DNA from: a virus
Taxonomy: Duplodnaviria > Caudoviricetes
DNA length: 64,000 nt
Virus record (IMG/VR): IMGVR_UViG_3300020469_000008
Coordinates: 138,055 to 202,054 of that record
Direction: 5' to 3' (one strand)
Part shown: positions 1-64,000 of the stretch, one piece after another
How the letters are laid out: each line of letters opens with the position of its first letter
Position numbering within the stretch: position 1 is the first letter of the stretch
Position numbers and translations under genes: made by a program
Notes under the pieces: model-generated
The model's input: only the letters and a program-made list of their open reading frames with translations
Databases searched by the model: none
Told to the model about the DNA's origin: nothing

Positions 1-650
1 TTCAAATGTACGGTGCTAGACTGGATAATCTTAAAATATATCCTTGTAATGGCACGAAATATTACAAATGGAATAGTTTAAAATCAGAACCTGAAAGTCA
101 GTATCAAAACAGTATTAGATCTGAGTTAGGCTCTGTTAAATTAAAAAAAGTGTTAAACGCACTGTTAAAATATCAAATTGATTTTATGAACAATTACGAA
201 TTTAGCGAACGATTTAATTACACTGGTACATTTGTCGATTACAGAGAGTCAATGATTAACTGGTGCCCTATCGGTAGAAATACAGGCTTTAGTGACCGTG
301 CTGTCTTTGAAGATTTAGACTCATATTTCAAAATAAGAAATAAGTTTGCAAGGGTGCTTGGAAAAGATTCTACCTTTTCAGGTTTAGCAATTAGAGTCGG
401 AGGCGCCACAAGTTTTGACATATACCCACACGGATGGGACAAGACATTTCCGATGAATGGTAATAGCGTAAAAAGTGGAATGTCAGTATACGATGAAATA
501 TATTTTGCAGGTGACAAGTGTCAAGAAGGCGGCAATGATCACGAACTGTACTTACACGTAAAACTTCTAAACGAAGAAAACGTGTTTGAGTCAAATGGAC
601 CAGGACATACGATCAACTTTATTAACGACTTAATTAATAGGACAAGATGA
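1..650 (+). CDS. eukaryote-type phosphomannomutase (HAD-IIB, PMM/Sec53-like), 5' truncated by window edge
   Basis: Motifs INWCPIGRN, GG-TSFDIYPHGWDKT and IYFAGDKCQEGGNDHELY match eukaryotic PMM (NVSPIGR, SFDVFPDGWDK, FGDKTMPGGNDHEI); N-terminal DxDxT lies outside the window. Confidence 0.8.
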   Translation, partial: QMYGARLDNLKIYPCNGTKYYKWNSLKSEPESQYQNSIRSELGSVKLKKVLNALLKYQIDFMNNYEFSERFNYTGTFVDYRESMINWCPIGRNTGFSDRAVFEDLDSYFKIRNKFARVLGKDSTFSGLAIRVGGATSFDIYPHGWDKTFPMNGNSVKSGMSVYDEIYFAGDKCQEGGNDHELYLHVKLLNEENVFESNGPGHTINFINDLINRTR

Positions 651-1243
651 ATATATTTATATTAGACGAACAGCCCCAAAAAGCTGCAGAATACCATTGC
701 AATAAACACGTAGTTAAAATGATTCTAGAGGCAGGTCAAATGTTGTGTGCAGCGCACTGGATGAGTTGGCTAGATAAGTTTGACAAAACTCGATCAGACT
801 TTAAGCTGATGCGGGACGTAAAAGAATATTTAAGAGTTAATGTACCTCTAGATAAACAACCACCCTGGGGTCTGACACATGTCAATCATCCTTGTACTAT
901 CTGGACCAGACAGTCTGCAGAAAACTATGGTTGGCATGTAGAGCTAATGAGGTGTTTACTACGTGAGTACAATCTAAGGTATGACAAGATTCACAAATCT
1001 ACTGCGGTTTATTATTGGCTAATTAAAAATAGTCCGGTTAGCTTTCCTGTTCAAGGTAAAACTCCATTTCCTATCTGCATGAAAGAAGAGTATAAAGTGG
1101 GTGATGATCCTATACAAAGCTATAGAAAGTATTATATTAAAGATAAGGTCAGGTTTGCAAAGTGGGAGCCTCGGGCAGAAACTCCTGACTGGTTTTTACA
1201 GGGAGTTAGAAATGAGTCAAGAAGAAATACAAAAGTTGGTTGA
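647..1243 (+). CDS. pyrimidine-dimer DNA glycosylase / endonuclease V-like protein
   Basis: MNIFILD...HCNKHVVKMILE..QML, HVNHPCTIW, YR.YY..DK..FAKW typical of the Pyr_excise family. Confidence 0.8.
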   Translation: MNIFILDEQPQKAAEYHCNKHVVKMILEAGQMLCAAHWMSWLDKFDKTRSDFKLMRDVKEYLRVNVPLDKQPPWGLTHVNHPCTIWTRQSAENYGWHVELMRCLLREYNLRYDKIHKSTAVYYWLIKNSPVSFPVQGKTPFPICMKEEYKVGDDPIQSYRKYYIKDKVRFAKWEPRAETPDWFLQGVRNESRRNTKVG

Positions 1244-1397
1244 AGTCCGGATGATGTTATTGCAAAGCTTTACTAAACATAAAGACTGGCGTAATAATAA
1301 AAATGCTATTATGCGAGAAATCGATCACATTGAGACTGTTGGTGAAGCAATTAAAAAAATAGACGTATTATTGTCCGGACATGTGACATTTTCGTAA
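1212..1397 (+). CDS. hypothetical protein
   Basis: ATG at 1212 after GGAG; MSQEEIQKLVEV... Confidence 0.55.
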   Translation: MSQEEIQKLVEVRMMLLQSFTKHKDWRNNKNAIMREIDHIETVGEAIKKIDVLLSGHVTFS

Positions 1398-1440
1398 AAA
1401 ATAAAATATTTCCTATATTTAAAAATATGGGGGGTGTTTT

Positions 1441-3027
1441 ATGCTGTACATTCTATTTACTTTACTGTTATTCTCTTGTAACGATTATGGCGTCAACAAA
1501 GTAGTTCAAACTGATCCAGAATTAGTTGTCTACCCTGAATCAATTGATTTTGGACATTTACTGTCCGGACATGAATCGGGGCTGGCAACTTTTGCTGTTA
1601 TAAACGCAGGTGATGAGGAATTAATCATAAGTCAACCTGAACTAGTCACAAGTAACGACAAGTTTAGCCTAGATAGTGATTTAGAGGAAAACTATACAAT
1701 CAGTCCGGGAGAAACCTTAGAGTTTGTTGTTTATTACGAACCGAAAACTTTTGAAAGTAATACCGGGCTGATTCGATTCGTGACAAACGACGAAGATGAA
1801 AATCAATATGAATTACCAGTATCAGGTTTCGGTGATGCACCAGTCATGACAGTGACACCAGAGACATTTGATTATGGTCAAATAAGTATAGGATGTGATA
1901 ATGAAGAAAGAATCACCATCCGCAACGATGGAAACATATCGTTAACCATAGAAAATATCACACAAATGGTAACACAACCTCAAGATATTATCATGGAAAT
2001 GGGTAGTTTACCAGCACCGCCATGGGAATTATTGCCCGGTCAAGAAGTTGATTTTTTGGTTTCTTACATTCCAGTTGACATTAGTTATGACGAAAGTATT
2101 ATTCGTATCGAAGGTAATGATCCCGTACTTCCTGTTAAGGAGGTAATACAGTATGGCGATGGTGATGTCGAACATTGGTATACACAAACGCACGTGCAAG
2201 AAGAAATAGCATTGCTCGACGTCATATTCGTAGTGGACAATTCCGGGTCAATGAATGTATTCCAGCAAGAGTTAGGCAATCAAATGAGTTCATTCATGTA
2301 TGTTTTTAATGCATCAGGAGCAGATTATCACCTTGCAGCGATTACAACAGATGAAGCTCGATTTATTTATTTTGATGGGCTAACTTGGATTGACAAATCA
2401 CACCCACATCCAATTGCTTGGATGCAGAATGTTATTTCATCTATCAGTACTACAGGAAGTGGCATGGAAAAAGGTATTGAAATGGCAAAGTACGCACTGG
2501 AAGGAGATGGCGCACCAGGTAATGGTTTTTATCGTGAAGACGCAACCATGGTCATAATATACGTATCTGATGAACCAGATCATTCGAGCGGTGGGTATGG
2601 TTCATATACATCTTTTTTTGATGGTTTTAAGGCATCGCCTGACTTAATGAGACAATTTGCTGTAATTGGTGATTATCCATCCGGATGTCAGTTTCCTTGG
2701 ATGTCTTCACACAGAAATGTATTCTTTGGATCAGGCTATTATCATATGACTCAAAGGTACAACGGTGATTGGTATTCAATATGTGCCACAGACTGGGGTC
2801 AACAAATGCAAAACTTAGCAACTACTGTCACAACACGTAAAATATTTCCACTCGATGCACACGATCCAATTGAACAAACAATTTCTGTCTCAGTAAATGG
2901 CCAATTAACAAATAACTGGGTGTATGATGTAGGAATTAACGCTGTTATTTTTGATGATCATTCTGTCCCGGAGCCAAATCAGACTATTACGATTGAATAT
3001 GCAGTTTGGGGATGTGGCGATGAGTAG
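1441..3027 (+). CDS. lipoprotein with two Ig-like (choice-of-anchor D/ASH) domains and a von Willebrand A domain
   Basis: Lipobox LFSC; repeated P-x-x-DF/DYG...I-x-N-x-G Ig-like units; MIDAS DVIFVVDNSGSM and YVSDEPD. Confidence 0.75.
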   Translation: MLYILFTLLLFSCNDYGVNKVVQTDPELVVYPESIDFGHLLSGHESGLATFAVINAGDEELIISQPELVTSNDKFSLDSDLEENYTISPGETLEFVVYYEPKTFESNTGLIRFVTNDEDENQYELPVSGFGDAPVMTVTPETFDYGQISIGCDNEERITIRNDGNISLTIENITQMVTQPQDIIMEMGSLPAPPWELLPGQEVDFLVSYIPVDISYDESIIRIEGNDPVLPVKEVIQYGDGDVEHWYTQTHVQEEIALLDVIFVVDNSGSMNVFQQELGNQMSSFMYVFNASGADYHLAAITTDEARFIYFDGLTWIDKSHPHPIAWMQNVISSISTTGSGMEKGIEMAKYALEGDGAPGNGFYREDATMVIIYVSDEPDHSSGGYGSYTSFFDGFKASPDLMRQFAVIGDYPSGCQFPWMSSHRNVFFGSGYYHMTQRYNGDWYSICATDWGQQMQNLATTVTTRKIFPLDAHDPIEQTISVSVNGQLTNNWVYDVGINAVIFDDHSVPEPNQTITIEYAVWGCGDE

Positions 3028-3526
3028 AAATTTAAAACTTTTTCTTACATTAATTTTTGGTTTTTGCTTAGGTTTGACGATAAAACGTGTTTATGAAGCT
3101 AATGTTTTCCACGCGTGGGTGTGGCCAGAACCGCCTATCGTAATAAATTGTTATGGCAAAGTCTTACCTGAAATTGTTGTGGTTCGGGCAATTGATTATT
3201 GGACAATAAGGGGGTTTCCTATCTCTTTTTACGAAATGAATCCATCAAAAGAAACGTGTGCGAATGATTCTATAGAAGGTTTTATAATCATAAGGAGAGA
3301 CCCAAGCTTAGAAAATATAAATGTTTTAGGCCAGACTGCAAGACATACGCAATTAAAGTGGATGAGAAGTGCTGTTATTAGTTTGAGACCTGGATCATAT
3401 AATCTAGATTTATTATTAGAGCATGAGCTAGGACATGCACTAGGTTTAGGACATGTAGAAGTAGAAGGTCACATTATGCACCCGATGTACATGCAGATTG
3501 GTAGTAAGTTTTGGATACCAAAATAA
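3020..3526 (+). CDS. matrixin-type (metzincin) zinc metalloprotease
   Basis: HELGHALGLGH zinc motif plus Met-turn HIMHP; N-terminal hydrophobic segment; ATG at 3020 overlaps the upstream gene. Confidence 0.8.
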   Translation: MSRNLKLFLTLIFGFCLGLTIKRVYEANVFHAWVWPEPPIVINCYGKVLPEIVVVRAIDYWTIRGFPISFYEMNPSKETCANDSIEGFIIIRRDPSLENINVLGQTARHTQLKWMRSAVISLRPGSYNLDLLLEHELGHALGLGHVEVEGHIMHPMYMQIGSKFWIPK

Positions 3527-3534
3527 TTTGATAT

Positions 3535-5622
3535 TTAAAGTTTGTTGATTGTCAAATAGGTTAAATGTAATCCTGAATTGATTGTAGTTCCCGATTCAGC
3601 TCCCCCAATATTGCGAAAGTTTATCTTAACTTTATCATTTTTCTCTAGATGCGCAACCCTATCTAGTTTATGCATGTGGGCTGAATTTTCTGCCGATCCA
3701 CCCGGGAAGTAATTTCTAAATGCAATTCCGCCATTGTTTTGAGCATAACTACAAGACGAAGATACCCAAAGCTGATACTGTGAAGTACCAGTATTGATAC
3801 TTTGCTGGTATGCAGAAACGTTGATATTGTAAAAACCTTCTTCAGATGCTGTAAATGTATATGTTCCTGTGTCAAATTCACCTGAACCGAATGTATCTTT
3901 AAGGACATTGTTAAAAGGTATAGCTTGGAATTCGTTAGTACCTGTGGGACTATAAGCAAAATCGCTTGACATGTGGACCATAAGAACTTTTGGTGTTATG
4001 TTTGCCGTTAAAGATCCAGATATAACTACATCACCAGTAAATACTGAGGTACCTCTAGTTGTTGTACCTCTTGATCCAATAGCCCCTGAAAAAATTTGTA
4101 TTGCATCCAGCTGTGGTTCTATTACTGAACTTGCAGTTGGAGTAAAAACCTGAACTAGTTCATTGTTACCGTCAGCGCCTGCAAACTTTACCTGCTCATC
4201 AAATCTTAAATCAATCCTATTATCACCATCAATAGTTAGAACTTGTGTATTACCTTTAATCCATGGGCCGTTTGCTAGTCCAGTTCCGTCAAAAAATATT
4301 GAATCAGTGCCATCGCCATCACCACTGATTATAATATTGCCGTGAAGTCGCGCGTTACCACTGACAACTAAATCACCGCCAAAAACAGCCGTACCTGCTG
4401 TAGAAGATCCTCGTGAACCTATGGAGCCAGAGACAAAAAAGTTAGTGTCTGTAGCATTCTTAACGTTGGGACTAGTTCCGGCGCCGCCAGACATTATTAA
4501 AACCTGGTCTATTGAACCTTCACTCATTTTGATCATTGATCTGCCACCGGCTTCAAAAGATATCTCATCAGCATCAAACGAAATACTAGTATCAGAATCA
4601 CCAATGTGATGAATCTTATGTGCGATCGCCAGGTCGCTGTCTGTGTTACTGCTAGAAACTGTAAGCGTTGCTGCGGGTAACGAAGTCACCTTGCCAATCC
4701 CTACTCTACCGTCACCTCTCACGCGTAACACCGTTGTCGATGCAGACTCAACATCAAAGAGGTTTGTTCCAGAGCCTGTTCCGTCACTGGTAACTTTTAA
4801 TCCGTGACCTGATGTACCCTGGTCGTTATCAATAATCGCAGCATAATCAGAGATATTTGCATATACGCCTAATGCTCCAGTTACTGTTAAAACACTTCCA
4901 TCAAAATTAAGATTTGCTTCACCGTTTAATGTATCAGACGATGAAAAAGTTGCAATTCTATTATTAGCACCATTTGTGACACCAGAAACAGAACCGCCTC
5001 CACCACCGCCTGACTGATTAACAAAGCTTAAAACACCGTTACCGTCTGTCTTTATAACTTGATTTGCGGATCCATCTGTTGTGGGAAAGCTAAGACCATT
5101 AGCAGTCAGACTACCAGATATCACAACATTACCACCAAACACAGATTGACCTTTCCCGTCTTTCGAACCAGAAACAAAAACGTTGGTATCTGAACCAAGA
5201 CCACTTGGAGTTGCAGTATTTGAATTAATTAAGATATAATCATCTGCAGCGTCAGTAAATAATTGATGTGTGTTACTGTTAGATTCTATTCTAAAGTCAA
5301 CATCATTAGAACCTTCATTTATAACAACAGAATCTTGTGATGCATTTTCATCACAAGAAACCATAAACACACCACCAACAACTAAATCAATACCATCAGA
5401 AGCATTAAATCTTATTGACGTGTCAGTATTGCCTGAGCTAATAGTTCTACCAGTACCCGCTGCATCAGCACCAATGCTAATATTATTGCAAGTAATGTCA
5501 CCTAATATGCTTGTACTGCCTGTTACGACAAGTGAATGTGTGTCAATACCAGCTGATCCGGATACAATGACGCCTTCACCAAACCGCATTGTTGCTGTTC
5601 CCATATTTTTTATCTTTGCCAT
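3535..5622 (-). CDS. putative tail fibre / virion adhesin with C-terminal C1q-like domain
   Basis: G/S/T-rich beta repeats (FVSGS...VFGGxxVxSG, three copies); C-terminal IPFNNVLKD...FDTGTYTFTASEEGFY resembles gC1q. Confidence 0.6.
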   Translation of the reverse strand: MAKIKNMGTATMRFGEGVIVSGSAGIDTHSLVVTGSTSILGDITCNNISIGADAAGTGRTISSGNTDTSIRFNASDGIDLVVGGVFMVSCDENASQDSVVINEGSNDVDFRIESNSNTHQLFTDAADDYILINSNTATPSGLGSDTNVFVSGSKDGKGQSVFGGNVVISGSLTANGLSFPTTDGSANQVIKTDGNGVLSFVNQSGGGGGGSVSGVTNGANNRIATFSSSDTLNGEANLNFDGSVLTVTGALGVYANISDYAAIIDNDQGTSGHGLKVTSDGTGSGTNLFDVESASTTVLRVRGDGRVGIGKVTSLPAATLTVSSSNTDSDLAIAHKIHHIGDSDTSISFDADEISFEAGGRSMIKMSEGSIDQVLIMSGGAGTSPNVKNATDTNFFVSGSIGSRGSSTAGTAVFGGDLVVSGNARLHGNIIISGDGDGTDSIFFDGTGLANGPWIKGNTQVLTIDGDNRIDLRFDEQVKFAGADGNNELVQVFTPTASSVIEPQLDAIQIFSGAIGSRGTTTRGTSVFTGDVVISGSLTANITPKVLMVHMSSDFAYSPTGTNEFQAIPFNNVLKDTFGSGEFDTGTYTFTASEEGFYNINVSAYQQSINTGTSQYQLWVSSSCSYAQNNGGIAFRNYFPGGSAENSAHMHKLDRVAHLEKNDKVKINFRNIGGAESGTTINSGLHLTYLTINKL

Positions 5623-5647
5623 TTTTACCTCAAATTAGTTTTTCAAA

Positions 5648-5657
5648 TATAATTATA
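5648..5657. promoter_or_regulatory. palindrome TATAATTATA between divergent genes (candidate bidirectional promoter element)
   Basis: 10-bp palindrome in the 54-bp gap between the fibre gene (-) and yceI (+). Confidence 0.3.
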
Positions 5658-5676
5658 AATTAGAGGAGGTTAATGT

Positions 5677-6201
5677 ATGGCAAAATATATAATCGATCAA
5701 ACGCACAGTGACATTTCATTTAAAGTAAAGTACATGATGATATCTTCTGTTGAAGGATGTTTTAATAATTATGAGGCATCTTTAATCTCCAGCAAAGAAG
5801 ATTTGAGTGATGCTGCATTTGAGTGTGAAATAGATGTATCTAGTTTGTATACGGGAAATGTAGACAGAGATACACACTTAATATCATCAGAATTTTTAAG
5901 TTCTGAAAGTTTCCCAGCAGTGATCTTTAAATCTACAAATACAAAAATAGTTGATGGTGAGTATATTGTAGACGGATCATTACAAATTAAAGAACACTCT
6001 AGGTCAGCAACTTTACGAGGCAAGTACCTAGGTGTTGTTGTGGATTCTTGTGGTCAAGAAAAATATTGTTTTGAATTAAAAGGATCAATAAAAAGATTTA
6101 GTTGGTTTTTAGATTTTGTTATAACTAGCAGTAAAACTGTTTTAGTTGACAATAACATAGAGTTGAATTTAGATTTACAGTTTTTAAAAGCGGAAGATTA
6201 A
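5677..6201 (+). CDS. yceI: YceI-family lipid/polyisoprenoid-binding protein
   Basis: IIDQTHSDISFKVKYMMISSVEGCF, IDVSSLYTGNVDRDTHL...FP...FKS; SD GGAGG. Confidence 0.85.
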   Translation: MAKYIIDQTHSDISFKVKYMMISSVEGCFNNYEASLISSKEDLSDAAFECEIDVSSLYTGNVDRDTHLISSEFLSSESFPAVIFKSTNTKIVDGEYIVDGSLQIKEHSRSATLRGKYLGVVVDSCGQEKYCFELKGSIKRFSWFLDFVITSSKTVLVDNNIELNLDLQFLKAED

Positions 6202-7439
6202 TGAGATTAAAAACAAGAACGAAGGTCGCTTTCTTACTTGCAGCCATTGCATCACTTGTGTTTATGATATCACAAGTATTTATGTATCTGGATATTATTC
6301 ATTTCTCATACAATATACCTCTATTCAACATTCTGTTATTTGCAATTTACATGCCGTCATCTGCAATTTTTGGTTGGGACATGTACATCAAGTATCGTGA
6401 TGAGAATCAAATGATTAAAGATAAACTAGCAGCAATTAACAATTCTAATATTGTTGTAATTTATGATAGTAAAGGAAATATTGTGCGTGCAAATGACAAT
6501 TTCTGTCGTGTTGTCGGTTATACACAAGAAGAGATTATCGGTTTACATCATATGCTTTTTGTTCCTAATGATTTTGTGAGAAATAAAAAGTACAGAGATT
6601 TTTGGAGCAAGCTAAGAACGGGAAAGAGTGTTAAAAGAAAATTTAAGAGAATCAATAAAATCGGAGAAGTAATTTGGTTATACGGTTCTTATAATCCTAT
6701 TAAAAGTGGAAGTGGTGCTGTTTATCAAATCATTAATGTGTGTAGCGATGTAACTGGTGAACACAACGCTCAACTAGAATTAAATAATAAAAACACTTAT
6801 TTAGAACATGCAGCAAAAATTCTACGTCACGATATGCACAGTGGTATTAATACATACATTCCAAGAGGTATTAAAAGCTTAGAACGTAGAATTAAACCAG
6901 AGCAAGTAAAAGAAATGAAGATCGAATCTTCACTTCGCCTAATTAAAGATGGATTAGATCACGCACAACGTGTTTATCGTGGTGTGTATGAATTTACAAA
7001 TTTAGTAAAGGAAAATGCTGTATTAGAAAAAAATGAGCATGATTTAGGTGTGATACTAAAAGATTATTTAAAAAAGACAGCATACGCGGATCAAGTAATA
7101 ATTGAAGATTTACCCACAATGTTAGTGAACGAAGCACTTTTCTGCACAGGAATCGATAACTTGATTAGAAATGGTTTGAAATATAATGATTCTAAAACCA
7201 AATTCGTAAAAGTCAGAATGCAAGGGGAAAAACACTTGGTAGTAATTGATAATGGTCGAGGTATGTCACAGAAAGATTTTGAAAAATTAAGTCAACCATA
7301 TCAAAGGAAAGAAGGTCAAAAAGAAAAGGGCACTGGACTGGGATTAAACATTTCTGTCGCCATATTTAAAGAACATGGGTTTCACATGACTGTTGAGAAA
7401 CTAGACGTAGGTACGATGATCAAGGTAAAGATACGATGA
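6201..7439 (+). CDS. membrane PAS-domain sensor histidine kinase
   Basis: Two N-terminal TM segments; MCP-like PAS (ANDNF...GY...IIG.HH..FV...FW.KL..G...WL.GSYNPI); H-box RHDMH; N-box NLIRNGLKY; G1 DNGRG; G2 GTGLGL. Confidence 0.9.
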   Translation: MRLKTRTKVAFLLAAIASLVFMISQVFMYLDIIHFSYNIPLFNILLFAIYMPSSAIFGWDMYIKYRDENQMIKDKLAAINNSNIVVIYDSKGNIVRANDNFCRVVGYTQEEIIGLHHMLFVPNDFVRNKKYRDFWSKLRTGKSVKRKFKRINKIGEVIWLYGSYNPIKSGSGAVYQIINVCSDVTGEHNAQLELNNKNTYLEHAAKILRHDMHSGINTYIPRGIKSLERRIKPEQVKEMKIESSLRLIKDGLDHAQRVYRGVYEFTNLVKENAVLEKNEHDLGVILKDYLKKTAYADQVIIEDLPTMLVNEALFCTGIDNLIRNGLKYNDSKTKFVKVRMQGEKHLVVIDNGRGMSQKDFEKLSQPYQRKEGQKEKGTGLGLNISVAIFKEHGFHMTVEKLDVGTMIKVKIR

Positions 7440-7867
7440 TTAATTCTATTTTATTAGTTGATGATGAAAATTTGTTTCATCTCGTTTTTGAAGATGCATG
7501 TAGTTTGTTAGACATAACATTAGATCTACAAAGCATTGCATCCTCTGATGAAGCAGCTCGATTATTTGAGCAATGGACATCAGATCCTAGGGGAAAGCCT
7601 GAATGTGTTTTTGTTGATCTAAACATTATTGGTTCTTCTTTTAACGGTATCGAATTAATTCAAAAGATTAATTACGAGTACGGAAACGGAGTTGTTGTTG
7701 GAATTATAAGCTCATCAGCAGATCAAGAAGAGATTGATCGGAGCTTGCACGCCGGAGCACAGTTTTGGATTGTCAAATCAGATGACATTGAACCTAGACT
7801 AGAATCTTTTAAAGAAGATTACGAAGGATATAAAAATCGTACATCTCCTTTTAAAGTATATAAGTAA
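7436..7867 (+). CDS. stand-alone response regulator receiver protein
   Basis: LLVDDE acidic pocket, CVFVDLN phosphoacceptor Asp, ISSS, IVKS conserved Lys; ATGA overlap with the kinase. Confidence 0.9.
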   Translation: MINSILLVDDENLFHLVFEDACSLLDITLDLQSIASSDEAARLFEQWTSDPRGKPECVFVDLNIIGSSFNGIELIQKINYEYGNGVVVGIISSSADQEEIDRSLHAGAQFWIVKSDDIEPRLESFKEDYEGYKNRTSPFKVYK

Positions 7868-8424
7868 TGATTATTCTTAGTGAAGAAGATAAAAAACAAT
7901 TAATTGATATTGGTCAATCACGTAATGTTTATCTAGAAGGTAATATTATAAAATTAATCGATCCTCAAGCTGACGAATTGTTTAAAAAGTATCTTGTTGA
8001 CGCTAAAATTCAAGATCGAGAGAACAGAAAAAAGCGTCTCGAAGTTACTAAGCAAGTTCAAATACAAAATAGAGAGTTAATTGCTTCACAGGAAGAAAAC
8101 GAAAAACTTCTTTTAGACTTAAAAGAAGCTGTTAAAAAAGCAGATGAAGCAAAAGATGCAGCATTAAATGATTTAGACCTGATGCAAAAGAAAACCCAGT
8201 TTGAACTAATCGGAAAAATTGTTCAGGTTGCATTGTGGATCATTATTGGCGTTGGAGTTTTCACGACAGTTTTGTTTATGTTTTCAATGTATACAGGTAT
8301 AGACACTACTTTGATTGGTAATACTTGGAGTAACCTGTTTGGAATATTACTCACAAATTCTTTTAGTATTATTGGTACAATAATGGGTGTAAAGTATGCT
8401 AGTGAAAGTAATAAAGAAAACTAG
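7867..8424 (+). CDS. coiled-coil membrane protein coupled to the two-component genes
   Basis: TAATG overlap; coiled-coil N-half and two C-terminal hydrophobic helices. Confidence 0.7.
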   Translation: MIILSEEDKKQLIDIGQSRNVYLEGNIIKLIDPQADELFKKYLVDAKIQDRENRKKRLEVTKQVQIQNRELIASQEENEKLLLDLKEAVKKADEAKDAALNDLDLMQKKTQFELIGKIVQVALWIIIGVGVFTTVLFMFSMYTGIDTTLIGNTWSNLFGILLTNSFSIIGTIMGVKYASESNKEN

Positions 8425-8723
8425 TTTTCCCACCACACATTTGCAACGTCCCAATCAATCATTTCACTTAGCCAATTAGGAAATGAACCTGTACAATCAA
8501 AATCAAACCACTCGCCCTTGCAAGATTGTTTATAGGGCTTCAAAGATTTAAGCAGGGATCTTTCTAAATCACCCCTACCATTTACTATGGTGAGCAACTT
8601 AAGTTTATATGGAGATCCAGTTTGAAGCTGTCGCAACCTATTTTGGGGATTTTTACTCATACCAATTTTAATTGCGCCCGTGACGTCAGATTGTATTACA
8701 TAAAGGTGTTTATTCATATACAT
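8421..8723 (-). CDS. GIY-YIG nuclease (T5orf172/MUG113-like)
   Basis: LYVIQ...IKIGMSKNPQNRLRQLQTGSP...E...GEWF. Confidence 0.8.
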   Translation of the reverse strand: MYMNKHLYVIQSDVTGAIKIGMSKNPQNRLRQLQTGSPYKLKLLTIVNGRGDLERSLLKSLKPYKQSCKGEWFDFDCTGSFPNWLSEMIDWDVANVWWEN

Positions 8724-8784
8724 AATTTTATATAGTTATTTACTCTAATAAACAATAATTATAAAATATGTGCGAGGTACATTG

Positions 8785-9771
8785 ATGGAAATAAGTAGGC
8801 TACAACTAAGCAATTTAATTTATGAAGCACTAGAAGGTAAAGAAGGTGAATGGTCGTACAACATAGTTTCAATAGGTGATTACAGTGACAAAGAAAATTT
8901 AAAACCTAAGGACATTAAAGACGTCCAGGTTAGAGTTGCTTCTGGTCCTAGTAACGTAGGTTATGAGTTTCCTTTGTCGGAAGTTGAAACTAATGAAGGT
9001 ACAAAAGCATACGAGCAGCACCCGTTAATTTTGCAAGTAATCGAAGCGATTAAGAATAATGAAAATTTAGATAATGTAATAGTAAAAACTGCGAACCCAA
9101 TTGTTGATGCATCAGGTGAAGTTTTCTTAACGGGCGAAGGATTTATGGCAATTTCTCCTAAAAAACTTAGGGAAGCTCATCCAGCAATATCTAATGATTT
9201 GGCAGTTTATGCTTTGAGTAGCTTTAGACAACATCACAAATCAGGTAAAATTAAAAGCAAACATAAGATGATGATTGTGGATTACACAATTCCAGGTAAT
9301 AAAGTTAGACTGTGGTGTTTGCAAGTGAAAAACGGAAAAGTTAAAGCTTCCATCGCAACTCCTGTAGCTCATGGTAAAGGAAACAGAGCAAAAGGAAGCG
9401 ATTCTGTAACTAAATTTAGTAATTCACCCGGTACCAATGCTGCTTCTGTAGGGGCTTTTGTTACTACGAAAACTTATTACTCTAAAGCTGGATCACCTGA
9501 AAAATATCCAGGCGGTCGTCCATACAAAGGAATATCGTTAAGAATAGATGGGCTTGACAAGACAAACAACAACGATCTAGCTCGTGGCATCGTAATACAC
9601 GGTGCATGGTATAGAGAAAAAGGTAAGACAGGCAGGAGTTGGGGTTGTCTAGCGACTTCAGCTGAAACAAATAAAAAAATTATTGACTTTGCAGGAATTG
9701 GTACTTTTGGATATAAATTTGGCGGAAGAACAAACGCTGCAAGCATTAATACTAACTGGTTAAGCGTATAG
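8785..9771 (+). CDS. murein L,D-transpeptidase-family protein (YkuD_2-like) with leader-like N-terminus
   Basis: IVDYT, VAHGKG, FSN.PG..A.S.G, IVIHGA and GRSWGC catalytic motif; ATG 8785 after GAGG; begins MEISRLQLSNLIYEA. Confidence 0.8.
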   Translation: MEISRLQLSNLIYEALEGKEGEWSYNIVSIGDYSDKENLKPKDIKDVQVRVASGPSNVGYEFPLSEVETNEGTKAYEQHPLILQVIEAIKNNENLDNVIVKTANPIVDASGEVFLTGEGFMAISPKKLREAHPAISNDLAVYALSSFRQHHKSGKIKSKHKMMIVDYTIPGNKVRLWCLQVKNGKVKASIATPVAHGKGNRAKGSDSVTKFSNSPGTNAASVGAFVTTKTYYSKAGSPEKYPGGRPYKGISLRIDGLDKTNNNDLARGIVIHGAWYREKGKTGRSWGCLATSAETNKKIIDFAGIGTFGYKFGGRTNAASINTNWLSV

Positions 9772-9779
9772 GTCATCAT

Positions 9780-10349
9780 ATGAGATTAACAAGAAAGAAT
9801 TTAAGAAAATTAATTTTGCGTGAATTTAAGTTGACCGGTCAAGCGTTTGATGATTTAATCGGTAACACAGGCAGCGGTGAACCTCCTCCAACTAAACCAC
9901 CTAAAAGAGGCGGTGGCTCCGGAGAAGGTTGGCCGACTTCGGTTGTTGAGAGGTTGATCAATGCTGAGTATGGTAGTTTAAGCAAGTGGACACAGGATCC
10001 TCGAAATAGTCGTGCTGCTGTTTATGATAATTCACAAATCAAACTTTATGCTAAAGCTGTTGATTCTCAAAATTCACTTGTTTGTACTTTAGTCAGAGGA
10101 AACAAAGTTTTAGATCGATATGTGTTTATTAGAAAATCAGGTGGCGCTAGCGGAATGTTGCCTCGCATGATGGAGATTACAAATAATATATGTGATATGA
10201 CAGGTAGTGAAGCAGAAAGGAAAGCTAGCGAATATAAAGAGTATAACAAGAGTTTGATAGACTTTATGACTCGAAGCGGACCGCCCTACAAGGGTGATGA
10301 TTGTGCACCGCCCGAGGATGATGGAACTGGTTGGATTAGGAGATATTAA
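9780..10349 (+). CDS. leader-tagged hypothetical protein (putative internal virion protein)
   Basis: MRLTRKNLRKLILRE leader plus Gly/Pro linker. Confidence 0.7.
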   Translation: MRLTRKNLRKLILREFKLTGQAFDDLIGNTGSGEPPPTKPPKRGGGSGEGWPTSVVERLINAEYGSLSKWTQDPRNSRAAVYDNSQIKLYAKAVDSQNSLVCTLVRGNKVLDRYVFIRKSGGASGMLPRMMEITNNICDMTGSEAERKASEYKEYNKSLIDFMTRSGPPYKGDDCAPPEDDGTGWIRRY

Positions 10350-10981
10350 TGAAAATAACAAGAAAACAATTGCGTCAACTGATGCTTAGAGAATTTAAAT
10401 TTACCGGCAATAACTTTGTTGATGACCTAGATTTGTTAGGTGGAGGACCTCCTCCTGCAGAGTCTCAAGAACCTAGTGGCGGTGGCGGTGGCGGAAGAAT
10501 TCATCAACTGGTGCGTATTGATTTTGAACCGGGTAATGAGTTTAATCCTAGTTCATATAATAAAGTAGCTATTGATGTTAGCGCCGGTTCGACTTTTTCT
10601 AAGATGCGTGAGATTTATAATTTATTTTCTGATAACACAAAGAACAAGCTTTACCAGATGTTTCCAGGTGGTATCGATCCAGAAGACGGATATGTAGATG
10701 CCGATGGAGACTTTATCTTTGATCAAGATAAAATATGGGATTTTCGAAGCGAGTATTATAATTTGTTAAACACTATGGATGATGCGCTTCCAGAAGGGAG
10801 TGATTACGAGTATTTTACTATTTTTCATCCAAGTTACGCTAGTCATGGTAGAAATTTTGCTGGTGCTAATGAGTTGGAAGCTATAGACTTATATCGAAGG
10901 GTGACGGGTTATACACCTGATGAGGACTTGCTTGGCGAGTATGAGATTATTATGCACAGCGCTAGTTCGTTGTTTGGGTGA
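10349..10981 (+). CDS. leader-tagged hypothetical protein
   Basis: MKITRKQLRQLMLRE leader plus Gly/Pro linker; TAATG coupling. Confidence 0.7.
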   Translation: MKITRKQLRQLMLREFKFTGNNFVDDLDLLGGGPPPAESQEPSGGGGGGRIHQLVRIDFEPGNEFNPSSYNKVAIDVSAGSTFSKMREIYNLFSDNTKNKLYQMFPGGIDPEDGYVDADGDFIFDQDKIWDFRSEYYNLLNTMDDALPEGSDYEYFTIFHPSYASHGRNFAGANELEAIDLYRRVTGYTPDEDLLGEYEIIMHSASSLFG

Positions 10982-10986
10982 AATAA

Positions 10987-11535
10987 ATGAAAATTACAAA
11001 AAAACAATTAAGACAATTAATAAGCGAAGCCGTTTCTCAAAATCATCGACGACAGGAAGCGTTGTATGCTGTAGTATATACGTCTGGTTATCTTGATGCG
11101 TCTGATACAGCGATTGGTAATATCCTTAGAAATTACAAGGAGCTTTCCGGTCGTACTGATAGTTGGGTGCCTCTCGATGAAGCATTCGGCAACTTGAATG
11201 CTGTTATGATTGGTGGCGCTTCTGCGATAAAGAGAGAAAACCCGGGACTCGATCTTACAGAGGAATTAGTTATTCTTCGAGAGGGCCAGGCTGCTGGCCA
11301 GGCAGATTTTCGAGAGAGCCCGTATAAATACATTGAACAAGTAGCTACTCTTGTTAACGTGCAAACGCCAGTAGGTATGAGTGCTGCTGAAGGTTTAGGA
11401 ATCTTTGGGGTTGCAGGAGGAGGTGTTTTACTTAGAGACACTGCCATTGGGGACGTACAACTCTTGCTTAATTTAATGAATAATGATAATATTTTAAGTT
11501 GGTTAGATGAGTTAGAAAGCATGCAGTCCATCTAA
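10987..11535 (+). CDS. leader-tagged hypothetical protein
   Basis: MKITKKQLRQLISEA leader. Confidence 0.7.
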   Translation: MKITKKQLRQLISEAVSQNHRRQEALYAVVYTSGYLDASDTAIGNILRNYKELSGRTDSWVPLDEAFGNLNAVMIGGASAIKRENPGLDLTEELVILREGQAAGQADFRESPYKYIEQVATLVNVQTPVGMSAAEGLGIFGVAGGGVLLRDTAIGDVQLLLNLMNNDNILSWLDELESMQSI

Positions 11536-11551
11536 TACATGAGGTTAAAAA

Positions 11552-11581
11552 ATGAAAATAACAAGAAGACAATTAAGAAAA
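11552..11581 (+). repeat. 30-bp leader repeat ATGAAAATAACAAGAAGACAATTAAGAAAA
   Basis: Identical at 13019; near-identical at 12316, 17238, 15423, 19086, 10349, 10987 and 36579. Confidence 0.85.
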
Positions 11582-12319
11582 CTTATAAACGAAGTCATGG
11601 TAGGCTATCCTGATGAGCGTGCACCATTCGATGCAACTGCTGCATTAAAAAGCGCGAAAAAGAAAATCTCAAAAGAGCCAGCGCTATCAGACATGTTTGA
11701 TGACGATGACGATTACGACCAAAAAAGACAAGCTTATGCCTTAGGATCAATGACTACAGATCTCACAGATGATGAAGAACTTGCTGCAGATATGGCGTCT
11801 GATGTCATTAGGGATACTGTTGACCCGGATGAATACGAAACATCCTACAATTACAACCCTTTTGATGCGGTTCCTGGTTCTGAAGAGCTAGATCCGGATC
11901 AGCGTTTTTTCCATGAGGTAGACGATTATCAACCAATTGAGCAAGCGCTTCAAGGAACTGTCAAAGACATTATACCTGAATTGCAGATATCGAGGTTTGA
12001 AAAAAATAAAAGAGCATCTCAGGACAAGACAACTTATTACACACCGGATAAAAAATTCCAAATTTTAATGTCATTTCGTCCTGCTTACGAAGACATAGAA
12101 GATGGTGTTGATTACAGTACACCACCACAATATACAGTTGAAGTTAGAAAGTATATGCCTAAAGTCCAAAGATATGAGATGTATTCACCTGGTCCTGGTA
12201 GCTTTGACAAGTTTCGTGATGGAACTAAAGCCTTCTTTTCCACTACCTCGACGACTGCTAGATTTGTACAGGTGTTAGATCACCTAAGAAGGTATCTTGA
12301 GGAGTTAAAATCATTATGA
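11552..12319 (+). CDS. leader-tagged hypothetical protein
   Basis: MKITRRQLRKLINE leader; SD GAGG. Confidence 0.7.
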   Translation: MKITRRQLRKLINEVMVGYPDERAPFDATAALKSAKKKISKEPALSDMFDDDDDYDQKRQAYALGSMTTDLTDDEELAADMASDVIRDTVDPDEYETSYNYNPFDAVPGSEELDPDQRFFHEVDDYQPIEQALQGTVKDIIPELQISRFEKNKRASQDKTTYYTPDKKFQILMSFRPAYEDIEDGVDYSTPPQYTVEVRKYMPKVQRYEMYSPGPGSFDKFRDGTKAFFSTTSTTARFVQVLDHLRRYLEELKSL

Positions 12320-12969
12320 AAATAACAAGAAGACAGTTAAGAAAACTCATCAATGAAATGAGAATTGACACTAAAAATCCATTGGACTTTGTACCTGACG
12401 GGCCAATGAAGGACAATGTAATGGATCTAATAAACGATCCGGATAAAGACGTACAGCGCCAGGGGTATGAGCTAGCTTCTTTAATGCAAGAACCAATAGA
12501 GCTTGATGCTGGTGGTGGACAAAAGTACGAAGATATTGGCTACGAAGGCGAAGATTATTTAAAAGACCTCCGCGCGGGACTATTAAATCGTGAGCAAGTG
12601 ATCAGTATTTTAGATAATCTATTCGACAAAAATAAAGACTTTGAAGTACTTTCCTTTCGAGAGGGAGCCGCCCCTTCTGGAAAATTTTCGGGTCAGTACA
12701 GGGAAGTATTAAGTGATGACTTTAGTAATCGTGCTGAACGCATAAACATTAGTGTAGGTAGTCCGGGTAACAAGCCCGATTATGAAACAGGCGAATTTAG
12801 ATCAGGGAAATCATTAACTTGGATAAATATTGAACAAGGACTTTATTATGACTTTGTTGCAGCAATACGTGTTTCAGATCATGACGATGACAGCAAAGGT
12901 CACAAATTAAGAGACGTAATTAGCGCATACATGCTTGCAGTCAATATCGTGAGTAAGCATTTAAAATGA
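12316..12969 (+). CDS. leader-tagged hypothetical protein
   Basis: MKITRRQLRKLINE leader; ATGA overlap. Confidence 0.7.
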   Translation: MKITRRQLRKLINEMRIDTKNPLDFVPDGPMKDNVMDLINDPDKDVQRQGYELASLMQEPIELDAGGGQKYEDIGYEGEDYLKDLRAGLLNREQVISILDNLFDKNKDFEVLSFREGAAPSGKFSGQYREVLSDDFSNRAERINISVGSPGNKPDYETGEFRSGKSLTWINIEQGLYYDFVAAIRVSDHDDDSKGHKLRDVISAYMLAVNIVSKHLK

Positions 12970-13019
12970 AAATAACAAGAATATATAGAAATCCAATGGC
13001 AGCAATTCGGAGTTTTTAA
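12966..13019 (+). pseudogene. 17-codon remnant MKITR-IYRNPMAAIRSF of a leader-family gene
   Basis: Leader start fused to a C-terminus matching IYRNPMSAILNF* of the 15423-15902 protein; coupled by ATGA upstream and TAATG downstream. Confidence 0.7.
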
Positions 13020-13723
13020 TGAAAATAACAAGAAGACAATTAAGAAAATTAATAAGTGAGGCAATCAAACGTGTTCCTGTATTTGAACCTGTGTCGCGTG
13101 AAGAAGTTCGCAGTAAGCTAGCTCAAAAACGCGCACAGAGCCGAAGTGCTGCAGACATCGATCCAGCTATGTTAAGTAAGATTGGCGAGATGGAAGCCTT
13201 GGGAGACGCTGAATCTAACCAGGCGCGGTCCTTTGCGCAAGCACTAGGGTCGATGGCACCGGCAGAAGACGTCACCGATCAACAAGAAGATGAGTATGCT
13301 GATAAGATGCTCACGCAGCATATGGGATATTATCTTGGGCCAGGCGTGAAAAAAACAGAAACGCGACTTCTAAACAAAATGGCAAAAAGATTAAAAAGCT
13401 ATAGGAAGGCTGGAAGCCCTATTGAGGTTTGGATCTCTGAAGGAGTTAACTACCCTAGAACTGCAATAATTCCACGTGAACCTGAAAGAGAAACAGTAGA
13501 TAGTTTATTAAAAGCTTTAAAAAATCAAGTCTATTATATTCATAGTTATGGTTATGGCGATGCCCGAGATTACCTTGAACCCTTTTTTGATAATCAAATA
13601 GATGAATATGAAGAATTCTTGGACCAATTAAAGATTGGTGGTAGTCAACCGCCTGATTACTATGTTTTTGCAGCGTTGGTTTATTTTGTTGGTAAAGATA
13701 AAATCGTTATTAAAAGTATGTGA
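13019..13723 (+). CDS. leader-tagged hypothetical protein
   Basis: MKITRRQLRKLISEA leader. Confidence 0.7.
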   Translation: MKITRRQLRKLISEAIKRVPVFEPVSREEVRSKLAQKRAQSRSAADIDPAMLSKIGEMEALGDAESNQARSFAQALGSMAPAEDVTDQQEDEYADKMLTQHMGYYLGPGVKKTETRLLNKMAKRLKSYRKAGSPIEVWISEGVNYPRTAIIPREPERETVDSLLKALKNQVYYIHSYGYGDARDYLEPFFDNQIDEYEEFLDQLKIGGSQPPDYYVFAALVYFVGKDKIVIKSM

Positions 13724-13770
13724 AACTAAGAATGAAAATAATAACTCTTCTCGATATAATATATAGGTAA

Positions 13771-14107
13771 GGGCCCGTAATGGTTTCGACGGGGTAGAAT
13801 CAAGGGGAGAGTGCAAGTAGGGAAGATACGCCCTTAACAGTTCAAACATAATAGTTGCAAACAATAACAACTTTTACGACGTAGCTTTAGCTGCATAATC
13901 GTGGTGGTCGTCTCAAACCATCTAACCAAGAGAGGCTTTAGCAGTTGGAACTGCCGAGAAATAAAATGACAACAGTCCTCACTCGGTCACGGAGAGGCGA
14001 ACAATACAGTGACTATCCTGTTAATCGGAGAAATGATTAGATAAGCTTGTGAATGACTCAAACTAAGACTATTGCGGACAGGGGTTCGACTCCCCTCGGG
14101 TCCACCA
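13771..14107 (+). ncRNA. ssrA: transfer-messenger RNA (tmRNA)
   Basis: 5' GGGCCCG pairs with 3' CGGGTCC giving G3.U70, then A-CCA; T-arm GGGG-TTCGACT-CCCC; tag ORF 13857-13898 ANNNNFYDVALAA*; TATAAT at 13755. Confidence 0.95.
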
Positions 14108-14121
14108 CTTTAGGATGTATT

Positions 14122-14382
14122 ATGGCAGACAAAAATGATAAATGGGAAGATAACGTAGGTGGGTTTAGAATAATTAACGGTAAGAAAGTTTCTTTCTATG
14201 TTGATCGAGAGTGTATACTTTGTTCAGTGTGTGAAGAGGTTGCACCTAACAATTTTAAAATGAATGACAATGATGATCATGATATATGTTACAAACAACC
14301 AGAAAACGAAGAGGAACTCGAAGAATGTTATGAGGCCTTAGATTCGTGTCCGGTAGAGGCTATTGGCGATGATGACATTTAA
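14122..14382 (+). CDS. single-cluster ferredoxin
   Basis: FYVDRECILCSVC...CPVEAIG; true start 14122 because the longer track ORF overlaps tmRNA. Confidence 0.9.
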   Translation: MADKNDKWEDNVGGFRIINGKKVSFYVDRECILCSVCEEVAPNNFKMNDNDDHDICYKQPENEEELEECYEALDSCPVEAIGDDDI

Positions 14383-14398
14383 TTTTTTCTTCACAGAT

Positions 14399-14442
14399 AA
14401 CTCCTGCTAAATTTGATATATATTTATAGCAGGAGTTTTTTT
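14399..14442 (+). terminator. hairpin + U-tract that also pairs the SD of the next gene
   Basis: AACTCCTGCT (14399-14408) / AGCAGGAGTT (14428-14437) 10-bp stem followed by T-run. Confidence 0.7.
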
Positions 14443-14874
14443 GTGTCTGGAATTGAATTCAAACAAGGTGATCAAGTTATTGTTGATAATTTTCTTGAAC
14501 AAGGTGATAGGTTTAAACTTATAGCAAGTAATGTTTGTCAGGTTCTGGCAGTGGGTAAGTATGATTTAATAGTTAAGTCACATGAATCTTCTTACTATCC
14601 TCGAATATTTACAGTATCTAAGTTGGTGTGCAGAAGAATCTCAAAAAGCAAGTCAAAAGTCCAGGTTGACGTGACACTTCCAAAAATCAACGATTTAGTT
14701 GCAGGAATCACATCTGACTTGGGGAATAAAAATCAAGAAATGCATGTTGGTGTGTTAGAAGAAATTAGACACAACAACACTTCTTCAAAAACTGCAGTAG
14801 TTAGGGAAGGAAATAAACGCACAAACATATCCTTATCTAGTTTAATTGTTTTGGAGCAAAAGAATGAAAAGTAA
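14443..14874 (+). CDS. hypothetical protein (beta-rich, possibly SH3-like)
   Basis: GTG at 14443, 7 nt after AGGAG. Confidence 0.55.
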   Translation: MSGIEFKQGDQVIVDNFLEQGDRFKLIASNVCQVLAVGKYDLIVKSHESSYYPRIFTVSKLVCRRISKSKSKVQVDVTLPKINDLVAGITSDLGNKNQEMHVGVLEEIRHNNTSSKTAVVREGNKRTNISLSSLIVLEQKNEK

Positions 14875-15421
14875 AAAACTTTTATCAGAAGGTTTAAAGT
14901 ACCACGTAGAAAATAATGTACCGCTTAATGAAAGCATTTACAGGCCTGGTTCTAAATCTTTTTTCGCTATGATCAACGAGGCAAGAACTGCATATGAAAA
15001 TGGAGATCTCGCGTTAAACGAAGATGATTTCGATTTAATTAAAACAGATATAGGTCAATTGGCTGAGTACAAAGGAATGGTTGTTGCTTTAGACTTTCCA
15101 ATATTAGAGATGTATACTCTTGACGAAGCAGAGTATCAAGGTAGAAAAGTTAAGCTTAACAAACCAAAAAGAAACAGTGGTAAAGGGGGTGGAAAATACG
15201 TTGTATACGTTAAGAACCCAAAAACCAAAAAGGTTAAGAAGCTGACTTTTGGTTCTCGTGAAATGAGCGTTAAGCTTAAGGACCCTAAGCGCAGAAAATC
15301 TTTTGTTGCACGGCATAAATGCAAAGAGACAAAAGACAAGATGTCAAAAAGATATTGGGCATGTCGCATTGGCAGATATCCCCACCTTTTTGGTGGAAAG
15401 ACTAGGTATACGTGGTGGTAA
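14864..15421 (+). CDS. conserved phage protein (DUF6321-like C-terminal domain)
   Basis: EAEYQGRKVKLNKP...VYVKNPKTKKVKKLTFG...RRKSFVARHKC...YWAC, recognised from memory as a widespread large-phage family. Confidence 0.65.
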   Translation: MKSKKLLSEGLKYHVENNVPLNESIYRPGSKSFFAMINEARTAYENGDLALNEDDFDLIKTDIGQLAEYKGMVVALDFPILEMYTLDEAEYQGRKVKLNKPKRNSGKGGGKYVVYVKNPKTKKVKKLTFGSREMSVKLKDPKRRKSFVARHKCKETKDKMSKRYWACRIGRYPHLFGGKTRYTWW

Positions 15422-15422
15422 C

Positions 15423-15902
15423 ATGAAAATAACAAGAAGACGATTAAGGAAGATGCTATTAAAAGAGTTTAGAGAAGATGGACGCTATGATGACTTTAAC
15501 TTCGGCGCCGGCGTAGGCGGTGGCCAATTACCTCCAGTTAAGCCGCCTAGAAGAGGCGGCGGTGGAGGTGGTGGCGAGGAACCTAGAGACTACCGTGGTA
15601 GAAGTAATGATCCTTGCGGTTTTGGTAATCCGAAGGGTGACTACTATTATGACTTAGTATTTAATTCTTTTGGTGTTTGGCTTGAATCTAATATGAGTGA
15701 AGGAAGTGCTAACGAGTATGATAACTATTTAGATTACTTAAAAAGTATTGATTCTGAATTTACTATGGATTTACTTTCTGATAGATATATGGAGTTTTTT
15801 GAATTGCTTATGACAGCAATTGCTGAGTATGCATGTAAAAATAACATTAGAGATATTGAATCCATATATAGAAACCCGATGTCCGCAATTTTAAATTTTT
15901 AA
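15423..15902 (+). CDS. leader-tagged hypothetical protein
   Basis: MKITRRRLRKMLLKE leader plus Gly/Pro linker; ends IYRNPMSAILNF. Confidence 0.7.
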   Translation: MKITRRRLRKMLLKEFREDGRYDDFNFGAGVGGGQLPPVKPPRRGGGGGGGEEPRDYRGRSNDPCGFGNPKGDYYYDLVFNSFGVWLESNMSEGSANEYDNYLDYLKSIDSEFTMDLLSDRYMEFFELLMTAIAEYACKNNIRDIESIYRNPMSAILNF

Positions 15903-15949
15903 AAATATTTGTAAATTTACAAAAACCATCTTTACTATTTAGGTGTCCC

Positions 15950-16399
15950 ATGAATAATAGAACAAACATAACTGCATCCGGAATTATAGTATTTAGAAAT
16001 AAAAATAATCACCCAGAGATATTAGGATTAGTAGCGCTACCTAAACATAGAAAAAGAAGTAAAGGTAAGTATGACGTACCTAAAGGTAGAATTGATGATG
16101 GTGAAACACCAATCCAAGCTGCATACCGGGAATGTTATGAAGAGTGTGGTTTAGAACCTAAAATTATAAACATAAATGATCCTGTAATACATGGACCATT
16201 ATGTTTATGGCTTGGGGAAGTGAATCCTGATGATGATGTTGAATTAACTGCAAATCCTTATACCGGTGAATATGAGCATGAAGGCTACGAGTGGTTGACA
16301 GTAAAAAACATGAAAAGTAATTGTCTGAATTATCTTAGGCCTTTTATAACAGAAACAGAAAAAGATATATGGGAACATTTTAAAATCTGGAGAAAATGA
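15950..16399 (+). CDS. NUDIX hydrolase
   Basis: Nudix box PKGRIDDGETPIQAAYRECYEECG. Confidence 0.9.
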   Translation: MNNRTNITASGIIVFRNKNNHPEILGLVALPKHRKRSKGKYDVPKGRIDDGETPIQAAYRECYEECGLEPKIININDPVIHGPLCLWLGEVNPDDDVELTANPYTGEYEHEGYEWLTVKNMKSNCLNYLRPFITETEKDIWEHFKIWRK

Positions 16400-17241
16400 T
16401 GCATGTGACAGGTGACACGCCTTTGATACCTATTGGAAACGGTTTAATTTGGGCAAAATTAGAAACGCATAACAGAACCGGTTCAGTTAAAGATAGAATG
16501 ATAAACTACATTATGAATATTGCATTGCAATATAACAATGTTAAACCGGGTGTAACTACCATAGTAGAAGCCACTAGTGGTAATACAGGAATATCATTAG
16601 CGTCATATGCATCATCAATCGACTGTCCCTGTAAGATTATTATGCCACGAAATATGTCTGCACAAAGAAAAGATATGATGCGAGCATTTGGTGCAGAAAT
16701 AATTGAAACTCCCGACAACGATTTCTTAGGTGCTATTGACATAAGGAATAGTATGATCGAAGAAACAGATGTATTTTCACCTATGCAATTCTCGAACCCG
16801 TTAAATATTGACTGTCACTACAATATCACAGCACCTGAAATATATGAACAATGTGTTGATTTGATGTTAGACTGGCGAACTTTTGTTCACGGATCTGGTA
16901 CGGGTGGAACAATGATGGGAGTTAAAAAATATATCGATTTCGCCGGCTTAAATATAAAATGTGTTCTGACTCAACCAAAAGAAGACAATCTTACACACGG
17001 CATACAGGGGATTAACGATGGAGCTGACTTTTTACTGGACCGGTCACTGATGGATGCAACGATATCTGTAAAAACAGAAGATGCTATAAAACGGATGAAA
17101 CAGTTTTGGCAAGAGACGGGAATACTGGTAGGTATTAGTAGTGGTGCTAATATTTTAGCTGCTGAAAATTACTTAAAAACATTCAATCCGTCTGGTATAA
17201 TTATAACAGTGCTGTGCGATCGCGGCGAGAGATATTTATGA
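16396..17241 (+). CDS. cysK: PLP-dependent cysteine synthase (CysK/CysM family)
   Basis: KLETHN.TGSVKDR (PLP Lys), EATSGNTGISLA, GSGTGGT, GISSGAN. Confidence 0.9.
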   Translation: MMHVTGDTPLIPIGNGLIWAKLETHNRTGSVKDRMINYIMNIALQYNNVKPGVTTIVEATSGNTGISLASYASSIDCPCKIIMPRNMSAQRKDMMRAFGAEIIETPDNDFLGAIDIRNSMIEETDVFSPMQFSNPLNIDCHYNITAPEIYEQCVDLMLDWRTFVHGSGTGGTMMGVKKYIDFAGLNIKCVLTQPKEDNLTHGIQGINDGADFLLDRSLMDATISVKTEDAIKRMKQFWQETGILVGISSGANILAAENYLKTFNPSGIIITVLCDRGERYL

Positions 17242-17888
17242 AACTAACAAGAAGACAATTAAGAAAACTAATAAACGAAACAATCTTTGCAGGTGGGCCA
17301 ACTGTTGACAGCCCTGACAAAAGCGTAGGGGTGACAGTTGACATGGGAAGACAAAACCCGCCGATATATCGACCCCAGAGTGACAGAGACGAAGAAATTA
17401 GAAGAACAGCAGATCCACGAATTGTCGATCTGTTAGATTCCGATTCTGAAGCGGACAAGCAAATGGCGAGGACATTAGCTAGCTCTATTGACGGGAAACC
17501 AGAGGCGTATGAGACTTTAACTCCGGAGGAGCGCGAAGCACAGGGTTTGTTTGATGAGTTTTACCCTGAAGATCCGTTTGACGAGCCACACGACATGTCA
17601 GGTGATATGGAAAGATCGTACGCTCCTGAGATACAACAGATAAGAAATGCTATGAAGAAAAGAATCGAGGATGCTATGGACAAAGGTGCTAGTAGTTTTG
17701 ACGATTTATATTCAGCTGCTTATACTACACCAGGTTATGATAACCTGAGAAGACATTTGATGAATTTACCTTTAAACCAAAGGCGGAACGCCAAAGGTGT
17801 TTATGGCGACAAACCCGAAGATGAATTAATGAACATGCCCGGTCAATTAGTTGACATGTATCAGAAACATGATAGCGATCATTATTAA
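17238..17888 (+). CDS. leader-tagged hypothetical protein
   Basis: MKLTRRQLRKLINE leader at ATG 17238. Confidence 0.7.
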   Translation: MKLTRRQLRKLINETIFAGGPTVDSPDKSVGVTVDMGRQNPPIYRPQSDRDEEIRRTADPRIVDLLDSDSEADKQMARTLASSIDGKPEAYETLTPEEREAQGLFDEFYPEDPFDEPHDMSGDMERSYAPEIQQIRNAMKKRIEDAMDKGASSFDDLYSAAYTTPGYDNLRRHLMNLPLNQRRNAKGVYGDKPEDELMNMPGQLVDMYQKHDSDHY

Positions 17889-17898
17889 AGAGGCTGAA

Positions 17899-18360
17899 GT
17901 GAAACTAACAAGAAGACAACTGATCGATCTAATAAACGAAGCAATAGATCCTGTTAGAGTAAAGACAGTAAAACCTGAGGATTATAATCCTCCCCAAGCT
18001 TTCAGCTCTGTCAGTTTAGGAAAGCCAAGGGAGCTTGAGACACCAGCCAAACGCGTTGGAAACTTTTTTGCCACGCGACTGCCTTACAAACCCCCGCGAG
18101 GTTATTCATCATTAAATAAAAGAAAATATTTTTACATGGTTCTTCCTGACGGTGAGGCTATTAATATTGATCATAGAGATATTAGGATTAACAATCAAAA
18201 ATTAGTAAATGCATATTTAACGTTATTAAATCAGAAAGTTACACCTTTACCGATAGAAGATATACATCAACCCACAATTGAAGACGAACAAAATATTCAA
18301 AAAATGCGTTCCCAAATTGAGTTGGTTGTTAATGAATTTAAGGCGACACATGATATTTAG
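17899..18360 (+). CDS. leader-tagged hypothetical protein
   Basis: GTG start after GAGG; (M)KLTRRQLIDLINEA. Confidence 0.65.
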   Translation: MKLTRRQLIDLINEAIDPVRVKTVKPEDYNPPQAFSSVSLGKPRELETPAKRVGNFFATRLPYKPPRGYSSLNKRKYFYMVLPDGEAINIDHRDIRINNQKLVNAYLTLLNQKVTPLPIEDIHQPTIEDEQNIQKMRSQIELVVNEFKATHDI

Positions 18361-18417
18361 ATGTTTGTATGAGTAGAGTAACAGTAATGATACGTGTAAT
18401 AGAGGAAAAAGATACTT

Positions 18418-19074
18418 ATGAAATTAACAAGAAATAAATTAAGAAGACTTTTAAAAGAAACAGTGAATGATGCATTTGTAGTTTCAGAAATACAATCTTT
18501 TGTAGACAACAACCAATATCTAAAAGGCACCGTAGTAAACGAGCAAGACTTAATCCATGACACTCGTTATGTTTTATTTGCACCAGAAAGTTCTTTAGGA
18601 CATATCAAGGACAGACACATGAATGTTGACGCCCCTGGATCAACAATGTATCCAGAAGTAGATTTAAGACAAACGATATCAGCAGTCCTCCAAACTCCTG
18701 AAACATCATCGCCTGAAGATTTTATGGTAAAGTGGGAAGGAATAGTTTCACCGGTAGGACCAATTGGCGACATGGGTGTTGCAGCAGCACCAATAGAAAC
18801 TGTAATGATGATGCAAGATTATCAAATGCCTGGTGGTAGAAATGAAATGGTTAAAGTGGCTCAAGGTCAAAGAATGTCGACAGACGAAATTACACTAGTC
18901 ACTGCAAAATTAGGTCAGTTAACTGACGGAAGGTTGGTTATAAGTTTAGTAACAATGTATCCTGGCGGTTCAACTGTTGACAGTATACCGATACCTTTTG
19001 ATAGAAACCAGTTTGCAGCATCAGGATTATATTTTCCTTTACCTGCGACTAGTCCAATATTAGCAGCTATTTAA
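18418..19074 (+). CDS. leader-tagged hypothetical protein
   Basis: MKLTRNKLRRLLKE leader. Confidence 0.7.
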   Translation: MKLTRNKLRRLLKETVNDAFVVSEIQSFVDNNQYLKGTVVNEQDLIHDTRYVLFAPESSLGHIKDRHMNVDAPGSTMYPEVDLRQTISAVLQTPETSSPEDFMVKWEGIVSPVGPIGDMGVAAAPIETVMMMQDYQMPGGRNEMVKVAQGQRMSTDEITLVTAKLGQLTDGRLVISLVTMYPGGSTVDSIPIPFDRNQFAASGLYFPLPATSPILAAI

Positions 19075-19085
19075 GGAAATTACAT

Positions 19086-19589
19086 ATGAAAATAACTAGA
19101 AGACAGTTGAGAAAGTTAATCCAAGAATCATTGTTACGTGAAGGCGACGTTAAAAAAATGAAGTCAACATACGTTCACAATGATGATGCAGAAGCTATAG
19201 CTAAAAGTCTGCTTGATACAGACAAGAAAAAACCAACATTTAAGTTGCACTTAGATAAACACACAGCATACAACGCGTATATCAAACCAACCGGTCAAAT
19301 ATCTGGTAAGTATCATTTTGAACTAATCGATCCAAAGTCTGGTATAAAATTGGACGGTGGGGGTCACATTGAGTTTCCTGGTTTGAGTGACAAAGAAGGC
19401 ACTCACCTTGGTGGTGAAATTGAATTAGCAAAACATTTAAAACAAAGTAATGTCGACGTCTTTTTAAAAGGAGACGCTAGTACACATTTAGGTTTGGATC
19501 ACGGTAATGTTCACATTTCTGCACCTGACACAGCAATTACATTTGGTGTTAAGGGAAAAATTGGTAAATCTAAAAAGAAGCATGTATAA
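19086..19589 (+). CDS. leader-tagged hypothetical protein
   Basis: MKITRRQLRKLIQES leader. Confidence 0.7.
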   Translation: MKITRRQLRKLIQESLLREGDVKKMKSTYVHNDDAEAIAKSLLDTDKKKPTFKLHLDKHTAYNAYIKPTGQISGKYHFELIDPKSGIKLDGGGHIEFPGLSDKEGTHLGGEIELAKHLKQSNVDVFLKGDASTHLGLDHGNVHISAPDTAITFGVKGKIGKSKKKHV

Positions 19590-19607
19590 AAGGAAGGGAC
19601 AATAAAG

Positions 19608-20588
19608 ATGAGTAGAGTAACAGTAATGATAGGTGCTATGAAGCCAATGACAGCAGGTCACTATCGTCTTATAACAGAGGCTGTTGCGGATTCACAGTGC
19701 CCGGAAGGAGAAACTCCTGCAAACGAGACATATGTTTTAATATCGATGCAAGATAGAATCAAGAAGAATCAATTTCCAGTACGTGGCGAAACGGCGTTGT
19801 CTGCACTTCGTGATATCTATATGGATCCTGCTTCTGGTTTGTTTGAGTTTGGTGCTGACAAGTATATTAAAATGATATTTTGTCATTCAAAAAGCTTTGC
19901 AGAGAAGAATCCAGATAGATTAATAGAAATGCGAGAAATTGTAGAAGGAATTAAAGAAGCATTGTCAGCGCGAGGCTTAGCAAATATAACAGCTGAAGTT
20001 GAACAGGTAAGGAGCGGACCGCCTGACGTGTTGATGGGTCTAGCTGAGTCCCGTCCAAATGATAAATTTATTTTGTATACCGGTGATGATGACCTTAAAA
20101 AATATCAATATTTTAAACGTTACACGCAAAACGTAGGATTTGCTGGGTTTGAAAGATTTGAGGGCGGTATGTCTGGGACTGAGGTGCGCTCATTATTCCA
20201 AACTGATTCAGACGTTGCTGATTTTGATGCAGAAAGATTTGCTTCTGCATTCCCACAAGGTGTCGATCCTTCGCTCGTCCGACAGAAATATAGAGCAGAT
20301 GCTGGTCAAGATCCGTTAAAAGAAGTTAAACGCGCAGACAAAGGCACGCCAGAATATTCAACTTATCTTGAAAAAATGATGGACGAGTTAAAATACATTA
20401 AATCAGGCTATGATTCTAGAAAAAAAGCAAGTGCAAGATATAGAAAAGAAGCTAGCAAAATACAAGACGCATATTCTGAATTAAGAAAACTTAAAAGAAA
20501 AAACGATAAGCTATTACATTCAGATGAAAAAGAATCGTTTGATAGGAAAGCATTAAAAGAGTGGTTTAAGAAAACATACAAAAAATAG
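19608..20588 (+). CDS. cytidylyltransferase-like (HxGH) nucleotidyltransferase with helical C-terminal extension
   Basis: GAMKPMTAGH and MSGTEVR motifs. Confidence 0.6.
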   Translation: MSRVTVMIGAMKPMTAGHYRLITEAVADSQCPEGETPANETYVLISMQDRIKKNQFPVRGETALSALRDIYMDPASGLFEFGADKYIKMIFCHSKSFAEKNPDRLIEMREIVEGIKEALSARGLANITAEVEQVRSGPPDVLMGLAESRPNDKFILYTGDDDLKKYQYFKRYTQNVGFAGFERFEGGMSGTEVRSLFQTDSDVADFDAERFASAFPQGVDPSLVRQKYRADAGQDPLKEVKRADKGTPEYSTYLEKMMDELKYIKSGYDSRKKASARYRKEASKIQDAYSELRKLKRKNDKLLHSDEKESFDRKALKEWFKKTYKK

Positions 20589-20597
20589 GAGACTGCC

Positions 20598-21089
20598 TTG
20601 TCACTAGAACTAGACACCAAAGCATATTGGAAAGATTGTGACGGCAATGATTACGATGATGAGTTTATTAAGAAAGAAATTGAAGGATATGTGGCCCAAG
20701 GTGGTAGAGTATACGTGGGTACTGACAGTATGCTTCTTGCTCATAAGTGCAATTTTGCTTCTGTGATTGCATTTCACTCCCGTGATCTAAATATCGCAAG
20801 GTACTATTACAAGCGTTTTAAAACCGGATCTGTCGAGTATAAGGAGTTACAAGTAAAGATTTTAGAAGAGGTGGCACTTGCAATACAAACAGCACAATTT
20901 GTTCTCAAACTTTGCCCGGATGCTGATGTAGAATTACATATAGATATAGGTACAAAGAAACGCAACGCCACTGCACGTTTTTTTAAAACAATCCAAGGTT
21001 GGGTAATAGGCACCGGATTTGATTTAAAAGTCAAACCAAATAGTTGGGCTTCGTCGCTAGCTGATGGTCACACAAAGGGGAAAAAATGA
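20598..21089 (+). CDS. RNase H-like YkuK-family protein
   Basis: VYVGTDS, EEV, LHIDIG, KPNSWASSLAD. Confidence 0.75.
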   Translation: MSLELDTKAYWKDCDGNDYDDEFIKKEIEGYVAQGGRVYVGTDSMLLAHKCNFASVIAFHSRDLNIARYYYKRFKTGSVEYKELQVKILEEVALAIQTAQFVLKLCPDADVELHIDIGTKKRNATARFFKTIQGWVIGTGFDLKVKPNSWASSLADGHTKGKK

Positions 21090-21508
21090 GTATTATACTT
21101 AAAAAGAAAAAAGGATTATTAACACCAAAGTCACATCCACCAAGCCCAAGCCAGATACTCGGTAGTTTAGGGATAGGTTCTGTACTAGGTGCATCAATAA
21201 ACAAAGAATTAGCAATAGACACAATTATAGAAGAACACATTGAAAAGTTGATAATGGAAAAAATGCTTTTTCATTCAACGCGGCTTTTGCGCGGTCTAGA
21301 TTATTTTCCTACCTACTGTTTAGTCGACGGAGAAAAGAGTGTCAAAACTTTATTTATAAAGAAGCGTGCTTGGATGAATTTCGTCACAATCGATCGCAAA
21401 GAAATGATCGTATCAGGAGCATCACCTGAGGAATTTATTAAATTTCTAAAGAAGAAGCGTTGCAGAAAAGTTAAAATAGATAGGACGCAACTTGAAAAAA
21501 ACATATAG
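21086..21508 (+). CDS. hypothetical protein
   Basis: ATGA overlap; 140-aa ORF. Confidence 0.55.
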   Translation: MSIILKKKKGLLTPKSHPPSPSQILGSLGIGSVLGASINKELAIDTIIEEHIEKLIMEKMLFHSTRLLRGLDYFPTYCLVDGEKSVKTLFIKKRAWMNFVTIDRKEMIVSGASPEEFIKFLKKKRCRKVKIDRTQLEKNI

Positions 21509-21541
21509 ATTGTGTATAATATAAACTCCAAGGAGTAGTTT

Positions 21542-23167
21542 ATGTTAGATTATAATACGTTTTTCCCATACGCAAAACCACGTAAAGAACAACGCAATGC
21601 AATTGAGTTTGCAATAGATGCAATTGAAAAAAGCGAAAAGCGCTTTGTTATTATCGAAGCCGGAACCGGTGTAGGTAAGTCAGCTATAGGTTTAACCTTA
21701 AGTCGTTATTTAGAACAGTCTGTACCGAACAAGGAGGGATTCGCACAAGGCGGTTACTTTTTGACCACACAAAAGATACTCCAGGCTCAGTATGAGAATG
21801 ACTTTGGCATGCCACGTGGTGAGATGAAGTCTGTATACTCAGCGTCTAATTACAGATGCAAGTTCCACAAAGCTAACGATTGTCGAACTTCACAGCAAAT
21901 GTTAAGAACAGCTGATAGAAAATCTGCATTCTTTAGAGCCTGCGCCGGTGGTTGTCGTTATAAGATGGCAAAAAAGAATTTTTTAGAATCACCTGAATCA
22001 GTCACTAATTTTCCTTACTTTTTAACTGAGGCAACTTACAGTGGGGGTATTACACCGAGAAAAATCTTAGTAATCGATGAAGCACACAACACAGAAGCAG
22101 TGCTAAGTAATTTTGTTGAAGTAAGCATTAGCCAATACTTTTGTGAAAAGATTGTTAAGTGTAAGTGGCCTGACAAGATAACACCTATTAATTTTGTGAA
22201 GTGGATTGATAATGTTTATTATCCAAAGCTCCAATCTCAAATTATGCACTTTGAAAAACAGATTGAGGACTTAGGACTAAAGGACAGGATCAAAGAATTA
22301 TCATCAATTGCATTGAAATATGACATGATGACAGGACATTCAGGTAAACTAGAAAAGTTTCTTAAAGACTACGATAAAGATAACTGGGTTATGGAGAAAG
22401 AAGAAACTGAAAAACGAGGTTATGTAAAAGTAAATTATCGTGCCATTGATGTTTCAGACTATGCAGAAGAATACTTGTTTCGCTTAGGGCAAAAAGTAAT
22501 TTTAATGTCTGCAACAATTTTAAATGCAGATGCTTTTGCAGAATCTCTAGGAATACCAAAAGATCAATATGAATCGATTAGTATTCCATCGCCTTTCCCA
22601 GTAGAGAATAGACCTATCATAAACGCGTCAGTCGGTAGTATGAGTGCGAGAACAATAGACGCAACACTACCCCAATTAAAGAAAGCAGTCAAAGCAATTA
22701 TGCAAGAGCATAGTAATGAGAAGGGTATCGTCCACTGTCACACCTATCGCATAGCAAACTACTTAAAAAATAACATACGTGGTAAACTCGGAAAGCGAAT
22801 CTTAATTCATAATAGTAAGAATAGAGATGCAATTTTAAAACAGCACATGTCATCAAAAGAACCAACAGTGTTGTTATCGCCGTCAATGACAGAGGGCGTT
22901 GATCTTAAGGGTGACTTAAGTAGATTCCAAGTTATATGTAAAGTCCCTTATCCGTGGTTAGGTGACCCTATTGTTAGAAAACGTATGAATAAATTCCCTA
23001 ATTGGTACTCACTCAAAACAGCGATGACAGTTGTCCAAGCTGTTGGGAGAAGTGTAAGAAACTCAGAAGATACAGCAATTACTTATATTTTAGATTCTGA
23101 TTGGAGTAGATTTTATAAAAAGAACAATAAACTATTTTGTGAAGATTTTAAAAGGTTGATTGTCTAG
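21542..23167 (+). CDS. DinG/Rad3-like superfamily 2 DNA helicase
   Basis: EAGTGVGKS (Walker A), DEAH, MSAT, EGVDL, QAVGRSVR; Cys residues compatible with an Fe-S domain. Confidence 0.9.
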   Translation: MLDYNTFFPYAKPRKEQRNAIEFAIDAIEKSEKRFVIIEAGTGVGKSAIGLTLSRYLEQSVPNKEGFAQGGYFLTTQKILQAQYENDFGMPRGEMKSVYSASNYRCKFHKANDCRTSQQMLRTADRKSAFFRACAGGCRYKMAKKNFLESPESVTNFPYFLTEATYSGGITPRKILVIDEAHNTEAVLSNFVEVSISQYFCEKIVKCKWPDKITPINFVKWIDNVYYPKLQSQIMHFEKQIEDLGLKDRIKELSSIALKYDMMTGHSGKLEKFLKDYDKDNWVMEKEETEKRGYVKVNYRAIDVSDYAEEYLFRLGQKVILMSATILNADAFAESLGIPKDQYESISIPSPFPVENRPIINASVGSMSARTIDATLPQLKKAVKAIMQEHSNEKGIVHCHTYRIANYLKNNIRGKLGKRILIHNSKNRDAILKQHMSSKEPTVLLSPSMTEGVDLKGDLSRFQVICKVPYPWLGDPIVRKRMNKFPNWYSLKTAMTVVQAVGRSVRNSEDTAITYILDSDWSRFYKKNNKLFCEDFKRLIV

Positions 23168-23190
23168 ATATTATTATACAGAGGTGATTA

Positions 23191-23400
23191 ATGTCAAATT
23201 TTTTAAGAGAAGGTGATAAGGTTTATGTTACTCATAACATGGGAGTAAAAGGCTTTGTCACAGAAGTATTTTATCGTTCAATAACAGCAAACATCGGCCC
23301 AGGAACGCTTTCAAAACAAATGTGGGTGAAATTTAGAAAACACGATACGGGTGAAATTTTAACTGCAAAACGTCAGGATTTAACAAAAGATATAACATGA
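23191..23400 (+). CDS. small SH3/KOW-like hypothetical protein
   Basis: EGDKVYV...GVKGFV; SD GAGGTG. Confidence 0.55.
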   Translation: MSNFLREGDKVYVTHNMGVKGFVTEVFYRSITANIGPGTLSKQMWVKFRKHDTGEILTAKRQDLTKDIT

Positions 23401-23594
23401 ACTGGTTTTTACTACCAAACTGGGTAATATATCTGTCGGTCGCTTTGAATCTTTTACTACTCTATGTCTGCACATTGTATGGAGACGTACAAGGTATAAT
23501 TTTATGTGTATCTTGCATCTTTTGCTTTATAATTACATATAGGATAAATGAACGGGTGCGCAGTGAAGAAAAAGACAAAAAGCAAGGCGATTAA
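23397..23594 (+). CDS. small membrane protein
   Basis: Two hydrophobic segments; ATGA overlap. Confidence 0.5.
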   Translation: MNWFLLPNWVIYLSVALNLLLLYVCTLYGDVQGIILCVSCIFCFIITYRINERVRSEEKDKKQGD

Positions 23595-24411
23595 AGACTT
23601 ATACCTTGATAGACCAACATCGCATGGTGGGTGGCCAGGTGGTCACAGTGGTTCATATCGAGATCCGAATACACCTGTCTATAAGCAGATAGCACAGTAT
23701 TTGAAAGACATGGGTTTGGCAGACGATGATAATCCGCGCGCAAGATTATCTGAATCGCCAGATCAGTTTAATATGTATCAACCTTTAAGCTTGCAAGAAC
23801 CGCTTAACAAGGCGATTAAAGCAATTATAGATATTATTAAGAACACTAATTCAGCGGAAGATTTGCATGCGCAAGCATATCAAATGATGATGTTGCTGTC
23901 TCAAGTAATTTTAATAGAAGCACCAATATCAGAAAAACAATCCTTTTACTTGGCTGCAGCAATACTTAGATACCACAACAAAATGGTGGACTACAAGGAA
24001 TTACTTAAAAAACAATTTGAAGACAACAGACATAAAACAGGAAATTGGTCTGGTACATTTTTTGACTCACCTGATATGGATAAATGGCGTGATATCGATG
24101 CAAAACAAGTAGAGTTTCATCGAGAAGTCGAAAGTATGATAGGTACTAAGATAGAACATCAAGGAACACCAGACATAGATCATTATGTCGTTTATCCATA
24201 TGATATCGATGATTTAAGAAGTAAATTTGTTTCTGCAGGTTTAGCAAACTCAAATGATGGTACTTTTGTTGGTAGGTATGGTAATCCACCAAGTGATCTA
24301 GATAAATCTGATTTATATAGTAAAGCTTTTTATCATGGTGAAAATAGATATTTTGTGAACGAAAACTTAATAAGAAATATAATACGAGAATCAATAAAGA
24401 GGTACTTGTGA
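23548..24411 (+). CDS. hypothetical protein with C-terminal leader-like motif
   Basis: Ends NENLIRNIIRESIKRYL; start codon uncertain. Confidence 0.6.
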   Translation: MNGCAVKKKTKSKAIKDLYLDRPTSHGGWPGGHSGSYRDPNTPVYKQIAQYLKDMGLADDDNPRARLSESPDQFNMYQPLSLQEPLNKAIKAIIDIIKNTNSAEDLHAQAYQMMMLLSQVILIEAPISEKQSFYLAAAILRYHNKMVDYKELLKKQFEDNRHKTGNWSGTFFDSPDMDKWRDIDAKQVEFHREVESMIGTKIEHQGTPDIDHYVVYPYDIDDLRSKFVSAGLANSNDGTFVGRYGNPPSDLDKSDLYSKAFYHGENRYFVNENLIRNIIRESIKRYL

Positions 24412-24638
24412 GTAATATTGTTGAAAGATTAGAAAGACTACGTTCGTTACGCGAAAACCTATGCGAAAAGAGTCAGACTTGGAGTGAAGCTTTCGAAACT
24501 CGTGATTGGATCATAGAAAAAATTAGAGACGTAATTCAGCAAGGTAAAAATGACAAAGTCACTAAAGAAGATATAATTAATAAGTTAGAGGATTTTATTT
24601 GCGTAATAGAACCGCAATCGGATGAGGAAGAACAATGA
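24408..24638 (+). CDS. hypothetical protein
   Basis: GTGA overlap after GAGG. Confidence 0.55.
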   Translation: MSNIVERLERLRSLRENLCEKSQTWSEAFETRDWIIEKIRDVIQQGKNDKVTKEDIINKLEDFICVIEPQSDEEEQ

Positions 24639-25885
24639 ATAGAGACGAGATAATTTTAAGAAAAGCAATGGTGGTTTGTGAGCATTCCCAAGTCCACACG
24701 TTAAAATCAAAACAATTATTACTTGCGTATAGTGATACTTCTGTCATTCAAGAAGGCGTATTCATTGAAACAGGACGCGTTATAATTGATGATTTAATTA
24801 AAAATATATTATCAACTGGAGCAGTTGCAGCAACTGGGGCACTGGGAGGAGATACTATAGTAGATGTAATGTATGCTATTGAAAGAACTTCACAAGTAAT
24901 CACAGCATACAATGCAATTAAATCTGCGGGTGGAATTTTATCTAATCTCTTAGACGACATTGACAATATTCCTCTTACTAGTGACATCAGTACTATACGT
25001 GCAGAAACAGAAAAATCGATAGCATTGATTGCACAACAATATGACAGAGTTGCTGGCACTGATAAAGCATCGAAAGGGTTGGAAGATCTCGAAGAATTAA
25101 CTGAAGAAGTTAAAGAAGAGTTTATGGAATTTTTCAGATCAATTGCAAAGTCTATATCTACTTGGATAAGTACTTTAATTCCTGACGATGGTGGTAATAT
25201 AGGCACTTTTATCAACATTACTTTGGTGAGTATTGTAGAGAAAGGATTAGAAAACCCGTTAGGCGTTTTTATGAATTCTGTTAGTCAGTTACCAGATGAT
25301 TATGAAAGGCTGGTTTTTGATGAGGCTGCTTTGCGTGATTTTCTTGTTGGCTTATGTAATACAATAGCCGATGCAGTTGAGGAACACGGGGGCGGATTAG
25401 CAGGTAAAGCCGCAAAAGGCATCGCATCCGGAGCACAGTCTTATTATGACTTTTTAGGTGACTACACACCGCTTGGATTCGTTTATAGCGGTGCAGGATA
25501 CGTTGGTAAAAAAGCCGGCGAAATGATTGGTGGCGAAGACTCATCTGCTGCAAAATACGGTGAAGCAATGTTTGACCCAAGAAAATCAGTAGAAGTAGGA
25601 AGAGAAAAACTAGATGCATTAATTGATGAATTTCCATCTTACATACGTAATGAATTAATCCCGCAAATACCTGAAGCAGTAGAAACTTATGGTAAGTTTA
25701 TGAAGTATATTTTGTCTTTCTTAAGTTTGTTAGAATCTACGGCAACCGGAGAAATTTCTCAAATCGCGAGTTCTGAAAACTACAATCAATACTTACCAGC
25801 AGAAGATGACTTTGAAATGCAGCAGCAAATGGTTGCAGAGATTAGAAGATCTCTGATGATGCATCAACGTAGGTTGATCGGTTAA
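24635..25885 (+). CDS. helical hypothetical protein (possible virion protein)
   Basis: 416-aa ORF; ATGA overlap. Confidence 0.6.
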   Translation: MNRDEIILRKAMVVCEHSQVHTLKSKQLLLAYSDTSVIQEGVFIETGRVIIDDLIKNILSTGAVAATGALGGDTIVDVMYAIERTSQVITAYNAIKSAGGILSNLLDDIDNIPLTSDISTIRAETEKSIALIAQQYDRVAGTDKASKGLEDLEELTEEVKEEFMEFFRSIAKSISTWISTLIPDDGGNIGTFINITLVSIVEKGLENPLGVFMNSVSQLPDDYERLVFDEAALRDFLVGLCNTIADAVEEHGGGLAGKAAKGIASGAQSYYDFLGDYTPLGFVYSGAGYVGKKAGEMIGGEDSSAAKYGEAMFDPRKSVEVGREKLDALIDEFPSYIRNELIPQIPEAVETYGKFMKYILSFLSLLESTATGEISQIASSENYNQYLPAEDDFEMQQQMVAEIRRSLMMHQRRLIG

Positions 25886-25898
25886 GCAGGATATTATC

Positions 25899-26222
25899 AT
25901 GACAGGTAATGAAAATGGTTGGACTGAGTACTCTCGTTTAGTGCTGAAGGAGTTAGAAACACTTGCTGTTGGTATCAAGGAGTTAAACGAAAGTTTACAA
26001 GATGTCAAACGCGAGATTACCGAAATGAAAGCGAAGGAAGATAAGGTCCAAACACTAGTTGAATGGAAAGGCAGAGTTGATGAGGTAACATCACCCACTC
26101 AGTTAAAAGAGTTACGAGACGAAGTTGAAGATTTAAAATTGTTTCGCACGAAAGCAGTTACTATCTTTGCTGTTATACAATTTGCCATGGCCGCGATAGT
26201 GTTTGCACAGAGGTTTATTTAA
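25899..26222 (+). CDS. coiled-coil protein with C-terminal TM helix (possible holin-like/membrane protein)
   Basis: NGWTEYSRLVLKELE coiled coil; C-terminal AVTIFAVIQFAMAAIVF. Confidence 0.55.
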   Translation: MTGNENGWTEYSRLVLKELETLAVGIKELNESLQDVKREITEMKAKEDKVQTLVEWKGRVDEVTSPTQLKELRDEVEDLKLFRTKAVTIFAVIQFAMAAIVFAQRFI

Positions 26223-28964
26223 ATGAAAAAAATAAGAATTACAAGAGATCATCTAAGAAAACGTGTTAGAAAAATGCTACTAGAAGCGCAATATACGACG
26301 CAGCTAAGCGCTCCTGACCAGCTTCATGCACCAACACAAAAGCAGTATGCAAAAAAAGTTTTCGAATTGATTGATAATAACGATATATATAAAATTGTTG
26401 GTTCAGTCGCGAGAAATTCTAATTCAAAACAATATGTTTATCTGGAAGGCGGCGCGCAACCGCACTATATCGTTAACGGCGATCCGGATATCATGCTCGG
26501 AGAAGTAGCAAAGGGTGGAGATACAGGAACAACTGGGAATGTAGGGGAATATCTGACAGGTGAAGTTTGTTGTCTAGATGGCATCAAATTAGCGGGTGAC
26601 GTAGAACATGATAAATATTCTAATTTAAACTTAGAGACGAGACAGGCAGGTGGCGTTAGGATTGCAAACATAGCGGGTAAACCATCAGGAGGGTTTAAGG
26701 GTGCTGATGTATGGCTTGTAAAGTCAGGCAAAGATCGCAGATTTGATGAGGTACCTCTGACCGGAGATCCTGGAAATCTGACGCTAGATTTTTCAGACTA
26801 CGGTACTTTTGTGTCTGCAAAAGCATCAAGGATCAACTCAAAAGAAGGTAATATATCTACACAAAAGCCTTCCTTAAGTGCTACTGACCAAGAAGATGTC
26901 GCCAATTTAATTCTTTTCTTCTGGTTAAGTCACAATGCAACAGCTAATGCTATTGCCGCTCGATTGGTTCCCACAACAGGAATGCGGATGCGCAAGATAA
27001 AAAACATTATGACCCAGGCTGAAGCTGGCCTCGAGGCACTAGTACTGAATCCTAAACTTTATTCGAATATTGATTTAGATAGAGATAGGATTGTTAACAA
27101 GGCAGACCAATTCAAGGGTTACACTGGAGCAGGAAACGCTGCAGTCAAAATATGCCGGGAATTAGGCATTAAAACTATAAAGATGCGATTTGATGCAATA
27201 AATATATGTGGTATTGCAACATGTGCTGCTAGCGATTTAATAAAGCCTGATTTTAACAATCCAATTGCAAAACAAGTTGGTTACTCTGTCGTAGTTCAAT
27301 CAAAAGGCACAAACTCGACAATAACCTTGACAGTTCCAACGACCGGTACTGATTTTTATTACGCAGATGCTGTGGGTATGGCCAGTGAAACATACAGTAA
27401 AAATTTAGCTGCACTTCACACAACAGATTTTAAACACGATCCGGATAAAATTATTGACGAAATATTTTACGCTGACATAAAAGTAACGACTGGAGCTTTA
27501 GGCGCTCCAGCTGCTACAACAGGTAGATCTCTTGAAGGTATTCCTGGTATGGCGCCTGCCGGTACTTCAGGCGGTGCAAATTCTGATGCTGCGATCGAAA
27601 TAGCAAAAAAATATTACGATAAAGATCAAAATCCAATTTCAGGTGTCGCCAACCCACTCGGACAGGTTAGTTACGCTCAGTTTCTCCAACGTGCTAGATC
27701 ACCCATACAAATACAACTATTACAAAGATTGACGTCGTCAATAACGTTAGCGATGGAAAATTCCCAAAACCCAACCAGTCAAGATAGAATTACAATTCTA
27801 ACCAGTCAAATATCAGAGGATGTTCAGTCAATTACAAATTATAATAATCTAATTGATGTAGAACTCTCAAACCAAAATCCGCATATTGATAATGCAAACT
27901 CATCAATCGCTAAACAGGCTCAGACAAGAATTGCTGTACTACGGCCTTTAAAGAGAAAAGCAAGTAAATTGGAAAAGAAAATGCTAGACGTACAGACTGT
28001 TTTAACTAACTCGGGTGCTGCACAGGCTGTGATGGTCAATTTTCTAGAAAACGTTAATGATAAAATGCTAGATGCAATTGACACCAATGCCGCCGCGTTA
28101 ACACAAAGAACAGAAACATCACTTTCCCAGGTGCAACAAAACTTAACAGCAGCCGCTGCACTATCGAATACGCTACCCACTGAGGTTGTTTCAGCTATTT
28201 TTGGTGAATTAGTACAAACTGGAGATGGTCCTGGTTCTAGTATGCTTGATTACTTGATAAACGTAAAGCGTAGAATTAAATTTTTAATGGGCAAGGTGTC
28301 CAGATCTGTTACAAGCCCGTCAACTACCTCACCAAATATTTCACAAATTGCAAATCGATCATTACTTGAAATTTTAGCTTTCATGTATCCATCACACCAA
28401 TTTCCAACCGCGACAGATCTAATAAATCTTAGTAATTCATTGGTCGCAGCTGATCAGGCCAAGGCACAAAAAATCACAAAAACCATTAATCTTATTGTTA
28501 CTATATTAAAAGAACAGTATAATATTTTGCTTTTAACAGCTGCTTTTATGAGACCTCCTCTTTTAAGTTACGCTGAATGGAATAATAACAAAGGTAAAAT
28601 GGGTCTTTTCTTAGAGAACGTCCAGACTTCTGAAGATAGCCCCGGAAGTTTGATTGTTATGATCACACAGATTAAAAACTCGATAGATACACTGTTAGAA
28701 TTTGCAGAGTTATTAGCATCCCCGGTAATTAGCGCTGTTGCAGAACCAGACGTTAACAAAAAATTAGACGTAGATTTTTCTGATATTCCTGCCAGAAAAA
28801 GTTTTAATGATATTCCTGACACACAATACAAAGAAATGTTACCGAGTTTTATGGCATCTCAAAGAATGCCGGATGCATCTATGACAGCAGCATCCATGAG
28901 TGAAGTTAATCTTTACGAATCGATCCTTTGTGACTTAATGAAAGCTTCTGCAAAAAACAAATAA
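26223..28964 (+). CDS. 913-aa leader-tagged hypothetical protein
   Basis: MKKIRITRDHLRKRVRKMLLEA leader variant. Confidence 0.7.
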   Translation: MKKIRITRDHLRKRVRKMLLEAQYTTQLSAPDQLHAPTQKQYAKKVFELIDNNDIYKIVGSVARNSNSKQYVYLEGGAQPHYIVNGDPDIMLGEVAKGGDTGTTGNVGEYLTGEVCCLDGIKLAGDVEHDKYSNLNLETRQAGGVRIANIAGKPSGGFKGADVWLVKSGKDRRFDEVPLTGDPGNLTLDFSDYGTFVSAKASRINSKEGNISTQKPSLSATDQEDVANLILFFWLSHNATANAIAARLVPTTGMRMRKIKNIMTQAEAGLEALVLNPKLYSNIDLDRDRIVNKADQFKGYTGAGNAAVKICRELGIKTIKMRFDAINICGIATCAASDLIKPDFNNPIAKQVGYSVVVQSKGTNSTITLTVPTTGTDFYYADAVGMASETYSKNLAALHTTDFKHDPDKIIDEIFYADIKVTTGALGAPAATTGRSLEGIPGMAPAGTSGGANSDAAIEIAKKYYDKDQNPISGVANPLGQVSYAQFLQRARSPIQIQLLQRLTSSITLAMENSQNPTSQDRITILTSQISEDVQSITNYNNLIDVELSNQNPHIDNANSSIAKQAQTRIAVLRPLKRKASKLEKKMLDVQTVLTNSGAAQAVMVNFLENVNDKMLDAIDTNAAALTQRTETSLSQVQQNLTAAAALSNTLPTEVVSAIFGELVQTGDGPGSSMLDYLINVKRRIKFLMGKVSRSVTSPSTTSPNISQIANRSLLEILAFMYPSHQFPTATDLINLSNSLVAADQAKAQKITKTINLIVTILKEQYNILLLTAAFMRPPLLSYAEWNNNKGKMGLFLENVQTSEDSPGSLIVMITQIKNSIDTLLEFAELLASPVISAVAEPDVNKKLDVDFSDIPARKSFNDIPDTQYKEMLPSFMASQRMPDASMTAASMSEVNLYESILCDLMKASAKNK

Positions 28965-28974
28965 AATAGAAAAA

Positions 28975-29003
28975 GTGTAATAACAAAAGATACAATGTAT
29001 AAT
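28975..29003 (+). promoter_or_regulatory. phage promoter GTGTAA-N17-TATAAT
   Basis: Copy of the repeated promoter motif. Confidence 0.7.
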
Positions 29004-29037
29004 AAAAGAGTAACCCATAAAACAAGAGGTGTACTCA

Positions 29038-29907
29038 ATGTATATTACCCGTGAAGATGTCCTTGAAGTGATAGGACGCATGCAAGACTTAGAGCATAAG
29101 CTTGGCAATCTATTTGCAAATCACAACTACGATCTGCGTGAAAACCTTGGAAGGCGCAATCAACTTCTCAGTTGTGTCCAAGAAAAAGAAACAGCACGTG
29201 TTCTTCGTAAAAAATATGTGATGGTGTTAGACGATGGTGCACCTGGTAAGCCGGACGTTGTTATCTGTGACATTGAAAAAGAACTGGAATGTAAATTAAC
29301 CTCGGGTAGCAAGAGCGGTGGCTCTGTGTCATTCTCCTTACAAACAGACTATGCTACCCTTGAGAACAAAGGGTCGTTAGATTATTTATTTATGCTAGCA
29401 AACGATGATTTCAATGAGTTCTGTGTAATCTTCTTTGAAGGTCTTACTATTGATGATTACTTTCCTCCCGCTAGTGGTTCCCGTGGAAAAGCGAGGATGA
29501 GAAAAGATAGTGCACTGAAGAAGGCCAAGTTCTTAGTCGGAGGTGTTTCTAATTTAGCTGATGCTCATTTAGAAAAAATTGATGCTGAACTCTCTGAACG
29601 TGCTCAAGAACTAGATTATCGTTTGATAGGCTTACGTTCTAAACTAAACGAAACCAGTTTAAACGCAAAGTCTGCAAGAGAAAAGATATCAAATGTTATC
29701 ACAAACGAATCTTCTCGATACGATTCAGCAATCGCAAAACTTGTTTCTAGGAGAAAATATTGGGTTGAAAATCCAAAATACAGTTTTCAATTCGAGAAAG
29801 TTTCTTTTAAACCTCCCGTAAAACCAACAAAACTCCAGACGTTTAGAGGTTGGTGGGTAAATAAGTTAACAACAAAACTAGGGATTATCTCGTGGATGAC
29901 ACCGTGA
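29038..29907 (+). CDS. putative PD-(D/E)xK nuclease-fold protein
   Basis: KPDVVICDIEKELECK; ATG 29038 after GAGG. Confidence 0.45.
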   Translation: MYITREDVLEVIGRMQDLEHKLGNLFANHNYDLRENLGRRNQLLSCVQEKETARVLRKKYVMVLDDGAPGKPDVVICDIEKELECKLTSGSKSGGSVSFSLQTDYATLENKGSLDYLFMLANDDFNEFCVIFFEGLTIDDYFPPASGSRGKARMRKDSALKKAKFLVGGVSNLADAHLEKIDAELSERAQELDYRLIGLRSKLNETSLNAKSAREKISNVITNESSRYDSAIAKLVSRRKYWVENPKYSFQFEKVSFKPPVKPTKLQTFRGWWVNKLTTKLGIISWMTP

Positions 29908-30098
29908 TAAAGTATATTACAATTAATGGTACCTTGTATAGAATAGATGAGTACTCATATCGAGGTTATGCAGATTCTATTCACACGACCAGTACTATGA
30001 CAAAGGTACCTGAGGATGAAGTGGAAAAAATTAAAAGAATGGTGGCAGAAAAAGGTGAAAAAATCGAAGAAAGACAATATAGAACAGAAATCGGATGA
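29892..30098 (+). CDS. hypothetical protein
   Basis: 68-aa ORF in a co-oriented run. Confidence 0.45.
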   Translation: MDDTVIKYITINGTLYRIDEYSYRGYADSIHTTSTMTKVPEDEVEKIKRMVAEKGEKIEERQYRTEIG

Positions 30099-30438
30099 AA
30101 GTAAGTCTGTTGAAATAGAAGAAATCGATCCTTTTGAAGAATTAGAAAAAGAAGAAAGGGAAAAGGTTATTGCAGACTTAATGGATCAGATATTGAGCTC
30201 AGATATTTTTCATGAAACTTTTGATAAATTATCAAAACCGATAACTATGCTTTTACCATTTGAGGGAAAGAATCAATTTTATTTTTTCAGTCCAACACTA
30301 CAGATATTTCGAATGGTACGCGCTCCAACTGAAGCTATAGTGATCGAAGAAAGCAAGGGTGGAGAAACACTGTGTCTCATTCATGATGTGCCATATATGG
30401 TGCCAGACAAATACTTAAAAAATGTGGGGTATAACTGA
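30016..30438 (+). CDS. hypothetical protein
   Basis: 140-aa ORF after GAGG. Confidence 0.55.
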   Translation: MKWKKLKEWWQKKVKKSKKDNIEQKSDESKSVEIEEIDPFEELEKEEREKVIADLMDQILSSDIFHETFDKLSKPITMLLPFEGKNQFYFFSPTLQIFRMVRAPTEAIVIEESKGGETLCLIHDVPYMVPDKYLKNVGYN

Positions 30439-30746
30439 TGAAATTTGATCACGTAGCAGTGAATGTAAAAGATATCAAGGCTTCGACAGAATGGTATTGC
30501 AGGAACTTAAACGCAGTTACGTTATATGTAGATGATACGTGGGCGTTTTTGAAGGTTAACGGTACGAAGATAGCGCTGACTCTCGCATCACAACATCCCG
30601 CGCACATCTGTTTCTCTATAGACAAAGATGAAAAAACCAAATATTTTGGTGACAAAGTTTTCAAAGATCACCGAGACGGTTCGTCTTCTTGTTACACGAG
30701 AGATCCAGATGGTAACTTTATAGAGTATTTAATATGGCCGGAATAA
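30438..30746 (+). CDS. VOC/glyoxalase-family protein
   Basis: FDHVAVNVKD...WY, HICF, Y..DPDGNFIE. Confidence 0.85.
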   Translation: MKFDHVAVNVKDIKASTEWYCRNLNAVTLYVDDTWAFLKVNGTKIALTLASQHPAHICFSIDKDEKTKYFGDKVFKDHRDGSSSCYTRDPDGNFIEYLIWPE

Positions 30747-30931
30747 AAAAAAAGATAGAGCAAGTTTGGAATGCCATCATACTACCAGATGGCGTCGACG
30801 AAGAATATGACGAAAAATGTGATAAAGCTTTTTATAAAATAGTTGATTGTTTTATTAACGTTTGTTATTCAATTTTATTTGTAATGTCAATTATTTCACT
30901 ATATTTTTTAATAACAAGAGAGATATTATGA
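30734..30931 (+). CDS. small membrane protein
   Basis: C-terminal hydrophobic helix. Confidence 0.5.
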   Translation: MAGIKKKIEQVWNAIILPDGVDEEYDEKCDKAFYKIVDCFINVCYSILFVMSIISLYFLITREIL

Positions 30932-31033
30932 TTAAGAAAATAATTAAGAATAGAAATCAAATCGTTGAGGGCGTTACAATGGTGTCAATGCTTTATGTTT
31001 TGATTGCTGTACACAGTTTAAGGACGGTTTATC

Positions 31034-31267
31034 ATGCAAGAAATACAAGAGCTTATAGGCATTATTAGAAAAATCATTAGAGAACAAGACGATAAAGTTC
31101 TTAATGTTAGAGGTGGCAAAGGCTACAGTGTGGGTCACCCATATCCAGTTAAATCAGTGCCACCAGTTAGCCAAGCGCTTGGAAGCCCTGGCCCTTATGA
31201 AGATGATGAAGAAGATTATAATGAAGACAAACCCGTAAAAATTAGCAAAGCTTTTAAGAAGGAATAA
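31034..31267 (+). CDS. hypothetical protein with leader-like helix
   Basis: MQEIQELIGIIRKIIRE. Confidence 0.5.
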   Translation: MQEIQELIGIIRKIIREQDDKVLNVRGGKGYSVGHPYPVKSVPPVSQALGSPGPYEDDEEDYNEDKPVKISKAFKKE

Positions 31268-31268
31268 G

Positions 31269-31487
31269 ATGATTGAATTTTTAGTAATGTATTGTAAAGA
31301 AAAAAATTATGATATCGTTGGTGAAAAAATATTAAAAGAAGGACAACAGATAGGTAATATAGACCACTTAGATAAAATTGTTACACTCGGTAGTAACAAA
31401 TACAAGTTTGGCGACTTTGCTCTCGCTATACTTGAAGGATACTTTGATTTGTACGACGGAGGTGAATATGTCAATGTACAGAGCTGA
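31269..31487 (+). CDS. hypothetical protein
   Basis: SD AAGGA; 72 aa. Confidence 0.5.
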   Translation: MIEFLVMYCKEKNYDIVGEKILKEGQQIGNIDHLDKIVTLGSNKYKFGDFALAILEGYFDLYDGGEYVNVQS

Positions 31488-32064
31488 ATATGATACACGG
31501 TTACTTTACTCACAGAGTTATACGGCAGATGAAGGGTTGTTTGTTTCAACTGATTGTTATGCCGTAATGTGGACATATCCCCAAGCCGTAAGCCCAACAA
31601 CAACAAGAGTTAGATTAACTTACATATACACTAAGGAAGGGGGTGGTATCTCACCTGTTCAGGGTATTATGGAACAGTGGAAGTCTGAAGGTTGGACTGT
31701 AATGGATGAATTTTGTGATGGTTATTCTGACTTCTCAACTGCAGAAGAACTTCGTGACCAGATGATGCAAATGGTTAGATCATTTCTATTGGGGGTTCCA
31801 GTAGGAGCAGAAGTTGAGGGTGATTCTTCTCCGAAGCCTGGAACACCAAATAAGACAGGATTTAAGAAACCATCTGCACTTAAGTCTCGAATCGAAAAAC
31901 TGATTAAAAAGCCAGTACCTACAGAATCTGGTGATGCAGAAAGTCCAGATGAAGATGACATTTTCGCTAGCGCAAGAATAATTAAAGTAGTTAAACCGTT
32001 AAAACCATCAGGCTCAAAAGCAGATAAACCTGATGACGATGACGATGACGACACCTGGATATAA
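31468..32064 (+). CDS. hypothetical protein with acidic low-complexity tail
   Basis: ATG 31468 after GGAGGTG. Confidence 0.6.
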   Translation: MSMYRAEYDTRLLYSQSYTADEGLFVSTDCYAVMWTYPQAVSPTTTRVRLTYIYTKEGGGISPVQGIMEQWKSEGWTVMDEFCDGYSDFSTAEELRDQMMQMVRSFLLGVPVGAEVEGDSSPKPGTPNKTGFKKPSALKSRIEKLIKKPVPTESGDAESPDEDDIFASARIIKVVKPLKPSGSKADKPDDDDDDDTWI

Positions 32065-32076
32065 AGGAGCATAATT

Positions 32077-33360
32077 ATGGGCGGTGCAGCAGGACATATG
32101 GCACATCTTCACGAAGATTTGAGCCTGACATTTAACGAATTAGTTTCTATAATTAACACAGTTGCTTCAGCAGATGTTGAGGTTACTGAAAAAGTAGATG
32201 GACAAAATTTATTTCTGACAGTAAATGAGTTTGGTGAAATAAGGACCGCTCGTAATCCTACAGATATTCGTAGAGGTGGGATGACACCAGAAGAGTATAC
32301 GGAAAAGTGGCAAGGGCACCCAGCTGAAAGAGCTTTCATGAGAGGTTTCAAAGCAGTTAAAAGCGTAATCGATTCATTACCGCTTGAACAGAAAATAGAG
32401 ATATTTGATAGCGGAAATAGTTACGTCAATATGGAAATAATGTATTACAATCCAGATACCGGACTCAATTCTAATATCATAAACTACAATGCGTGTTACA
32501 TCGTAATGCACGCTTTAGTATCAGATGATCCGAACACTGAACAGCAATTCCAGACACTGTCAAGTTTAGTAAATGCAAAACAGGCAGAAATTGACAGTCA
32601 GGTCTGGAGTATTTACGGCCCTCAGATAATTGAGTTAAATGACATTGCTAACGGTGAAGCACACGAGTTAGCAAAGCAAAGAATTTCTGCAATTGCGCAA
32701 CCAGTCGGTATGAACGCTACTATTGAGAGTCTTTGTAAAATCTATTATAAGGAATTGATGCTATCAGATAGTTTGCCTGAAAACGTGTGTATTGAAATTA
32801 TAAAACTAGTCTTTAATGAACCTGGTGCACTAACATTAAGAGATATAAAAAGAATGGCACCCACAATGTCACCGAAAGTTTCAAAGTATAGTACGAAAGT
32901 TAACTCAAAAAAAGTTATTTCTGGGGTTTTGAGACCACTAGAAAACATCATTAACGATTTTGCTATTGAAGTATTAAGAGGGTTGAGAAGTTTCTTTGCT
33001 GTTGATCATGATCAAGCGGTCACAGATATGCGTCAAGAACTTGAAACTAGTATTGATAGACTACGTGGGATAGCAGCTGAAGGCGATGAGAACATGGGTA
33101 AGATGGTCGACCGACAGCTGGCGAAACTTGGTAGTGTAGAGAACTTAGCTTCATCATTAGAAGGGATTGTGTTTCGTTATAATGGCAAGATATATAAAAT
33201 GACAGGTGCATTCGCCATGGCAAATCAAATTATAGGAAGAGCAAGAAGAAATCCACCTCGTTTAAGAAAAAAAGCAGAAATTACTGAAGGCCAAATAAGA
33301 AAAATGGTCCGAGAATCAATAACTCGAACCTATCTCTCAATGTTACCAGTAAGACGATAG
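32077..33360 (+). CDS. ligase-like covalent nucleotidyltransferase-fold protein
   Basis: Motif I EKVDGQN, motif IV EGIVF, motif V KIYKMTG; N-terminal GGAAGHMAH; C-terminal ITEGQIRKMVRES. Confidence 0.55.
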   Translation: MGGAAGHMAHLHEDLSLTFNELVSIINTVASADVEVTEKVDGQNLFLTVNEFGEIRTARNPTDIRRGGMTPEEYTEKWQGHPAERAFMRGFKAVKSVIDSLPLEQKIEIFDSGNSYVNMEIMYYNPDTGLNSNIINYNACYIVMHALVSDDPNTEQQFQTLSSLVNAKQAEIDSQVWSIYGPQIIELNDIANGEAHELAKQRISAIAQPVGMNATIESLCKIYYKELMLSDSLPENVCIEIIKLVFNEPGALTLRDIKRMAPTMSPKVSKYSTKVNSKKVISGVLRPLENIINDFAIEVLRGLRSFFAVDHDQAVTDMRQELETSIDRLRGIAAEGDENMGKMVDRQLAKLGSVENLASSLEGIVFRYNGKIYKMTGAFAMANQIIGRARRNPPRLRKKAEITEGQIRKMVRESITRTYLSMLPVRR

Positions 33361-33361
33361 T

Positions 33362-34075
33362 CTATTTCTTTAGACTGTTATATGTTTCCATAGCAACGGG
33401 CCATAGTTCTGTCGCTATTTCTTTACATGCTTGAGCTACTTTCTGTATTTCCCATTGTGCATGCTCATCGTCTCGAAGACTAATAAATTTAATGAGATTA
33501 TTTAAATTGACTGTCCCGTAATACTCGGTGTAAAGATTCTGTGGCAGTACTCCTCGAGCCTGTTCTCTGCAAACTCCCGCATCAATAAGCTCATCAAATA
33601 ACTTTAAAGAATCACTATGATGTTTTATAATTAAGTCAGATGCAAGACGCTTTATTGGTTGAGAACAAGCAGGTGAGTAAGTGTCTATCTGCGGATTAAT
33701 TATATCGTCTTCGTTGCTCGCTTGCCTATTACTTTTATGCTGAGTCCTAAATTCCTGAGGTTCATAAAATTTTAAATCTTTGTCAGTATATCTACGACTA
33801 ATTTCATTATAAGACCAAGTTCTATGGCGATGGTGCTGACCACGCACAAATAGAGGTACAGTAAACTTAAATGTAACAACATTGTGTTCAAGCGTTGACG
33901 TGTGTCTATTTTTAACGAGGTATCTGATAAGTTTTCTGTCTCTTTCATTGACTTCATTTTTTTCTACTCCAAACGAAACACGTGCTGCATTGACAATTGT
34001 GAGGTCATTGCCCATGTGTTGTACATATTCAACGCAGCCTATTGTATCATTATATAAAATTTTTTTATTAATCAA
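33362..34075 (-). CDS. thyX: FAD-dependent thymidylate synthase ThyX
   Basis: IVNAARVS, RHRTWSYNEISRRY signature, REQARGVLPQ. Confidence 0.95.
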   Translation of the reverse strand: MINKKILYNDTIGCVEYVQHMGNDLTIVNAARVSFGVEKNEVNERDRKLIRYLVKNRHTSTLEHNVVTFKFTVPLFVRGQHHRHRTWSYNEISRRYTDKDLKFYEPQEFRTQHKSNRQASNEDDIINPQIDTYSPACSQPIKRLASDLIIKHHSDSLKLFDELIDAGVCREQARGVLPQNLYTEYYGTVNLNNLIKFISLRDDEHAQWEIQKVAQACKEIATELWPVAMETYNSLKK

Positions 34076-34140
34076 TTGTTTATCTCCTATATATTGCGTT
34101 ATAATAATACGATATTAGATTTAAATTTATAGGAGAAACA

Positions 34141-35337
34141 ATGATTAATTTTATTTCTTGTCTATTTCTAGGTACAGCTTTAGGACAAGATATCAGTACT
34201 AGTGAAACATCATACACCGGTGCAACAATTTTGCAAGGCGACTGGGAAGTTCAATTTGATACAGTAACGGGTTTGGACGGTGATGAGGTACCATCTACAT
34301 ACGCTTTCTTTGAAGGTAATACATTATATGTAGGTAATTCAGACGACAGTGGGAACACAGTTGATGGGATTATAGAGTTCTTCTGGTTCCAGTCATCGAT
34401 TGATAGGGGCGCCGATTTTTATGTAGCAGTAATTAAAGCAAGAACTTCACCAGGTGACAATTGTTTTGTAGCACCGTGGATAAGCGGTTATGATTGTCAC
34501 TTGTGGGCAGATGAGTATCAAGACTTTGGAGAATATCCCGTTCTTTCTGTTGAGGCATTTACAGATGTATCAAGGGAGTCAGGCGCATTTAGGTGGGATT
34601 GGTCAGTTCCTTTTGAAAATTACGGTATTGATGCATACGGCCAGATTAGCATGTCCAATCAATACGGCATTGGTAGTACGACACAAACGGGTATGGAAGG
34701 GTCAGTCATGACAGCACTGAACATTCCAGATGGCACAAACATTAATGGCGTTCCTATTGAAGGTGGTGTTGAAGGGAGTGCGAGCGTCCAATCAAAAGGT
34801 TATATTAGCACAGATTATAAAGTGCAGACGCAATATGACGTAACATTATATGAGTGGGACGTGTTTGTGGATGGTCGAGCTAATCTAATGGCTTGGGATA
34901 TGTATCTGAACTTAGGAGTCCGCGATAATCAATCTGCATATCATGAATATTTTTTAGCAATACAGGTTGAAGAAGGTCAACCTTTTATGTTAGATGAGAT
35001 GAATTTACTGGGTAACTTTGATACAGGGTGGTGGAATCCGTTCAGACATGAGCTAGGTTTATCAGTAAAAGGTTTGCAGATATATCAGCCTGAATGGGAA
35101 GAAGCAAGTGAAGAAGTTGAAGAAGAATTATTTGACACCGGATTCGAGGAAGAAATTGAAGAAGAGACAGTTGAAGAAGAAATTGAAACACTTGATACTG
35201 GCAACGATGAAAGACTCGAGCTAGAAGATTCAAAGTCAGATGCTTTCGTAAGCGGTTGTAGTGTTTCACAGTTCAAACAAAATAATTTACTCTATGCACT
35301 TATTCCGTTATTTTTCATAGTTAGGAGAAAACAATGA
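34141..35337 (+). CDS. secreted protein with acidic stalk and MYXO-CTERM-like C-terminal anchor
   Basis: Signal peptide; Glu-rich stalk; ends GCSVS...LLYALIPLFFIVRRKQ. Confidence 0.65.
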   Translation: MINFISCLFLGTALGQDISTSETSYTGATILQGDWEVQFDTVTGLDGDEVPSTYAFFEGNTLYVGNSDDSGNTVDGIIEFFWFQSSIDRGADFYVAVIKARTSPGDNCFVAPWISGYDCHLWADEYQDFGEYPVLSVEAFTDVSRESGAFRWDWSVPFENYGIDAYGQISMSNQYGIGSTTQTGMEGSVMTALNIPDGTNINGVPIEGGVEGSASVQSKGYISTDYKVQTQYDVTLYEWDVFVDGRANLMAWDMYLNLGVRDNQSAYHEYFLAIQVEEGQPFMLDEMNLLGNFDTGWWNPFRHELGLSVKGLQIYQPEWEEASEEVEEELFDTGFEEEIEEETVEEEIETLDTGNDERLELEDSKSDAFVSGCSVSQFKQNNLLYALIPLFFIVRRKQ

Positions 35338-36287
35338 TGATAAAATGTATGATAACAGCGCTATGTTTGGTTGCATGTACAGAAGTTTCTATTTCAAAAA
35401 CATATCAACCCACTGACAGTGCATTCCCTGAAGATACAATTGTAGAAGACGATACAAATGTTGAAGATTCAGACAGTGAAGATACAACCGTGACAGACAC
35501 AAACGACGATGATACTTCAAATCAAACAGATCTGTCACAAACCGTGGGATATGTTGAATTAGGATTGATGCAGGCATCATGCCCATATTGTTTAGGATTA
35601 CAGCAAGAAATTAACATCACAGCATACGCAAGGTTTCATCAAGCAACAGGAGCTAGTCACACAAATTGGTTACCACAAACAGACGGTTGCAGAGATTACT
35701 ACGAAACAACTGTATCATCACCAAATACAGATGTGGGTCAATTTGTCACACTACAAAATAACTTTGGTGATAACTTTACGCTGAATCAAACTTACGATTC
35801 AACAGGTGTTGCATACGAAAATGGTTACTTGATGGAATCTAGCTTTAGAAGAAACACTGCACATACATTAAACGCACAAAATAAAAATGCTGAAAATGTG
35901 ATTGAAACTCTTCGAGGCTTTGACTTTATCGAGCCTTATACAATGCTTTATGTTGATCCATCGTATGCTTTTCAAACGCCTGTATACAGAACGGGTGATA
36001 ACGTTTTTACTTGGGGTCCAAGTGGTGACGTTAACAGTTTCTTTACTATACACATATCAGTTTACAGTAATGATGGTAGTTATTATTATGGGACAGTTAT
36101 CTGTCGGTCGCCTGATGTAGGGTATATGTCAATCCCAGGCAGTTACTTCTCACAATATCAACAGGGTAATTTGACTTCTATACACCTTATGCGACACAGA
36201 GTTTTTCTCGATCAGTACATAGATTTTGGTGGCACAATCGAGAGTTATAGTTGGTGGGAAGTGATAGGTACAGGATTTATACAATGA
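35334..36287 (+). CDS. lipoprotein with Asp/Thr-rich linker
   Basis: Lipobox LVAC; DT-rich linker. Confidence 0.65.
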   Translation: MMIKCMITALCLVACTEVSISKTYQPTDSAFPEDTIVEDDTNVEDSDSEDTTVTDTNDDDTSNQTDLSQTVGYVELGLMQASCPYCLGLQQEINITAYARFHQATGASHTNWLPQTDGCRDYYETTVSSPNTDVGQFVTLQNNFGDNFTLNQTYDSTGVAYENGYLMESSFRRNTAHTLNAQNKNAENVIETLRGFDFIEPYTMLYVDPSYAFQTPVYRTGDNVFTWGPSGDVNSFFTIHISVYSNDGSYYYGTVICRSPDVGYMSIPGSYFSQYQQGNLTSIHLMRHRVFLDQYIDFGGTIESYSWWEVIGTGFIQ

Positions 36288-36294
36288 GGAAATT

Positions 36295-36495
36295 ATGGCA
36301 AAAGTAATAGTAAGAAGAAATGAGTCACCAGAAAAAGCGATGAAACGATTCAAAAGAAAAGTTGAGAGAGCAGGTATCATGAGGGATATTAAGAAAAATA
36401 GATATTATCAAAAACCTTCAGTGCGCAAGAAAGAAAAAAAGAAAGCAGCAGAAAAGAGGCGTAGAAAACTTGAACGAAGAAGGCAAAGAAGATAG
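36295..36495 (+). CDS. rpsU: 30S ribosomal protein bS21
   Basis: V.VR.NE..EKAMKRFKRKVE..GI..D.K...YY.KPS.RKK..K..A.KR. Confidence 0.92.
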   Translation: MAKVIVRRNESPEKAMKRFKRKVERAGIMRDIKKNRYYQKPSVRKKEKKKAAEKRRRKLERRRQRR

Positions 36496-36513
36496 ACTAA
36501 GTTGTGTTATGTG

Positions 36514-36544
36514 AAAGGCACTTTACTGTGCCTTTTCTTTTTTA
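36514..36544 (+). terminator. intrinsic terminator after rpsU
   Basis: AAAGGCAC-tttact-GTGCCTTT then T-rich tail. Confidence 0.8.
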
Positions 36545-36578
36545 AAGAGATAGTTAATAGTATTAAGGGTTTATAATT

Positions 36579-37154
36579 ATGAAAATAACAAAAAGACAAT
36601 TAAAGGTAATTGTTGAAAATTATTTATTTGAACAAGATGCATTATCAGACATCATTGACGAACCTGAAGAAGCCAGTGATACATCACAGGCGGACGCGGA
36701 AGTGACAGATGACAACACTGGTTTGAAGCCTATTGATGATTCTGAATCAGAAGAAGACTCTTCTGATGCGCCTCCTGAAGAAGAGGAAAAGACAGAACCT
36801 GAAAGTGATTTTAATAAAATAAAATCTTTCAGACTCGTAACACCAGACTCACCAAAGGAAGGTCACAAGATACATTTTAAAAAAGATAGTAGCTCAGAAA
36901 AAATTATAGTTTTTATTGATGAAAGAAAGTTTACAAACCCTAAAACTTCTGACATGGTCGCACTTGCGGGAGCGGGTTTATCAATTGTTGAGGATGAAAA
37001 TACAAAAAATTGTCTCTTGAAAATTGTGCAAATGGATGCAAGTTTTAAAGGTAAGAATGTAAAATCTGCTGCAAGCATTATTAAACGAAAAATGCAAGGA
37101 AGTAGATTTCCTTTCGTCAATTTCAAGGATGTAATAAGAAAAGCTTTAGGATAG
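36579..37154 (+). CDS. leader-tagged hypothetical protein
   Basis: MKITKRQLKVIVENYLFE leader, then acidic linker. Confidence 0.7.
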   Translation: MKITKRQLKVIVENYLFEQDALSDIIDEPEEASDTSQADAEVTDDNTGLKPIDDSESEEDSSDAPPEEEEKTEPESDFNKIKSFRLVTPDSPKEGHKIHFKKDSSSEKIIVFIDERKFTNPKTSDMVALAGAGLSIVEDENTKNCLLKIVQMDASFKGKNVKSAASIIKRKMQGSRFPFVNFKDVIRKALG

Positions 37155-37157
37155 AAA

Positions 37158-37382
37158 TTGGATGTAATAAGAAAAATCACTTTCTCGGATTTAATTAACC
37201 TTAATCGAAGAGAGGCCGATGTTTTAGCAGATGTCATCGAGGGTGATTTAATAAAAGTGCACATTGATTCTAGAGAATTAATTGGAATTGTTGTGGGTGT
37301 TGACGACAATTCAATGGAATTGCAAACTCCTGATGGTGCAATAAGATGGGTGTCTCGTTATGTAATCTACGAAAAGTTATAG
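37158..37382 (+). CDS. hypothetical protein
   Basis: 74-aa ORF, TTG start. Confidence 0.45.
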   Translation: MDVIRKITFSDLINLNRREADVLADVIEGDLIKVHIDSRELIGIVVGVDDNSMELQTPDGAIRWVSRYVIYEKL

Positions 37383-37409
37383 TATAATATTCCTAACTAA
37401 GGAGATACT

Positions 37410-37727
37410 GTGACAATCAAACGAAAAACAAAACAAGTAAAAAAAGAAAAACCTAAATTAAAAAGAACATCGCGAAAAATAACGCGCAATCAAAAGGCAA
37501 GTGTTACCATCCGTGAAGATAAAAATCTTCCATATAAGCAGGGTGATTATTGTTTCTATTTAGACAAATATAATAAAACTCTTTTTGCACAAGTTCAGTC
37601 TGTTCACGAGTATGAAGGCGGATACTATTACGTATTAGTTGAACAACATGATTGTAAGTTTGTTACAATCGAACACAAGTGGTGTGCTGATGATGACAAA
37701 GCTTTTAAAGGTATAAAACGAAAATAG
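37410..37727 (+). CDS. basic hypothetical protein
   Basis: GTG after AAGGAG. Confidence 0.55.
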   Translation: MTIKRKTKQVKKEKPKLKRTSRKITRNQKASVTIREDKNLPYKQGDYCFYLDKYNKTLFAQVQSVHEYEGGYYYVLVEQHDCKFVTIEHKWCADDDKAFKGIKRK

Positions 37728-37755
37728 TGCAACTGTATTTAAAATACTGTATAAT
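37727..37755 (+). promoter_or_regulatory. phage promoter GTGCAA-N17-TATAAT
   Basis: Repeated motif; overlaps the TAG of the upstream gene. Confidence 0.7.
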
Positions 37756-37772
37756 ATAAACACAACCAAACC

Positions 37773-37964
37773 ATGGGAGGATTCATGGCAATAACAATGG
37801 CATTCATTGAAGAAAGACTCAGTGAAGAAATTGCAATAAACATTAATAACATCTCAAGCATTAGAATAACTAACGGTGTTGTCTATATTCATCTTTGCGG
37901 TGACAAAGCAATAGCAACTAATTTTAAAAACATACGGGAAGCTTGGCACGCAGTTAACATTTAG
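37773..37964 (+). CDS. hypothetical protein
   Basis: Small ORF after promoter; start may be 37786. Confidence 0.5.
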   Translation: MGGFMAITMAFIEERLSEEIAININNISSIRITNGVVYIHLCGDKAIATNFKNIREAWHAVNI

Positions 37965-37974
37965 GAGGAAAACT

Positions 37975-39213
37975 ATGATAGTAACAGACGAAGTTTTAGA
38001 CTGTTTTGAAAATGTAGCATCAGCAAAAGGAACTAATGCCAAAAAAGTTCTTTTAAAAGAATACCTTAGAAACTTATACTTTGCAACACTATTAGAATTT
38101 ACATTCAACCCGTATCGTTCTTTTCATGTTGTGAAAGTCCCGAAAGTAAAAAAGGAAAATAGAAAACCAATAGAACCACGAGAAGCGTGGAAATTATTTA
38201 TTTTAAATGCTGACGCGTGTTCTAAAAGAGAAGTAACAGGCAACGCGGCGATCAACTTAATTCATTGGACTTTCCAACAGTGTTCCGAAGCACAGGAAAA
38301 GTGGATGAGAAAAGTGCTTAAAAAGAATCTAGCAATCGGGGTATCAACAAAAACTTTAAACAAAGTACAGTCAAATTTTATTCCTACATTCGATGTAGCT
38401 TTAGCTCAGAAGTTTGACATGAAACGTATTAAGAGTTCTGAAGTTTTTATTGAGCCTAAGCTTGATGGCATCAGATGTCTCGCGATCGTTGAGAATAGAG
38501 AAGCAAAGCTGTTTACACGTGCAGGGAAATTGATCACAAACTTTGATGATACGCTTGGTAAAGAACTGGCAACACTCAATGACGGCTGTTACGATGGAGA
38601 AATCATGAGTAAAGATTTCACTGAGTTAATGCGCCAAGTGTATAGAAAGGATGCTAAAGATATTAGTGAGGTTTACTTCGCGCTGTTTGATTACATTCCC
38701 CTGAAAGATTGGAATGCGAAGCAATCTCCATTGCCGGCATGGAGAAGATATGAAATATTGTCGTGTCGATTGAAGCTTGCAAAGGCAAAGTATCTTACTT
38801 TGGTAAAAAGACAAAGAGTGAAAACAGACTATGACGATATCAAAAAGATACATGACATATACACAAATCAAGGTTATGAGGGTGCAATGATTAAATCTAT
38901 CTCTGCACCTTACTGCTTTGGTCGCGACTGGTCGGTCATGAAGTTTAAGACTTTCTTTGATGCTGACGTACCGATCGTAGGATATAAAGAAGGCACAGGT
39001 AAACACCAGAATAAGCTAGGTTCATTCCTGGTAGATTATAAAGGTGTTGAGGTTAATGTTGGTTCTGGGTTAACAGACGAACTCAGAGAACAGTTGTGGA
39101 AGAACCCTGAAGAACATGTAGGAAGAATAATTGAGGTGAGGTACCAGGAAGAAACGCCTGATGGTTCATTACGTTTTCCTACGTTTGTTTGCTTTAGAAA
39201 TGACAAATTGTAA
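37975..39213 (+). CDS. ATP-dependent DNA ligase
   Basis: EPKLDGIRC (adenylated Lys), YDGEI, LFD, EGAMIK, MKFK, OB-fold VGSG...SLRFP. Confidence 0.95.
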   Translation: MIVTDEVLDCFENVASAKGTNAKKVLLKEYLRNLYFATLLEFTFNPYRSFHVVKVPKVKKENRKPIEPREAWKLFILNADACSKREVTGNAAINLIHWTFQQCSEAQEKWMRKVLKKNLAIGVSTKTLNKVQSNFIPTFDVALAQKFDMKRIKSSEVFIEPKLDGIRCLAIVENREAKLFTRAGKLITNFDDTLGKELATLNDGCYDGEIMSKDFTELMRQVYRKDAKDISEVYFALFDYIPLKDWNAKQSPLPAWRRYEILSCRLKLAKAKYLTLVKRQRVKTDYDDIKKIHDIYTNQGYEGAMIKSISAPYCFGRDWSVMKFKTFFDADVPIVGYKEGTGKHQNKLGSFLVDYKGVEVNVGSGLTDELREQLWKNPEEHVGRIIEVRYQEETPDGSLRFPTFVCFRNDKL

Positions 39214-39236
39214 ATAACACATTCAAAACATATAAT
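39208..39236 (+). promoter_or_regulatory. phage promoter variant TTGTAA-N17-TATAAT
   Basis: Same 17-bp spacing as the repeated motif. Confidence 0.55.
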
Positions 39237-39263
39237 GTAAAGTATAAAAACAAAGGAGAAAAA

Positions 39264-39500
39264 ATGGAACTATCAGATGAACTAAAAACATTTATTGACA
39301 AGTACAAGACAATTGAGAATGAAATCAAGATGTTACAAGAAGATAAAAAGATTCTTATTGAAGACTTAAAAGAAAATCACGGTATCTCACCAAAAGTTAT
39401 CCGTAAGGCGATTCAAGTTGCAAAGATTAGAACCGCGATGGGTGATGAATTAGTACAACTCGACAATATTGTTGAACAGCTTGAAGGAAGTATTGTATGA
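39264..39500 (+). CDS. small dsDNA-binding protein (T4 DsbA/DUF2312-like)
   Basis: FIDKYKTIENEIKMLQEDKK.L.E.LK...G..PKVIRKAI pattern. Confidence 0.55.
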   Translation: MELSDELKTFIDKYKTIENEIKMLQEDKKILIEDLKENHGISPKVIRKAIQVAKIRTAMGDELVQLDNIVEQLEGSIV

Positions 39501-39679
39501 ACATTGAGAAGTCAGCTGTAACTGTTAAAGGTTATGGAAACAAGAAACACGAAATCTCGATAGAAAAGACAATAATGTCAGGTCATACAAGTATTACGTT
39601 GAAAAAGAACGGTAATAGAGTTTTAGTGTGTGATCCGAGAGAATTCGTTAAACTTAAGAAATTATTTAGCGAGGTTTAG
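39497..39679 (+). CDS. hypothetical protein
   Basis: ATGA overlap. Confidence 0.5.
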   Translation: MNIEKSAVTVKGYGNKKHEISIEKTIMSGHTSITLKKNGNRVLVCDPREFVKLKKLFSEV

Positions 39680-40000
39680 ATGGCTTGGAAAGAGATGTCG
39701 CGATATCGCGCTGGTGCTCCTGACGGAGGCACAGAAGAGTTTGTCTTAGAAAAAGATGAGAACGGTAACTTTCGTGTACGCAACGATTTTGGTAATACTG
39801 TCTTTGAGTTTGAACGCATGTCAGGTTATGAGTTCTTACGAAAAATCAGTCGTGATGTTGAAAACGATTTAGAAGACGAGCTTAATGAATTGTGGAATAA
39901 CACGGGCTTTGACGACGATAACTGTGATGGGTTCGACGGAAACCCTTACAACAGTGTTTCAGGAGCAGACATAGATTCAAATGGATATGGAGCAGATTAA
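39680..40000 (+). CDS. hypothetical protein
   Basis: SD GAGG; TAATG coupling to the next gene. Confidence 0.55.
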   Translation: MAWKEMSRYRAGAPDGGTEEFVLEKDENGNFRVRNDFGNTVFEFERMSGYEFLRKISRDVENDLEDELNELWNNTGFDDDNCDGFDGNPYNSVSGADIDSNGYGAD

Positions 40001-40578
40001 TGGGAAATTTTACAACAGCAAAAGCAACAACATTTTTTGATATTGAAACAACACACTTGGACCCAAAACGTTCAGCAGTGCTTGAAGTCTCAATAATCAC
40101 TGACTGGGAAGGTGGTAACACTGAAGTGTGGACAACAAAAATAAGGCCAAGAGATCTAGAACTAGAATTTGCTTCGCAAGAAGCATTAGATATATGCGGT
40201 TACAATGAAAGTGAATGGGCTGATGCGCCATCTTTTGAAGAGGTTGCAGAAACAATTTCTAAGAAACTTCGATTTGGTCCTATTATTGCACACAACATTG
40301 AATTCGATATAAATCATCTAACAGCAGCATTCGAAAGACGCGGATATAAGAAGTGGTCAAGAAATATCTCAGAAAGTGAAAAAACATATAGCTTTGGATA
40401 TCCAAAAATTGACACTTGTGCACTTGCATATATGTTCTTACCAACCGAAAAACAAAATCTTGATACACTTCGAGAGCACTTTGAAATTACAAAAGAAGGT
40501 GCACATTCAGCTCAAAAAGATGTAGAGGATTGTCGACATGTTTTTTACAAAATTTTGTCAGAAACAATTAACAATTAA
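40000..40578 (+). CDS. DnaQ-like DEDDh 3'-5' exonuclease
   Basis: FFDIETT (ExoI), AHNIEFD (ExoII), AHSAQKD (ExoIII). Confidence 0.9.
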   Translation: MGNFTTAKATTFFDIETTHLDPKRSAVLEVSIITDWEGGNTEVWTTKIRPRDLELEFASQEALDICGYNESEWADAPSFEEVAETISKKLRFGPIIAHNIEFDINHLTAAFERRGYKKWSRNISESEKTYSFGYPKIDTCALAYMFLPTEKQNLDTLREHFEITKEGAHSAQKDVEDCRHVFYKILSETINN

Positions 40579-40598
40579 AGTCTAACTAAGGAGAAAAA

Positions 40599-41042
40599 AT
40601 GGAAGAAAACCAACAACACAATTTTATAAAACTTACATCCGAAGGATATCCCATACAATTAAAACACAATAAAATTGATTTTTACGAGATATTCCTACAG
40701 TTTGTAAATATGTCTGAAGAAAATAGTTTTTTTGCAGAATTATTAGACGAAGGCGTCGCAATGCATGCCGGAATGAAAACTGAAATTTGTAGAATGCATC
40801 ACGACAATGATCACGTTTATATCACTTCTAAAATAAACGAATCAGAAACTTCTTCGACAGGAGAGTTTTCAGTTGATGAGGAATATACTATTTTAGGACA
40901 TGCCTGTTTAGGGGTCTTATACTTTTGTGATTTGTATGCGCTCGGCACCGGACAAAAAACACACTTTTCTTCTGCTAAAGCAAAAAAACAATTTGATAAA
41001 GCAACTGATAATAACGATAAATTCAAGGCTTGGCCTGTTTAG
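40599..41042 (+). CDS. hypothetical protein
   Basis: SD AAGGAG. Confidence 0.6.
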   Translation: MEENQQHNFIKLTSEGYPIQLKHNKIDFYEIFLQFVNMSEENSFFAELLDEGVAMHAGMKTEICRMHHDNDHVYITSKINESETSSTGEFSVDEEYTILGHACLGVLYFCDLYALGTGQKTHFSSAKAKKQFDKATDNNDKFKAWPV

Positions 41043-41050
41043 GGGAACGC

Positions 41051-41632
41051 ATGTCATACTATCACCAAAGTTCTTATTATAAAAGTGATGATTTGGTCAA
41101 TGTAATTAAAAACACAAGAGGTAAACATACACTACCAAAAGCAACTAAAGGAAACAGGTATCTGATAATAAGTCACTATACAAATAGCTTCGGTACTACA
41201 AAGTACATTGTGCTCGACAAAGAAGGTAACGAACATTTTACGACTGAAAATTCAATACAAAAAGTAGATGACTTTTCACTGGATACATCCAGCGAATGGA
41301 ATAGAGCAAAGCGAGCTTGGATGGATAGAACGTATATACCTGTCTTCGCTGTTCACACATATGATTATGTTGGTATGCCTTTTGTATCATCACGAGATGG
41401 AAACTCAAGATTAGTGAAGCCACTGTTTGGAAAAACAAATCACACCTGGGGTGACAAAGAAGGAATATGGGTTCACAAGTCACGTGTACATGACGACGAC
41501 GTCAAGATTTTTATGAGTTCTTCATTTCCACCAGACATTAACAAAAAAGGAGAGACATCAGAAACTGTTACGTTTAGAGTTCCTGTTTGGTTCGCGGAAA
41601 AGAAAGGATTGTTTGATGGTAATAAAAGCTAA
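41051..41632 (+). CDS. hypothetical protein
   Basis: ATG 41051 after AGGGG. Confidence 0.6.
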   Translation: MSYYHQSSYYKSDDLVNVIKNTRGKHTLPKATKGNRYLIISHYTNSFGTTKYIVLDKEGNEHFTTENSIQKVDDFSLDTSSEWNRAKRAWMDRTYIPVFAVHTYDYVGMPFVSSRDGNSRLVKPLFGKTNHTWGDKEGIWVHKSRVHDDDVKIFMSSSFPPDINKKGETSETVTFRVPVWFAEKKGLFDGNKS

Positions 41633-41837
41633 TAAAAAAATAAGAACGTTAATTTATAGACTTTGTAATGGGATTCGTAGAGAAAAAGATATATGTGAAT
41701 ATTTAATAGAAAATCATGAAGATTTTAATGACGAGTATTACACAGAAAAAACTGTCAAGTATCATTTAGAACAATTAAAAGAGTCTGGTTTGATTCATTT
41801 TAAATATAACGGTAGGATTATTGATTTAGAAAGATAA
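41613..41837 (+). CDS. small winged-helix-like protein
   Basis: TVKYHLEQLKESGLI pattern. Confidence 0.45.
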   Translation: MMVIKANKKIRTLIYRLCNGIRREKDICEYLIENHEDFNDEYYTEKTVKYHLEQLKESGLIHFKYNGRIIDLER

Positions 41838-41854
41838 TTATAAGAGAATCAAAA

Positions 41855-41883
41855 GTGTAACTCCTGGCAGTGCGCAATATAAT
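41855..41883 (+). promoter_or_regulatory. phage promoter GTGTAA-N17-TATAAT
   Basis: Repeated motif before RadA-like copy 1. Confidence 0.75.
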
Positions 41884-41917
41884 AAAAACACAACCTAACA
41901 AGCTAAGGAGCTAACTA

Positions 41918-42673
41918 ATGAAAATTAAGGTAAAGATTGAAGAAATACCGTTTGGAACTTGTATTCAAGATATTGAAGTACCATCTGTTCTAAAAAAGAG
42001 GGTGTCAACTGGGATTGGCTATTTCGATTGTGTTTTAGGTGGTGAAGGTTTCACACCGTCAATGGTGACACTGTTTACAGGAACACCTGGTGCTGGAAAA
42101 ACTACCATGATGTTAACTCTAGCAAACGCATTACAAGGACACGGTGCTCAAGTCGTATTTAATACAGCTGAAGAAAGCTTGTACCAGGTTAAGATGACTG
42201 CTAATCGTCTTCGTCTTCGTCATCCATTTTGTGTTGGTGGTGAGACAAGTGTTCCTGCTCTTTTAACAGGATGTGATAAAGTGCGTGAAGCAAACCCTGA
42301 CAGGCCTTTCTTCCTTATTGTGGATTCACTCCAGTGTATGAACGACGCGCACTTTAAAACGGGGCGCATTACTACAGCAACAGCTGAAAGAGCATTAGGC
42401 TTGTTAACAAGTTATGCTAAAGAACATGCAGTAAATGTTATCGTGATCGGACAAGTCACTAAAGATGGCAAAATGGCAGGTTCAAATAAACTTAAACATA
42501 TGGTTGACAGTCACATTCACCTCTCAGTTGAAGTTAAAGATGATGACTTAAGAGGCTGTCGTGTTTTAGAAACTCAAAAGAATAGATTCGGAGGCGCAGG
42601 CCACGTTATCTTTTTAAGACTTCGAAGAAATGGTTTTTCAGAAGTCGCGAGAATTAGTGACTCAGGTGTTTAA
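41918..42673 (+). CDS. radA: RadA/Sms-like RecA-fold ATPase (ATPase domain only), copy 1
   Basis: GTPGAGKTT, AEES, IVDSLQ, VIGQVTKDG, KNRFG; lacks Zn finger and Lon-like domain. Confidence 0.8.
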   Translation: MKIKVKIEEIPFGTCIQDIEVPSVLKKRVSTGIGYFDCVLGGEGFTPSMVTLFTGTPGAGKTTMMLTLANALQGHGAQVVFNTAEESLYQVKMTANRLRLRHPFCVGGETSVPALLTGCDKVREANPDRPFFLIVDSLQCMNDAHFKTGRITTATAERALGLLTSYAKEHAVNVIVIGQVTKDGKMAGSNKLKHMVDSHIHLSVEVKDDDLRGCRVLETQKNRFGGAGHVIFLRLRRNGFSEVARISDSGV

Positions 42674-42684
42674 ACACACCTCTT

Positions 42685-42707
42685 GGTGAGGGTAAACCTC
42701 GCCTTTC
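42685..42707 (+). terminator. terminator-like hairpin
   Basis: GGTGAGG-gtaaa-CCTCGCC-TTTC. Confidence 0.4.
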
Positions 42708-42722
42708 TGGAGGAAATGTGAG

Positions 42723-42902
42723 ATGTTACCAAAATGGACAGCAACATATGTTAGAGATGATGACGATGAAAAAGAAAAAACAGTCGAAGTATATGCGGAA
42801 ACTATTTTTCAAGCTTGGTATAACGCTATGAGCATAATTCAAATATTGGAAAAAACAGAAGACTATTCAATAAAAAGTGTAAATCCTACCAAGGCAAGTT
42901 AG
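42723..42902 (+). CDS. hypothetical protein (59 aa, not in track)
   Basis: GGAGG SD; MLPKWTATYVRDDDDEKEK... Confidence 0.5.
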   Translation: MLPKWTATYVRDDDDEKEKTVEVYAETIFQAWYNAMSIIQILEKTEDYSIKSVNPTKAS

Positions 42903-42915
42903 GATTAATAGTTAG

Positions 42916-42989
42916 GCACCCGTAGCTCAGCTGGATAGAGCATCCGCCTTCTAAGCGGATGGTCACAGGTTCAAATCCTGTCGGGTGTA
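42916..42989 (+). tRNA. tRNA-Arg(TCT)
   Basis: Cloverleaf; anticodon arm TCCGC-CTTCTAA-GCGGA; T-loop GTTCAAATC; CCA not encoded. Confidence 0.95.
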
Positions 42990-42998
42990 CATTTAAGT

Positions 42999-43083
42999 AG
43001 TCGATACTTTGGGTTGGATTAATTTATCCTGTGTCCTCAGAGGTATAAGTATCGACTTTCCTTGGTTGGCCTCTGGGGACACA
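42999..43083 (+). ncRNA. candidate pseudoknotted RNA element
   Basis: Interleaved inverted repeats: 42999-43009/43047-43057 (11 bp) and 43030-43043/43070-43083 (14 bp, one G.U). Confidence 0.5.
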
Positions 43084-43104
43084 CTTAATTTTCTGAGGTG
43101 GAAG

Positions 43105-43416
43105 ATGAGATTAGTAGAAGAAAAAGAATACGACGAAATTATTGGTAATACAAGTAATTTGATTGTGCAACTATCTGCAGACTGGTGTGGTCCTTGTAGA
43201 GTGCTCACACCTATTTTAGAATCGGTTGCTAAAGAAAAAGGTATTGATGTGATTAAAGTTAATATAGATAACAACCTGTCAATTGTTGCACGACATGCAG
43301 TTAGAGGTATACCACGAATATTATTTTTTAAAGATGGAAATGTTGCTGCTGATCTCACAGGCAATCAAAAAAGAAATAAGCTAGAAGAAGTTTGCAGTCA
43401 AGTTTATGAATGTTAA
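43105..43416 (+). CDS. trxA: thioredoxin
   Basis: ADWCGPC, VRGIP; ATG 43105 after GAGGTGG. Confidence 0.9.
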   Translation: MRLVEEKEYDEIIGNTSNLIVQLSADWCGPCRVLTPILESVAKEKGIDVIKVNIDNNLSIVARHAVRGIPRILFFKDGNVAADLTGNQKRNKLEEVCSQVYEC

Positions 43417-43582
43417 AAGAAAAAAAGAAATAGAGAAGTATTACCTTCAAGTTAATCGAGCCTATCGCGATTTAAAATATATGAAGTACGATCATGAATT
43501 AAGCTTCCAAGGAGAAATAAAAATCGCAATTGTAAATCTAGAGAAGATTAGGTTAGAATTAAAAAGAAAGTTGGAGGAATAG
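43406..43582 (+). CDS. hypothetical protein (58 aa, not in track)
   Basis: MNVKRKKEIEKYYLQVNRAY... fills the gap before tRNA-Gly. Confidence 0.4.
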   Translation: MNVKRKKEIEKYYLQVNRAYRDLKYMKYDHELSFQGEIKIAIVNLEKIRLELKRKLEE

Positions 43583-43586
43583 CTTT

Positions 43587-43659
43587 GCGGGAATAGCTCA
43601 GTTGGTAGAGCACAACCTTGCCAAGGTTGGGGTCGCGAGTTCGAATCTCGTTTCCCGCT
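43587..43659 (+). tRNA. tRNA-Gly(GCC)
   Basis: GCGGGAA/TTCCCGC acceptor; CAACC-TTGCCAA-GGTTG anticodon arm. Confidence 0.97.
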
Positions 43660-43666
43660 TATTTAA

Positions 43667-43739
43667 GGGCACTTAGCTCAGCGGTCAGAGCATCCGACTC
43701 ATAATCGGCAGGTCCAGGGTTCAATCCCCTGAGTGCCCA
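43667..43739 (+). tRNA. tRNA with CAT anticodon, probably Ile2 (lysidine), alternatively elongator Met
   Basis: GGGCACT/AGTGCCC acceptor; loop CTCATAA; paired 1-72 excludes initiator; resembles ileX-type tRNAs. Confidence 0.85.
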
Positions 43740-43762
43740 CACATCTTAACAAAGGAGAAAAA

Positions 43763-43957
43763 ATGTTAGGTTTAAGTAAGAAACAATTATCAGATGGGTG
43801 TTATGTTGCATCCTTAGTTTCAGTCGCAGTATCAATTGCAACTTGGGTTTTGATATCACCGGAAGATCCCGCGCATGGAGAACGCTTTGCATTATTTATT
43901 GGGCTTTGGGCGCCAACACTTATGGGTCTTGCAAATTATTATAAGACAGAGGAGTAA
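43763..43957 (+). CDS. small two-TM membrane protein
   Basis: ATG after AAGGAG; AHGERFALFIGLWAPT. Confidence 0.7.
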   Translation: MLGLSKKQLSDGCYVASLVSVAVSIATWVLISPEDPAHGERFALFIGLWAPTLMGLANYYKTEE

Positions 43958-43960
43958 TCA

Positions 43961-44113
43961 ATGAATGCCGTCGAATTCCTGTTCGCGCTAGCAGCCGTGT
44001 TCGGTTCAACGGCGCTTTGGCTTGTTTGGACAAGTTTTGTTTACAGAATTGAGAAGTATTCTCAAGAAGACAATACTGATCAATTTAAAAATAATGAAGA
44101 AACAATCGTATAA
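43961..44113 (+). CDS. small membrane protein (50 aa, not in track)
   Basis: GAGGAG SD; N-terminal TM. Confidence 0.5.
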   Translation: MNAVEFLFALAAVFGSTALWLVWTSFVYRIEKYSQEDNTDQFKNNEETIV

Positions 44114-44486
44114 CACGTTTTATTTGAAAGGTGATAATATTTCAAAAATAATTGAATCAATAATCAATCTAATTTCAGTTACAGTCATTTCAGCTGTTTC
44201 GTTGGTTGGCATTGGATTGGAATTCGGATTGAAAATTATTTACTACAGCTTTATCATTTTTTTGGTAGCAAAATGTGTAGGATATTAGGAGAGAAATAAT
44301 GTTATTTTTTCTATGCACAATTTTATTTGTGTTTGTTTTCACAGTAGTTTGGATGTGGATTTTCGATAGAGGATGAAATGATTTTGCTAATGTTTTTACT
44401 AGGGTGTTCAGCTGAACACTTTAATTCAGAAATAAACAACAACAACATTTATATATGCTTTTCAATGAAAGCAGCCGGTGATTGTG

Positions 44487-44765
44487 ATGAAGAAACCTTA
44501 CGAACATTTTCAGATTGATCTACATAAATTTATAAGGACATTCAGGGCAGATGATATTAAGTCTGATGACTTGATTTGGCACCGCGATGAGAATGAAAGG
44601 TTGATATATGTTATCCACGTTGATCCAGGTTGGACTTTTCAGAGAGATAACCGGTTACCACAAAAAATGGTTTCAAATAAAACAGTGATAAGAATTGAAG
44701 CAGGAGAATACCATAGGATAACCAAAGGTAGTGGAGTCTGCGTTCTATATATAGAGGAGAAATAA
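44487..44765 (+). CDS. conserved phage protein, cupin-like
   Basis: IRTF...LIWHRD.NER...GW.FQ.DN.LP...YHRI.KG. Confidence 0.6.
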   Translation: MKKPYEHFQIDLHKFIRTFRADDIKSDDLIWHRDENERLIYVIHVDPGWTFQRDNRLPQKMVSNKTVIRIEAGEYHRITKGSGVCVLYIEEK

Positions 44766-45025
44766 TGAATAAAGTATTTAATTTTTTAAAGACAGTTTGG
44801 TCTTGGGTTTATGAAAGAACAGTAATCTGGTGTATTTTTGCATTTTTCATTTTAATGGGTTGGGGACAATTGCAGAAAAATGAAATGTCACTTGAATTTA
44901 AAGAAGCAATTCTAAATTGTAAGGTGACATGTTTGCCATCTTCTTCAGAGTACTTTGATAACAAAGATACAAACCAGTGCTGGTGTTACAAGGATGTAAA
45001 TACCTTAGTAAAACCCAGTAAATAG
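44765..45025 (+). CDS. small membrane protein with Cys-rich tail
   Basis: TAATG coupling; TM then C...C...CWC. Confidence 0.55.
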   Translation: MNKVFNFLKTVWSWVYERTVIWCIFAFFILMGWGQLQKNEMSLEFKEAILNCKVTCLPSSSEYFDNKDTNQCWCYKDVNTLVKPSK

Positions 45026-45053
45026 TGTAATAATAATAAAAATAGTTTATACT
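45025..45053 (+). promoter_or_regulatory. phage promoter GTGTAA-N17-TATACT
   Basis: Repeated motif; overlaps the upstream TAG. Confidence 0.7.
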
Positions 45054-45089
45054 AAATTTACTAACAACAAACAAAACAAAGGAGAAATT

Positions 45090-45398
45090 ATGTCAACAAA
45101 ACTTGCTCTAATGTGCAAGTCGCACAATTACAAAACTAACTCACTTCAAAATATTTACAGTGTAGGTAATTGGGTAATTGCTGAAGACAGAAGAAAAGAT
45201 TTGCTGGGTCAAAAAGTGGTTCTCACAGAATCACAGAAATCACCCGCTTACTTAGGAGGAACCATTGTTGGTTTCGTTCCTTCAAACGATGGTAGGAAAT
45301 GTGAAGTCGTCTTTCAAGTCGATGACACACTTACCGGTAACACAGACGCAGTTGGACATCGAGGCTGGGCACCCGGCAGCGGTCGTTGCTATATCTAA
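45090..45398 (+). CDS. hypothetical protein
   Basis: SD AAGGAG after promoter. Confidence 0.65.
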   Translation: MSTKLALMCKSHNYKTNSLQNIYSVGNWVIAEDRRKDLLGQKVVLTESQKSPAYLGGTIVGFVPSNDGRKCEVVFQVDDTLTGNTDAVGHRGWAPGSGRCYI

Positions 45399-45413
45399 AA
45401 CAAAGGAGAGATT

Positions 45414-45605
45414 ATGCGTTCATTAATGTTGGCAGCAACTTTATCATTAGTTGCTTGTGGAGACAAAGAAGAGGAAGATACTTCAGTTGAAGAAGTCGAA
45501 GAAGTTGAAGAGGTTGAAGAGACCGAAGAAACAGAAGAGACTGGTGAGGCCGAGGAAGAAGAATCTTCTGAGGAATCAGAAGAAGAAACTGGGGGTGAAG
45601 AATGA
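45414..45605 (+). CDS. small Glu-rich lipoprotein
   Basis: Lipobox LVAC followed by EEV/EET repeats. Confidence 0.65.
   Translation: MRSLMLAATLSLVACGDKEEEDTSVEEVEEVEEVEETEETEETGEAEEEESSEESEEETGGEE
45486..45539 (+). repeat. imperfect 9-bp tandem repeat (about 6 units)
   Basis: GTTGAAGAA/GTCGAAGAA/GTTGAAGAG/ACCGAAGAA encoding V/T-E-E. Confidence 0.7.
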
Positions 45606-45844
45606 TTGCATTGATGTTTGCATTTATTCTCGGTTGTGATGACGGAGACACAACAGAAACAACAACGTCAACAACAGGTACAACTGAAACTACTACAGAA
45701 AGTACAAACAGTACAGTTGATAGTAAGACAACACCTGTCAGTAACACAAGTAGTGAAACATCTACTACAAATGTTACTAAAGATGAGACGTCTACTGATG
45801 AATCATCGAAAACACAAGACAATACAGAAACTAATTCTGATTGA
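45602..45844 (+). CDS. small Thr/Ser-rich lipoprotein
   Basis: Lipobox ILGC; low-complexity T/S/E tail. Confidence 0.6.
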   Translation: MIALMFAFILGCDDGDTTETTTSTTGTTETTTESTNSTVDSKTTPVSNTSSETSTTNVTKDETSTDESSKTQDNTETNSD

Positions 45845-45919
45845 ACTTAACAAATGATGTTAGCTGTGGCCCCTAGCGTATAAAAGGGGCACTCTTTAAA
45901 CTTAAACACTAGAGAAACA

Positions 45920-46231
45920 ATGCTATTTCACCAACTACTAGCAATTATCATTTACAGCGGGTGGCATTACGGGAAAGTTTATCATGAAAACCAAAGAGGT
46001 AACATGGACTTTCAACAAGCACTAAGCAAGGTTATATTAATCCTGCTTATGTCTTATCTGTTATATGCAAAAACTATTTTGTTTTTTGCAATAACATTTA
46101 GTAAGTTTTTGTATGATATACTCTTGATTTTTATTTCACCCCCACCCTCAATTCTACTTCCTAAAAACAAAGAAAACTTATTTGACGCAATGATTGGCTT
46201 AGCCTGTTGTGTTCTTTACATCATAGGATGA
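45920..46231 (+). CDS. multi-TM membrane protein
   Basis: Several hydrophobic helices. Confidence 0.55.
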   Translation: MLFHQLLAIIIYSGWHYGKVYHENQRGNMDFQQALSKVILILLMSYLLYAKTILFFAITFSKFLYDILLIFISPPPSILLPKNKENLFDAMIGLACCVLYIIG

Positions 46232-46235
46232 AAGT

Positions 46236-46541
46236 ATGGCACAAGTAATAGACTTAACTTCTGAAATTAGCAAAAGACGATTGCAAAAAATTAAATCAGA
46301 GTTAGAGATTGAACTACAAAGATTAGACTTTGATATTGAAAAAGAGCTAAATAGATATGTAATTTTTGATACTTCTAATTATTATGAACTATTACATGAA
46401 GGAAAAAAGGAGGAAGTGTCTTATGAAAAGGCAATGAAATTATTATTAACAGCCTTTGATATGTTGGTAAAATTAAATAAAGAAGAGGCAGCAATCGAGG
46501 TTGAAAACACAATAACACGTTTAGAAAACAATAGTTACTAG
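46236..46541 (+). CDS. hypothetical protein
   Basis: 101-aa helical ORF. Confidence 0.55.
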   Translation: MAQVIDLTSEISKRRLQKIKSELEIELQRLDFDIEKELNRYVIFDTSNYYELLHEGKKEEVSYEKAMKLLLTAFDMLVKLNKEEAAIEVENTITRLENNSY

Positions 46542-46550
46542 GAGTAAGAT

Positions 46551-46781
46551 ATGGCAATTAAGCTTAAAGATAGAGTTAAACTTCAGAATAGAAATGACAA
46601 AAAAGACGAAGGGTTAGTTGTAAAAGTTTACAAGAATCGAAATGGTTCAATTAAGACAGCAGGTGTACTATGGGACAGTGATTGGCCGAGAGCAGTACAG
46701 CATAATCCTAGGCTTCAACCAGGGAGGGTTTTCTACTATAAACCTGAAGATCTTAAGATTGTTGGAAGCTGGAGAATATAA
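46551..46781 (+). CDS. small SH3/KOW-like protein
   Basis: KLKDRVKL...EGLVVKV...VLW; SD AGGAG. Confidence 0.55.
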   Translation: MAIKLKDRVKLQNRNDKKDEGLVVKVYKNRNGSIKTAGVLWDSDWPRAVQHNPRLQPGRVFYYKPEDLKIVGSWRI

Positions 46782-47044
46782 TGAGTAACGACGGTGGTGG
46801 TGGTAGATATGATGGAGACGATAAGATAATTGACATAACTGACTTTGTCAATAAAAAGACAGACGAAGAAATAGAGATTGAAGAATTTACTAACCACTTT
46901 GTCAATATGTTTAATCGTGGAATCATAGAAAGACAACGTGAAGAAGCAAGAAAACAATTTATAAACTTTATGATAAATTTCTTACTTTGCTCACAGATAG
47001 CCATTACCGTCGCAATCTGTTTTATCATAGCAAAAATCTACTAG
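46781..47044 (+). CDS. small membrane protein
   Basis: TAATG coupling; C-terminal TM. Confidence 0.55.
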   Translation: MSNDGGGGRYDGDDKIIDITDFVNKKTDEEIEIEEFTNHFVNMFNRGIIERQREEARKQFINFMINFLLCSQIAITVAICFIIAKIY

Positions 47045-47092
47045 ATTTATGCACTGCCGGGAGATAGTTATAGTCGTTAAGGGAGAACTAAG

Positions 47093-47731
47093 ATGACTGT
47101 ACTATCTCGCGCTTTTATACGTAGAATGATCATTCAAGAAATGAGAAAGCCTCCGCTCTCAAGTGGTTTAACTTTTGATGATGAAGACTCAACAATCAAT
47201 ATTGATGATGATACTGAGATCGATGATATCCCAAGTTTCATGGGTGATGATGAAGATATCGAAGATTTAGCAGCTTTCGACGCGCTTGCCAATGCCCAAG
47301 GTATAGATCAAACTTTATATCGGGATAATCCTGATTATAGAGCGAGTATTGATGATTTTGGATTCGATGATACTGATGATGATGATGACTTTGAGTTTGA
47401 GTTTGAGTCAGAAACAGAGGAAGATTCAGAGTCAGAAACAGAATATAACCCAGGACGTCAAGTGATGGATATGTCTGGCGATGAAATTAGAAGACATGTA
47501 ATGAGTCAAGCTGATAAATTGTCACCGGACATGCGTGCAAGAGACATGAGGACACGAGCACAAATGCAATACGATGATTTAGTAAAGCAGGGTAGAGAAA
47601 GCGAAATGGATGATCCAGAATTTATGGACACTGCAGAATTACCTCCGTACAATATGCGTAGGAAAAAATTAAAGGAAAGCATCGCTAGAAACATCAGACA
47701 ATCAATAAGAAAGAGATTACTCTTATTATGA
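47093..47731 (+). CDS. acidic protein with leader-like helices at both ends
   Basis: MTVLSRAFIRRMIIQEM ... KLKESIARNIRQSIRKRL. Confidence 0.6.
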   Translation: MTVLSRAFIRRMIIQEMRKPPLSSGLTFDDEDSTINIDDDTEIDDIPSFMGDDEDIEDLAAFDALANAQGIDQTLYRDNPDYRASIDDFGFDDTDDDDDFEFEFESETEEDSESETEYNPGRQVMDMSGDEIRRHVMSQADKLSPDMRARDMRTRAQMQYDDLVKQGRESEMDDPEFMDTAELPPYNMRRKKLKESIARNIRQSIRKRLLLL

Positions 47732-47985
47732 CAGTAATACCACGTGGTGATTACAATCCTGAAATAGATATCGTTGAAGGTGACCTAGTTACTGTTAATT
47801 GGGATGAGTCAAACGATTTAGGGATTGTTTTAAAAGTTGCGTTGGAAGTAAGAAATAACGATCATCTGTGTCCTTCTGAAGAATTTTTAGTTGCTGAAGT
47901 CTACATATGTGGACATGTTTTTGTATTTGATGAAGATGAAATAACGATCATTGAAAAGTGTAATATTCATAAAACTTGTATATAA
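47728..47985 (+). CDS. small SH3/KOW-like protein
   Basis: EGDLVTV...LGIVLKV. Confidence 0.5.
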   Translation: MTVIPRGDYNPEIDIVEGDLVTVNWDESNDLGIVLKVALEVRNNDHLCPSEEFLVAEVYICGHVFVFDEDEITIIEKCNIHKTCI

Positions 47986-47986
47986 T
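47958..47986 (+). promoter_or_regulatory. phage promoter GTGTAA-N17-TATAAT
   Basis: Repeated motif inside the end of the upstream ORF. Confidence 0.6.
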
Positions 47987-48005
47987 AAGAATACAAGGAG
48001 AGAAT

Positions 48006-48344
48006 ATGGTTAGTTTTTACGTAGGTGATTATACACCTCAACCTGGGCAGCTTTGTCGCACATTTAAAGGAAAAGATAGTGTATATCCGTTGTCTCAAGA
48101 CGTCAACACTTTAATTTCTGACCCACTATCTCCTGGCGAACTTATCTTAATTACAAAAGTTGAGCATCGTAAAGAGTTTTCTTCTTTTTACGTCGAATTT
48201 ATGCGTGACAATAGATTGTTCTACACTTACTTTTATGAACAAGTAGTATGTTTCATACAAGATAACGATAGTGAAGAAATTATTAAAATCGATGAGAAAG
48301 AAAGAACATCAACTTTTGATTATCCTTGGGTGATATGTGAATAG
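48006..48344 (+). CDS. hypothetical protein
   Basis: ATG 48006 after AAGGAG. Confidence 0.55.
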   Translation: MVSFYVGDYTPQPGQLCRTFKGKDSVYPLSQDVNTLISDPLSPGELILITKVEHRKEFSSFYVEFMRDNRLFYTYFYEQVVCFIQDNDSEEIIKIDEKERTSTFDYPWVICE

Positions 48345-48603
48345 AAATTGGAAGGTATACATAGTTGAATGTGCAGATGGTAGCTATTACACTGGTATAA
48401 CAACAGACACACAAAGAAGACTACTTGAACACAATTACAGTTTTAAGTCTGCTAAATATACACGTAGTCGGCGCCCTGTAAGATTGGTATATCAAGAATC
48501 TGTATTAAATAGAAGTGAAGCTTCGAAAAGAGAATACGCAATAAAGAAAATGAAAAGAGAAAATAAAACTAGATTAATTAGAAGCGATAAAAATGAATTG
48601 TAA
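48337..48603 (+). CDS. GIY-YIG nuclease (YhbQ/UPF0213-like)
   Basis: VYIVECADGSYYTGITTD..RR..EHN...EA.KRE..IK. Confidence 0.88.
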   Translation: MNRNWKVYIVECADGSYYTGITTDTQRRLLEHNYSFKSAKYTRSRRPVRLVYQESVLNRSEASKREYAIKKMKRENKTRLIRSDKNEL

Positions 48604-49003
48604 AAATATTGTTTGGCAATATGTGTCTCGTGCTCTCAACGAAAAGTTCTGGGGTAACAAAGTAAGGGACATCCCGGTTTTCTTAAAACCGCTAGGAGAA
48701 GATCATTTAGGTGATTTTAGATTTACTCCTTTTGGTCTAAATTCTATAATACTATCAAACAATGCTGGTCTGTCTACAAAAGAAATGGTGGGAGTGCTAG
48801 CACACGAAATGACACATCAGTGGGTTTTTCAAAATTACGGCTGTGATGTAGAAGAACACGGTGAAGAGTGGATGACAGAAATCTTAAGAATAGGTTTTGA
48901 TGAAGAAAATTTAGATGGGCTCACATTTTGTGACGATAATTTATTTAATTCGCTAATGTTACGACACGATAAGCTGATCAATGAGTCTGAAAGAAGTATT
49001 TAA
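48593..49003 (+). CDS. SprT-like zinc metalloprotease domain protein
   Basis: VLAHEMTH ... HGEEW. Confidence 0.75.
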   Translation: MNCKNIVWQYVSRALNEKFWGNKVRDIPVFLKPLGEDHLGDFRFTPFGLNSIILSNNAGLSTKEMVGVLAHEMTHQWVFQNYGCDVEEHGEEWMTEILRIGFDEENLDGLTFCDDNLFNSLMLRHDKLINESERSI

Positions 49004-49166
49004 TTTTAAGCCAGGTGACTTAGTAAAAAAATCACGAGGGCATCATAAAGGAAAATCCGGGATTATTTTAGAGGTAAATACAAACAGCTTAGGAAACACG
49101 ATAGTTATAGTTTTATCAGACCGTTTAGTTAGAAAATGGTATGCAAATTTTGTGGAGTATATATGA
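48981..49166 (+). CDS. MKxGDLV-family small KOW/SH3-like protein
   Basis: FKPGDLVK...GKSGIILEV. Confidence 0.65.
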   Translation: MSLKEVFNFKPGDLVKKSRGHHKGKSGIILEVNTNSLGNTIVIVLSDRLVRKWYANFVEYI

Positions 49167-49336
49167 AAAAATCAGATTTAGTTGTTGTTAAGGATGGTCA
49201 TAAAAGTGAAGGACAGATTGGCGTAATAATAGAGATATCAAAAGGCTTAGCTAACGTCTATTGGCATAGCGGCAAAGTTTATTGGATTGAAACAAAATTG
49301 CTTGAAGTGATTAATAATAAAAAAGGTGACATGTGA
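49163..49336 (+). CDS. MKxGDLV-family small protein
   Basis: MKKSDLVVV...IGVIIEI...LLEVI. Confidence 0.6.
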   Translation: MKKSDLVVVKDGHKSEGQIGVIIEISKGLANVYWHSGKVYWIETKLLEVINNKKGDM

Positions 49337-49533
49337 AACCGGGTGATTTAGTTAAATGGACATTTGCAAAGACGTCAAATGTATACAATCAAAAAAATAT
49401 ATCTTATATGGGCATTTTGTTGCATCCAGAAATCCTACCCGCAAATAGCTGGTCAATATTACTATCTGACGGGAAAATTGTTCATGGTGACGAATCAGAA
49501 ATAGAGGTTATAAGAGAAAGTGAAAGTAGGTGA
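49333..49533 (+). CDS. MKxGDLV-family small protein
   Basis: MKPGDLVKW...IEVIRESESR. Confidence 0.65.
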   Translation: MKPGDLVKWTFAKTSNVYNQKNISYMGILLHPEILPANSWSILLSDGKIVHGDESEIEVIRESESR

Positions 49534-49696
49534 TTTAGTAATAGTAAATGAAGCACATTGGCGAACACCCGGTAAGATGGGAATAATAGTCAGAGATCTA
49601 TTCGACAAGGGCAATGCATTCAAAGTCTTGTTTTCAGACGGGAAAATGTCTTCGAAACTTAGAAAGAACCTTGAGGTGTTAAGTGAAAGTAGGTGA
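49520..49696 (+). CDS. MKxGDLV-family small protein (58 aa, not in track)
   Basis: GTG start; MKVGDLVIVNEAHWRTPGKMGIIV...LEVLSESR. Confidence 0.65.
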   Translation: MKVGDLVIVNEAHWRTPGKMGIIVRDLFDKGNAFKVLFSDGKMSSKLRKNLEVLSESR

Positions 49697-49703
49697 TTTA
49701 GTA
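49673..49703 (+). repeat. 31-bp gene-junction direct repeat
   Basis: GAGGTGTTAAGTGAAAGTAGGTGATTTAGTA; 30/31 identical at 49845-49875; 3' 21 bp identical at 49520-49540. Confidence 0.85.
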
Positions 49704-49868
49704 CAACACAAAAAAGACAAAATCAGAGGAGGGTATGGGTATATACTGAAAATGCAATACTCTGTTTATCCGGATCATCCACCTTGGGTTACCTGTTACT
49801 GGCCAAGCTGGAATAGAACAACACGAGGACTAGCAGTACATATAGAGGTGTTAAGTGAAAGTCGGTGA
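49683..49868 (+). CDS. MKxGDLV-family small protein
   Basis: MKVGDLVQH...IEVLSESR. Confidence 0.65.
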   Translation: MKVGDLVQHKKDKIRGGYGYILKMQYSVYPDHPPWVTCYWPSWNRTTRGLAVHIEVLSESR

Positions 49869-50058
49869 TTTAGTAATGCACAAGAAGAAGAAAGACCAAG
49901 AAGTTGACCACCGCAGTGATTGGGGATTTGGATACATAATTGAAGTGCATCGAACGATGTATAAAAATCACGTACCGTTTGTATCAGTATTCTGGCCATC
50001 GTGGAAAAAGACAACAAAAGGGTCACAAGTGTATTTAGAGGTGGTAAATGAGAATTGA
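49855..50058 (+). CDS. MKxGDLV-family small protein
   Basis: MKVGDLVMH...LEVVNEN. Confidence 0.65.
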
Positions 50059-51070
50059 AAACGAAATAAAGTTAGACTATAAGGATGTGCTTATTCGTCC
50101 AAAACGTAGTACACTTAAAAGCAGGAAACAGGTCGATCTGATAAGAGACTACACGTTTCGAAATAGTGGCAACTTCTGGTCTGGCGTGCCAATCATGGCA
50201 GCGAATATGGACGGAGTAGGTACATTTAATATGGCATACGAATTATCACGCGCGCAGATGTTTGCATGTATTACAAAGCAAAACACACCTGGAGATTGGT
50301 ACAATCAATTTGCTAAAATGGATAGAGACCATCTTGCAATTAGTGTAGGTACAAACAAAGAAGAATACAAGAAAGCACAAGAGATAATTGCAACTTGCAA
50401 TCTTAAATGGATTTGCATCGATATAGCGAATGGCTACTCAGAACACTTCGTTGACTTTGTACGCAAGGTTAGAAGCGACTATCCTAGCATGACCATTATC
50501 GCAGGCAATGTTGTGACTGCAGACATGACACAGGAGCTTATTCTCGCAGGTGCTGATATTGTCAAGGTGGGAATTGGACCTGGTTCTGTATGTACTACAC
50601 GAATACAAACTGGTGTGGGATATCCTCAGCTTTCTGCAGTCATAGAATGTGCTGATGCTGCACACGGATTGGGTGGTCACATCATTGCAGATGGTGGGTG
50701 CACATGTCCTGGAGACGTGGCTAAAGCGTTCGGTGCCGGTGCCGACTTTGTAATGTTAGGAGGTATGTTAGCGGGTCATGATGAAGGCGGTGGTGTTGTT
50801 AAGATAAAATCAAAAACAGTTCAGTTTTATGGTATGAGTTCTGACACTGCAATGAACAAACATTCCGGAGGAGTTGCAGATTATAGATCATCTGAAGGTC
50901 GGACTGTTGAAGTGAAATATAAGGGACAAGTAGCGAATACTGTCAAGGATATACTAGGCGGATTACGCTCTACTTGCACATATGTTGGTGCACCCTCTCT
51001 AAAACAACTAAGCAAGTGCACAACATTCGTCAGGTGCACACAACAATTTAATGGAGTATTCGTAAAATGA
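50048..51070 (+). CDS. guaC: GMP reductase
   Basis: [49 protein letters not shown]. Confidence 0.95.
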
Positions 51071-51168
51071 TTAAGAAATTTTTTAGATATGTAGCAGACA
51101 TTTTTATTGGCGGCCGGTGTTGTTCGAAAGAATGTGGCTGCTGGAATTCAGGTTTAGAGGAATAACAA

Positions 51169-51399
51169 ATGAAAAAAGGTGACTTAGTAAAGTTCAACGA
51201 TCAATGCAAACACCTAGGCTTGTTTGGGACAATTACATGCGACCCATATAGTAAAGCAATTTGGGGTGATCACCCAGAAGATATAGAAATTGCATCTATG
51301 ATAAGTGTGTTATTCGGCCCGGGTTTTGGTGAAAGTACAGGGAAGATTCAAACATTCAGATATTCGCACTTAAAAAGAATTGCGAGTATTGTTCGGTGA
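51169..51399 (+). CDS. MKxGDLV-family small protein
   Basis: MKKGDLVKF. Confidence 0.6.
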   Translation: MKKGDLVKFNDQCKHLGLFGTITCDPYSKAIWGDHPEDIEIASMISVLFGPGFGESTGKIQTFRYSHLKRIASIVR

Positions 51400-51563
51400 G
51401 TGCTGGCACCTTAGTTCGTTTTGTTGCGACTGGTGAGTATGGCATTTTGTTAGATCAAGAGCTCGATGAAAATATGCAACTTTTCTGTAGTGTTTTGACA
51501 CCAAACCCGGGATACAAATACGCATTTTGGGATGAGTTGGAGATGATTGATGTGTGTGGGTGA
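51396..51563 (+). CDS. MKxGDLV-like small protein (55 aa, not in track)
   Basis: GTGA overlap; MSAGTLVRF...YGILL...ELEMI. Confidence 0.5.
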   Translation: MSAGTLVRFVATGEYGILLDQELDENMQLFCSVLTPNPGYKYAFWDELEMIDVCG

Positions 51564-51750
51564 CTTGGTAAAAATAAAGACACATTATTCTGAAGCATGG
51601 ATTGAGTATAATTCTAGACTGAATGATGGTGTAACTGGAGAAATAGGAATGATATTGTGTATTGCAAAAATAGGCAAGTCCCTAGACGCCAAAGTTTTGT
51701 GGCCCTCAGGTATGACTTGGGTCGACAAAGCTAATCTGGAGTTAGCGTGA
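51550..51750 (+). CDS. MKxGDLV-family small protein
   Basis: MCVGDLVKI...IGMIL...VLW. Confidence 0.6.
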   Translation: MCVGDLVKIKTHYSEAWIEYNSRLNDGVTGEIGMILCIAKIGKSLDAKVLWPSGMTWVDKANLELA

Positions 51751-51959
51751 AAATAGGAGACTTAGTTAAGTGGGTTGGTTTTCCAGGCGCAACAGCGAAG
51801 CCAGAAGAAAAATATGGTATAATAATCAGTAAGAGGTATATGCACAACCCAGAAAATACGGACAGAATTAATGTTCTTTGGTCCGGCGGAACAATAGGTA
51901 AAAGTTTATATCAAGAAACAGTTGAGGTGGTAAGTGACGACAGTAAAAATAATAGATAA
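51747..51959 (+). CDS. MKxGDLV-family small protein
   Basis: MKIGDLVKW...YGIII...VEVVS. Confidence 0.65.
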   Translation: MKIGDLVKWVGFPGATAKPEEKYGIIISKRYMHNPENTDRINVLWSGGTIGKSLYQETVEVVSDDSKNNR

Positions 51960-52116
51960 CGTAGGTTACATAAAGAAAGATTCGATCGGCCGCGGCTTTG
52001 GTGCTTGGAGCCGTGCTGCAAAAATAAGAGATACACTTAAACTCTCAGGTATGCCTATATCTTTACCCGAAGGACAATGGCGCAGTTTAACTGCAGATAG
52101 AATTGAGGATGTATAA
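51934..52116 (+). CDS. hypothetical protein
   Basis: GTG after GAGGTGG. Confidence 0.5.
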   Translation: MTTVKIIDNVGYIKKDSIGRGFGAWSRAAKIRDTLKLSGMPISLPEGQWRSLTADRIEDV

Positions 52117-52118
52117 TT

Positions 52119-52319
52119 ATGAAAGCAGGTGACTTAGTAAGATATAAGTCTGGGACAATTTGGAATGCTGAGGATTTATTTATCGTTCTCAAGGTTTCAA
52201 GTCATAAGAAAATATGGCATAGAAGAATATGGTTGTACAACAGGCACGTTGATAATGGGTCAATAGTAGTTAGTTGGGATGAAAGAGAAATAATGGAGGT
52301 AATAAGTGAAGCAGATTAA
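52119..52319 (+). CDS. MKxGDLV-family small protein
   Basis: MKAGDLVRY...MEVISE. Confidence 0.65.
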   Translation: MKAGDLVRYKSGTIWNAEDLFIVLKVSSHKKIWHRRIWLYNRHVDNGSIVVSWDEREIMEVISEAD

Positions 52320-52479
52320 GATAGATAGTATAATAGAGAAAGACGGTATTATTGGTTATGTAATGGATATATTTGATGATACTGCATATGTCTGGTGGAA
52401 TGCTCCTGGCAGGTACAGGATTGAACCACACAAATTATCAACGCTGAGGCTGTACAAAAATGAAAAGACTAGAGTTTAG
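52306..52479 (+). CDS. small SH3-like protein (57 aa, not in track)
   Basis: GTG after GGAGG; IGYVMDI...AYVWW. Confidence 0.5.
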   Translation: MKQIKIDSIIEKDGIIGYVMDIFDDTAYVWWNAPGRYRIEPHKLSTLRLYKNEKTRV

Positions 52480-52825
52480 ATACTTGGTGTGTTCACCGAA
52501 CTTAAATGCACACGGTACATTACACGGAGGTGAATTATTAAGATGGATTGACGAAAGTGCCGGTATGCATGCAAGAAAGCTTACACGGCGAGTTTGTGTC
52601 ACACGATTCATTGATAAAGTTGACTTCATATCAACCGCTCGTTCAGGAGACATTATCCACATTGTAACGACCTTAGAACACACAGGTTCTACTTCGCTTA
52701 CTTACCGTGTAGAAGCGAAGGAAGAGATATCTTGCAGGAAAGTTGCTTCAATTGGTCGCATTGTTTTCGTTGCAATTGACGATCAAGGTCAACCCGTACC
52801 TCATAGCGTGACTGTTGATGATTAA
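52460..52825 (+). CDS. acyl-CoA thioesterase (hotdog fold, YciA-like)
   Basis: LNAHGTLHGGELLRWIDESAG, DKVDF, GD...HTGSTS. Confidence 0.85.
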   Translation: MKRLEFRYLVCSPNLNAHGTLHGGELLRWIDESAGMHARKLTRRVCVTRFIDKVDFISTARSGDIIHIVTTLEHTGSTSLTYRVEAKEEISCRKVASIGRIVFVAIDDQGQPVPHSVTVDD

Positions 52826-53084
52826 AACAGGCGACTTAGTGATGTTAGCCGATGATAAGTGGGTAGTACCGGGTGCACTCACAGCACTTAAGTACTTTCA
52901 ACGTTTACGCGACATCTATGGCGGAAAACCAATGATTGTATTAGAGGTCAGAGACAAACCAAAAATACAGCATGTTCTTACGGAGAGTGTAGCAGGTTTA
53001 GACAAAACCATCGTTGTAATGGTTGAAGGGCACAAGCAGATTTTTACATCTTCATTACTTAAGGTAGTCAATGAAAAAGGGTGA
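52818..53084 (+). CDS. MKxGDLV-family small protein
   Basis: MIKTGDLVM...LKVVNEKG. Confidence 0.6.
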   Translation: MIKTGDLVMLADDKWVVPGALTALKYFQRLRDIYGGKPMIVLEVRDKPKIQHVLTESVAGLDKTIVVMVEGHKQIFTSSLLKVVNEKG

Positions 53085-53274
53085 TCTAATTTGGTTTGCC
53101 TGCTCAGTTGATACGCGTACAAACAAAGTAATGGATTGGGGGTTAGGTATACTTCTAGAATATTCTACAATGCAGAAAACTGGGACAGTTCTTTACAATG
53201 GTAATCTCCGGCGCGTCAGAGGTGAGTATCTTAAAACAGTAGGAAAAAACCCGCTTGAAAACTGGACAGCGTAA
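53071..53274 (+). CDS. MKxGDLV-family small protein
   Basis: MKKGDLIWF...LGILLE. Confidence 0.6.
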   Translation: MKKGDLIWFACSVDTRTNKVMDWGLGILLEYSTMQKTGTVLYNGNLRRVRGEYLKTVGKNPLENWTA

Positions 53275-53299
53275 TGTATCTCGCGCCCGCGTATGCGCG
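53272..53299 (+). repeat. GC-rich 28-bp direct repeat, copy 1
   Basis: TAATGTATCTCGCGCCCGCGTATGCGCG; 26/28 identical to 55431-55458. Confidence 0.85.
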
Positions 53300-53318
53300 T
53301 AAGCGCGCAGGACAAAAA

Positions 53319-53347
53319 GTGTAACATGACTTTCTGTATTATATACT
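53319..53347 (+). promoter_or_regulatory. phage promoter GTGTAA-N17-TATACT
   Basis: Repeated motif. Confidence 0.75.
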
Positions 53348-53371
53348 ATAAACAACCAACCAGGAGATACA

Positions 53372-53842
53372 ATGGAATACGCAGGCAAAAGAAGAAGAGC
53401 TATCTTAGACAAGGTAAAGGCACAATTGCGCGAAGAATCTGAAGCCCAACTTTTGGATGGGATGGACTTCAACAACTGGAATGAGGCATTCGACATGTTG
53501 AACACACAGTTCTGGAATGGTAGTTTACCAAAGATTCCAGTGACTACCGAAGCAACAAAGAAAGCACAGTACGGATGGTATGGATATAAAGGATACATAA
53601 AGTTAAGCGCTAACAAAGGACTGTCACCTCTCCAAATGTTAGGAGTTTTACTGCATGAGATGTGTCATCACTATGTTGAGGTAACATACAAACACGGGTA
53701 TTCAGCTGCAGCAGGTGGCAAGCGAGTCATCGGTCACGGAAAGGAATGGAAAGCTGAAATGAGACGCGTGGGATACCTAGGCAAGATTACTCGATATACT
53801 GGAAAAGAAAGATTCACAGGAGTGTCACGATGGCAACAGTAA
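53372..53842 (+). CDS. SprT-like zinc metalloprotease domain protein
   Basis: FDMLNTQFWNGSLP, VLLHEMCH, HGKEWKAEM. Confidence 0.8.
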   Translation: MEYAGKRRRAILDKVKAQLREESEAQLLDGMDFNNWNEAFDMLNTQFWNGSLPKIPVTTEATKKAQYGWYGYKGYIKLSANKGLSPLQMLGVLLHEMCHHYVEVTYKHGYSAAAGGKRVIGHGKEWKAEMRRVGYLGKITRYTGKERFTGVSRWQQ

Positions 53843-54048
53843 AGAAAGTCGAAGAAAAGCTAACACAACACAGTCGGACAGGTGCCAACACATATATGAT
53901 CCCTTCAAAGAATATGGATAATTGGTACAAGGATGAGTTGTTGTTTGTAAGGAAAGTAGAGGCAGGTTGCGCAGTCGTCTTTCGTTCAATGGATGGTAAA
54001 CTTTATTCTTTGAATGATAAGATGTTACTAAACTTTAAGTTGTTGTAA
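53830..54048 (+). CDS. hypothetical protein
   Basis: 72-aa ORF. Confidence 0.5.
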   Translation: MATVKKVEEKLTQHSRTGANTYMIPSKNMDNWYKDELLFVRKVEAGCAVVFRSMDGKLYSLNDKMLLNFKLL

Positions 54049-54049
54049 A

Positions 54050-54078
54050 GTGCAACATTGAAAAGTATACTATATAAT
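54050..54078 (+). promoter_or_regulatory. phage promoter GTGCAA-N17-TATAAT
   Basis: Repeated motif. Confidence 0.7.
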
Positions 54079-54107
54079 AACACAAACCAGACAAAAAAGG
54101 AGACATT

Positions 54108-54446
54108 ATGTCATTGTCAACATCAACAACACCATTCGTAAAACACTTCATAGTAGAGCCTGGTAACATGACTCGCTACGAGTTGCTCTATATCGTCTAT
54201 CCCGACAGTCAGTACGATGTACCTCACTGCGGCGTTACTTGGTTGCAGAGAGGAACCGGTGGTGAGACTTTCGTCTGGGTAAAAGGAAGTTCCATCTACA
54301 GTTCATATGTACTCGAAAAGTCAAACATAAATCGTCCGGACTTGGTCGCCATTCTCTGTTCAATCAAAAAACGATATCCTGACTCTATATCTGAGTTAGT
54401 TGGCTTTGAAGAATATGATGAAAACGGACTTTGGAGGGGTGCATAA
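54108..54446 (+). CDS. hypothetical protein
   Basis: SD AAGGAG after promoter. Confidence 0.6.
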   Translation: MSLSTSTTPFVKHFIVEPGNMTRYELLYIVYPDSQYDVPHCGVTWLQRGTGGETFVWVKGSSIYSSYVLEKSNINRPDLVAILCSIKKRYPDSISELVGFEEYDENGLWRGA

Positions 54447-55108
54447 TGCCAGTATCAAAAACAGTGACACTATATTCTTTTGAAGAACTAAACACGACAA
54501 TACAAGATAACATTATTAGTGCATATGTGCAGGACTTACCCGGGTGGTGGTCAGATGATGTTGAAGAACGAATTAGGAACGAGGCAAAGTCATTAGGGAT
54601 AAATAACTTTGACTTCTCTTGGAGCGGCTTCTGGTCACAAGGTGACGGGTTATCTTTCACCGGCCAAATCAACTTTAAGAACTGGTTGTTCATTCTCACA
54701 GAACGGTTATCTTCTAAACAGTTCTCAGATCTTTGTGGTAAAACACCACAAGAGATAGTCCAACTCAAAGAAGATAATAGAATAGAATGGGGTGGCTGTG
54801 TCATCGAACGATTCAATTACCAGTACTGTCACGAAAACACAGTGCAGGTATCAGAACCTGACTCTAAATTGGGATGGGATGAAAGAAGAGGTTACCCTAG
54901 TGACAATGAGATAATGAGCATCTTCGGTGAGAATGTACAAAGACTATTGCGAGAATGGAAGAATGAATTGTGCAACCGCTGGTATTCAGAATTGCAGAAC
55001 GCATACGAGTCTGTTACTGAGAGAGACAATATCGTCAGGGACATCAACTCAAAGGAGTTACTGTTTACTTCGAGTGGAACAGTTGTTGATGAGGGAGAAA
55101 TGGCTTAA
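54446..55108 (+). CDS. conserved phage/MGE hypothetical protein (SGFWSQGDG family)
   Basis: T.TLYSFEEL...FSWSGFWSQGDGLSF.G; TAATG coupling; function unverified. Confidence 0.55.
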   Translation: MPVSKTVTLYSFEELNTTIQDNIISAYVQDLPGWWSDDVEERIRNEAKSLGINNFDFSWSGFWSQGDGLSFTGQINFKNWLFILTERLSSKQFSDLCGKTPQEIVQLKEDNRIEWGGCVIERFNYQYCHENTVQVSEPDSKLGWDERRGYPSDNEIMSIFGENVQRLLREWKNELCNRWYSELQNAYESVTERDNIVRDINSKELLFTSSGTVVDEGEMA

Positions 55109-55168
55109 TAATCTTTTGTAAAAACGTAAGGTAACGAGATATATTATTACACACCAGGAGCAATACTA

Positions 55169-55339
55169 ATGGAAACCTACATCGTGTCAATACCGATCAC
55201 AACTGATATGGATTCATCACAACTTTTAGATATAATCAATTCTCAGATCTCTCAAATTTTAAGCGATGAAATTGAATCATATGGGTATGAAGTTGAAGTA
55301 GATGAAAACGAGGTTGCTGTAGAAAACGTGAATGAATAG
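55169..55339 (+). CDS. small acidic hypothetical protein (56 aa, not in track)
   Basis: SD AGGAG; METYIVSIPIT... Confidence 0.55.
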   Translation: METYIVSIPITTDMDSSQLLDIINSQISQILSDEIESYGYEVEVDENEVAVENVNE

Positions 55340-55344
55340 ATTTT

Positions 55345-55424
55345 GTCAACCGGTCACCACTCCGGCCCCTCTCACTATGTCCTTGTTGGGCGCGCGAAGT
55401 TTTCGACCGGTTGGCTTTTCTATT
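55345..55424 (+). terminator. large-loop hairpin + U-tract (terminator or structured RNA)
   Basis: GTCAACCGGTC (55345-55355) / GACCGGTTGGC (55405-55415) followed by TTTTCTATTT. Confidence 0.45.
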
Positions 55425-55430
55425 TGTACA

Positions 55431-55460
55431 TAATGTATCTTGCGCCCGCGTATACGCGGG
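55431..55460 (+). repeat. GC-rich direct repeat, copy 2, containing the palindrome CCCGCGTATACGCGGG
   Basis: 16-bp palindrome at 55445-55460. Confidence 0.85.
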
Positions 55461-55466
55461 GAGTAA

Positions 55467-55558
55467 TTGTAAAGAATTGGTGTAGAGATTAACGCACGAG
55501 GTGTAAACCGGGAAGTGGAGCGGGTAATCTCGAGGGTGGGTAACGGGATCCTTTACAA
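55467..55558 (+). ncRNA. candidate multibranch structured RNA / G-rich element
   Basis: TTGTAAAG/CTTTACAA outer stem, GAGATTA/TAATCTC inner stem, five GGG tracts. Confidence 0.4.
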
Positions 55559-55566
55559 GATATAGA

Positions 55567-55595
55567 GTGTAACAGCACATAAGCTGTTGTATACT
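55567..55595 (+). promoter_or_regulatory. phage promoter GTGTAA-N17-TATACT
   Basis: Repeated motif. Confidence 0.75.
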
Positions 55596-55629
55596 AAAAA
55601 CAACCATAAACCCAATAAAGGGAGATAAT

Positions 55630-55965
55630 ATGCGACTCACCATTTGCAAACATTGCAGCGACGCATTTGACAAAAACTCAAGACGTAAAAGAACAGTAGG
55701 GGGTTATATCGATGAGTGTCCTAGCTGTGTTGAAGAACTTGGGACGGAAACAAACGAGACAATCCGCGGGGTTATTAGTGGTGACGGTAAAATGGCGTGC
55801 ATTCAGATTCTAAAGTTTGATAGCAAGTCAGAAGCAGATCAGTACTGCAGCGCTTGGAATGCCAACAGCGGATGGAACAATCGACGTAGCGGTGGTCTTG
55901 ATGACGTGAAGTTCCAGAAGATCGGAGAAAACGCGGGTAATACAAACCACAAAGGAAAACTGTAA
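55630..55965 (+). CDS. hypothetical protein with two CxxC pairs
   Basis: CKHC ... CPSC; SD GGGAG. Confidence 0.6.
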   Translation: MRLTICKHCSDAFDKNSRRKRTVGGYIDECPSCVEELGTETNETIRGVISGDGKMACIQILKFDSKSEADQYCSAWNANSGWNNRRSGGLDDVKFQKIGENAGNTNHKGKL

Positions 55966-56015
55966 AAGTGCAACAGCACAAAACCAATAGTATACTAAAA
56001 CCACACAACAACCAA
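55965..56015 (+). repeat. 51-bp exact direct repeat (promoter + leader), also at 57652-57702
   Basis: AAAGTGCAACAGCACAAAACCAATAGTATACTAAAACCACACAACAACCAA. Confidence 0.85.
55968..55996 (+). promoter_or_regulatory. phage promoter GTGCAA-N17-TATACT
   Basis: Repeated motif. Confidence 0.75.
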
Positions 56016-56025
56016 TGGAGGTCAT

Positions 56026-56247
56026 ATGGCTACAAATATCTACAAAGTAATAACTTATGAGAGCGCGGTTCAAATGTTTATCGATCATGAACTGCCAGGT
56101 ATTCAAAATCAATATGAAGAAGACGGTGTTCCTGACAGACCGGCAAGGAACGAAGGGTGGCATAACTTTGTCAACTGGCTATGGGAAAACAAAGAGATTA
56201 GTGATTGGCAATCGGAAAACTGGTCAGTACCTGAAATATGCGGGTGA
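56026..56247 (+). CDS. hypothetical protein
   Basis: SD GGAGG. Confidence 0.6.
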   Translation: MATNIYKVITYESAVQMFIDHELPGIQNQYEEDGVPDRPARNEGWHNFVNWLWENKEISDWQSENWSVPEICG

Positions 56248-56257
56248 GGAGAAAAAC

Positions 56258-56539
56258 ATGACAACATTACCAAAGTATTCAAATGAACCAAACTTTGTCG
56301 GGTATCCACTGTGGTATATCATCGACGATCATAAAGCGCAATGTAATGAATGTGCTACAGTTTCAAAGTCAGAGGGCTTCACAACTTCAAAGCAGGTGAA
56401 CTGGGAAGATACAAACCTGTGGTGTGATGAGTGCAGTGAGAAGATAGAATCAGCATACGGAGAAGATCCAGATGAGAAGGAGCCTGATGATGACACTACT
56501 GAGGACTTCGATGACCCGTACATAAAAGCAAAAGAATAA
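56258..56539 (+). CDS. small Zn-finger-like phage protein
   Basis: GYPLWY...CNEC...VNWED..L.CDEC...IESAYG; ATG 56258 after GAGGAG. Confidence 0.6.
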   Translation: MTTLPKYSNEPNFVGYPLWYIIDDHKAQCNECATVSKSEGFTTSKQVNWEDTNLWCDECSEKIESAYGEDPDEKEPDDDTTEDFDDPYIKAKE

Positions 56540-56544
56540 ACTCC

Positions 56545-56671
56545 GTGGTTGGTGTTTAGCAATCTGTATACAAGGGCGCAAGGACGGCATAGGTCGACGA
56601 GGCAGCCGTATACAGATTGCGGAGAGAGAGCTGGTTACTCTCGGGAAAGGGTGGGCACATTCACCGACCAC
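56545..56671 (+). ncRNA. candidate three-way-junction structured RNA
   Basis: Outer stem 56545-54/56662-71; 13-bp stem 56559-71/56608-20; GAGAG/CTCTC hairpin 56626-42. Confidence 0.55.
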
Positions 56672-56675
56672 AAAA

Positions 56676-56704
56676 ATGTAACAACTACAATAGTGTAGTA
56701 TAAT
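56676..56704 (+). promoter_or_regulatory. phage promoter variant ATGTAA-N17-TATAAT
   Basis: Repeated motif variant. Confidence 0.65.
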
Positions 56705-56736
56705 AAAACCACAACCCCAACTACAAGGAAAATAAT

Positions 56737-56946
56737 ATGAATATGTACGCCAACATTATCAACCGGTTCTTTGATTACAAAGACCAAACCTACCAAATCA
56801 CTTCCGAAGTAGTTCAAGCTAACAGCCTCGCGGATGACTTTCACTCCTATCGTGTGTGTACAAACGTTAAGACAGGGAAAGTTGTCAAGTTCTTCTATGA
56901 AGAGTTCTGGAATGTGACAGCCCGAGGTTACACTGCAGAAGTGTAA
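56737..56946 (+). CDS. hypothetical protein
   Basis: SD AAGGA; stop codon is the TAA of the next GTGTAA box. Confidence 0.6.
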   Translation: MNMYANIINRFFDYKDQTYQITSEVVQANSLADDFHSYRVCTNVKTGKVVKFFYEEFWNVTARGYTAEV

Positions 56947-56969
56947 CTCTGGTAAATGTAGTGTATACT
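56941..56969 (+). promoter_or_regulatory. phage promoter GTGTAA-N17-TATACT
   Basis: Repeated motif. Confidence 0.75.
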
Positions 56970-57003
56970 AAAGCCGTAAACCTCCCAACTAAAGGAAACA
57001 ATA

Positions 57004-57378
57004 ATGATCTTAACTAATAACAATGAAAACATTGGAAGGTCTGATGAATACAAACAAGTGTGTGTCTGGCCCGGTATTATTATCGCAGATAATCAGATCG
57101 AAAACTTTGAAAACTACTTCAGTAAAGAAGGTTTTAGAGTTCAGTTCTTAGAATCAATACAGACAAAACCTGATCGAGACGAAAGTGGAGATGACGTAAG
57201 CGAATCCGGCGGCAGAATTGATGCAATCTTTGCAGTTCATAACGATGATGTAATGAAGTTCTCTATCCCACGCTTAGGTATGGGTATCAGGTGGATTGAG
57301 GACGTTTTAGATAATGAAGCGCGTAAAACAGAACACAGTATCTATCCAGATCGTGTCAAAGAATATAGAACTTGGTAG
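57004..57378 (+). CDS. hypothetical protein
   Basis: SD AAAGGA. Confidence 0.65.
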   Translation: MILTNNNENIGRSDEYKQVCVWPGIIIADNQIENFENYFSKEGFRVQFLESIQTKPDRDESGDDVSESGGRIDAIFAVHNDDVMKFSIPRLGMGIRWIEDVLDNEARKTEHSIYPDRVKEYRTW

Positions 57379-57387
57379 GAGAAAACT

Positions 57388-57648
57388 ATGTACAATCGAA
57401 TAGACTTGAGCAACTCAGCAATTGATGACAAACCGCTTTACTTGGCAATTTGGCCTGATAGTGATGAAGTACCAGAAGTCTGGACTTACAAGAAAGCAGA
57501 TGAAGCTTTCGGCGAGATACTAGAGGTGATGGAAATGATCAGGCATTTGGATTACTACGAAGAACTATACCACGAGGAAAGCAACTTCGTCTTAATGCGA
57601 ATCCCATCTTGGCTTGATGTGCCAAAGATTAAGTACCAAGTGCAGTGA
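57388..57648 (+). CDS. hypothetical protein
   Basis: SD AGGAG. Confidence 0.6.
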   Translation: MYNRIDLSNSAIDDKPLYLAIWPDSDEVPEVWTYKKADEAFGEILEVMEMIRHLDYYEELYHEESNFVLMRIPSWLDVPKIKYQVQ

Positions 57649-57654
57649 GGTAAA

Positions 57655-57683
57655 GTGCAACAGCACAAAACCAATAGTATACT
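57655..57683 (+). promoter_or_regulatory. phage promoter GTGCAA-N17-TATACT
   Basis: Repeated motif, identical to the copy at 55968. Confidence 0.75.
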
Positions 57684-57721
57684 AAAACCACACAACAACC
57701 AACCAACTCTAAGGAGACTAA

Positions 57722-58474
57722 ATGAAACTAAATGTTAAAATTGAAGAGATACCGTTCGGAACAAACATTCAAGATGTTGAAGTGCCAGATGTACTCAAAA
57801 CCAAAGTCCCATCAGGCCTAGGCTACTTTGATTATGCTCTTGGTGGTAAAGGGTTCACACCATCCCTTTGCGGCTTGTTTACTGGAACTCCAGGCGCCGG
57901 CAAAACCACTATGATGTTGACTCTGGCTAATGCCCTCCAAGGTCACGGAGCTCAGGTGGTATTCAATACTGCAGAGGAGTCACTATATCAAGTCAAAATG
58001 TCAGCCGACCGTTTGAGGCTGAGACACTCATTCATGTTAGGTGGCGAGTCTAATGTGCCAACACTACTCGCTGGATGCGATAAGGTTCGAAAGGCAAATC
58101 CTGATAAGCCATTCTTCCTGATTGTGGACTCACTCCAATGTATGGATGATGGGCACTTTAACTCAGGCCGTATTACAACTGCGACTGCCGAAAGAGCACT
58201 AGCATTGTTGACTTCATATGCAAAGGAAAATGCTTGTAATGTGCTAGTCATCGGACAAGTCAATAAAGACGGCAAAATGAGCGGCTCAAATAAGTTGAAG
58301 CATATGGTGGATATGCACATTCACTTAAGTGTTGAAGACAAGGACGAGGACCTCATGGGTTGCCGAATCTTAAACACACAAAAGAACCGTTTTGGTGGGG
58401 CAGGTCATGTAGTATTCCTCCGACTCAAAAAGAACGGCTTCAGTGAAGTTGCCCGCATTGGTGCTGATGACTGA
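57722..58474 (+). CDS. radA: RadA/Sms-like RecA-fold ATPase, copy 2
   Basis: Paralog of 41918-42673; GTPGAGKTT, IVDSLQ, KNRFG. Confidence 0.8.
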   Translation: MKLNVKIEEIPFGTNIQDVEVPDVLKTKVPSGLGYFDYALGGKGFTPSLCGLFTGTPGAGKTTMMLTLANALQGHGAQVVFNTAEESLYQVKMSADRLRLRHSFMLGGESNVPTLLAGCDKVRKANPDKPFFLIVDSLQCMDDGHFNSGRITTATAERALALLTSYAKENACNVLVIGQVNKDGKMSGSNKLKHMVDMHIHLSVEDKDEDLMGCRILNTQKNRFGGAGHVVFLRLKKNGFSEVARIGADD

Positions 58475-58488
58475 TTGATGGGGAGACT

Positions 58489-58518
58489 CACACCCTGGAA
58501 ACGGGGTGTGCAGTTTTT
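58489..58518 (+). terminator. intrinsic terminator
   Basis: CACACCC-tggaaacg-GGGTGTG then CAGTTTTT. Confidence 0.6.
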
Positions 58519-58527
58519 ACACTAAAA

Positions 58528-58555
58528 GTGTAACTCTGCAAGCATAGTGTATACT
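58528..58555 (+). promoter_or_regulatory. phage promoter GTGTAA-N16-TATACT
   Basis: Repeated motif with a 16-bp spacer. Confidence 0.65.
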
Positions 58556-58585
58556 AATAACACAACCAATAACGGAGGAGCTAAA

Positions 58586-59194
58586 ATGGCTTTTACTAAA
58601 GACACAATCTCAAATCTACTAAACCAACACCCGTTGCTTATTGACAAAGCTATTGAGATGATTGGTGATAATCAAACAGCAGATGAGCTCGGCTCTCGAC
58701 ACACCAAGTATGAAAACGGTATCGGGTTCACTGCTTCCTATGGGACCATTGGTACTGTCCTCTATCAGTTTGTGACAGGCCGTGACTGCCGGCGACCAGG
58801 TCATCCAGTTCGATGGAAGCCAAAGTCACTTATCACTGACGGTGATGTTTTGGATAGAACTCGTGATATGCGTCGATTCAAATACCGTAATCCGCACTAT
58901 GCGCAATCAACTCCTCGCGAAATTGCTAAAATGATCGCAGTGCTTCACTGGCGGCAGTTAGGTGGTTTAATGGATCGCAGCAATTGGGTACAACCACCAG
59001 CAACTGCGACAACACAGCAGCCACAAACAATGGTGGTGCGATACACTCGCATTGTAAAAGAGACACAACGTGCAATCTTACTTGAGAAGGTTGATACTGA
59101 AGGTATTGCTTGGGAAAGGTGGATACCCAAGTCAATGATAGTCACTGACGGACGCCTTATTCAAGGCCAGTTTACAATTAAGCGACCAGCTTAA
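58586..59194 (+). CDS. hypothetical phage protein
   Basis: ATG 58586 after GGAGGAG; QTADE...T...NGIGF motif. Confidence 0.6.
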   Translation: MAFTKDTISNLLNQHPLLIDKAIEMIGDNQTADELGSRHTKYENGIGFTASYGTIGTVLYQFVTGRDCRRPGHPVRWKPKSLITDGDVLDRTRDMRRFKYRNPHYAQSTPREIAKMIAVLHWRQLGGLMDRSNWVQPPATATTQQPQTMVVRYTRIVKETQRAILLEKVDTEGIAWERWIPKSMIVTDGRLIQGQFTIKRPA

Positions 59195-59357
59195 GAGTTT
59201 ACAAATGGTATTGTACACAGTATTCATACTGGCTCTATTCTTAGGGTCAGTTATTGTCCCTCTGCAGATCGCTGCAGTAGAGTTCGAATCTGAGAGGGAG
59301 AGATGTGACCCATATACAAAGGTATGGGAAGACACATCAGTTATGCAGAGGTAGATT

Positions 59358-59612
59358 ATGAGTGAGTGGTTTTTCCTACAACAAATGAAAAAAAGACAAA
59401 GTGATGGCGAAGATAAAGAAGATAAGCTAAGTGCAATCCGAATTCAAATCAGAGATACACTTCGCGAAGAGAGCCTTCTTAAGAACAAGCTGGATACGAT
59501 ACCCGCAAAGGATAGATTTGGTCACCCATTGAGGATTGAGTGGATCGCAGCCCGATCAAAGTATTGGGATTTGATTGCTAAAATGAGAGATATAGAACGC
59601 GGTAAAGTGTAA
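59358..59612 (+). CDS. hypothetical protein
   Basis: SD GAGG; ends GKV* at the promoter box. Confidence 0.55.
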   Translation: MSEWFFLQQMKKRQSDGEDKEDKLSAIRIQIRDTLREESLLKNKLDTIPAKDRFGHPLRIEWIAARSKYWDLIAKMRDIERGKV

Positions 59613-59635
59613 CCGGTGAATAACTTTGGTATACT
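59607..59635 (+). promoter_or_regulatory. phage promoter GTGTAA-N17-TATACT
   Basis: Repeated motif. Confidence 0.75.
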
Positions 59636-59659
59636 ATAAACACAACCAAAGGAGATAAT

Positions 59660-59794
59660 ATGTCTAAAAAGAAGAAGAATACAAAACGAAACTGGCTTGC
59701 GGTGCACGCTTTTCAAAGAAGCGGGGCTGGACACCACGGAGATAAGAAGAAGGCAAAAAGCAAGAAGGCTTGCAGAGGAAAGGTGAGAGTATGA
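59660..59794 (+). CDS. small basic protein (44 aa, not in track)
   Basis: SD AAAGGAG; RNWLAVHAFQRSGAGHHGDKKK...ACRGK. Confidence 0.6.
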   Translation: MSKKKKNTKRNWLAVHAFQRSGAGHHGDKKKAKSKKACRGKVRV

Positions 59795-59979
59795 CAGTGA
59801 AAATAGGCCAGGTATATACCCGCGAAGGAAGAAGATATCAGATTATGCAGATAAAATCATCACTTGTTATTGCCCACTCTTATGGTGAAGATCACGGTGT
59901 TGACACTATTATTTATGTTAATAAAGAAAGCGGTAAAGTGATAGCGACAAAAGCTCGATATGGAAGGAAACCAAAGTGA
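59791..59979 (+). CDS. hypothetical protein
   Basis: ATGA overlap; MTVKIGQVY. Confidence 0.55.
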   Translation: MTVKIGQVYTREGRRYQIMQIKSSLVIAHSYGEDHGVDTIIYVNKESGKVIATKARYGRKPK

Positions 59980-60058
59980 TAGAGCTTGTTTTAGCTTCAA
60001 CCGTATGGGCTTTGATGTTCTTGCTAGCACTTTTTGTCTACAAAAATAATAAGTAAAA

Positions 60059-60087
60059 GTGTAACTCTGACAAGCATAGTGTATACT
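60059..60087 (+). promoter_or_regulatory. phage promoter GTGTAA-N17-TATACT
   Basis: Repeated motif. Confidence 0.75.
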
Positions 60088-60125
60088 AATAACACAACCA
60101 ATAACAATCAACCAAAGGAAATAAT

Positions 60126-60599
60126 ATGACAAAATGTAAAGTAACAGTTCATGATAGAGTTTACTTAGATGTACCAGGCAAGAGAATGGTGATCGAGCTG
60201 CTCGATGGATATGATGCGGATGGAGACTATATAGATGCTTGGCGACTCATCGACCTCAACACAGGTGAAGAGTTTTACCGAGATGTGAACCTGCATGATG
60301 TGATTCACCAGGCTTCGCTAATGACTTGCGAGGCACAGGACGATCACTATGATGAGTACATTGTAGGGCGAACTCCAGAATCAGACTATAGAGTTTTTCG
60401 AGCCTTGCCTATGGCTGTTAGATTAGAATGGATCACATCACACGCCGGTGACTTGGAACATGACTTCAAGCTAGACGGTGACACGCGTGACCCGATTGCA
60501 GTCGCAACACAAGAGCTCAATGACATATACAATGAAAAGCCGTGTTTCTACTTAGATCGCCAGGCTGGCAAATGGGAGCTTGATTGCGACCGTTGCTAA
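60126..60599 (+). CDS. hypothetical protein
   Basis: SD AAAGGA. Confidence 0.65.
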   Translation: MTKCKVTVHDRVYLDVPGKRMVIELLDGYDADGDYIDAWRLIDLNTGEEFYRDVNLHDVIHQASLMTCEAQDDHYDEYIVGRTPESDYRVFRALPMAVRLEWITSHAGDLEHDFKLDGDTRDPIAVATQELNDIYNEKPCFYLDRQAGKWELDCDRC

Positions 60600-60601
60600 A
60601 A

Positions 60602-60630
60602 GTGCAACCCTGGCAAGCATAGTATATACT
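60602..60630 (+). promoter_or_regulatory. phage promoter GTGCAA-N17-TATACT
   Basis: Repeated motif. Confidence 0.75.
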
Positions 60631-60657
60631 AAATAAGAACTAACCAAAGGAGATAAA

Positions 60658-60900
60658 ATGGCTAATCAAACAACTGTACCACATTTAGTACTTGAAAGGT
60701 TTCCGCACGTTGCCCGGGCGATCGAAATACCTGAAGACATAAAAGGCAATCTAGAACTTGAACACGAGTTCCTCTTCCCATTGATTATGCGCGATTATCG
60801 ATCTGAGTGGTCTATCATCTGCGATGAAGTAGACAAAGCTATCGAAGATGGTTCTGCTTACTTCGACAGTGCAAGTGGTATCATTACACAGGTACATTAG
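60658..60900 (+). CDS. hypothetical protein
   Basis: SD AAAGGAG. Confidence 0.6.
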   Translation: MANQTTVPHLVLERFPHVARAIEIPEDIKGNLELEHEFLFPLIMRDYRSEWSIICDEVDKAIEDGSAYFDSASGIITQVH

Positions 60901-61020
60901 TTATGAATGATATGAAATATATAGTTTTTGGAGCAATACTCGTAATCTATCTAGACTGGAGCCGACTCTTCGGAGACATACAAAGAATAATAACATTAGT
61001 AACAACAGAGGTACAAACAC

Positions 61021-61275
61021 ATGAACAAACGAATGACTAATGAGCAACTAACACATATTGATGAACTGGTTGAGAACTACAAACAAATGATTGAAGTTTA
61101 TCCTCGATCTAATATCTTAAGAGATGCGCGAATTCACCACACATCAATGGCAGCTGGAGGAGACGGAGGTCCAATTGGATACGACGATGAATCGACCATT
61201 CGTGGGTACTACTATTCGAATTATCCTGATGTGTTCTTCCAGCGAATCTGTGAAAGAATGCGATGGGAGTGGTAG
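61021..61275 (+). CDS. hypothetical protein
   Basis: SD GAGG. Confidence 0.6.
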   Translation: MNKRMTNEQLTHIDELVENYKQMIEVYPRSNILRDARIHHTSMAAGGDGGPIGYDDESTIRGYYYSNYPDVFFQRICERMRWEW

Positions 61276-61373
61276 GTGCACATCATCGAACTAGGACACA
61301 CAATCGGTTACGCGATACTGATCTTCGGTTTTGCGACCATAATCTTCCTGACGATTGCAGAAGACGACTAAAA

Positions 61374-61402
61374 GTGTAACCCTGGCAAGCATAGTGTATA
61401 CT
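61374..61402 (+). promoter_or_regulatory. phage promoter GTGTAA-N17-TATACT
   Basis: Repeated motif. Confidence 0.75.
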
Positions 61403-61427
61403 ATATACACAACCAATAGGAGCTAAT

Positions 61428-61730
61428 ATGAGTACAGGGTTCAAAGTAAAGACACACATCGGAGTTATGGATAGCGAACCAGAGATCGCATTGCGGTTTT
61501 GGGGAGGATCCAAACATAAACAAACAGTTCGATTTGCATTTCCGAAGCAGGTAATGTTTCATCTAAAAGATGTCGTAGTCTGGGGTGATGATGGTTCTAG
61601 AACAACACTTGGTGCACTATTTGACGAGTGTCATACATGTGACTTCCTAAATGCTGAGAGAGCGGATGACTTCTTGGCTTGGGGATCTAAACACCCACAA
61701 CCCGCAGATACGGAAAGGTTCTTAGTTTAA
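61428..61730 (+). CDS. hypothetical protein
   Basis: SD AGGAG. Confidence 0.6.
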   Translation: MSTGFKVKTHIGVMDSEPEIALRFWGGSKHKQTVRFAFPKQVMFHLKDVVVWGDDGSRTTLGALFDECHTCDFLNAERADDFLAWGSKHPQPADTERFLV

Positions 61731-61736
61731 CCAAAA

Positions 61737-61765
61737 GTGTAACCAATACAAACCTATAGTATACT
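61737..61765 (+). promoter_or_regulatory. phage promoter GTGTAA-N17-TATACT
   Basis: Repeated motif. Confidence 0.75.
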
Positions 61766-61793
61766 AATAAAGAACCCCCAACCAAAGGAAAAT

Positions 61794-61961
61794 ATGTTAG
61801 TCAAAGTAAAAGAAGAACTTAAAAATAGTGAAGCTCGTGGACAGTGGGCTGGCCGAACAGGATTAGTTGTAAAGGTACTCAAGTCTTGTAAGGCCGTCCG
61901 GTTTTGTTCCGGTGAAACAGTCAAGTTTTATCACCAACATCTTGAAACCATCAACCAATAG
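61794..61961 (+). CDS. small KOW/SH3-like protein (55 aa, not in track)
   Basis: LVKVK...GRTGLVVKV...HLETI; SD AAAGGA. Confidence 0.55.
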   Translation: MLVKVKEELKNSEARGQWAGRTGLVVKVLKSCKAVRFCSGETVKFYHQHLETINQ

Positions 61962-61970
61962 GAAAATAAT

Positions 61971-62306
61971 ATGACAGTTTTTGATTACGCACCCACAACA
62001 GATTGGAGAGACAAGAACATGACTTCTAATCTCGATCACATACTAGATGAAGAGGCACTGACAATCGTCAAAAGCATTGACGTCGATGAACTAGAACGCG
62101 CATTTGGCGATCGCCCGCAAGACTACCATCGTGGTGATTACGAACACGATGTGAAGGGATACACACTACCTTACTGGTACTTCAAATCAATCAATGATGA
62201 AGTAGTAGGTATCGGTTTCCGCTACGGTATCCCAAGAGTCGTTGGAAAGAATGTCACACCTGAAAGATTGGCCCGGTTTGTAAAGCTGGTGGCACAAAAA
62301 GTGTAA
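61971..62306 (+). CDS. hypothetical protein
   Basis: Ends QKV* at the promoter box. Confidence 0.6.
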   Translation: MTVFDYAPTTDWRDKNMTSNLDHILDEEALTIVKSIDVDELERAFGDRPQDYHRGDYEHDVKGYTLPYWYFKSINDEVVGIGFRYGIPRVVGKNVTPERLARFVKLVAQKV

Positions 62307-62329
62307 CTGCTCCCAAAGTGTAGTATGAT
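62301..62329 (+). promoter_or_regulatory. phage promoter GTGTAA-N17-TATGAT
   Basis: Repeated motif. Confidence 0.7.
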
Positions 62330-62356
62330 AATAAAGAACCAACCAAAGGAGATAAT

Positions 62357-62650
62357 ATGACAGAGAGAAAGTTTTTGACCACCGCGAAGACAGAAGCAGA
62401 TGTAAGAAAGATTGCCGACTGGTACGGCTGGCAGACTGAGGAGGATAACGAAGGGCAGCTGATTATCTACACCGATATCCCCGAAGGTGCACCCCAAGTG
62501 GCACAGGAAGCTGCTGCCATCTACAACTGGGATTATGATAGTGATAACTTAGGTGCGATCCTGCTGTACACTGGGGTTTACTCAGATGAACAGATCCGCC
62601 GAGATGAAAAGAACAGTCTTTACCCAGATAAGTGGGATCCCTGTAACTAA
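62357..62650 (+). CDS. hypothetical protein with internal duplication (DNEGQLIIYT / DNLGAILLYT)
   Basis: SD AAAGGAG. Confidence 0.6.
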   Translation: MTERKFLTTAKTEADVRKIADWYGWQTEEDNEGQLIIYTDIPEGAPQVAQEAAAIYNWDYDSDNLGAILLYTGVYSDEQIRRDEKNSLYPDKWDPCN

Positions 62651-62658
62651 GAACATAT

Positions 62659-62763
62659 GCGGTCTGCATAACCCAGTTTGCCGACTGGGTGGGTGCACAC
62701 TCTCAGAATAGAGACGGCAATCTCTGAGTTGAGAACGCTGGGGTTCGATTCCTCAGGTCCGCA
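62659..62763 (+). ncRNA. tRNA-like structured RNA with complementary (kissing) hairpin loops
   Basis: Acceptor-like stem GCGGTCT/GGTCCGC + A; T-arm TGGGG-TTCGATT-CCTCA; hairpin loops TTGCCG (62678-83) and CGGCAA (62715-20). Confidence 0.65.
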
Positions 62764-62781
62764 GCCTCTTTGCCACCAAAA

Positions 62782-62810
62782 GTGCAACATAACCAAAAGC
62801 ACTATATACT
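62782..62810 (+). promoter_or_regulatory. phage promoter GTGCAA-N17-TATACT
   Basis: Repeated motif. Confidence 0.75.
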
Positions 62811-62835
62811 AATAACACCAACCAAAGGAGACAAT

Positions 62836-63027
62836 ATGAATCATGAAACAGGATACAAAGTCAAAGTATCTTTGAGAAACGGTACACATATTATTGGTGT
62901 AGTTGATTGCTACAAAAGAGTCACTGAGGACTTTCACACACGATTGGACTTATGTGTTGAGTACCAAGACTCAAAAGGAGACACTATGTATATGTGGGTT
63001 CCTGATTACCGCACAACAAAAGTGTAA
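62836..63027 (+). CDS. hypothetical protein
   Basis: ATG 62836 after AAAGGAG; ends TKV* at the promoter box. Confidence 0.55.
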   Translation: MNHETGYKVKVSLRNGTHIIGVVDCYKRVTEDFHTRLDLCVEYQDSKGDTMYMWVPDYRTTKV

Positions 63028-63050
63028 CTAGACAAACTACCAAGTATACT
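63022..63050 (+). promoter_or_regulatory. phage promoter GTGTAA-N17-TATACT
   Basis: Repeated motif. Confidence 0.75.
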
Positions 63051-63086
63051 ATATACACAACCAATAATACTAACCAAGGAAAAACA

Positions 63087-63332
63087 ATGCAAAACGTACA
63101 AATCGAAATGAAAAACATCAAATGGCTCCAAGCAGTTGCAATCCCTGACTGCGACTTGGAAACACCACCAACAGAACTTCTTTTTGAAATAACCTTTTTT
63201 GATGGTGACTGCGAAACTGCTGAAGCTATTGATGAAGCTATAGCCGATCATCTTGAAAGCCGGTTTGGTTTTCGTCCTGTGAAATGGGACTTATGGATGT
63301 TTGATGACACATGTGAAAACGTGTGTGCATAG
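63087..63332 (+). CDS. hypothetical protein
   Basis: SD AAGGA. Confidence 0.6.
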   Translation: MQNVQIEMKNIKWLQAVAIPDCDLETPPTELLFEITFFDGDCETAEAIDEAIADHLESRFGFRPVKWDLWMFDDTCENVCA

Positions 63333-63341
63333 GAGGAATAT

Positions 63342-63470
63342 ATGAATACAATCATGACAGTTATTACAGGTATCGGTGCGATTGGAATGCTTTTAGTTAT
63401 GTGTTCCATTCCAGCTTTGATAGCCGGCGGTATCGTTGCTAATCACGGCCAGAAGAATGAAGACAAATAG
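63342..63470 (+). CDS. small membrane protein (42 aa, not in track)
   Basis: SD AGGAGG; single TM. Confidence 0.5.
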   Translation: MNTIMTVITGIGAIGMLLVMCSIPALIAGGIVANHGQKNEDK

Positions 63471-63498
63471 TGCAACATAACCAAATGCGCTATATACT
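63470..63498 (+). promoter_or_regulatory. phage promoter GTGCAA-N17-TATACT
   Basis: Repeated motif; overlaps the upstream TAG. Confidence 0.75.
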
Positions 63499-63529
63499 AT
63501 ATACATAACCAATCAACCAAGGAAACATT

Positions 63530-63775
63530 ATGACGCTAGCACAACAATACGACAACAACATAGAATCGATTGCCGATCGCTTCCGTCAATCAGATGCAGT
63601 AGATCAAATCCTCTACGACATTAAGCTACTGCGAAAAAGCATAAACTTAGCAATCAATCAAGAAGTTGTAGAGGACCTGATTGAAGAAGTCGAGGAATAT
63701 GTCCACTACGATGAATCGCTGGAATATATCTTAAGACAAATACCCGTTGAGGTCAAAGCTTTACTAGCTGGATAG
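63530..63775 (+). CDS. hypothetical protein
   Basis: SD AAGGA. Confidence 0.6.
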   Translation: MTLAQQYDNNIESIADRFRQSDAVDQILYDIKLLRKSINLAINQEVVEDLIEEVEEYVHYDESLEYILRQIPVEVKALLAG

Positions 63776-63780
63776 TAAAA

Positions 63781-63809
63781 GTGCAACATAACCAAACGCG
63801 CTATATACT
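63781..63809 (+). promoter_or_regulatory. phage promoter GTGCAA-N17-TATACT
   Basis: Repeated motif. Confidence 0.75.
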
Positions 63810-63840
63810 ATATACACAACCAATAACCAAGGAAAATAAT

Positions 63841-64000
63841 ATGTTACCATCATCTCTATATTCACAAAGTGACTGGGCCGAACTATTCACACTGTGTGCC
63901 AGGTATTCAGACTCAGCTCAAGCGGCCGATTATCATGCAATAACTGAATGGCTTACAGAATGGTCAAAGACACATGACTGTCCGCCACCAGATGAAACTC
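63841..64000 (+). CDS. hypothetical protein, 3' truncated
   Basis: ATG after AAGGA; frame open to the window end. Confidence 0.45.
   Translation, partial: MLPSSLYSQSDWAELFTLCARYSDSAQAADYHAITEWLTEWSKTHDCPPPDET

Follow-up and report, generated by a model that had tools for sequence, protein, structure and literature searches.

The stretch of DNA analysed here, which we call the window, is the final 64 kb of a 202-kb IMG/VR virus record. The genome carries a T4-type major capsid gene (Gp23 family, 216 bits), and Rfam and ARAGORN detect in it a tmRNA and three tRNAs; another tRNA-shaped RNA is present in the same 64-kb window. The phage tmRNA lies at window positions 13771–14107 (108.7 bits) and encodes the tag ANNNNFYDVALAA, which may be of interest here, since the element described below sits close enough to stop codons for a ribosome to reach it. 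Cultured phages are all distant from this genome: its best helicase match reaches only 36% identity, and blastn against GenBank phages returned nothing either for the genome or for the element. Between 8776 and 19133 the window also contains about a dozen genes with a near-identical 5' end (ATGAAAATAACAAGAAGACAATTAAG...), a paralogous family with a conserved N-terminus.

The element occupies positions 56545–56671 on the + strand. Upstream of it lies the gene for a small Cys-rich protein of 93 aa (56258–56539, +), which belongs to no Pfam family and has a weak PHROG match; homologs of this protein at two other loci (L107 and L063) likewise have the element after them. At loci L053, L084 and L145, homologs of the same protein sit downstream of the element instead, an illustration of how cassettes are shuffled. 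On the other side, 5 nt past the outermost helix of the element, begins the repeated phage promoter motif of the next cassette (56676–56704, +), whose gene (56737–56946, +) encodes a 69-aa protein without a family. The element occupies the whole gap from the TAA stop codon (56537–56539) to this promoter motif, as a sequence-only reading of the locus had claimed, and the three-way-junction fold that the same reading placed at 56545–56671 is borne out as well, for all of the helices it described are present.

The element is organized, from 5' to 3' on the + strand, as follows. A conserved single-stranded leader (56531–56544), A-rich and ending in an invariant CUCC, includes the last codons and the TAA of the upstream gene. 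It is conserved behind unrelated genes, and in filled sites it comes after the gene's own stop codon, so it is part of the element and not of the gene. The 5' strand of the first helix, P1 (56545–56554, G-UGGU-UGGU-G), is invariant across the family, and for reasons given below we refer to it as the 'anti-leader' strand; in the window copy it forms 10 bp, including one U–G pair, with the leader-like 3' strand (56662–56671, CACC-R-ACCAC), in which C-to-U changes occur opposite G. Between the two strands come junction J1/2 (56555–56558, UUUA); the variable and optional P2 arm (56559–56620), with a 13-bp stem (56559–56571/56608–56620), internal loops and a 4-bp tip hairpin (56585–56596); junction J2/3 (56621–56625, GGAGA, of which GG-A/U-G is conserved); P3 (56626–56642), which has a 5-bp stem (56626–56630/56638–56642) and a 7-nt loop (56631–56637, N-UGGU-N-A) with the geometry of a U-turn or an anticodon arm; and the purine-rich junction J3/1 (56643–56661), whose conserved G-rich tract ends in an invariant GGUGGG and is followed by a short variable linker.

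The minimum free energy of the window copy is −52.5 kcal/mol, compared with −33.7 ± 3.3 kcal/mol for 200 dinucleotide shuffles (z −5.7), none of which folds as well. The reverse strand also folds (−44.5 kcal/mol, z −6.3), as expected of any set of inverted repeats. On the + strand of the window, GGGTGGG words at 55534, 56649 and 62687 all fall in three structured intergenic elements, each just past a stem; the total count of this word, 4 versus about 2 expected, is not significant alone. Kinship between the three-way-junction family and the G-rich element at 55462–55562 was considered and rejected, since the latter gives no model match and folds no better than its shuffles (z −0.76).

A family of structured RNAs in marine phages

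The small flanking proteins retrieved no relatives when used as search anchors. A RadA-like gene 1 kb downstream, used as an anchor, led to 21 related loci, against which blastn and nhmmer searches with the element gave short chance words only. Searches of the whole records of these relatives located the element in two, with the 5' strand and the 3' half 91–100% identical and the middle arm different. An exact pattern for the P2 stem had no matches, because P2 is variable; a relaxed pattern, which left the stem of the small hairpin free, matched 3 viral contigs and at least 119 metagenome contigs, and from these matches about 100 distinct genuine copies were extracted. A covariance model, R1, built from 42 short-arm copies, finds 117 copies in 100 loci, including divergent ones that lie outside the search pattern. 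Copies are present in about four phage records of IMG/VR and on over 100 contigs from marine metagenomes. With R1 the window copy reaches 100.1 bits (E = 3e-23), and it is the sole copy in its 202-kb record; one relative has four copies within 14 kb, two other relatives have two each, and six other related records (106–289 kb) have none.

A 14-mer from the P1 5' strand gave mostly chance matches in viral contigs, none scoring with R1, and all six matches of the core pattern in MAGs proved to be chance, again without an R1 score. The failure of both sets of matches with R1 implies that the family does not extend beyond these marine phage contigs. A degenerate copy, L002:11617-11733 (G001:C1:69008-69122), scores only 22 bits with R1; it keeps the leader and the P1 5' strand, which are followed by a different hairpin, without the conserved 3' core, directly before a promoter. 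Several contigs (L099, L119, L146, L060, L069, L076 and L137) begin or end inside the element or exactly at it, as expected of a conserved multi-copy repeat that breaks assemblies.

Rfam gives no match over the window at the gathering score, and none for the window copy searched locally at E up to 10; ARAGORN is silent at the site, and the earlier statement that the RNA resembles no recognized family stands. Ten other copies, chosen to span all P2 types, have no match in Rfam 15 at E up to 1, ribozymes and riboswitches included. Searches of the literature by sequence and by topic found no description of the element and none of its invariant strings. An IMG/VR-based catalogue of 10,006 unnamed structured-RNA candidates (PMC10690425) draws on the same data source and contains the same kind of object, covarying intergenic phage RNAs of unassigned function; we compared it by description only, and it may include the element. 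The approximately four IMG/VR records that carry the element are few for that pipeline. We are highly confident that the element belongs to a family of structured RNAs from uncultured T4-like marine phages, one that has apparently not been described before.

A conserved fold on the + strand

On the R1 alignment, 94.8% of the base-paired cells are paired, compared with 75.5% in shuffles (0 of 500 as high) and 22–58% in slid controls. All seven basal pairs of P2 and all five pairs of P3 show compensatory changes on both sides. The R1 alignment is fitted to the structure, and the test was therefore repeated on a MAFFT alignment, from which RNAalifold independently predicts two helices, P3 with its 5 bp and P1 with its inner 7 bp. 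On this second alignment P3 covaries at four of its five pairs and is 99.5% paired (99.8% of cells on the R1 alignment). When mutual information is calculated over all pairs of columns, the top-ranking ones are exactly the P2 and P3 pairs. Homologs that failed to conserve the pairing would have told against the fold; in the 117 model matches the pairing is instead maintained by covariation.

P1 shows another pattern, with an invariant 5' strand and with variation on the 3' strand, where C-to-U changes opposite G turn G–C pairs into G–U; a single inner pair changes from G–C to A–U, in 3 copies. The seven inner pairs are essentially always formed, and the outer three, 64–74% paired, are the least conserved. 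Across all copies P1 contains 65 G–U pairs, which on the opposite strand would be A–C mismatches, and the + strand fold is the more stable one in 86 of 91 copies, by 5.6 kcal/mol on average (p = 4e-15). The pairs and the energies both favor the + strand, and a minus-strand RNA was rejected on these grounds. That the 5' strand stays invariant while the 3' strand drifts fits a second constraint on the 5' strand, one external to the helix.

P2 ranges in length from 0 to about 96 nt, falls into several recurrent module types and is missing in three copies. It differs even behind the same upstream gene, and so we regard it as an optional peripheral arm. Long P2 arms (L035, L044, L046, L040 and others) are of few module types, with conserved internal loops of their own and covarying tip hairpins; the tip of the window-type arm, CGGC/GUCG, becomes CGGC/GCCG in other copies. 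The element as a whole measures 54–152 nt. Three single strands are invariant: CUCC before P1, GG-A/U-G after P2, and GGUGGG. The idea of a G-quadruplex is weakened by divergent copies, which do not keep the G tracts as GGG; and a coding ORF was rejected, since the lengths of the copies are evenly spread modulo 3 and stop codons are frequent.

Small ribozymes usually betray themselves by a small core whose junction nucleotides are invariant, by a peripheral arm that is optional and by many intergenic copies. All of these are found here in phage genomes, and the element might conceivably be a self-cleaving ribozyme of a new kind, which would cleave polycistronic early transcripts where genes end. 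We consider this very unlikely: there is no similarity to the Rfam ribozyme models at E up to 10, and the mutual-information search for pseudoknots revealed none with covariation support.

P3 has 5 bp and a 7-nt loop, N-UGGU-N-A, in every copy. This fixed geometry, with U at loop position 2 followed by GGU, invites a different explanation, namely that the element acts in trans as a decoy or sponge. P3 would mimic an anticodon arm, or UGGU would bind the ACCA 3' ends of tRNAs, as the T-box and RNase P RNAs bind them, and the RNA would titrate a tRNA-binding factor or a defense nuclease of the host or of the phage. A phage that carries tRNA-like RNAs—the tmRNA, the tRNAs and the tRNA-shaped RNA in the window—makes such a role easier to imagine. 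Anticodon-arm geometry is restricted to P3, however; there is no T arm, neither ARAGORN nor Rfam (RF00005) calls a tRNA at E up to 10, and in the main type the loop has U at position 37. No partner protein emerged from the analysis, the RNA has no promoter of its own, and a decoy would not explain the tight link to stop codons to which we turn now. We judge it improbable.

Position behind stop codons

In nearly all of 91 distinct copies P1 begins 4–15 nt past a stop codon on the same strand, most often 5 nt past it (36 copies), and in 53 copies the stop codon is the TAA of the element's own conserved leader. The genes upstream belong to at least 14 unrelated families and those downstream, all on the same strand, to more than 30. 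A phage promoter motif follows at about 0–21 nt in 36 of the 91 copies, a Shine–Dalgarno (SD) sequence and a start codon at 13–99 nt in 49, and neither in six. The window gene at 57004–57378 exemplifies an empty site: the next start codon comes 9 nt after its end, with no element, and on five contigs its homologs are followed by the leader and the element, and then by differing cassettes. Most promoters in the window abut the preceding stop codon with no structure between the two, which indicates that the element is an extra unit and not a routine promoter–terminator stem-loop. It behaves as a portable gene-end unit, one that often supplies the stop codon and is shuffled among cassettes; we would be surprised to find this description wrong, whether in this respect or in the identity of the family.

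There is no room for a conserved promoter in front of the element, and the gene upstream is an unrelated one each time. We infer from this that the RNA is made as the 3' part of the upstream transcript, that is, as the + strand tail of the upstream gene's mRNA. The sequence-only reading had taken it for cassette cargo with an independent role, for instance as a decoy or an antitoxin. Independence is hard to reconcile with an RNA that lacks a promoter of its own and is tied to upstream stop codons, and the antitoxin example fares no better: the neighbors are unrelated from copy to copy, and the tandem repeats and fixed partner gene of RNA antitoxins, the ToxI-like type III ones included, are absent, for no repeat family covers the element. 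Two other roles can be set aside. A riboswitch, or a leader of one specific gene, is at odds with more than 30 downstream families and with a promoter that often intervenes; and an intrinsic terminator is at odds with the sequence, which has no terminator-like site at 56545–56690 and no U tract, the 3' flank being A-rich in all copies.

The nearest described system is the PeSL (promoter-early stem-loop) cassette of T4-like phages, in which short simple hairpins are read as terminators (PMC2839356, PMC4122927). Like these, the element is intergenic in hyperplastic, one-directional cassette regions of T4-like phages, lies between a gene end and an early-type promoter in 36 of the 91 copies, and is linked to gene swaps between related genomes, with empty and filled sites and different downstream cassettes. 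Unlike them, it is a three-way junction, 54–152 nt long, whose loops are invariant and which lacks a U tract; no promoter stands behind 49 of the 91 copies, and in the window most promoters are preceded by no structure.

Much of this distribution is what mobile DNA might also produce. The copies are patchy, clustered and multiple, their boundaries are precise, and contigs break at them; hairpins of single-stranded DNA tolerate G–T pairs too, and PeSL-type joints exist in T4-like phages. The element could accordingly be imagined to act in DNA alone, as a single-stranded hairpin of the REP or IS200 kind or as a recombination joint, the pairing being selected in the DNA. The orientation is always that of transcription, however, and the distance from stop codons is fixed, and a three-way junction with a strict 5-bp, 7-nt hairpin and invariant single strands is atypical of DNA elements. 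Among the neighboring genes, which were screened, no transposase or endonuclease is seen. With REP/IS200 hairpins, extragenic palindromes that a Y1 transposase mobilizes, the element shares its multiple copies after stop codons. An exclusively DNA-level role is hardly to be expected.

A proposed pairing with the leaders of cassette mRNAs

The mRNA leaders of cassettes in these phages are rich in A and C. In 789 distinct leaders from element-bearing contigs, AACCA ranks first of all 1,024 5-mers, with 481 occurrences versus 20 expected; ACCAA, TAACC, CAACC and CCAAC are also among the nine most enriched, the remainder of which represent the −10 box. AACCA is present in the leaders of 90% of genes with the promoter motif upstream, compared with 30% of others, and its usual position is −30 to −15 from the ATG. 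In the window between 53300 and 63900, and in records G001, G003 and G008, the promoter (GTG-Y-AAC, 17 nt, TATA-M-T) is nearly always followed by an AACCA-type leader and AAGGAG; five related jumbo phage records lack this promoter–leader signature.

The UGGUU of the P3 loop and the UGGU-UGGU of the P1 5' strand are complementary to the AACCA word of these leaders, and the P1 3' strand is such a leader-like word itself. ACCAACCA, the complement of the P1 5' strand, occurs four times on the + strand of the window, each time in a cassette leader, and its sole minus-strand match in the window is the P1 5' strand. Where a gene comes immediately after the element, the P1 3' strand falls at −19 to −40 relative to the ATG of that gene in about two-thirds of copies, a range that overlaps the usual position of AACCA. 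Genes placed in this way have no AACCA of their own: 0 of 33 such junctions, against a background of 30% (about 10 expected; 0.7^33 ~ 8e-6).

The leaders and the elements also occur together. A leader signature, defined as CAACCA, up to 14 nt, and AAGGA on the forward strand, is found 4–11 times per record in four of four element-bearing records and at control level in five of five relatives that lack the element, and locus-level counts agree with this split; leaders and elements share one cassette block, and the records are related and not phylogenetically independent. The co-occurrence may thus reflect a shared mobile gene pool and not an interaction.

The reading we prefer, tentatively and on the strength of sequence comparisons, is that the element is a co-transcribed gene-end RNA module that acts by pairing between leader and anti-leader. 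The anti-leader words, UGGU or UGGUU, one of them in the P3 loop and two in the P1 5' strand, would pair with AACCA-type leaders of early cassette mRNAs. In cis, P1 would itself be the anti-leader:leader duplex, its 3' strand standing where the leader motif of the next gene would otherwise be. A ribosome terminating 5 nt upstream would reach the base of P1, where the outer three pairs are the least conserved, and translation of the upstream gene could thereby loosen the mask, the outcome being translational coupling or insulation. In trans, the exposed, U-turn-like P3 loop could kiss AACCA leaders beside ribosome-binding sites. Either mode would bring with it a stable 3' cap for the upstream message.

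Leader/anti-leader pairing leaves several observations ill-fitting. A promoter follows 36 of the 91 copies, and in these the P1 3' strand would be a leader only on read-through transcripts. The loop of the divergent subtype, UGGUA, keeps just 4 nt of complementarity to the leader. A terminating ribosome would not reach as far as the inner 7 bp of P1, so that opening would be partial at best; and the invariance of GGUGGG, CUCC and GG-A/U-G is not accounted for. The GGUGGG tract, indeed, is explained by none of the possibilities raised in this paper.

A plainer account would make the element a passive or protein-recognized feature of gene ends—a 3' cap, an insulator or a processing site—and its resemblance to leaders incidental. 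It would protect the upstream cistron from 3'-to-5' exonucleases or mark an intercistronic cut, as REP elements and the RNase III sites of T7 exemplify. The stop codon directly upstream on the same strand, the very stable fold and the intercistronic or pre-promoter location, as in promoter/stem-loop cassettes, all suit this account, and the conserved single strands could be the site of a protein or a nuclease. But invariance of the loop, the junctions and the 5' strand is more than a pure cap requires, most of the window's cassette boundaries have no structure at all, and the complementarity to, and co-occurrence with, the top-ranking leader word would be coincidence. We think this account possible, if somewhat unlikely.

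Parallels for the element can be found elsewhere, as functional analogies only. REP elements stabilize the mRNA upstream of them, and Liang, Rudd and Deutscher reportedly found in 2015 that a REP within ~15 nt of a stop codon affects translation. The phage element resembles REPs in being multi-copy, structured, oriented with transcription and situated no more than 15 nt after the stop codons of unrelated genes; it differs in its complex junction fold and conserved single-stranded core, in being phage-borne, in having no RAYT-type transposase beside it, and in its complementarity to a leader motif, which is not a property of REPs. The U-turn (YUNR) loops of antisense RNAs, and anticodon loops, share with P3 the 5-bp stem, the 7-nt loop and U at position 2 (C-U-G-G in the main type), and the P3 loop likewise presents 4–5 bases predicted to pair with a frequent target word; it is embedded in an mRNA tail, however, and not in a dedicated antisense gene. 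Masked initiation regions bring about translational coupling in the RNA phage MS2 and in many operons, and there, too, a helix joins sequence past the upstream stop codon to the leader before the next start; in the element, by contrast, the SD sequence and AUG lie outside the helix, 100–150 nt of conserved structure intervenes, and 40% of copies precede a promoter. Flavivirus exoribonuclease-resistant RNAs (xrRNAs), finally, are also three-way junctions, in which a pseudoknot between the 5' flank and the junction closes a ring; pairing between the 5'-flanking CUCC and the junction GGAG is conceivable in the phage RNA. CUCC and GGAG are complementary but invariant, GGUG variants would mismatch, and sequence and Rfam similarity are lacking.

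T4-like phages are abundant in the sea, and variable gene cassettes are believed to underlie their adaptation to hosts. As an RNA element of cassette boundaries, the one described here offers a testable handle on the post-transcriptional control and the modular shuffling of phage accessory genes. It is widespread, with more than 100 copies, strong covariation, a fixed relation to stop codons and complementarity to the mRNA leader of the same lineage. The catalogue of structured RNAs gains a well-supported new family, and the element, with its compact core and optional arm, would be well suited to structural and ribozyme screens. Its mode of action, too, has a real chance of being new. It is possible, though we would not count on it, that the mobile cassette pool of these phages contains two matched parts, an AACCA early leader and a gene-end RNA that pairs with it, and that together these constitute a new kind of phage riboregulation. 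If so, the paired parts would provide translation-coupled unmasking in cis, global control of early-cassette translation in trans, or both.

What the first reader, a model, noticed from the sequence alone, without database searches (positions are those of the whole stretch)
62659..62763. tRNA-like RNA whose D- and anticodon-arm equivalents end in complementary kissing loops
Seen: acceptor-like stem GCGGTCT/GGTCCGC (one mismatch, one G.U) + discriminator A, and a canonical T-arm TGGGG-TTCGATT-CCTCA. In place of the D-arm is GCAT/GTGC extended by the 7-bp stem ACCCAGT/ACTGGGT with loop TTGCCG. In place of the anticodon arm is TCTCA/TGAGA, a 3x3 internal loop and TAGAGA/TCTCTG with loop CGGCAA. 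The two 6-nt loops are exact reverse complements, and there is no 7-nt anticodon loop or encoded CCA. Known: tRNA mimics (tmRNA TLD, bacterial Y RNAs) retain acceptor/T arms, and phi29 pRNA multimerises through complementary loops. Inference: an undescribed anticodon-less tRNA mimic that closes intramolecularly or oligomerises, possibly a decoy for anticodon nucleases, a ribosome or synthetase ligand, or an RNP scaffold.
Basis: partly seen in the sequence, partly recalled or inferred. Interest (0 to 1): 0.9.

Follow-up and report, generated by a model that had tools for sequence, protein, structure and literature searches.

The report
New tRNA-shaped phage RNA, pairing loops
A marine giant-phage lineage carries a conserved 105-base RNA that keeps a tRNA's acceptor stem and T arm, but its other two arms are long hairpins whose tip loops stay complementary through compensating mutations; it matches no described RNA family and its function is unknown.

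Summary
ARAGORN and Rfam 15 call neither it nor any homolog a tRNA or a known family.

I found 12 distinct homologs in marine metagenome contigs. Each lies directly after the homolog of the 97-aa gene at 62357-62650. They fall into three diverged types.
- Between types the stems are only about 58% identical, yet 94% of pair cells stay paired and 14 pairs changed on both sides (0/500 shuffles).
- The two 6-nt loops are 10-11/12 identical. Their only differences sit on one predicted kissing pair: G-C in the window type, G.U in L045, A-U in L042/L046/L047.

So this is a selected, strand-specific RNA whose loops very probably pair. Whether they pair within one molecule or between molecules is not settled.

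The element is single-copy, has no promoter of its own and sits in a 3' UTR. One sub-lineage has deleted it, so it is dispensable. A conserved 3' trailer motif (UUURCC) is also complementary to loop 2 and changes with it; this is unexplained.

Expression as a discrete small RNA and the function are untested. This scan had not found the element on other DNA.

The parts
62301..62329 (+). Phage promoter (GTGYAA-N17-TATAMT type, one mismatch) of the cassette that carries the element
   Evidence: Pattern scan: 27 matches in the window against 2.2 expected by chance. No promoter of this type lies between the gene and the element.
62357..62650 (+). 97-aa ORF of unknown function. The element always lies directly after its homologs.
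   Evidence: ORF list. 75 homologs in metagenomes. No Pfam or PHROG match. AF2 model has pLDDT 76 with no significant fold match.
62649..62658 (+). Conserved 5' leader AAGAAYAUAU, with U at position -1
   Evidence: Nearly invariant in all 14 loci, although stems differ by about 40% between types.
62659..62665 (+). Acceptor-like stem, 5' strand (GCGGUCU)
   Evidence: Pairs with 62756-62762. The pair at position 6 covaries (CG:9, AU:3). The U.U at position 5 becomes U-A or U-G in the diverged types.
62666..62696 (+). Arm 1 (D-arm position): 4-bp basal stem, bulges including the invariant GG at 62691-62692, and a 7-bp upper stem
   Evidence: 100% of cells paired. 5 of 7 upper-stem pairs changed on both sides. 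G33 and G34 are invariant. Arm length is 11-12 bp in all types.
62678..62683 (+). Loop 1, UUGCCG (UUACCG in the L042 type)
   Evidence: Exact reverse complement of loop 2. Covaries with it.
62701..62734 (+). Arm 2 (anticodon-arm position): 6-bp stem, internal loop, 6-bp stem
   Evidence: MFE fold. Stems are replaced by other complementary sequences in L045 and L042. The 20-nt insertion in L045 folds as a side hairpin and leaves arm length unchanged.
62715..62720 (+). Loop 2, CGGCAA (CGGUAA in L045 and the L042 type)
   Evidence: Kissing helix, alignment columns 21-27 with 84-89: five invariant pairs and one covarying pair (GC:7, GU:1, AU:3).
62739..62755 (+). T arm: 5-bp stem and 7-nt loop UUCGAUU
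   Evidence: 3 of 5 stem pairs changed on both sides. The loop is 6/7 identical between types.
62756..62763 (+). Acceptor-like stem, 3' strand (GGUCCGC), and discriminator A. No CCA is encoded.
   Evidence: The phage's three true tRNAs also lack an encoded CCA.
62764..62781 (+). 3' trailer with conserved motif CCUYUUURCCAC. UUUGCC at 62769-62774 is a direct repeat of loop 1 and is complementary to loop 2.
   Evidence: The trailer R base tracks the loop 2 Y base in all 14 loci (G with C in 10, A with U in 4). This is also near the deletion junction in L013-L021.
62782..62810 (+). Promoter of the next cassette
   Evidence: Exact match to the promoter pattern.

Best explanation
This is the founding member of an undescribed family of phage-encoded, tRNA-shaped non-coding RNAs.

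Shown: it is a four-way junction on the + strand. It keeps a tRNA acceptor stem, discriminator, T stem and T loop, and an invariant GG where the D-loop G18/G19 would be. The D and anticodon arms are replaced by two hairpins of 11-12 bp each. Their 6-nt apical loops are complementary, and selection keeps them so.

Inferred: the RNA is transcribed from the promoter at 62301 as the 3' part of the 97-aa gene's mRNA. Host tRNA enzymes then cut it out, RNase P at the conserved U(-1)/G1 and RNase Z-type 3' processing after A73. The two loops form a 6-bp kissing helix. This helix either locks the two equal-length arms side by side within one molecule, or joins two molecules head to tail.

Most speculative: the locked RNA presents only the acceptor/T-arm face of a tRNA. 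During early infection it would act as a non-decoding tRNA mimic (decoy or ligand) for a host or phage protein that reads that face.
For: - Fold and its significance.
- No tRNA or Rfam assignment for the element or for any homolog.
- Homologs: 12 distinct sequences of three diverged types, always directly after the same gene.
- Covariation: 94.2% of cells paired, 14 pairs changed on both sides, 0/500 shuffles as high, 28-48% paired when partners are slid.
- Conservation between types: stems 37-40 of 66-68 positions identical, kissing loops 10-11/12, T loop 6/7.
- The only loop differences are G-C -> G.U -> A-U on a single kissing pair. My estimate for two loop changes falling on partner positions and being complementary is about 0.03.
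- Complementarity beyond the six loop bases is not conserved. L045 has none, so the pairing is loop-to-loop and not an alternative long helix (sequences).
- Many G.U pairs and A-U/G.U alternations would be C.A mismatches on the other strand, so the + strand is the functional one.
- Promoters bracket the gene plus element, and none lies between them.
- The leader, with U at -1, is conserved.
- Both arms stay 11-12 bp in all types.
- Duplex energy of the loops is -7.6 kcal/mol, or -5.6 for the variant loops.
Against: - No direct evidence of a discrete processed RNA. RNA-library contigs are low-depth (2-6x), one bridges gene and element, and DNA carry-over is possible.
- The kissing helix rests on one covarying pair, about two substitution events in three clades.
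- L038 carries an uncompensated change plus a 1-nt insertion in loop 1, leaving 4-5 bp.
- One abundant sub-lineage has deleted the element (L013-L021) and others lack it (L031, L130), so it is not essential.
- The trailer motif is an equally good 5-bp partner for loop 2 and also covaries, so loop 1 may not be the only or main partner.
- No partner protein is known. Neighbouring genes are all ORFans.
Confidence: 0.6

Rival explanations
1. It is a purely cis-acting 3'-UTR element. A tRNA-like structure would define or protect the 3' end of the upstream early mRNA, either by blocking 3' exonucleases or by recruiting RNase P/Z to cut the transcript before the next promoter. It would have no function as a free RNA. 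The loop-loop pairing would only make the fold compact.
For: It has no promoter of its own and sits between a stop codon and the next promoter. It always travels with the same upstream gene. It is dispensable in a sub-lineage. One RNA-library contig spans gene and element.
Against: About 20 other cassettes in the same array have no such element, and no terminator-like site was found. The six-base loops, the T loop and the GG bulge are conserved far more strictly than a simple exonuclease block would need.
Confidence: 0.2
2. It is a tRNA-Gly-directed RNA. Loop 1 would imitate the GCC (or ACC) anticodon loop, and loop 2 would display a glycine codon followed by A (GGC-A or GGU-A, as in a T-box specifier). 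The RNA would mask itself, and when open it would bind the anticodon of tRNA-Gly(GCC) or engage GlyRS.
For: Loop 1 UUGCC equals the anticodon loop of the phage's tRNA-Gly(GCC). The acceptor begins G1-C72, C2-G71, G3-C70. These pairs and C35/C36 are glycine identity elements (PMC9976931). The covarying position is the wobble position 34 / codon base 3, and both GGC and GGU are Gly codons. The trailer motif UUGCCA matches the anticodon loop even more closely.
Against: General alignment shows no special similarity to tRNA-Gly. By my estimate, sharing a 5-mer with some tRNA's anticodon loop is likely by chance. The discriminator is A73, whereas bacterial tRNA-Gly and the phage's own tRNA-Gly have U73. 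The loops are 6 nt, not 7.
Confidence: 0.1
3. It is a decaying tRNA gene, or an attP-type tRNA fragment, with no RNA function of its own.
For: It is tRNA-like at both ends. It lies in a phage that carries tRNAs and a tmRNA. One lineage has lost it.
Against: Compensatory changes maintain all six helices, including the non-tRNA extensions. The loops are under strong constraint across about 40% stem divergence. A pseudogene or an att core would not behave this way.
Confidence: 0.03
4. It acts at the DNA level. TTRCC and GGYAA would be inverted and direct half-sites for a DNA-binding protein near the next promoter, changing in concert with that protein.
For: Three copies of the motif (two direct, one inverted) lie within 100 bp upstream of a promoter and change together.
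Against: Two of the motifs sit exactly on the tips of hairpins whose stems covary with G.U intermediates on one strand only. L045 has mixed half-sites. Other copies of the promoter lack the motif.
Confidence: 0.03

Closest known systems
Canonical tRNA (Rfam RF00005)
   Same: 7-bp acceptor stem with discriminator. 5-bp T stem with 7-nt UUCGANU loop. Four-way junction. GG retained where G18/G19 would dock on the T loop. No encoded CCA, as in the phage's own tRNAs.
   Different: No linker at positions 8-9. The D loop is replaced by a 7-bp hairpin. The anticodon arm is replaced by a 12-bp interrupted hairpin with a 6-nt loop. It is not detected by ARAGORN or by the Rfam tRNA model.
tRNA-like domains without an anticodon: tmRNA TLD and mascRNA/menRNA (RF01684)
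   Same: An acceptor/T-arm module kept for recognition by tRNA enzymes. mascRNA is likewise cut from the 3' end of a longer transcript by RNase P and RNase Z (textbook knowledge, from memory).
   Different: No mRNA-like domain and no G3.U70. Only 14.6-20 bits against the 42.5-bit mascRNA cut-off. It is bacterial-viral, larger, and has two long arms with pairing loops.
phi29 pRNA and kissing-loop complexes such as HIV-1 TAR-TAR* / DIS
   Same: Two hairpin loops with Watson-Crick complementarity. All six loop bases pair, as in TAR-TAR* (from memory).
   Different: No sequence or Rfam similarity. Here both loops are on one tRNA-shaped molecule. Whether they pair within or between molecules is unknown.
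Riboswitch aptamers closed by loop-loop contacts (purine L2-L3; lysine L2-L3 six-pair kissing; from memory)
   Same: Two neighbouring, equal-length helices of a multi-helix junction are tied together at their tips.
   Different: No ligand pocket is evident. It is not upstream of a regulated gene, because the next gene has its own promoter. It has a tRNA-like module.
Phage T4 RNAC/RNAD and bacterial Y RNA (YrlA)
   Same: T4 RNAC and RNAD are small phage RNAs transcribed from the tRNA region whose roles are unknown (PMC3014915). YrlA has a tRNA-like module (from memory).
   Different: No homology was detected. No Ro/TROVE protein is encoded in the 202 kb held. In YrlA the RNA ends do not form the acceptor stem.

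Membership tests
tRNA (RF00005) | 7-bp acceptor stem plus discriminator base | tested here: met
   four invariant G-C/C-G pairs, one covarying pair, A73.
tRNA (RF00005) | 5-bp T stem with 7-nt T loop (UUCRANY) | tested here: met
   The loop is UUCGA(U/C/A)U in all 12 sequences.
tRNA (RF00005) | 5-bp anticodon stem with 7-nt loop (U33, anticodon, R37) | tested here: not met
   Arm 2 is 6 + 6 bp with an internal loop and a 6-nt loop CGGCAA. Arm 1's loop is 6 nt.
tRNA (RF00005) | D arm with open 7-11-nt loop, and U8/N9 linker | tested here: not met
   There is no linker. The D loop is occupied by a 7-bp hairpin and only the GG is retained.
tRNA (RF00005) | Detected by ARAGORN or reaches the Rfam gathering score | tested here: not met
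   (intron option included).
tmRNA (RF00023) | tRNA-like domain plus tag-peptide ORF and pseudoknots; G3.U70 | tested here: not met
   Only the true tmRNA at 13771-14107 is called. The element has G3-C70 and no ORF.
phi29-type pRNA (RF00044) | Match to the family model | tested here: not met
   No match even at E<=10.
phi29-type pRNA (RF00044) | Intermolecular loop-loop pairing that builds a ring on the portal | not testable with these tools
Bacterial Y RNA / YrlA | Ro60/Rsr (TROVE) partner encoded nearby; Rfam match | tested here: not met
   No TROVE domain in the 202-kb record, which is about 70% complete. No Rfam match.
mascRNA-type tRNA-like 3'-end element (RF01684) | Reaches the gathering score (42.5 bits) | tested here: not met
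   14.6 bits for the window and 20 bits for the L042 type.
mascRNA-type tRNA-like 3'-end element (RF01684) | Excision by RNase P and RNase Z from a longer transcript | not testable with these tools
   Only low-depth assembled contigs from RNA libraries were available.
Kissing-loop interaction (structural motif) | Loop-loop Watson-Crick complementarity kept in homologs by compensatory change | tested here: met
   helix 4: five invariant pairs and one pair with GC:7, GU:1, AU:3. L038 deviates. Sequences.

The most novel reading that the evidence does not exclude
A self-masking glycine tRNA mimic. One arm would display a tRNA-Gly anticodon-loop copy (UUGCC or UUACC) and the other a glycine codon followed by A (GGC-A or GGU-A). 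The two pair like codon and anticodon, with the natural covariation falling exactly at the wobble position. When open or processed, the codon-like loop would capture the anticodon of tRNA-Gly(GCC). Alternatively the RNA would assemble into RNA-only head-to-tail dimers. Either way the phage would gain an RNA that senses or sequesters one tRNA species.
Probability: 0.1. Interest if true: 0.9.

Novelty: new variant of a known kind. Interest (0 to 1): 0.68.

Why it matters
tRNAs and the enzymes that cut, modify or charge them are a major front in phage-host conflict. Phage-encoded tRNA look-alikes that cannot decode are almost unexplored.

This element is compact (105 nt) and has clear covariation support. 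It combines the part of a tRNA that processing enzymes, CCA-adding enzyme, EF-Tu and many nucleases read with an unprecedented pair of arms tied together by a 6-bp loop-loop helix. It is easy to test: in vitro RNase P/Z cleavage, native gels with compensatory loop mutants, and pull-downs.

If it proves to be a decoy, a tRNA-specific sponge or an RNA-only multimer, it would define a new class of viral tRNA mimic. It would also provide a natural tRNA-scaffold / kissing-loop module for RNA engineering. If it is only a 3'-UTR processing signal, it would still be the first bacterial-virus counterpart of the mascRNA-type mechanism.

Tried and rejected
Searches for homologs that found none:
- INPHARED phages, blastn with 801 nt.
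- IMG/VR, six scans by DNA pattern or neighbour protein, all chance hits only. These were the loop-based pattern, the 3'-end patterns, a loop-free structural pattern, the 97-aa protein and its alignment, and a 913-aa phage protein.
- GTDB genomes: 79 pattern hits, none confirmed by the covariance model; only ordinary tRNAs at about 20 bits.
- Paralogs in the phage's own 202 kb: none.

Genes for possible partners in the own genome: TROVE/Ro, CCA-adding enzyme and RtcB were all absent.

Neighbouring proteins:
- Nine flanking ORFs gave no Pfam or PHROG match.
- The AF2 model of the 97-aa protein (pLDDT 76; helix-strand-strand twice, then a helix) has no significant PDB or AFDB match.

Transcript evidence: four RNA libraries hold the element only as 151-267-nt, 2-6x contigs, with no ends or depth profile. 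This is inconclusive.

Ideas rejected:
- Ancestry from tRNA-Gly by alignment, which gave no better score than other tRNAs.
- A promoter of its own upstream, which has no convincing match.
- An intrinsic terminator, none found.
- An alternative long helix between the two hairpin regions. It is possible in the window (12 nt with 2 mismatches) and in L042, but absent in L045, so it is not conserved.

Literature: four searches found no description of such an RNA.

Full report
**Context**

The window is the last 64 kb of a 202-kb IMG/VR virus record, estimated about 70% complete. GC content is 34-43%. The record carries a tmRNA and tRNA-Arg(UCU), tRNA-Gly(GCC) and tRNA-Met(CAU).

The last 10 kb is an array of small ORFan cassettes. 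Each is headed by a phage promoter of the form GTGYAA-N17-TATAMT; there are 27 matches against 2.2 expected by chance. The finding lies between the stop codon of a 97-aa ORF (62357-62650, promoter at 62301) and the next promoter (62782).

**The observation**

- RNAfold gives the same four-arm cloverleaf as both MFE and centroid (-43.9 kcal/mol, z = -3.18, 0/200 shuffles as stable).
- The two 6-nt loops, UUGCCG (62678-83) and CGGCAA (62715-20), are exact reverse complements. For two given hexamers the chance of this is about 1 in 4096.
- ARAGORN, with or without introns, does not call the element.
- Rfam 15 has no match at gathering scores. At E<=10 there is only a 14.6-bit partial match to the tRNA-like mascRNA model, whose cut-off is 42.5 bits.

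**Homologs**

Nothing similar exists in INPHARED, IMG/VR or one genome per GTDB species. The element is single-copy in its own genome.

The upstream 97-aa protein has 75 relatives in marine metagenome assemblies. Fetching their contigs, plus one metagenome pattern scan, gave the element directly after that gene in 12 distinct sequence versions. They fall into three types:
- the window type, eight versions 90-100% identical to the window;
- L045, 125 nt long;
- the L042/L046/L047 type, 106 nt long.

None of them is called as a tRNA or an Rfam family.

**Covariation of the cloverleaf**

I built a covariance model on the cloverleaf (R1). It realigned all 12 sequences (63-122 bits).
- On that alignment 94.2% of pair cells are standard pairs, against 28-48% with partners slid by 1-3 columns.
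- Fourteen pairs show changes on both sides, and no shuffle of 500 reaches the observed values.
- Every helix is supported. In the acceptor, C6-G becomes A-U, and U5.U becomes U-A or U-G. The upper stem of arm 1 has 5 of 7 pairs changed on both sides. The inner stem of arm 2 has 2 of 3, and the T stem 3 of 5.
- The frequent G.U pairs and A-U/G.U alternations would be C.A mismatches on the other strand. The RNA is therefore read from the + strand, like all the genes around it.
- One caveat applies. There are only three clades, and the alignment was fitted to the nested structure. It was not fitted to the pseudoknot.

**The loops**

Between the three types the stems are only 37-40 of 66-68 positions identical. 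The twelve loop bases are 10-11/12 identical and the T loop is 6/7 identical.

The only loop differences lie on one predicted kissing pair:
- G22-C60 in the window type;
- G.U in L045 (loop 2 CGGUAA);
- A-U in L042/L046/L047 (loops UUACCG and CGGUAA).

These are shown. This is the classical compensatory path. I estimate the chance that two loop changes hit partner positions and are complementary at about 0.03.

Complementarity outside the six loop bases is not conserved; there is none in L045. So the conserved feature is loop-to-loop pairing and not an alternative long helix. The computed duplex energies are -7.6 kcal/mol, or -5.6 for the variant loops.

One single-contig variant deviates. L038 has UUGCCC plus a 1-nt insertion, which leaves 4-5 possible pairs.

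**tRNA-like features that are kept**
- The first four acceptor pairs (GCGG/CCGC) and A73.
- The T loop, UUCGANU.
- An unpaired GG (62691-92) just 5' of the 3' strand of the D-like stem. This is where G18/G19 of a tRNA contact the T loop, and it is invariant.
- The leader AAGAAYAUAU, with U at -1, is conserved across all types. From memory, U(-1) is the base bacterial RNase P prefers.
- No CCA is encoded, but none of the phage's true tRNAs encodes one either. Lack of CCA is therefore normal for this system and fits RNase Z-type 3' processing followed by CCA addition.

**Geometry (inference)**

There are no linker bases on either side of the acceptor stem, and there are 4-nt linkers around arm 2. 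Both arms keep 11-12 bp in all three types, and the 20-nt insertion in L045 is accommodated as a side hairpin.

Equal-length neighbouring arms tied at their tips recall the loop-loop closure of the purine and lysine riboswitch aptamers (from memory), which favours pairing within one molecule. Fully paired 6-nt loops, as in TAR-TAR*, prefer a coaxial arrangement, which favours a head-to-tail dimer. I cannot decide between these.

**An unexplained third motif**

Six nucleotides after the discriminator, the trailer carries UUUGCC (62769-74). This is a direct repeat of loop 1 and is complementary to loop 2 over 5 bp.

The trailer (CCUYUUURCCAC) is almost invariant between types. Its R base tracks the Y base of loop 2 in all 14 loci: G with C in 10, A with U in 4, including L045 where loop 1 kept G. 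Three window-type loci have UUUGCA, which leaves 4 bp.

Either the trailer is an alternative partner of loop 2 in the unprocessed transcript, or the two repeats evolve in concert.

A sub-lineage (L013-L021, 14 contigs) has lost everything after the first 26 nt of the element, with the junction beside these repeats. In some relatives the upstream ORF now reads through the remnant (proteins P0050 and P0068). L031 and L130 lack the element altogether. The RNA is therefore an accessory, not an essential part.

**Expression**

Words from the element occur in several marine RNA libraries. Only 151-267-nt, 2-6x assembled contigs could be laid on the window. They cover the element in all four runs chosen, and one spans the gene and the element. 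This is compatible with co-transcription but does not exclude DNA carry-over, and it says nothing about processing.

**Function**

The neighbours give no help. Nine flanking ORFs have no Pfam or PHROG match. The 97-aa protein folds as a small repeated helix-strand-strand unit with no significant structural relative. The held genome encodes no Ro/TROVE protein, CCA-adding enzyme or RtcB.

My best reading is this. The RNA is excised from an early transcript by host tRNA-processing enzymes. It is locked by the kissing helix so that it shows only the acceptor/T-arm face of a tRNA. It then acts as a non-decoding mimic towards a protein that reads that face.

A more daring reading follows from several details:
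- loop 1 equals the anticodon-loop pentamer of the phage's tRNA-Gly(GCC);
- loop 2 displays GGC-A or GGU-A;
- the covarying base is the wobble base;
- the acceptor starts with the G1-C72, C2-G71 and G3-C70 pairs that, with C35/C36, are glycine identity elements (PMC9976931).

Against this reading, the discriminator is A and not the bacterial U73, and a general alignment shows no special likeness to tRNA-Gly. I give it about 10%.

**Novelty**

No paper in four literature searches describes such an RNA. The closest phage precedent is T4 RNAC/RNAD, small RNAs from the tRNA region whose roles are still unknown (PMC3014915). The notes of this scan hold no look-alike on other DNA.

I class the element as a new variant of a known kind (tRNA-like RNAs). 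The fold and the loop pairing are well supported. Expression and function are open.

Noticed in passing
L013-L021 (e.g. L013:1670-1720), L031:340-410: A sub-lineage of the same phage group keeps only the first 26 nt of the element and then runs into the next promoter. In some relatives the upstream ORF has lost its stop and reads through this remnant, giving a C-terminus ...MRSVQPVCRTTKVQHN (proteins P0050 and P0068).
   Followed up: partly
window 62764-62781: The trailer motif UUURCC is a direct repeat of loop 1 and complementary to loop 2. Its R base tracks the Y base of loop 2 in all 14 loci. It may be an alternative pairing partner, or the two repeats may evolve in concert.
   Followed up: partly
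L045:3350-3400: The L045 version has a 20-nt insertion in arm 2 that contains the palindrome UAGCUAGCUA. It folds as a side hairpin and leaves the arm length unchanged.
   Followed up: partly
window 13771-14107: The phage encodes a tmRNA (108.7 bits) with tag peptide ANNNNFYDVALAA. An overlapping weaker match to the permuted-tmRNA model was also reported.
   Followed up: no
window 28975-63809: The promoter-like motif GTGYAA-N17-TATAMT occurs 27 times on the + strand, against 2.2 expected. Most cassettes have no terminator-like site.
   Followed up: partly
window 55467-55558 and 56545-56671: Two other GC-rich structured intergenic stretches lie just upstream of promoters and share GGGTGGG with the element. 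By eye they have no T-loop or acceptor-like features. They were not folded or compared with homologs.
   Followed up: no
window 62357-62650: The 97-aa protein upstream of the element is predicted (pLDDT 76) to be two helix-strand-strand units followed by a final helix. It has no significant match in PDB or AFDB clusters. One JGI label, 'Rieske Fe-S protein', looks spurious.
   Followed up: yes
L002:3547-3715, L003, L006, L011: Four unrelated IMG/VR contigs share a conserved stretch of about 170 nt that ends in a tRNA-like T arm (GGTTCGATTCCGAG). The loop-pattern scan picked them up by chance. It may be the 3' part of a tmRNA or another tRNA-like RNA.
   Followed up: no
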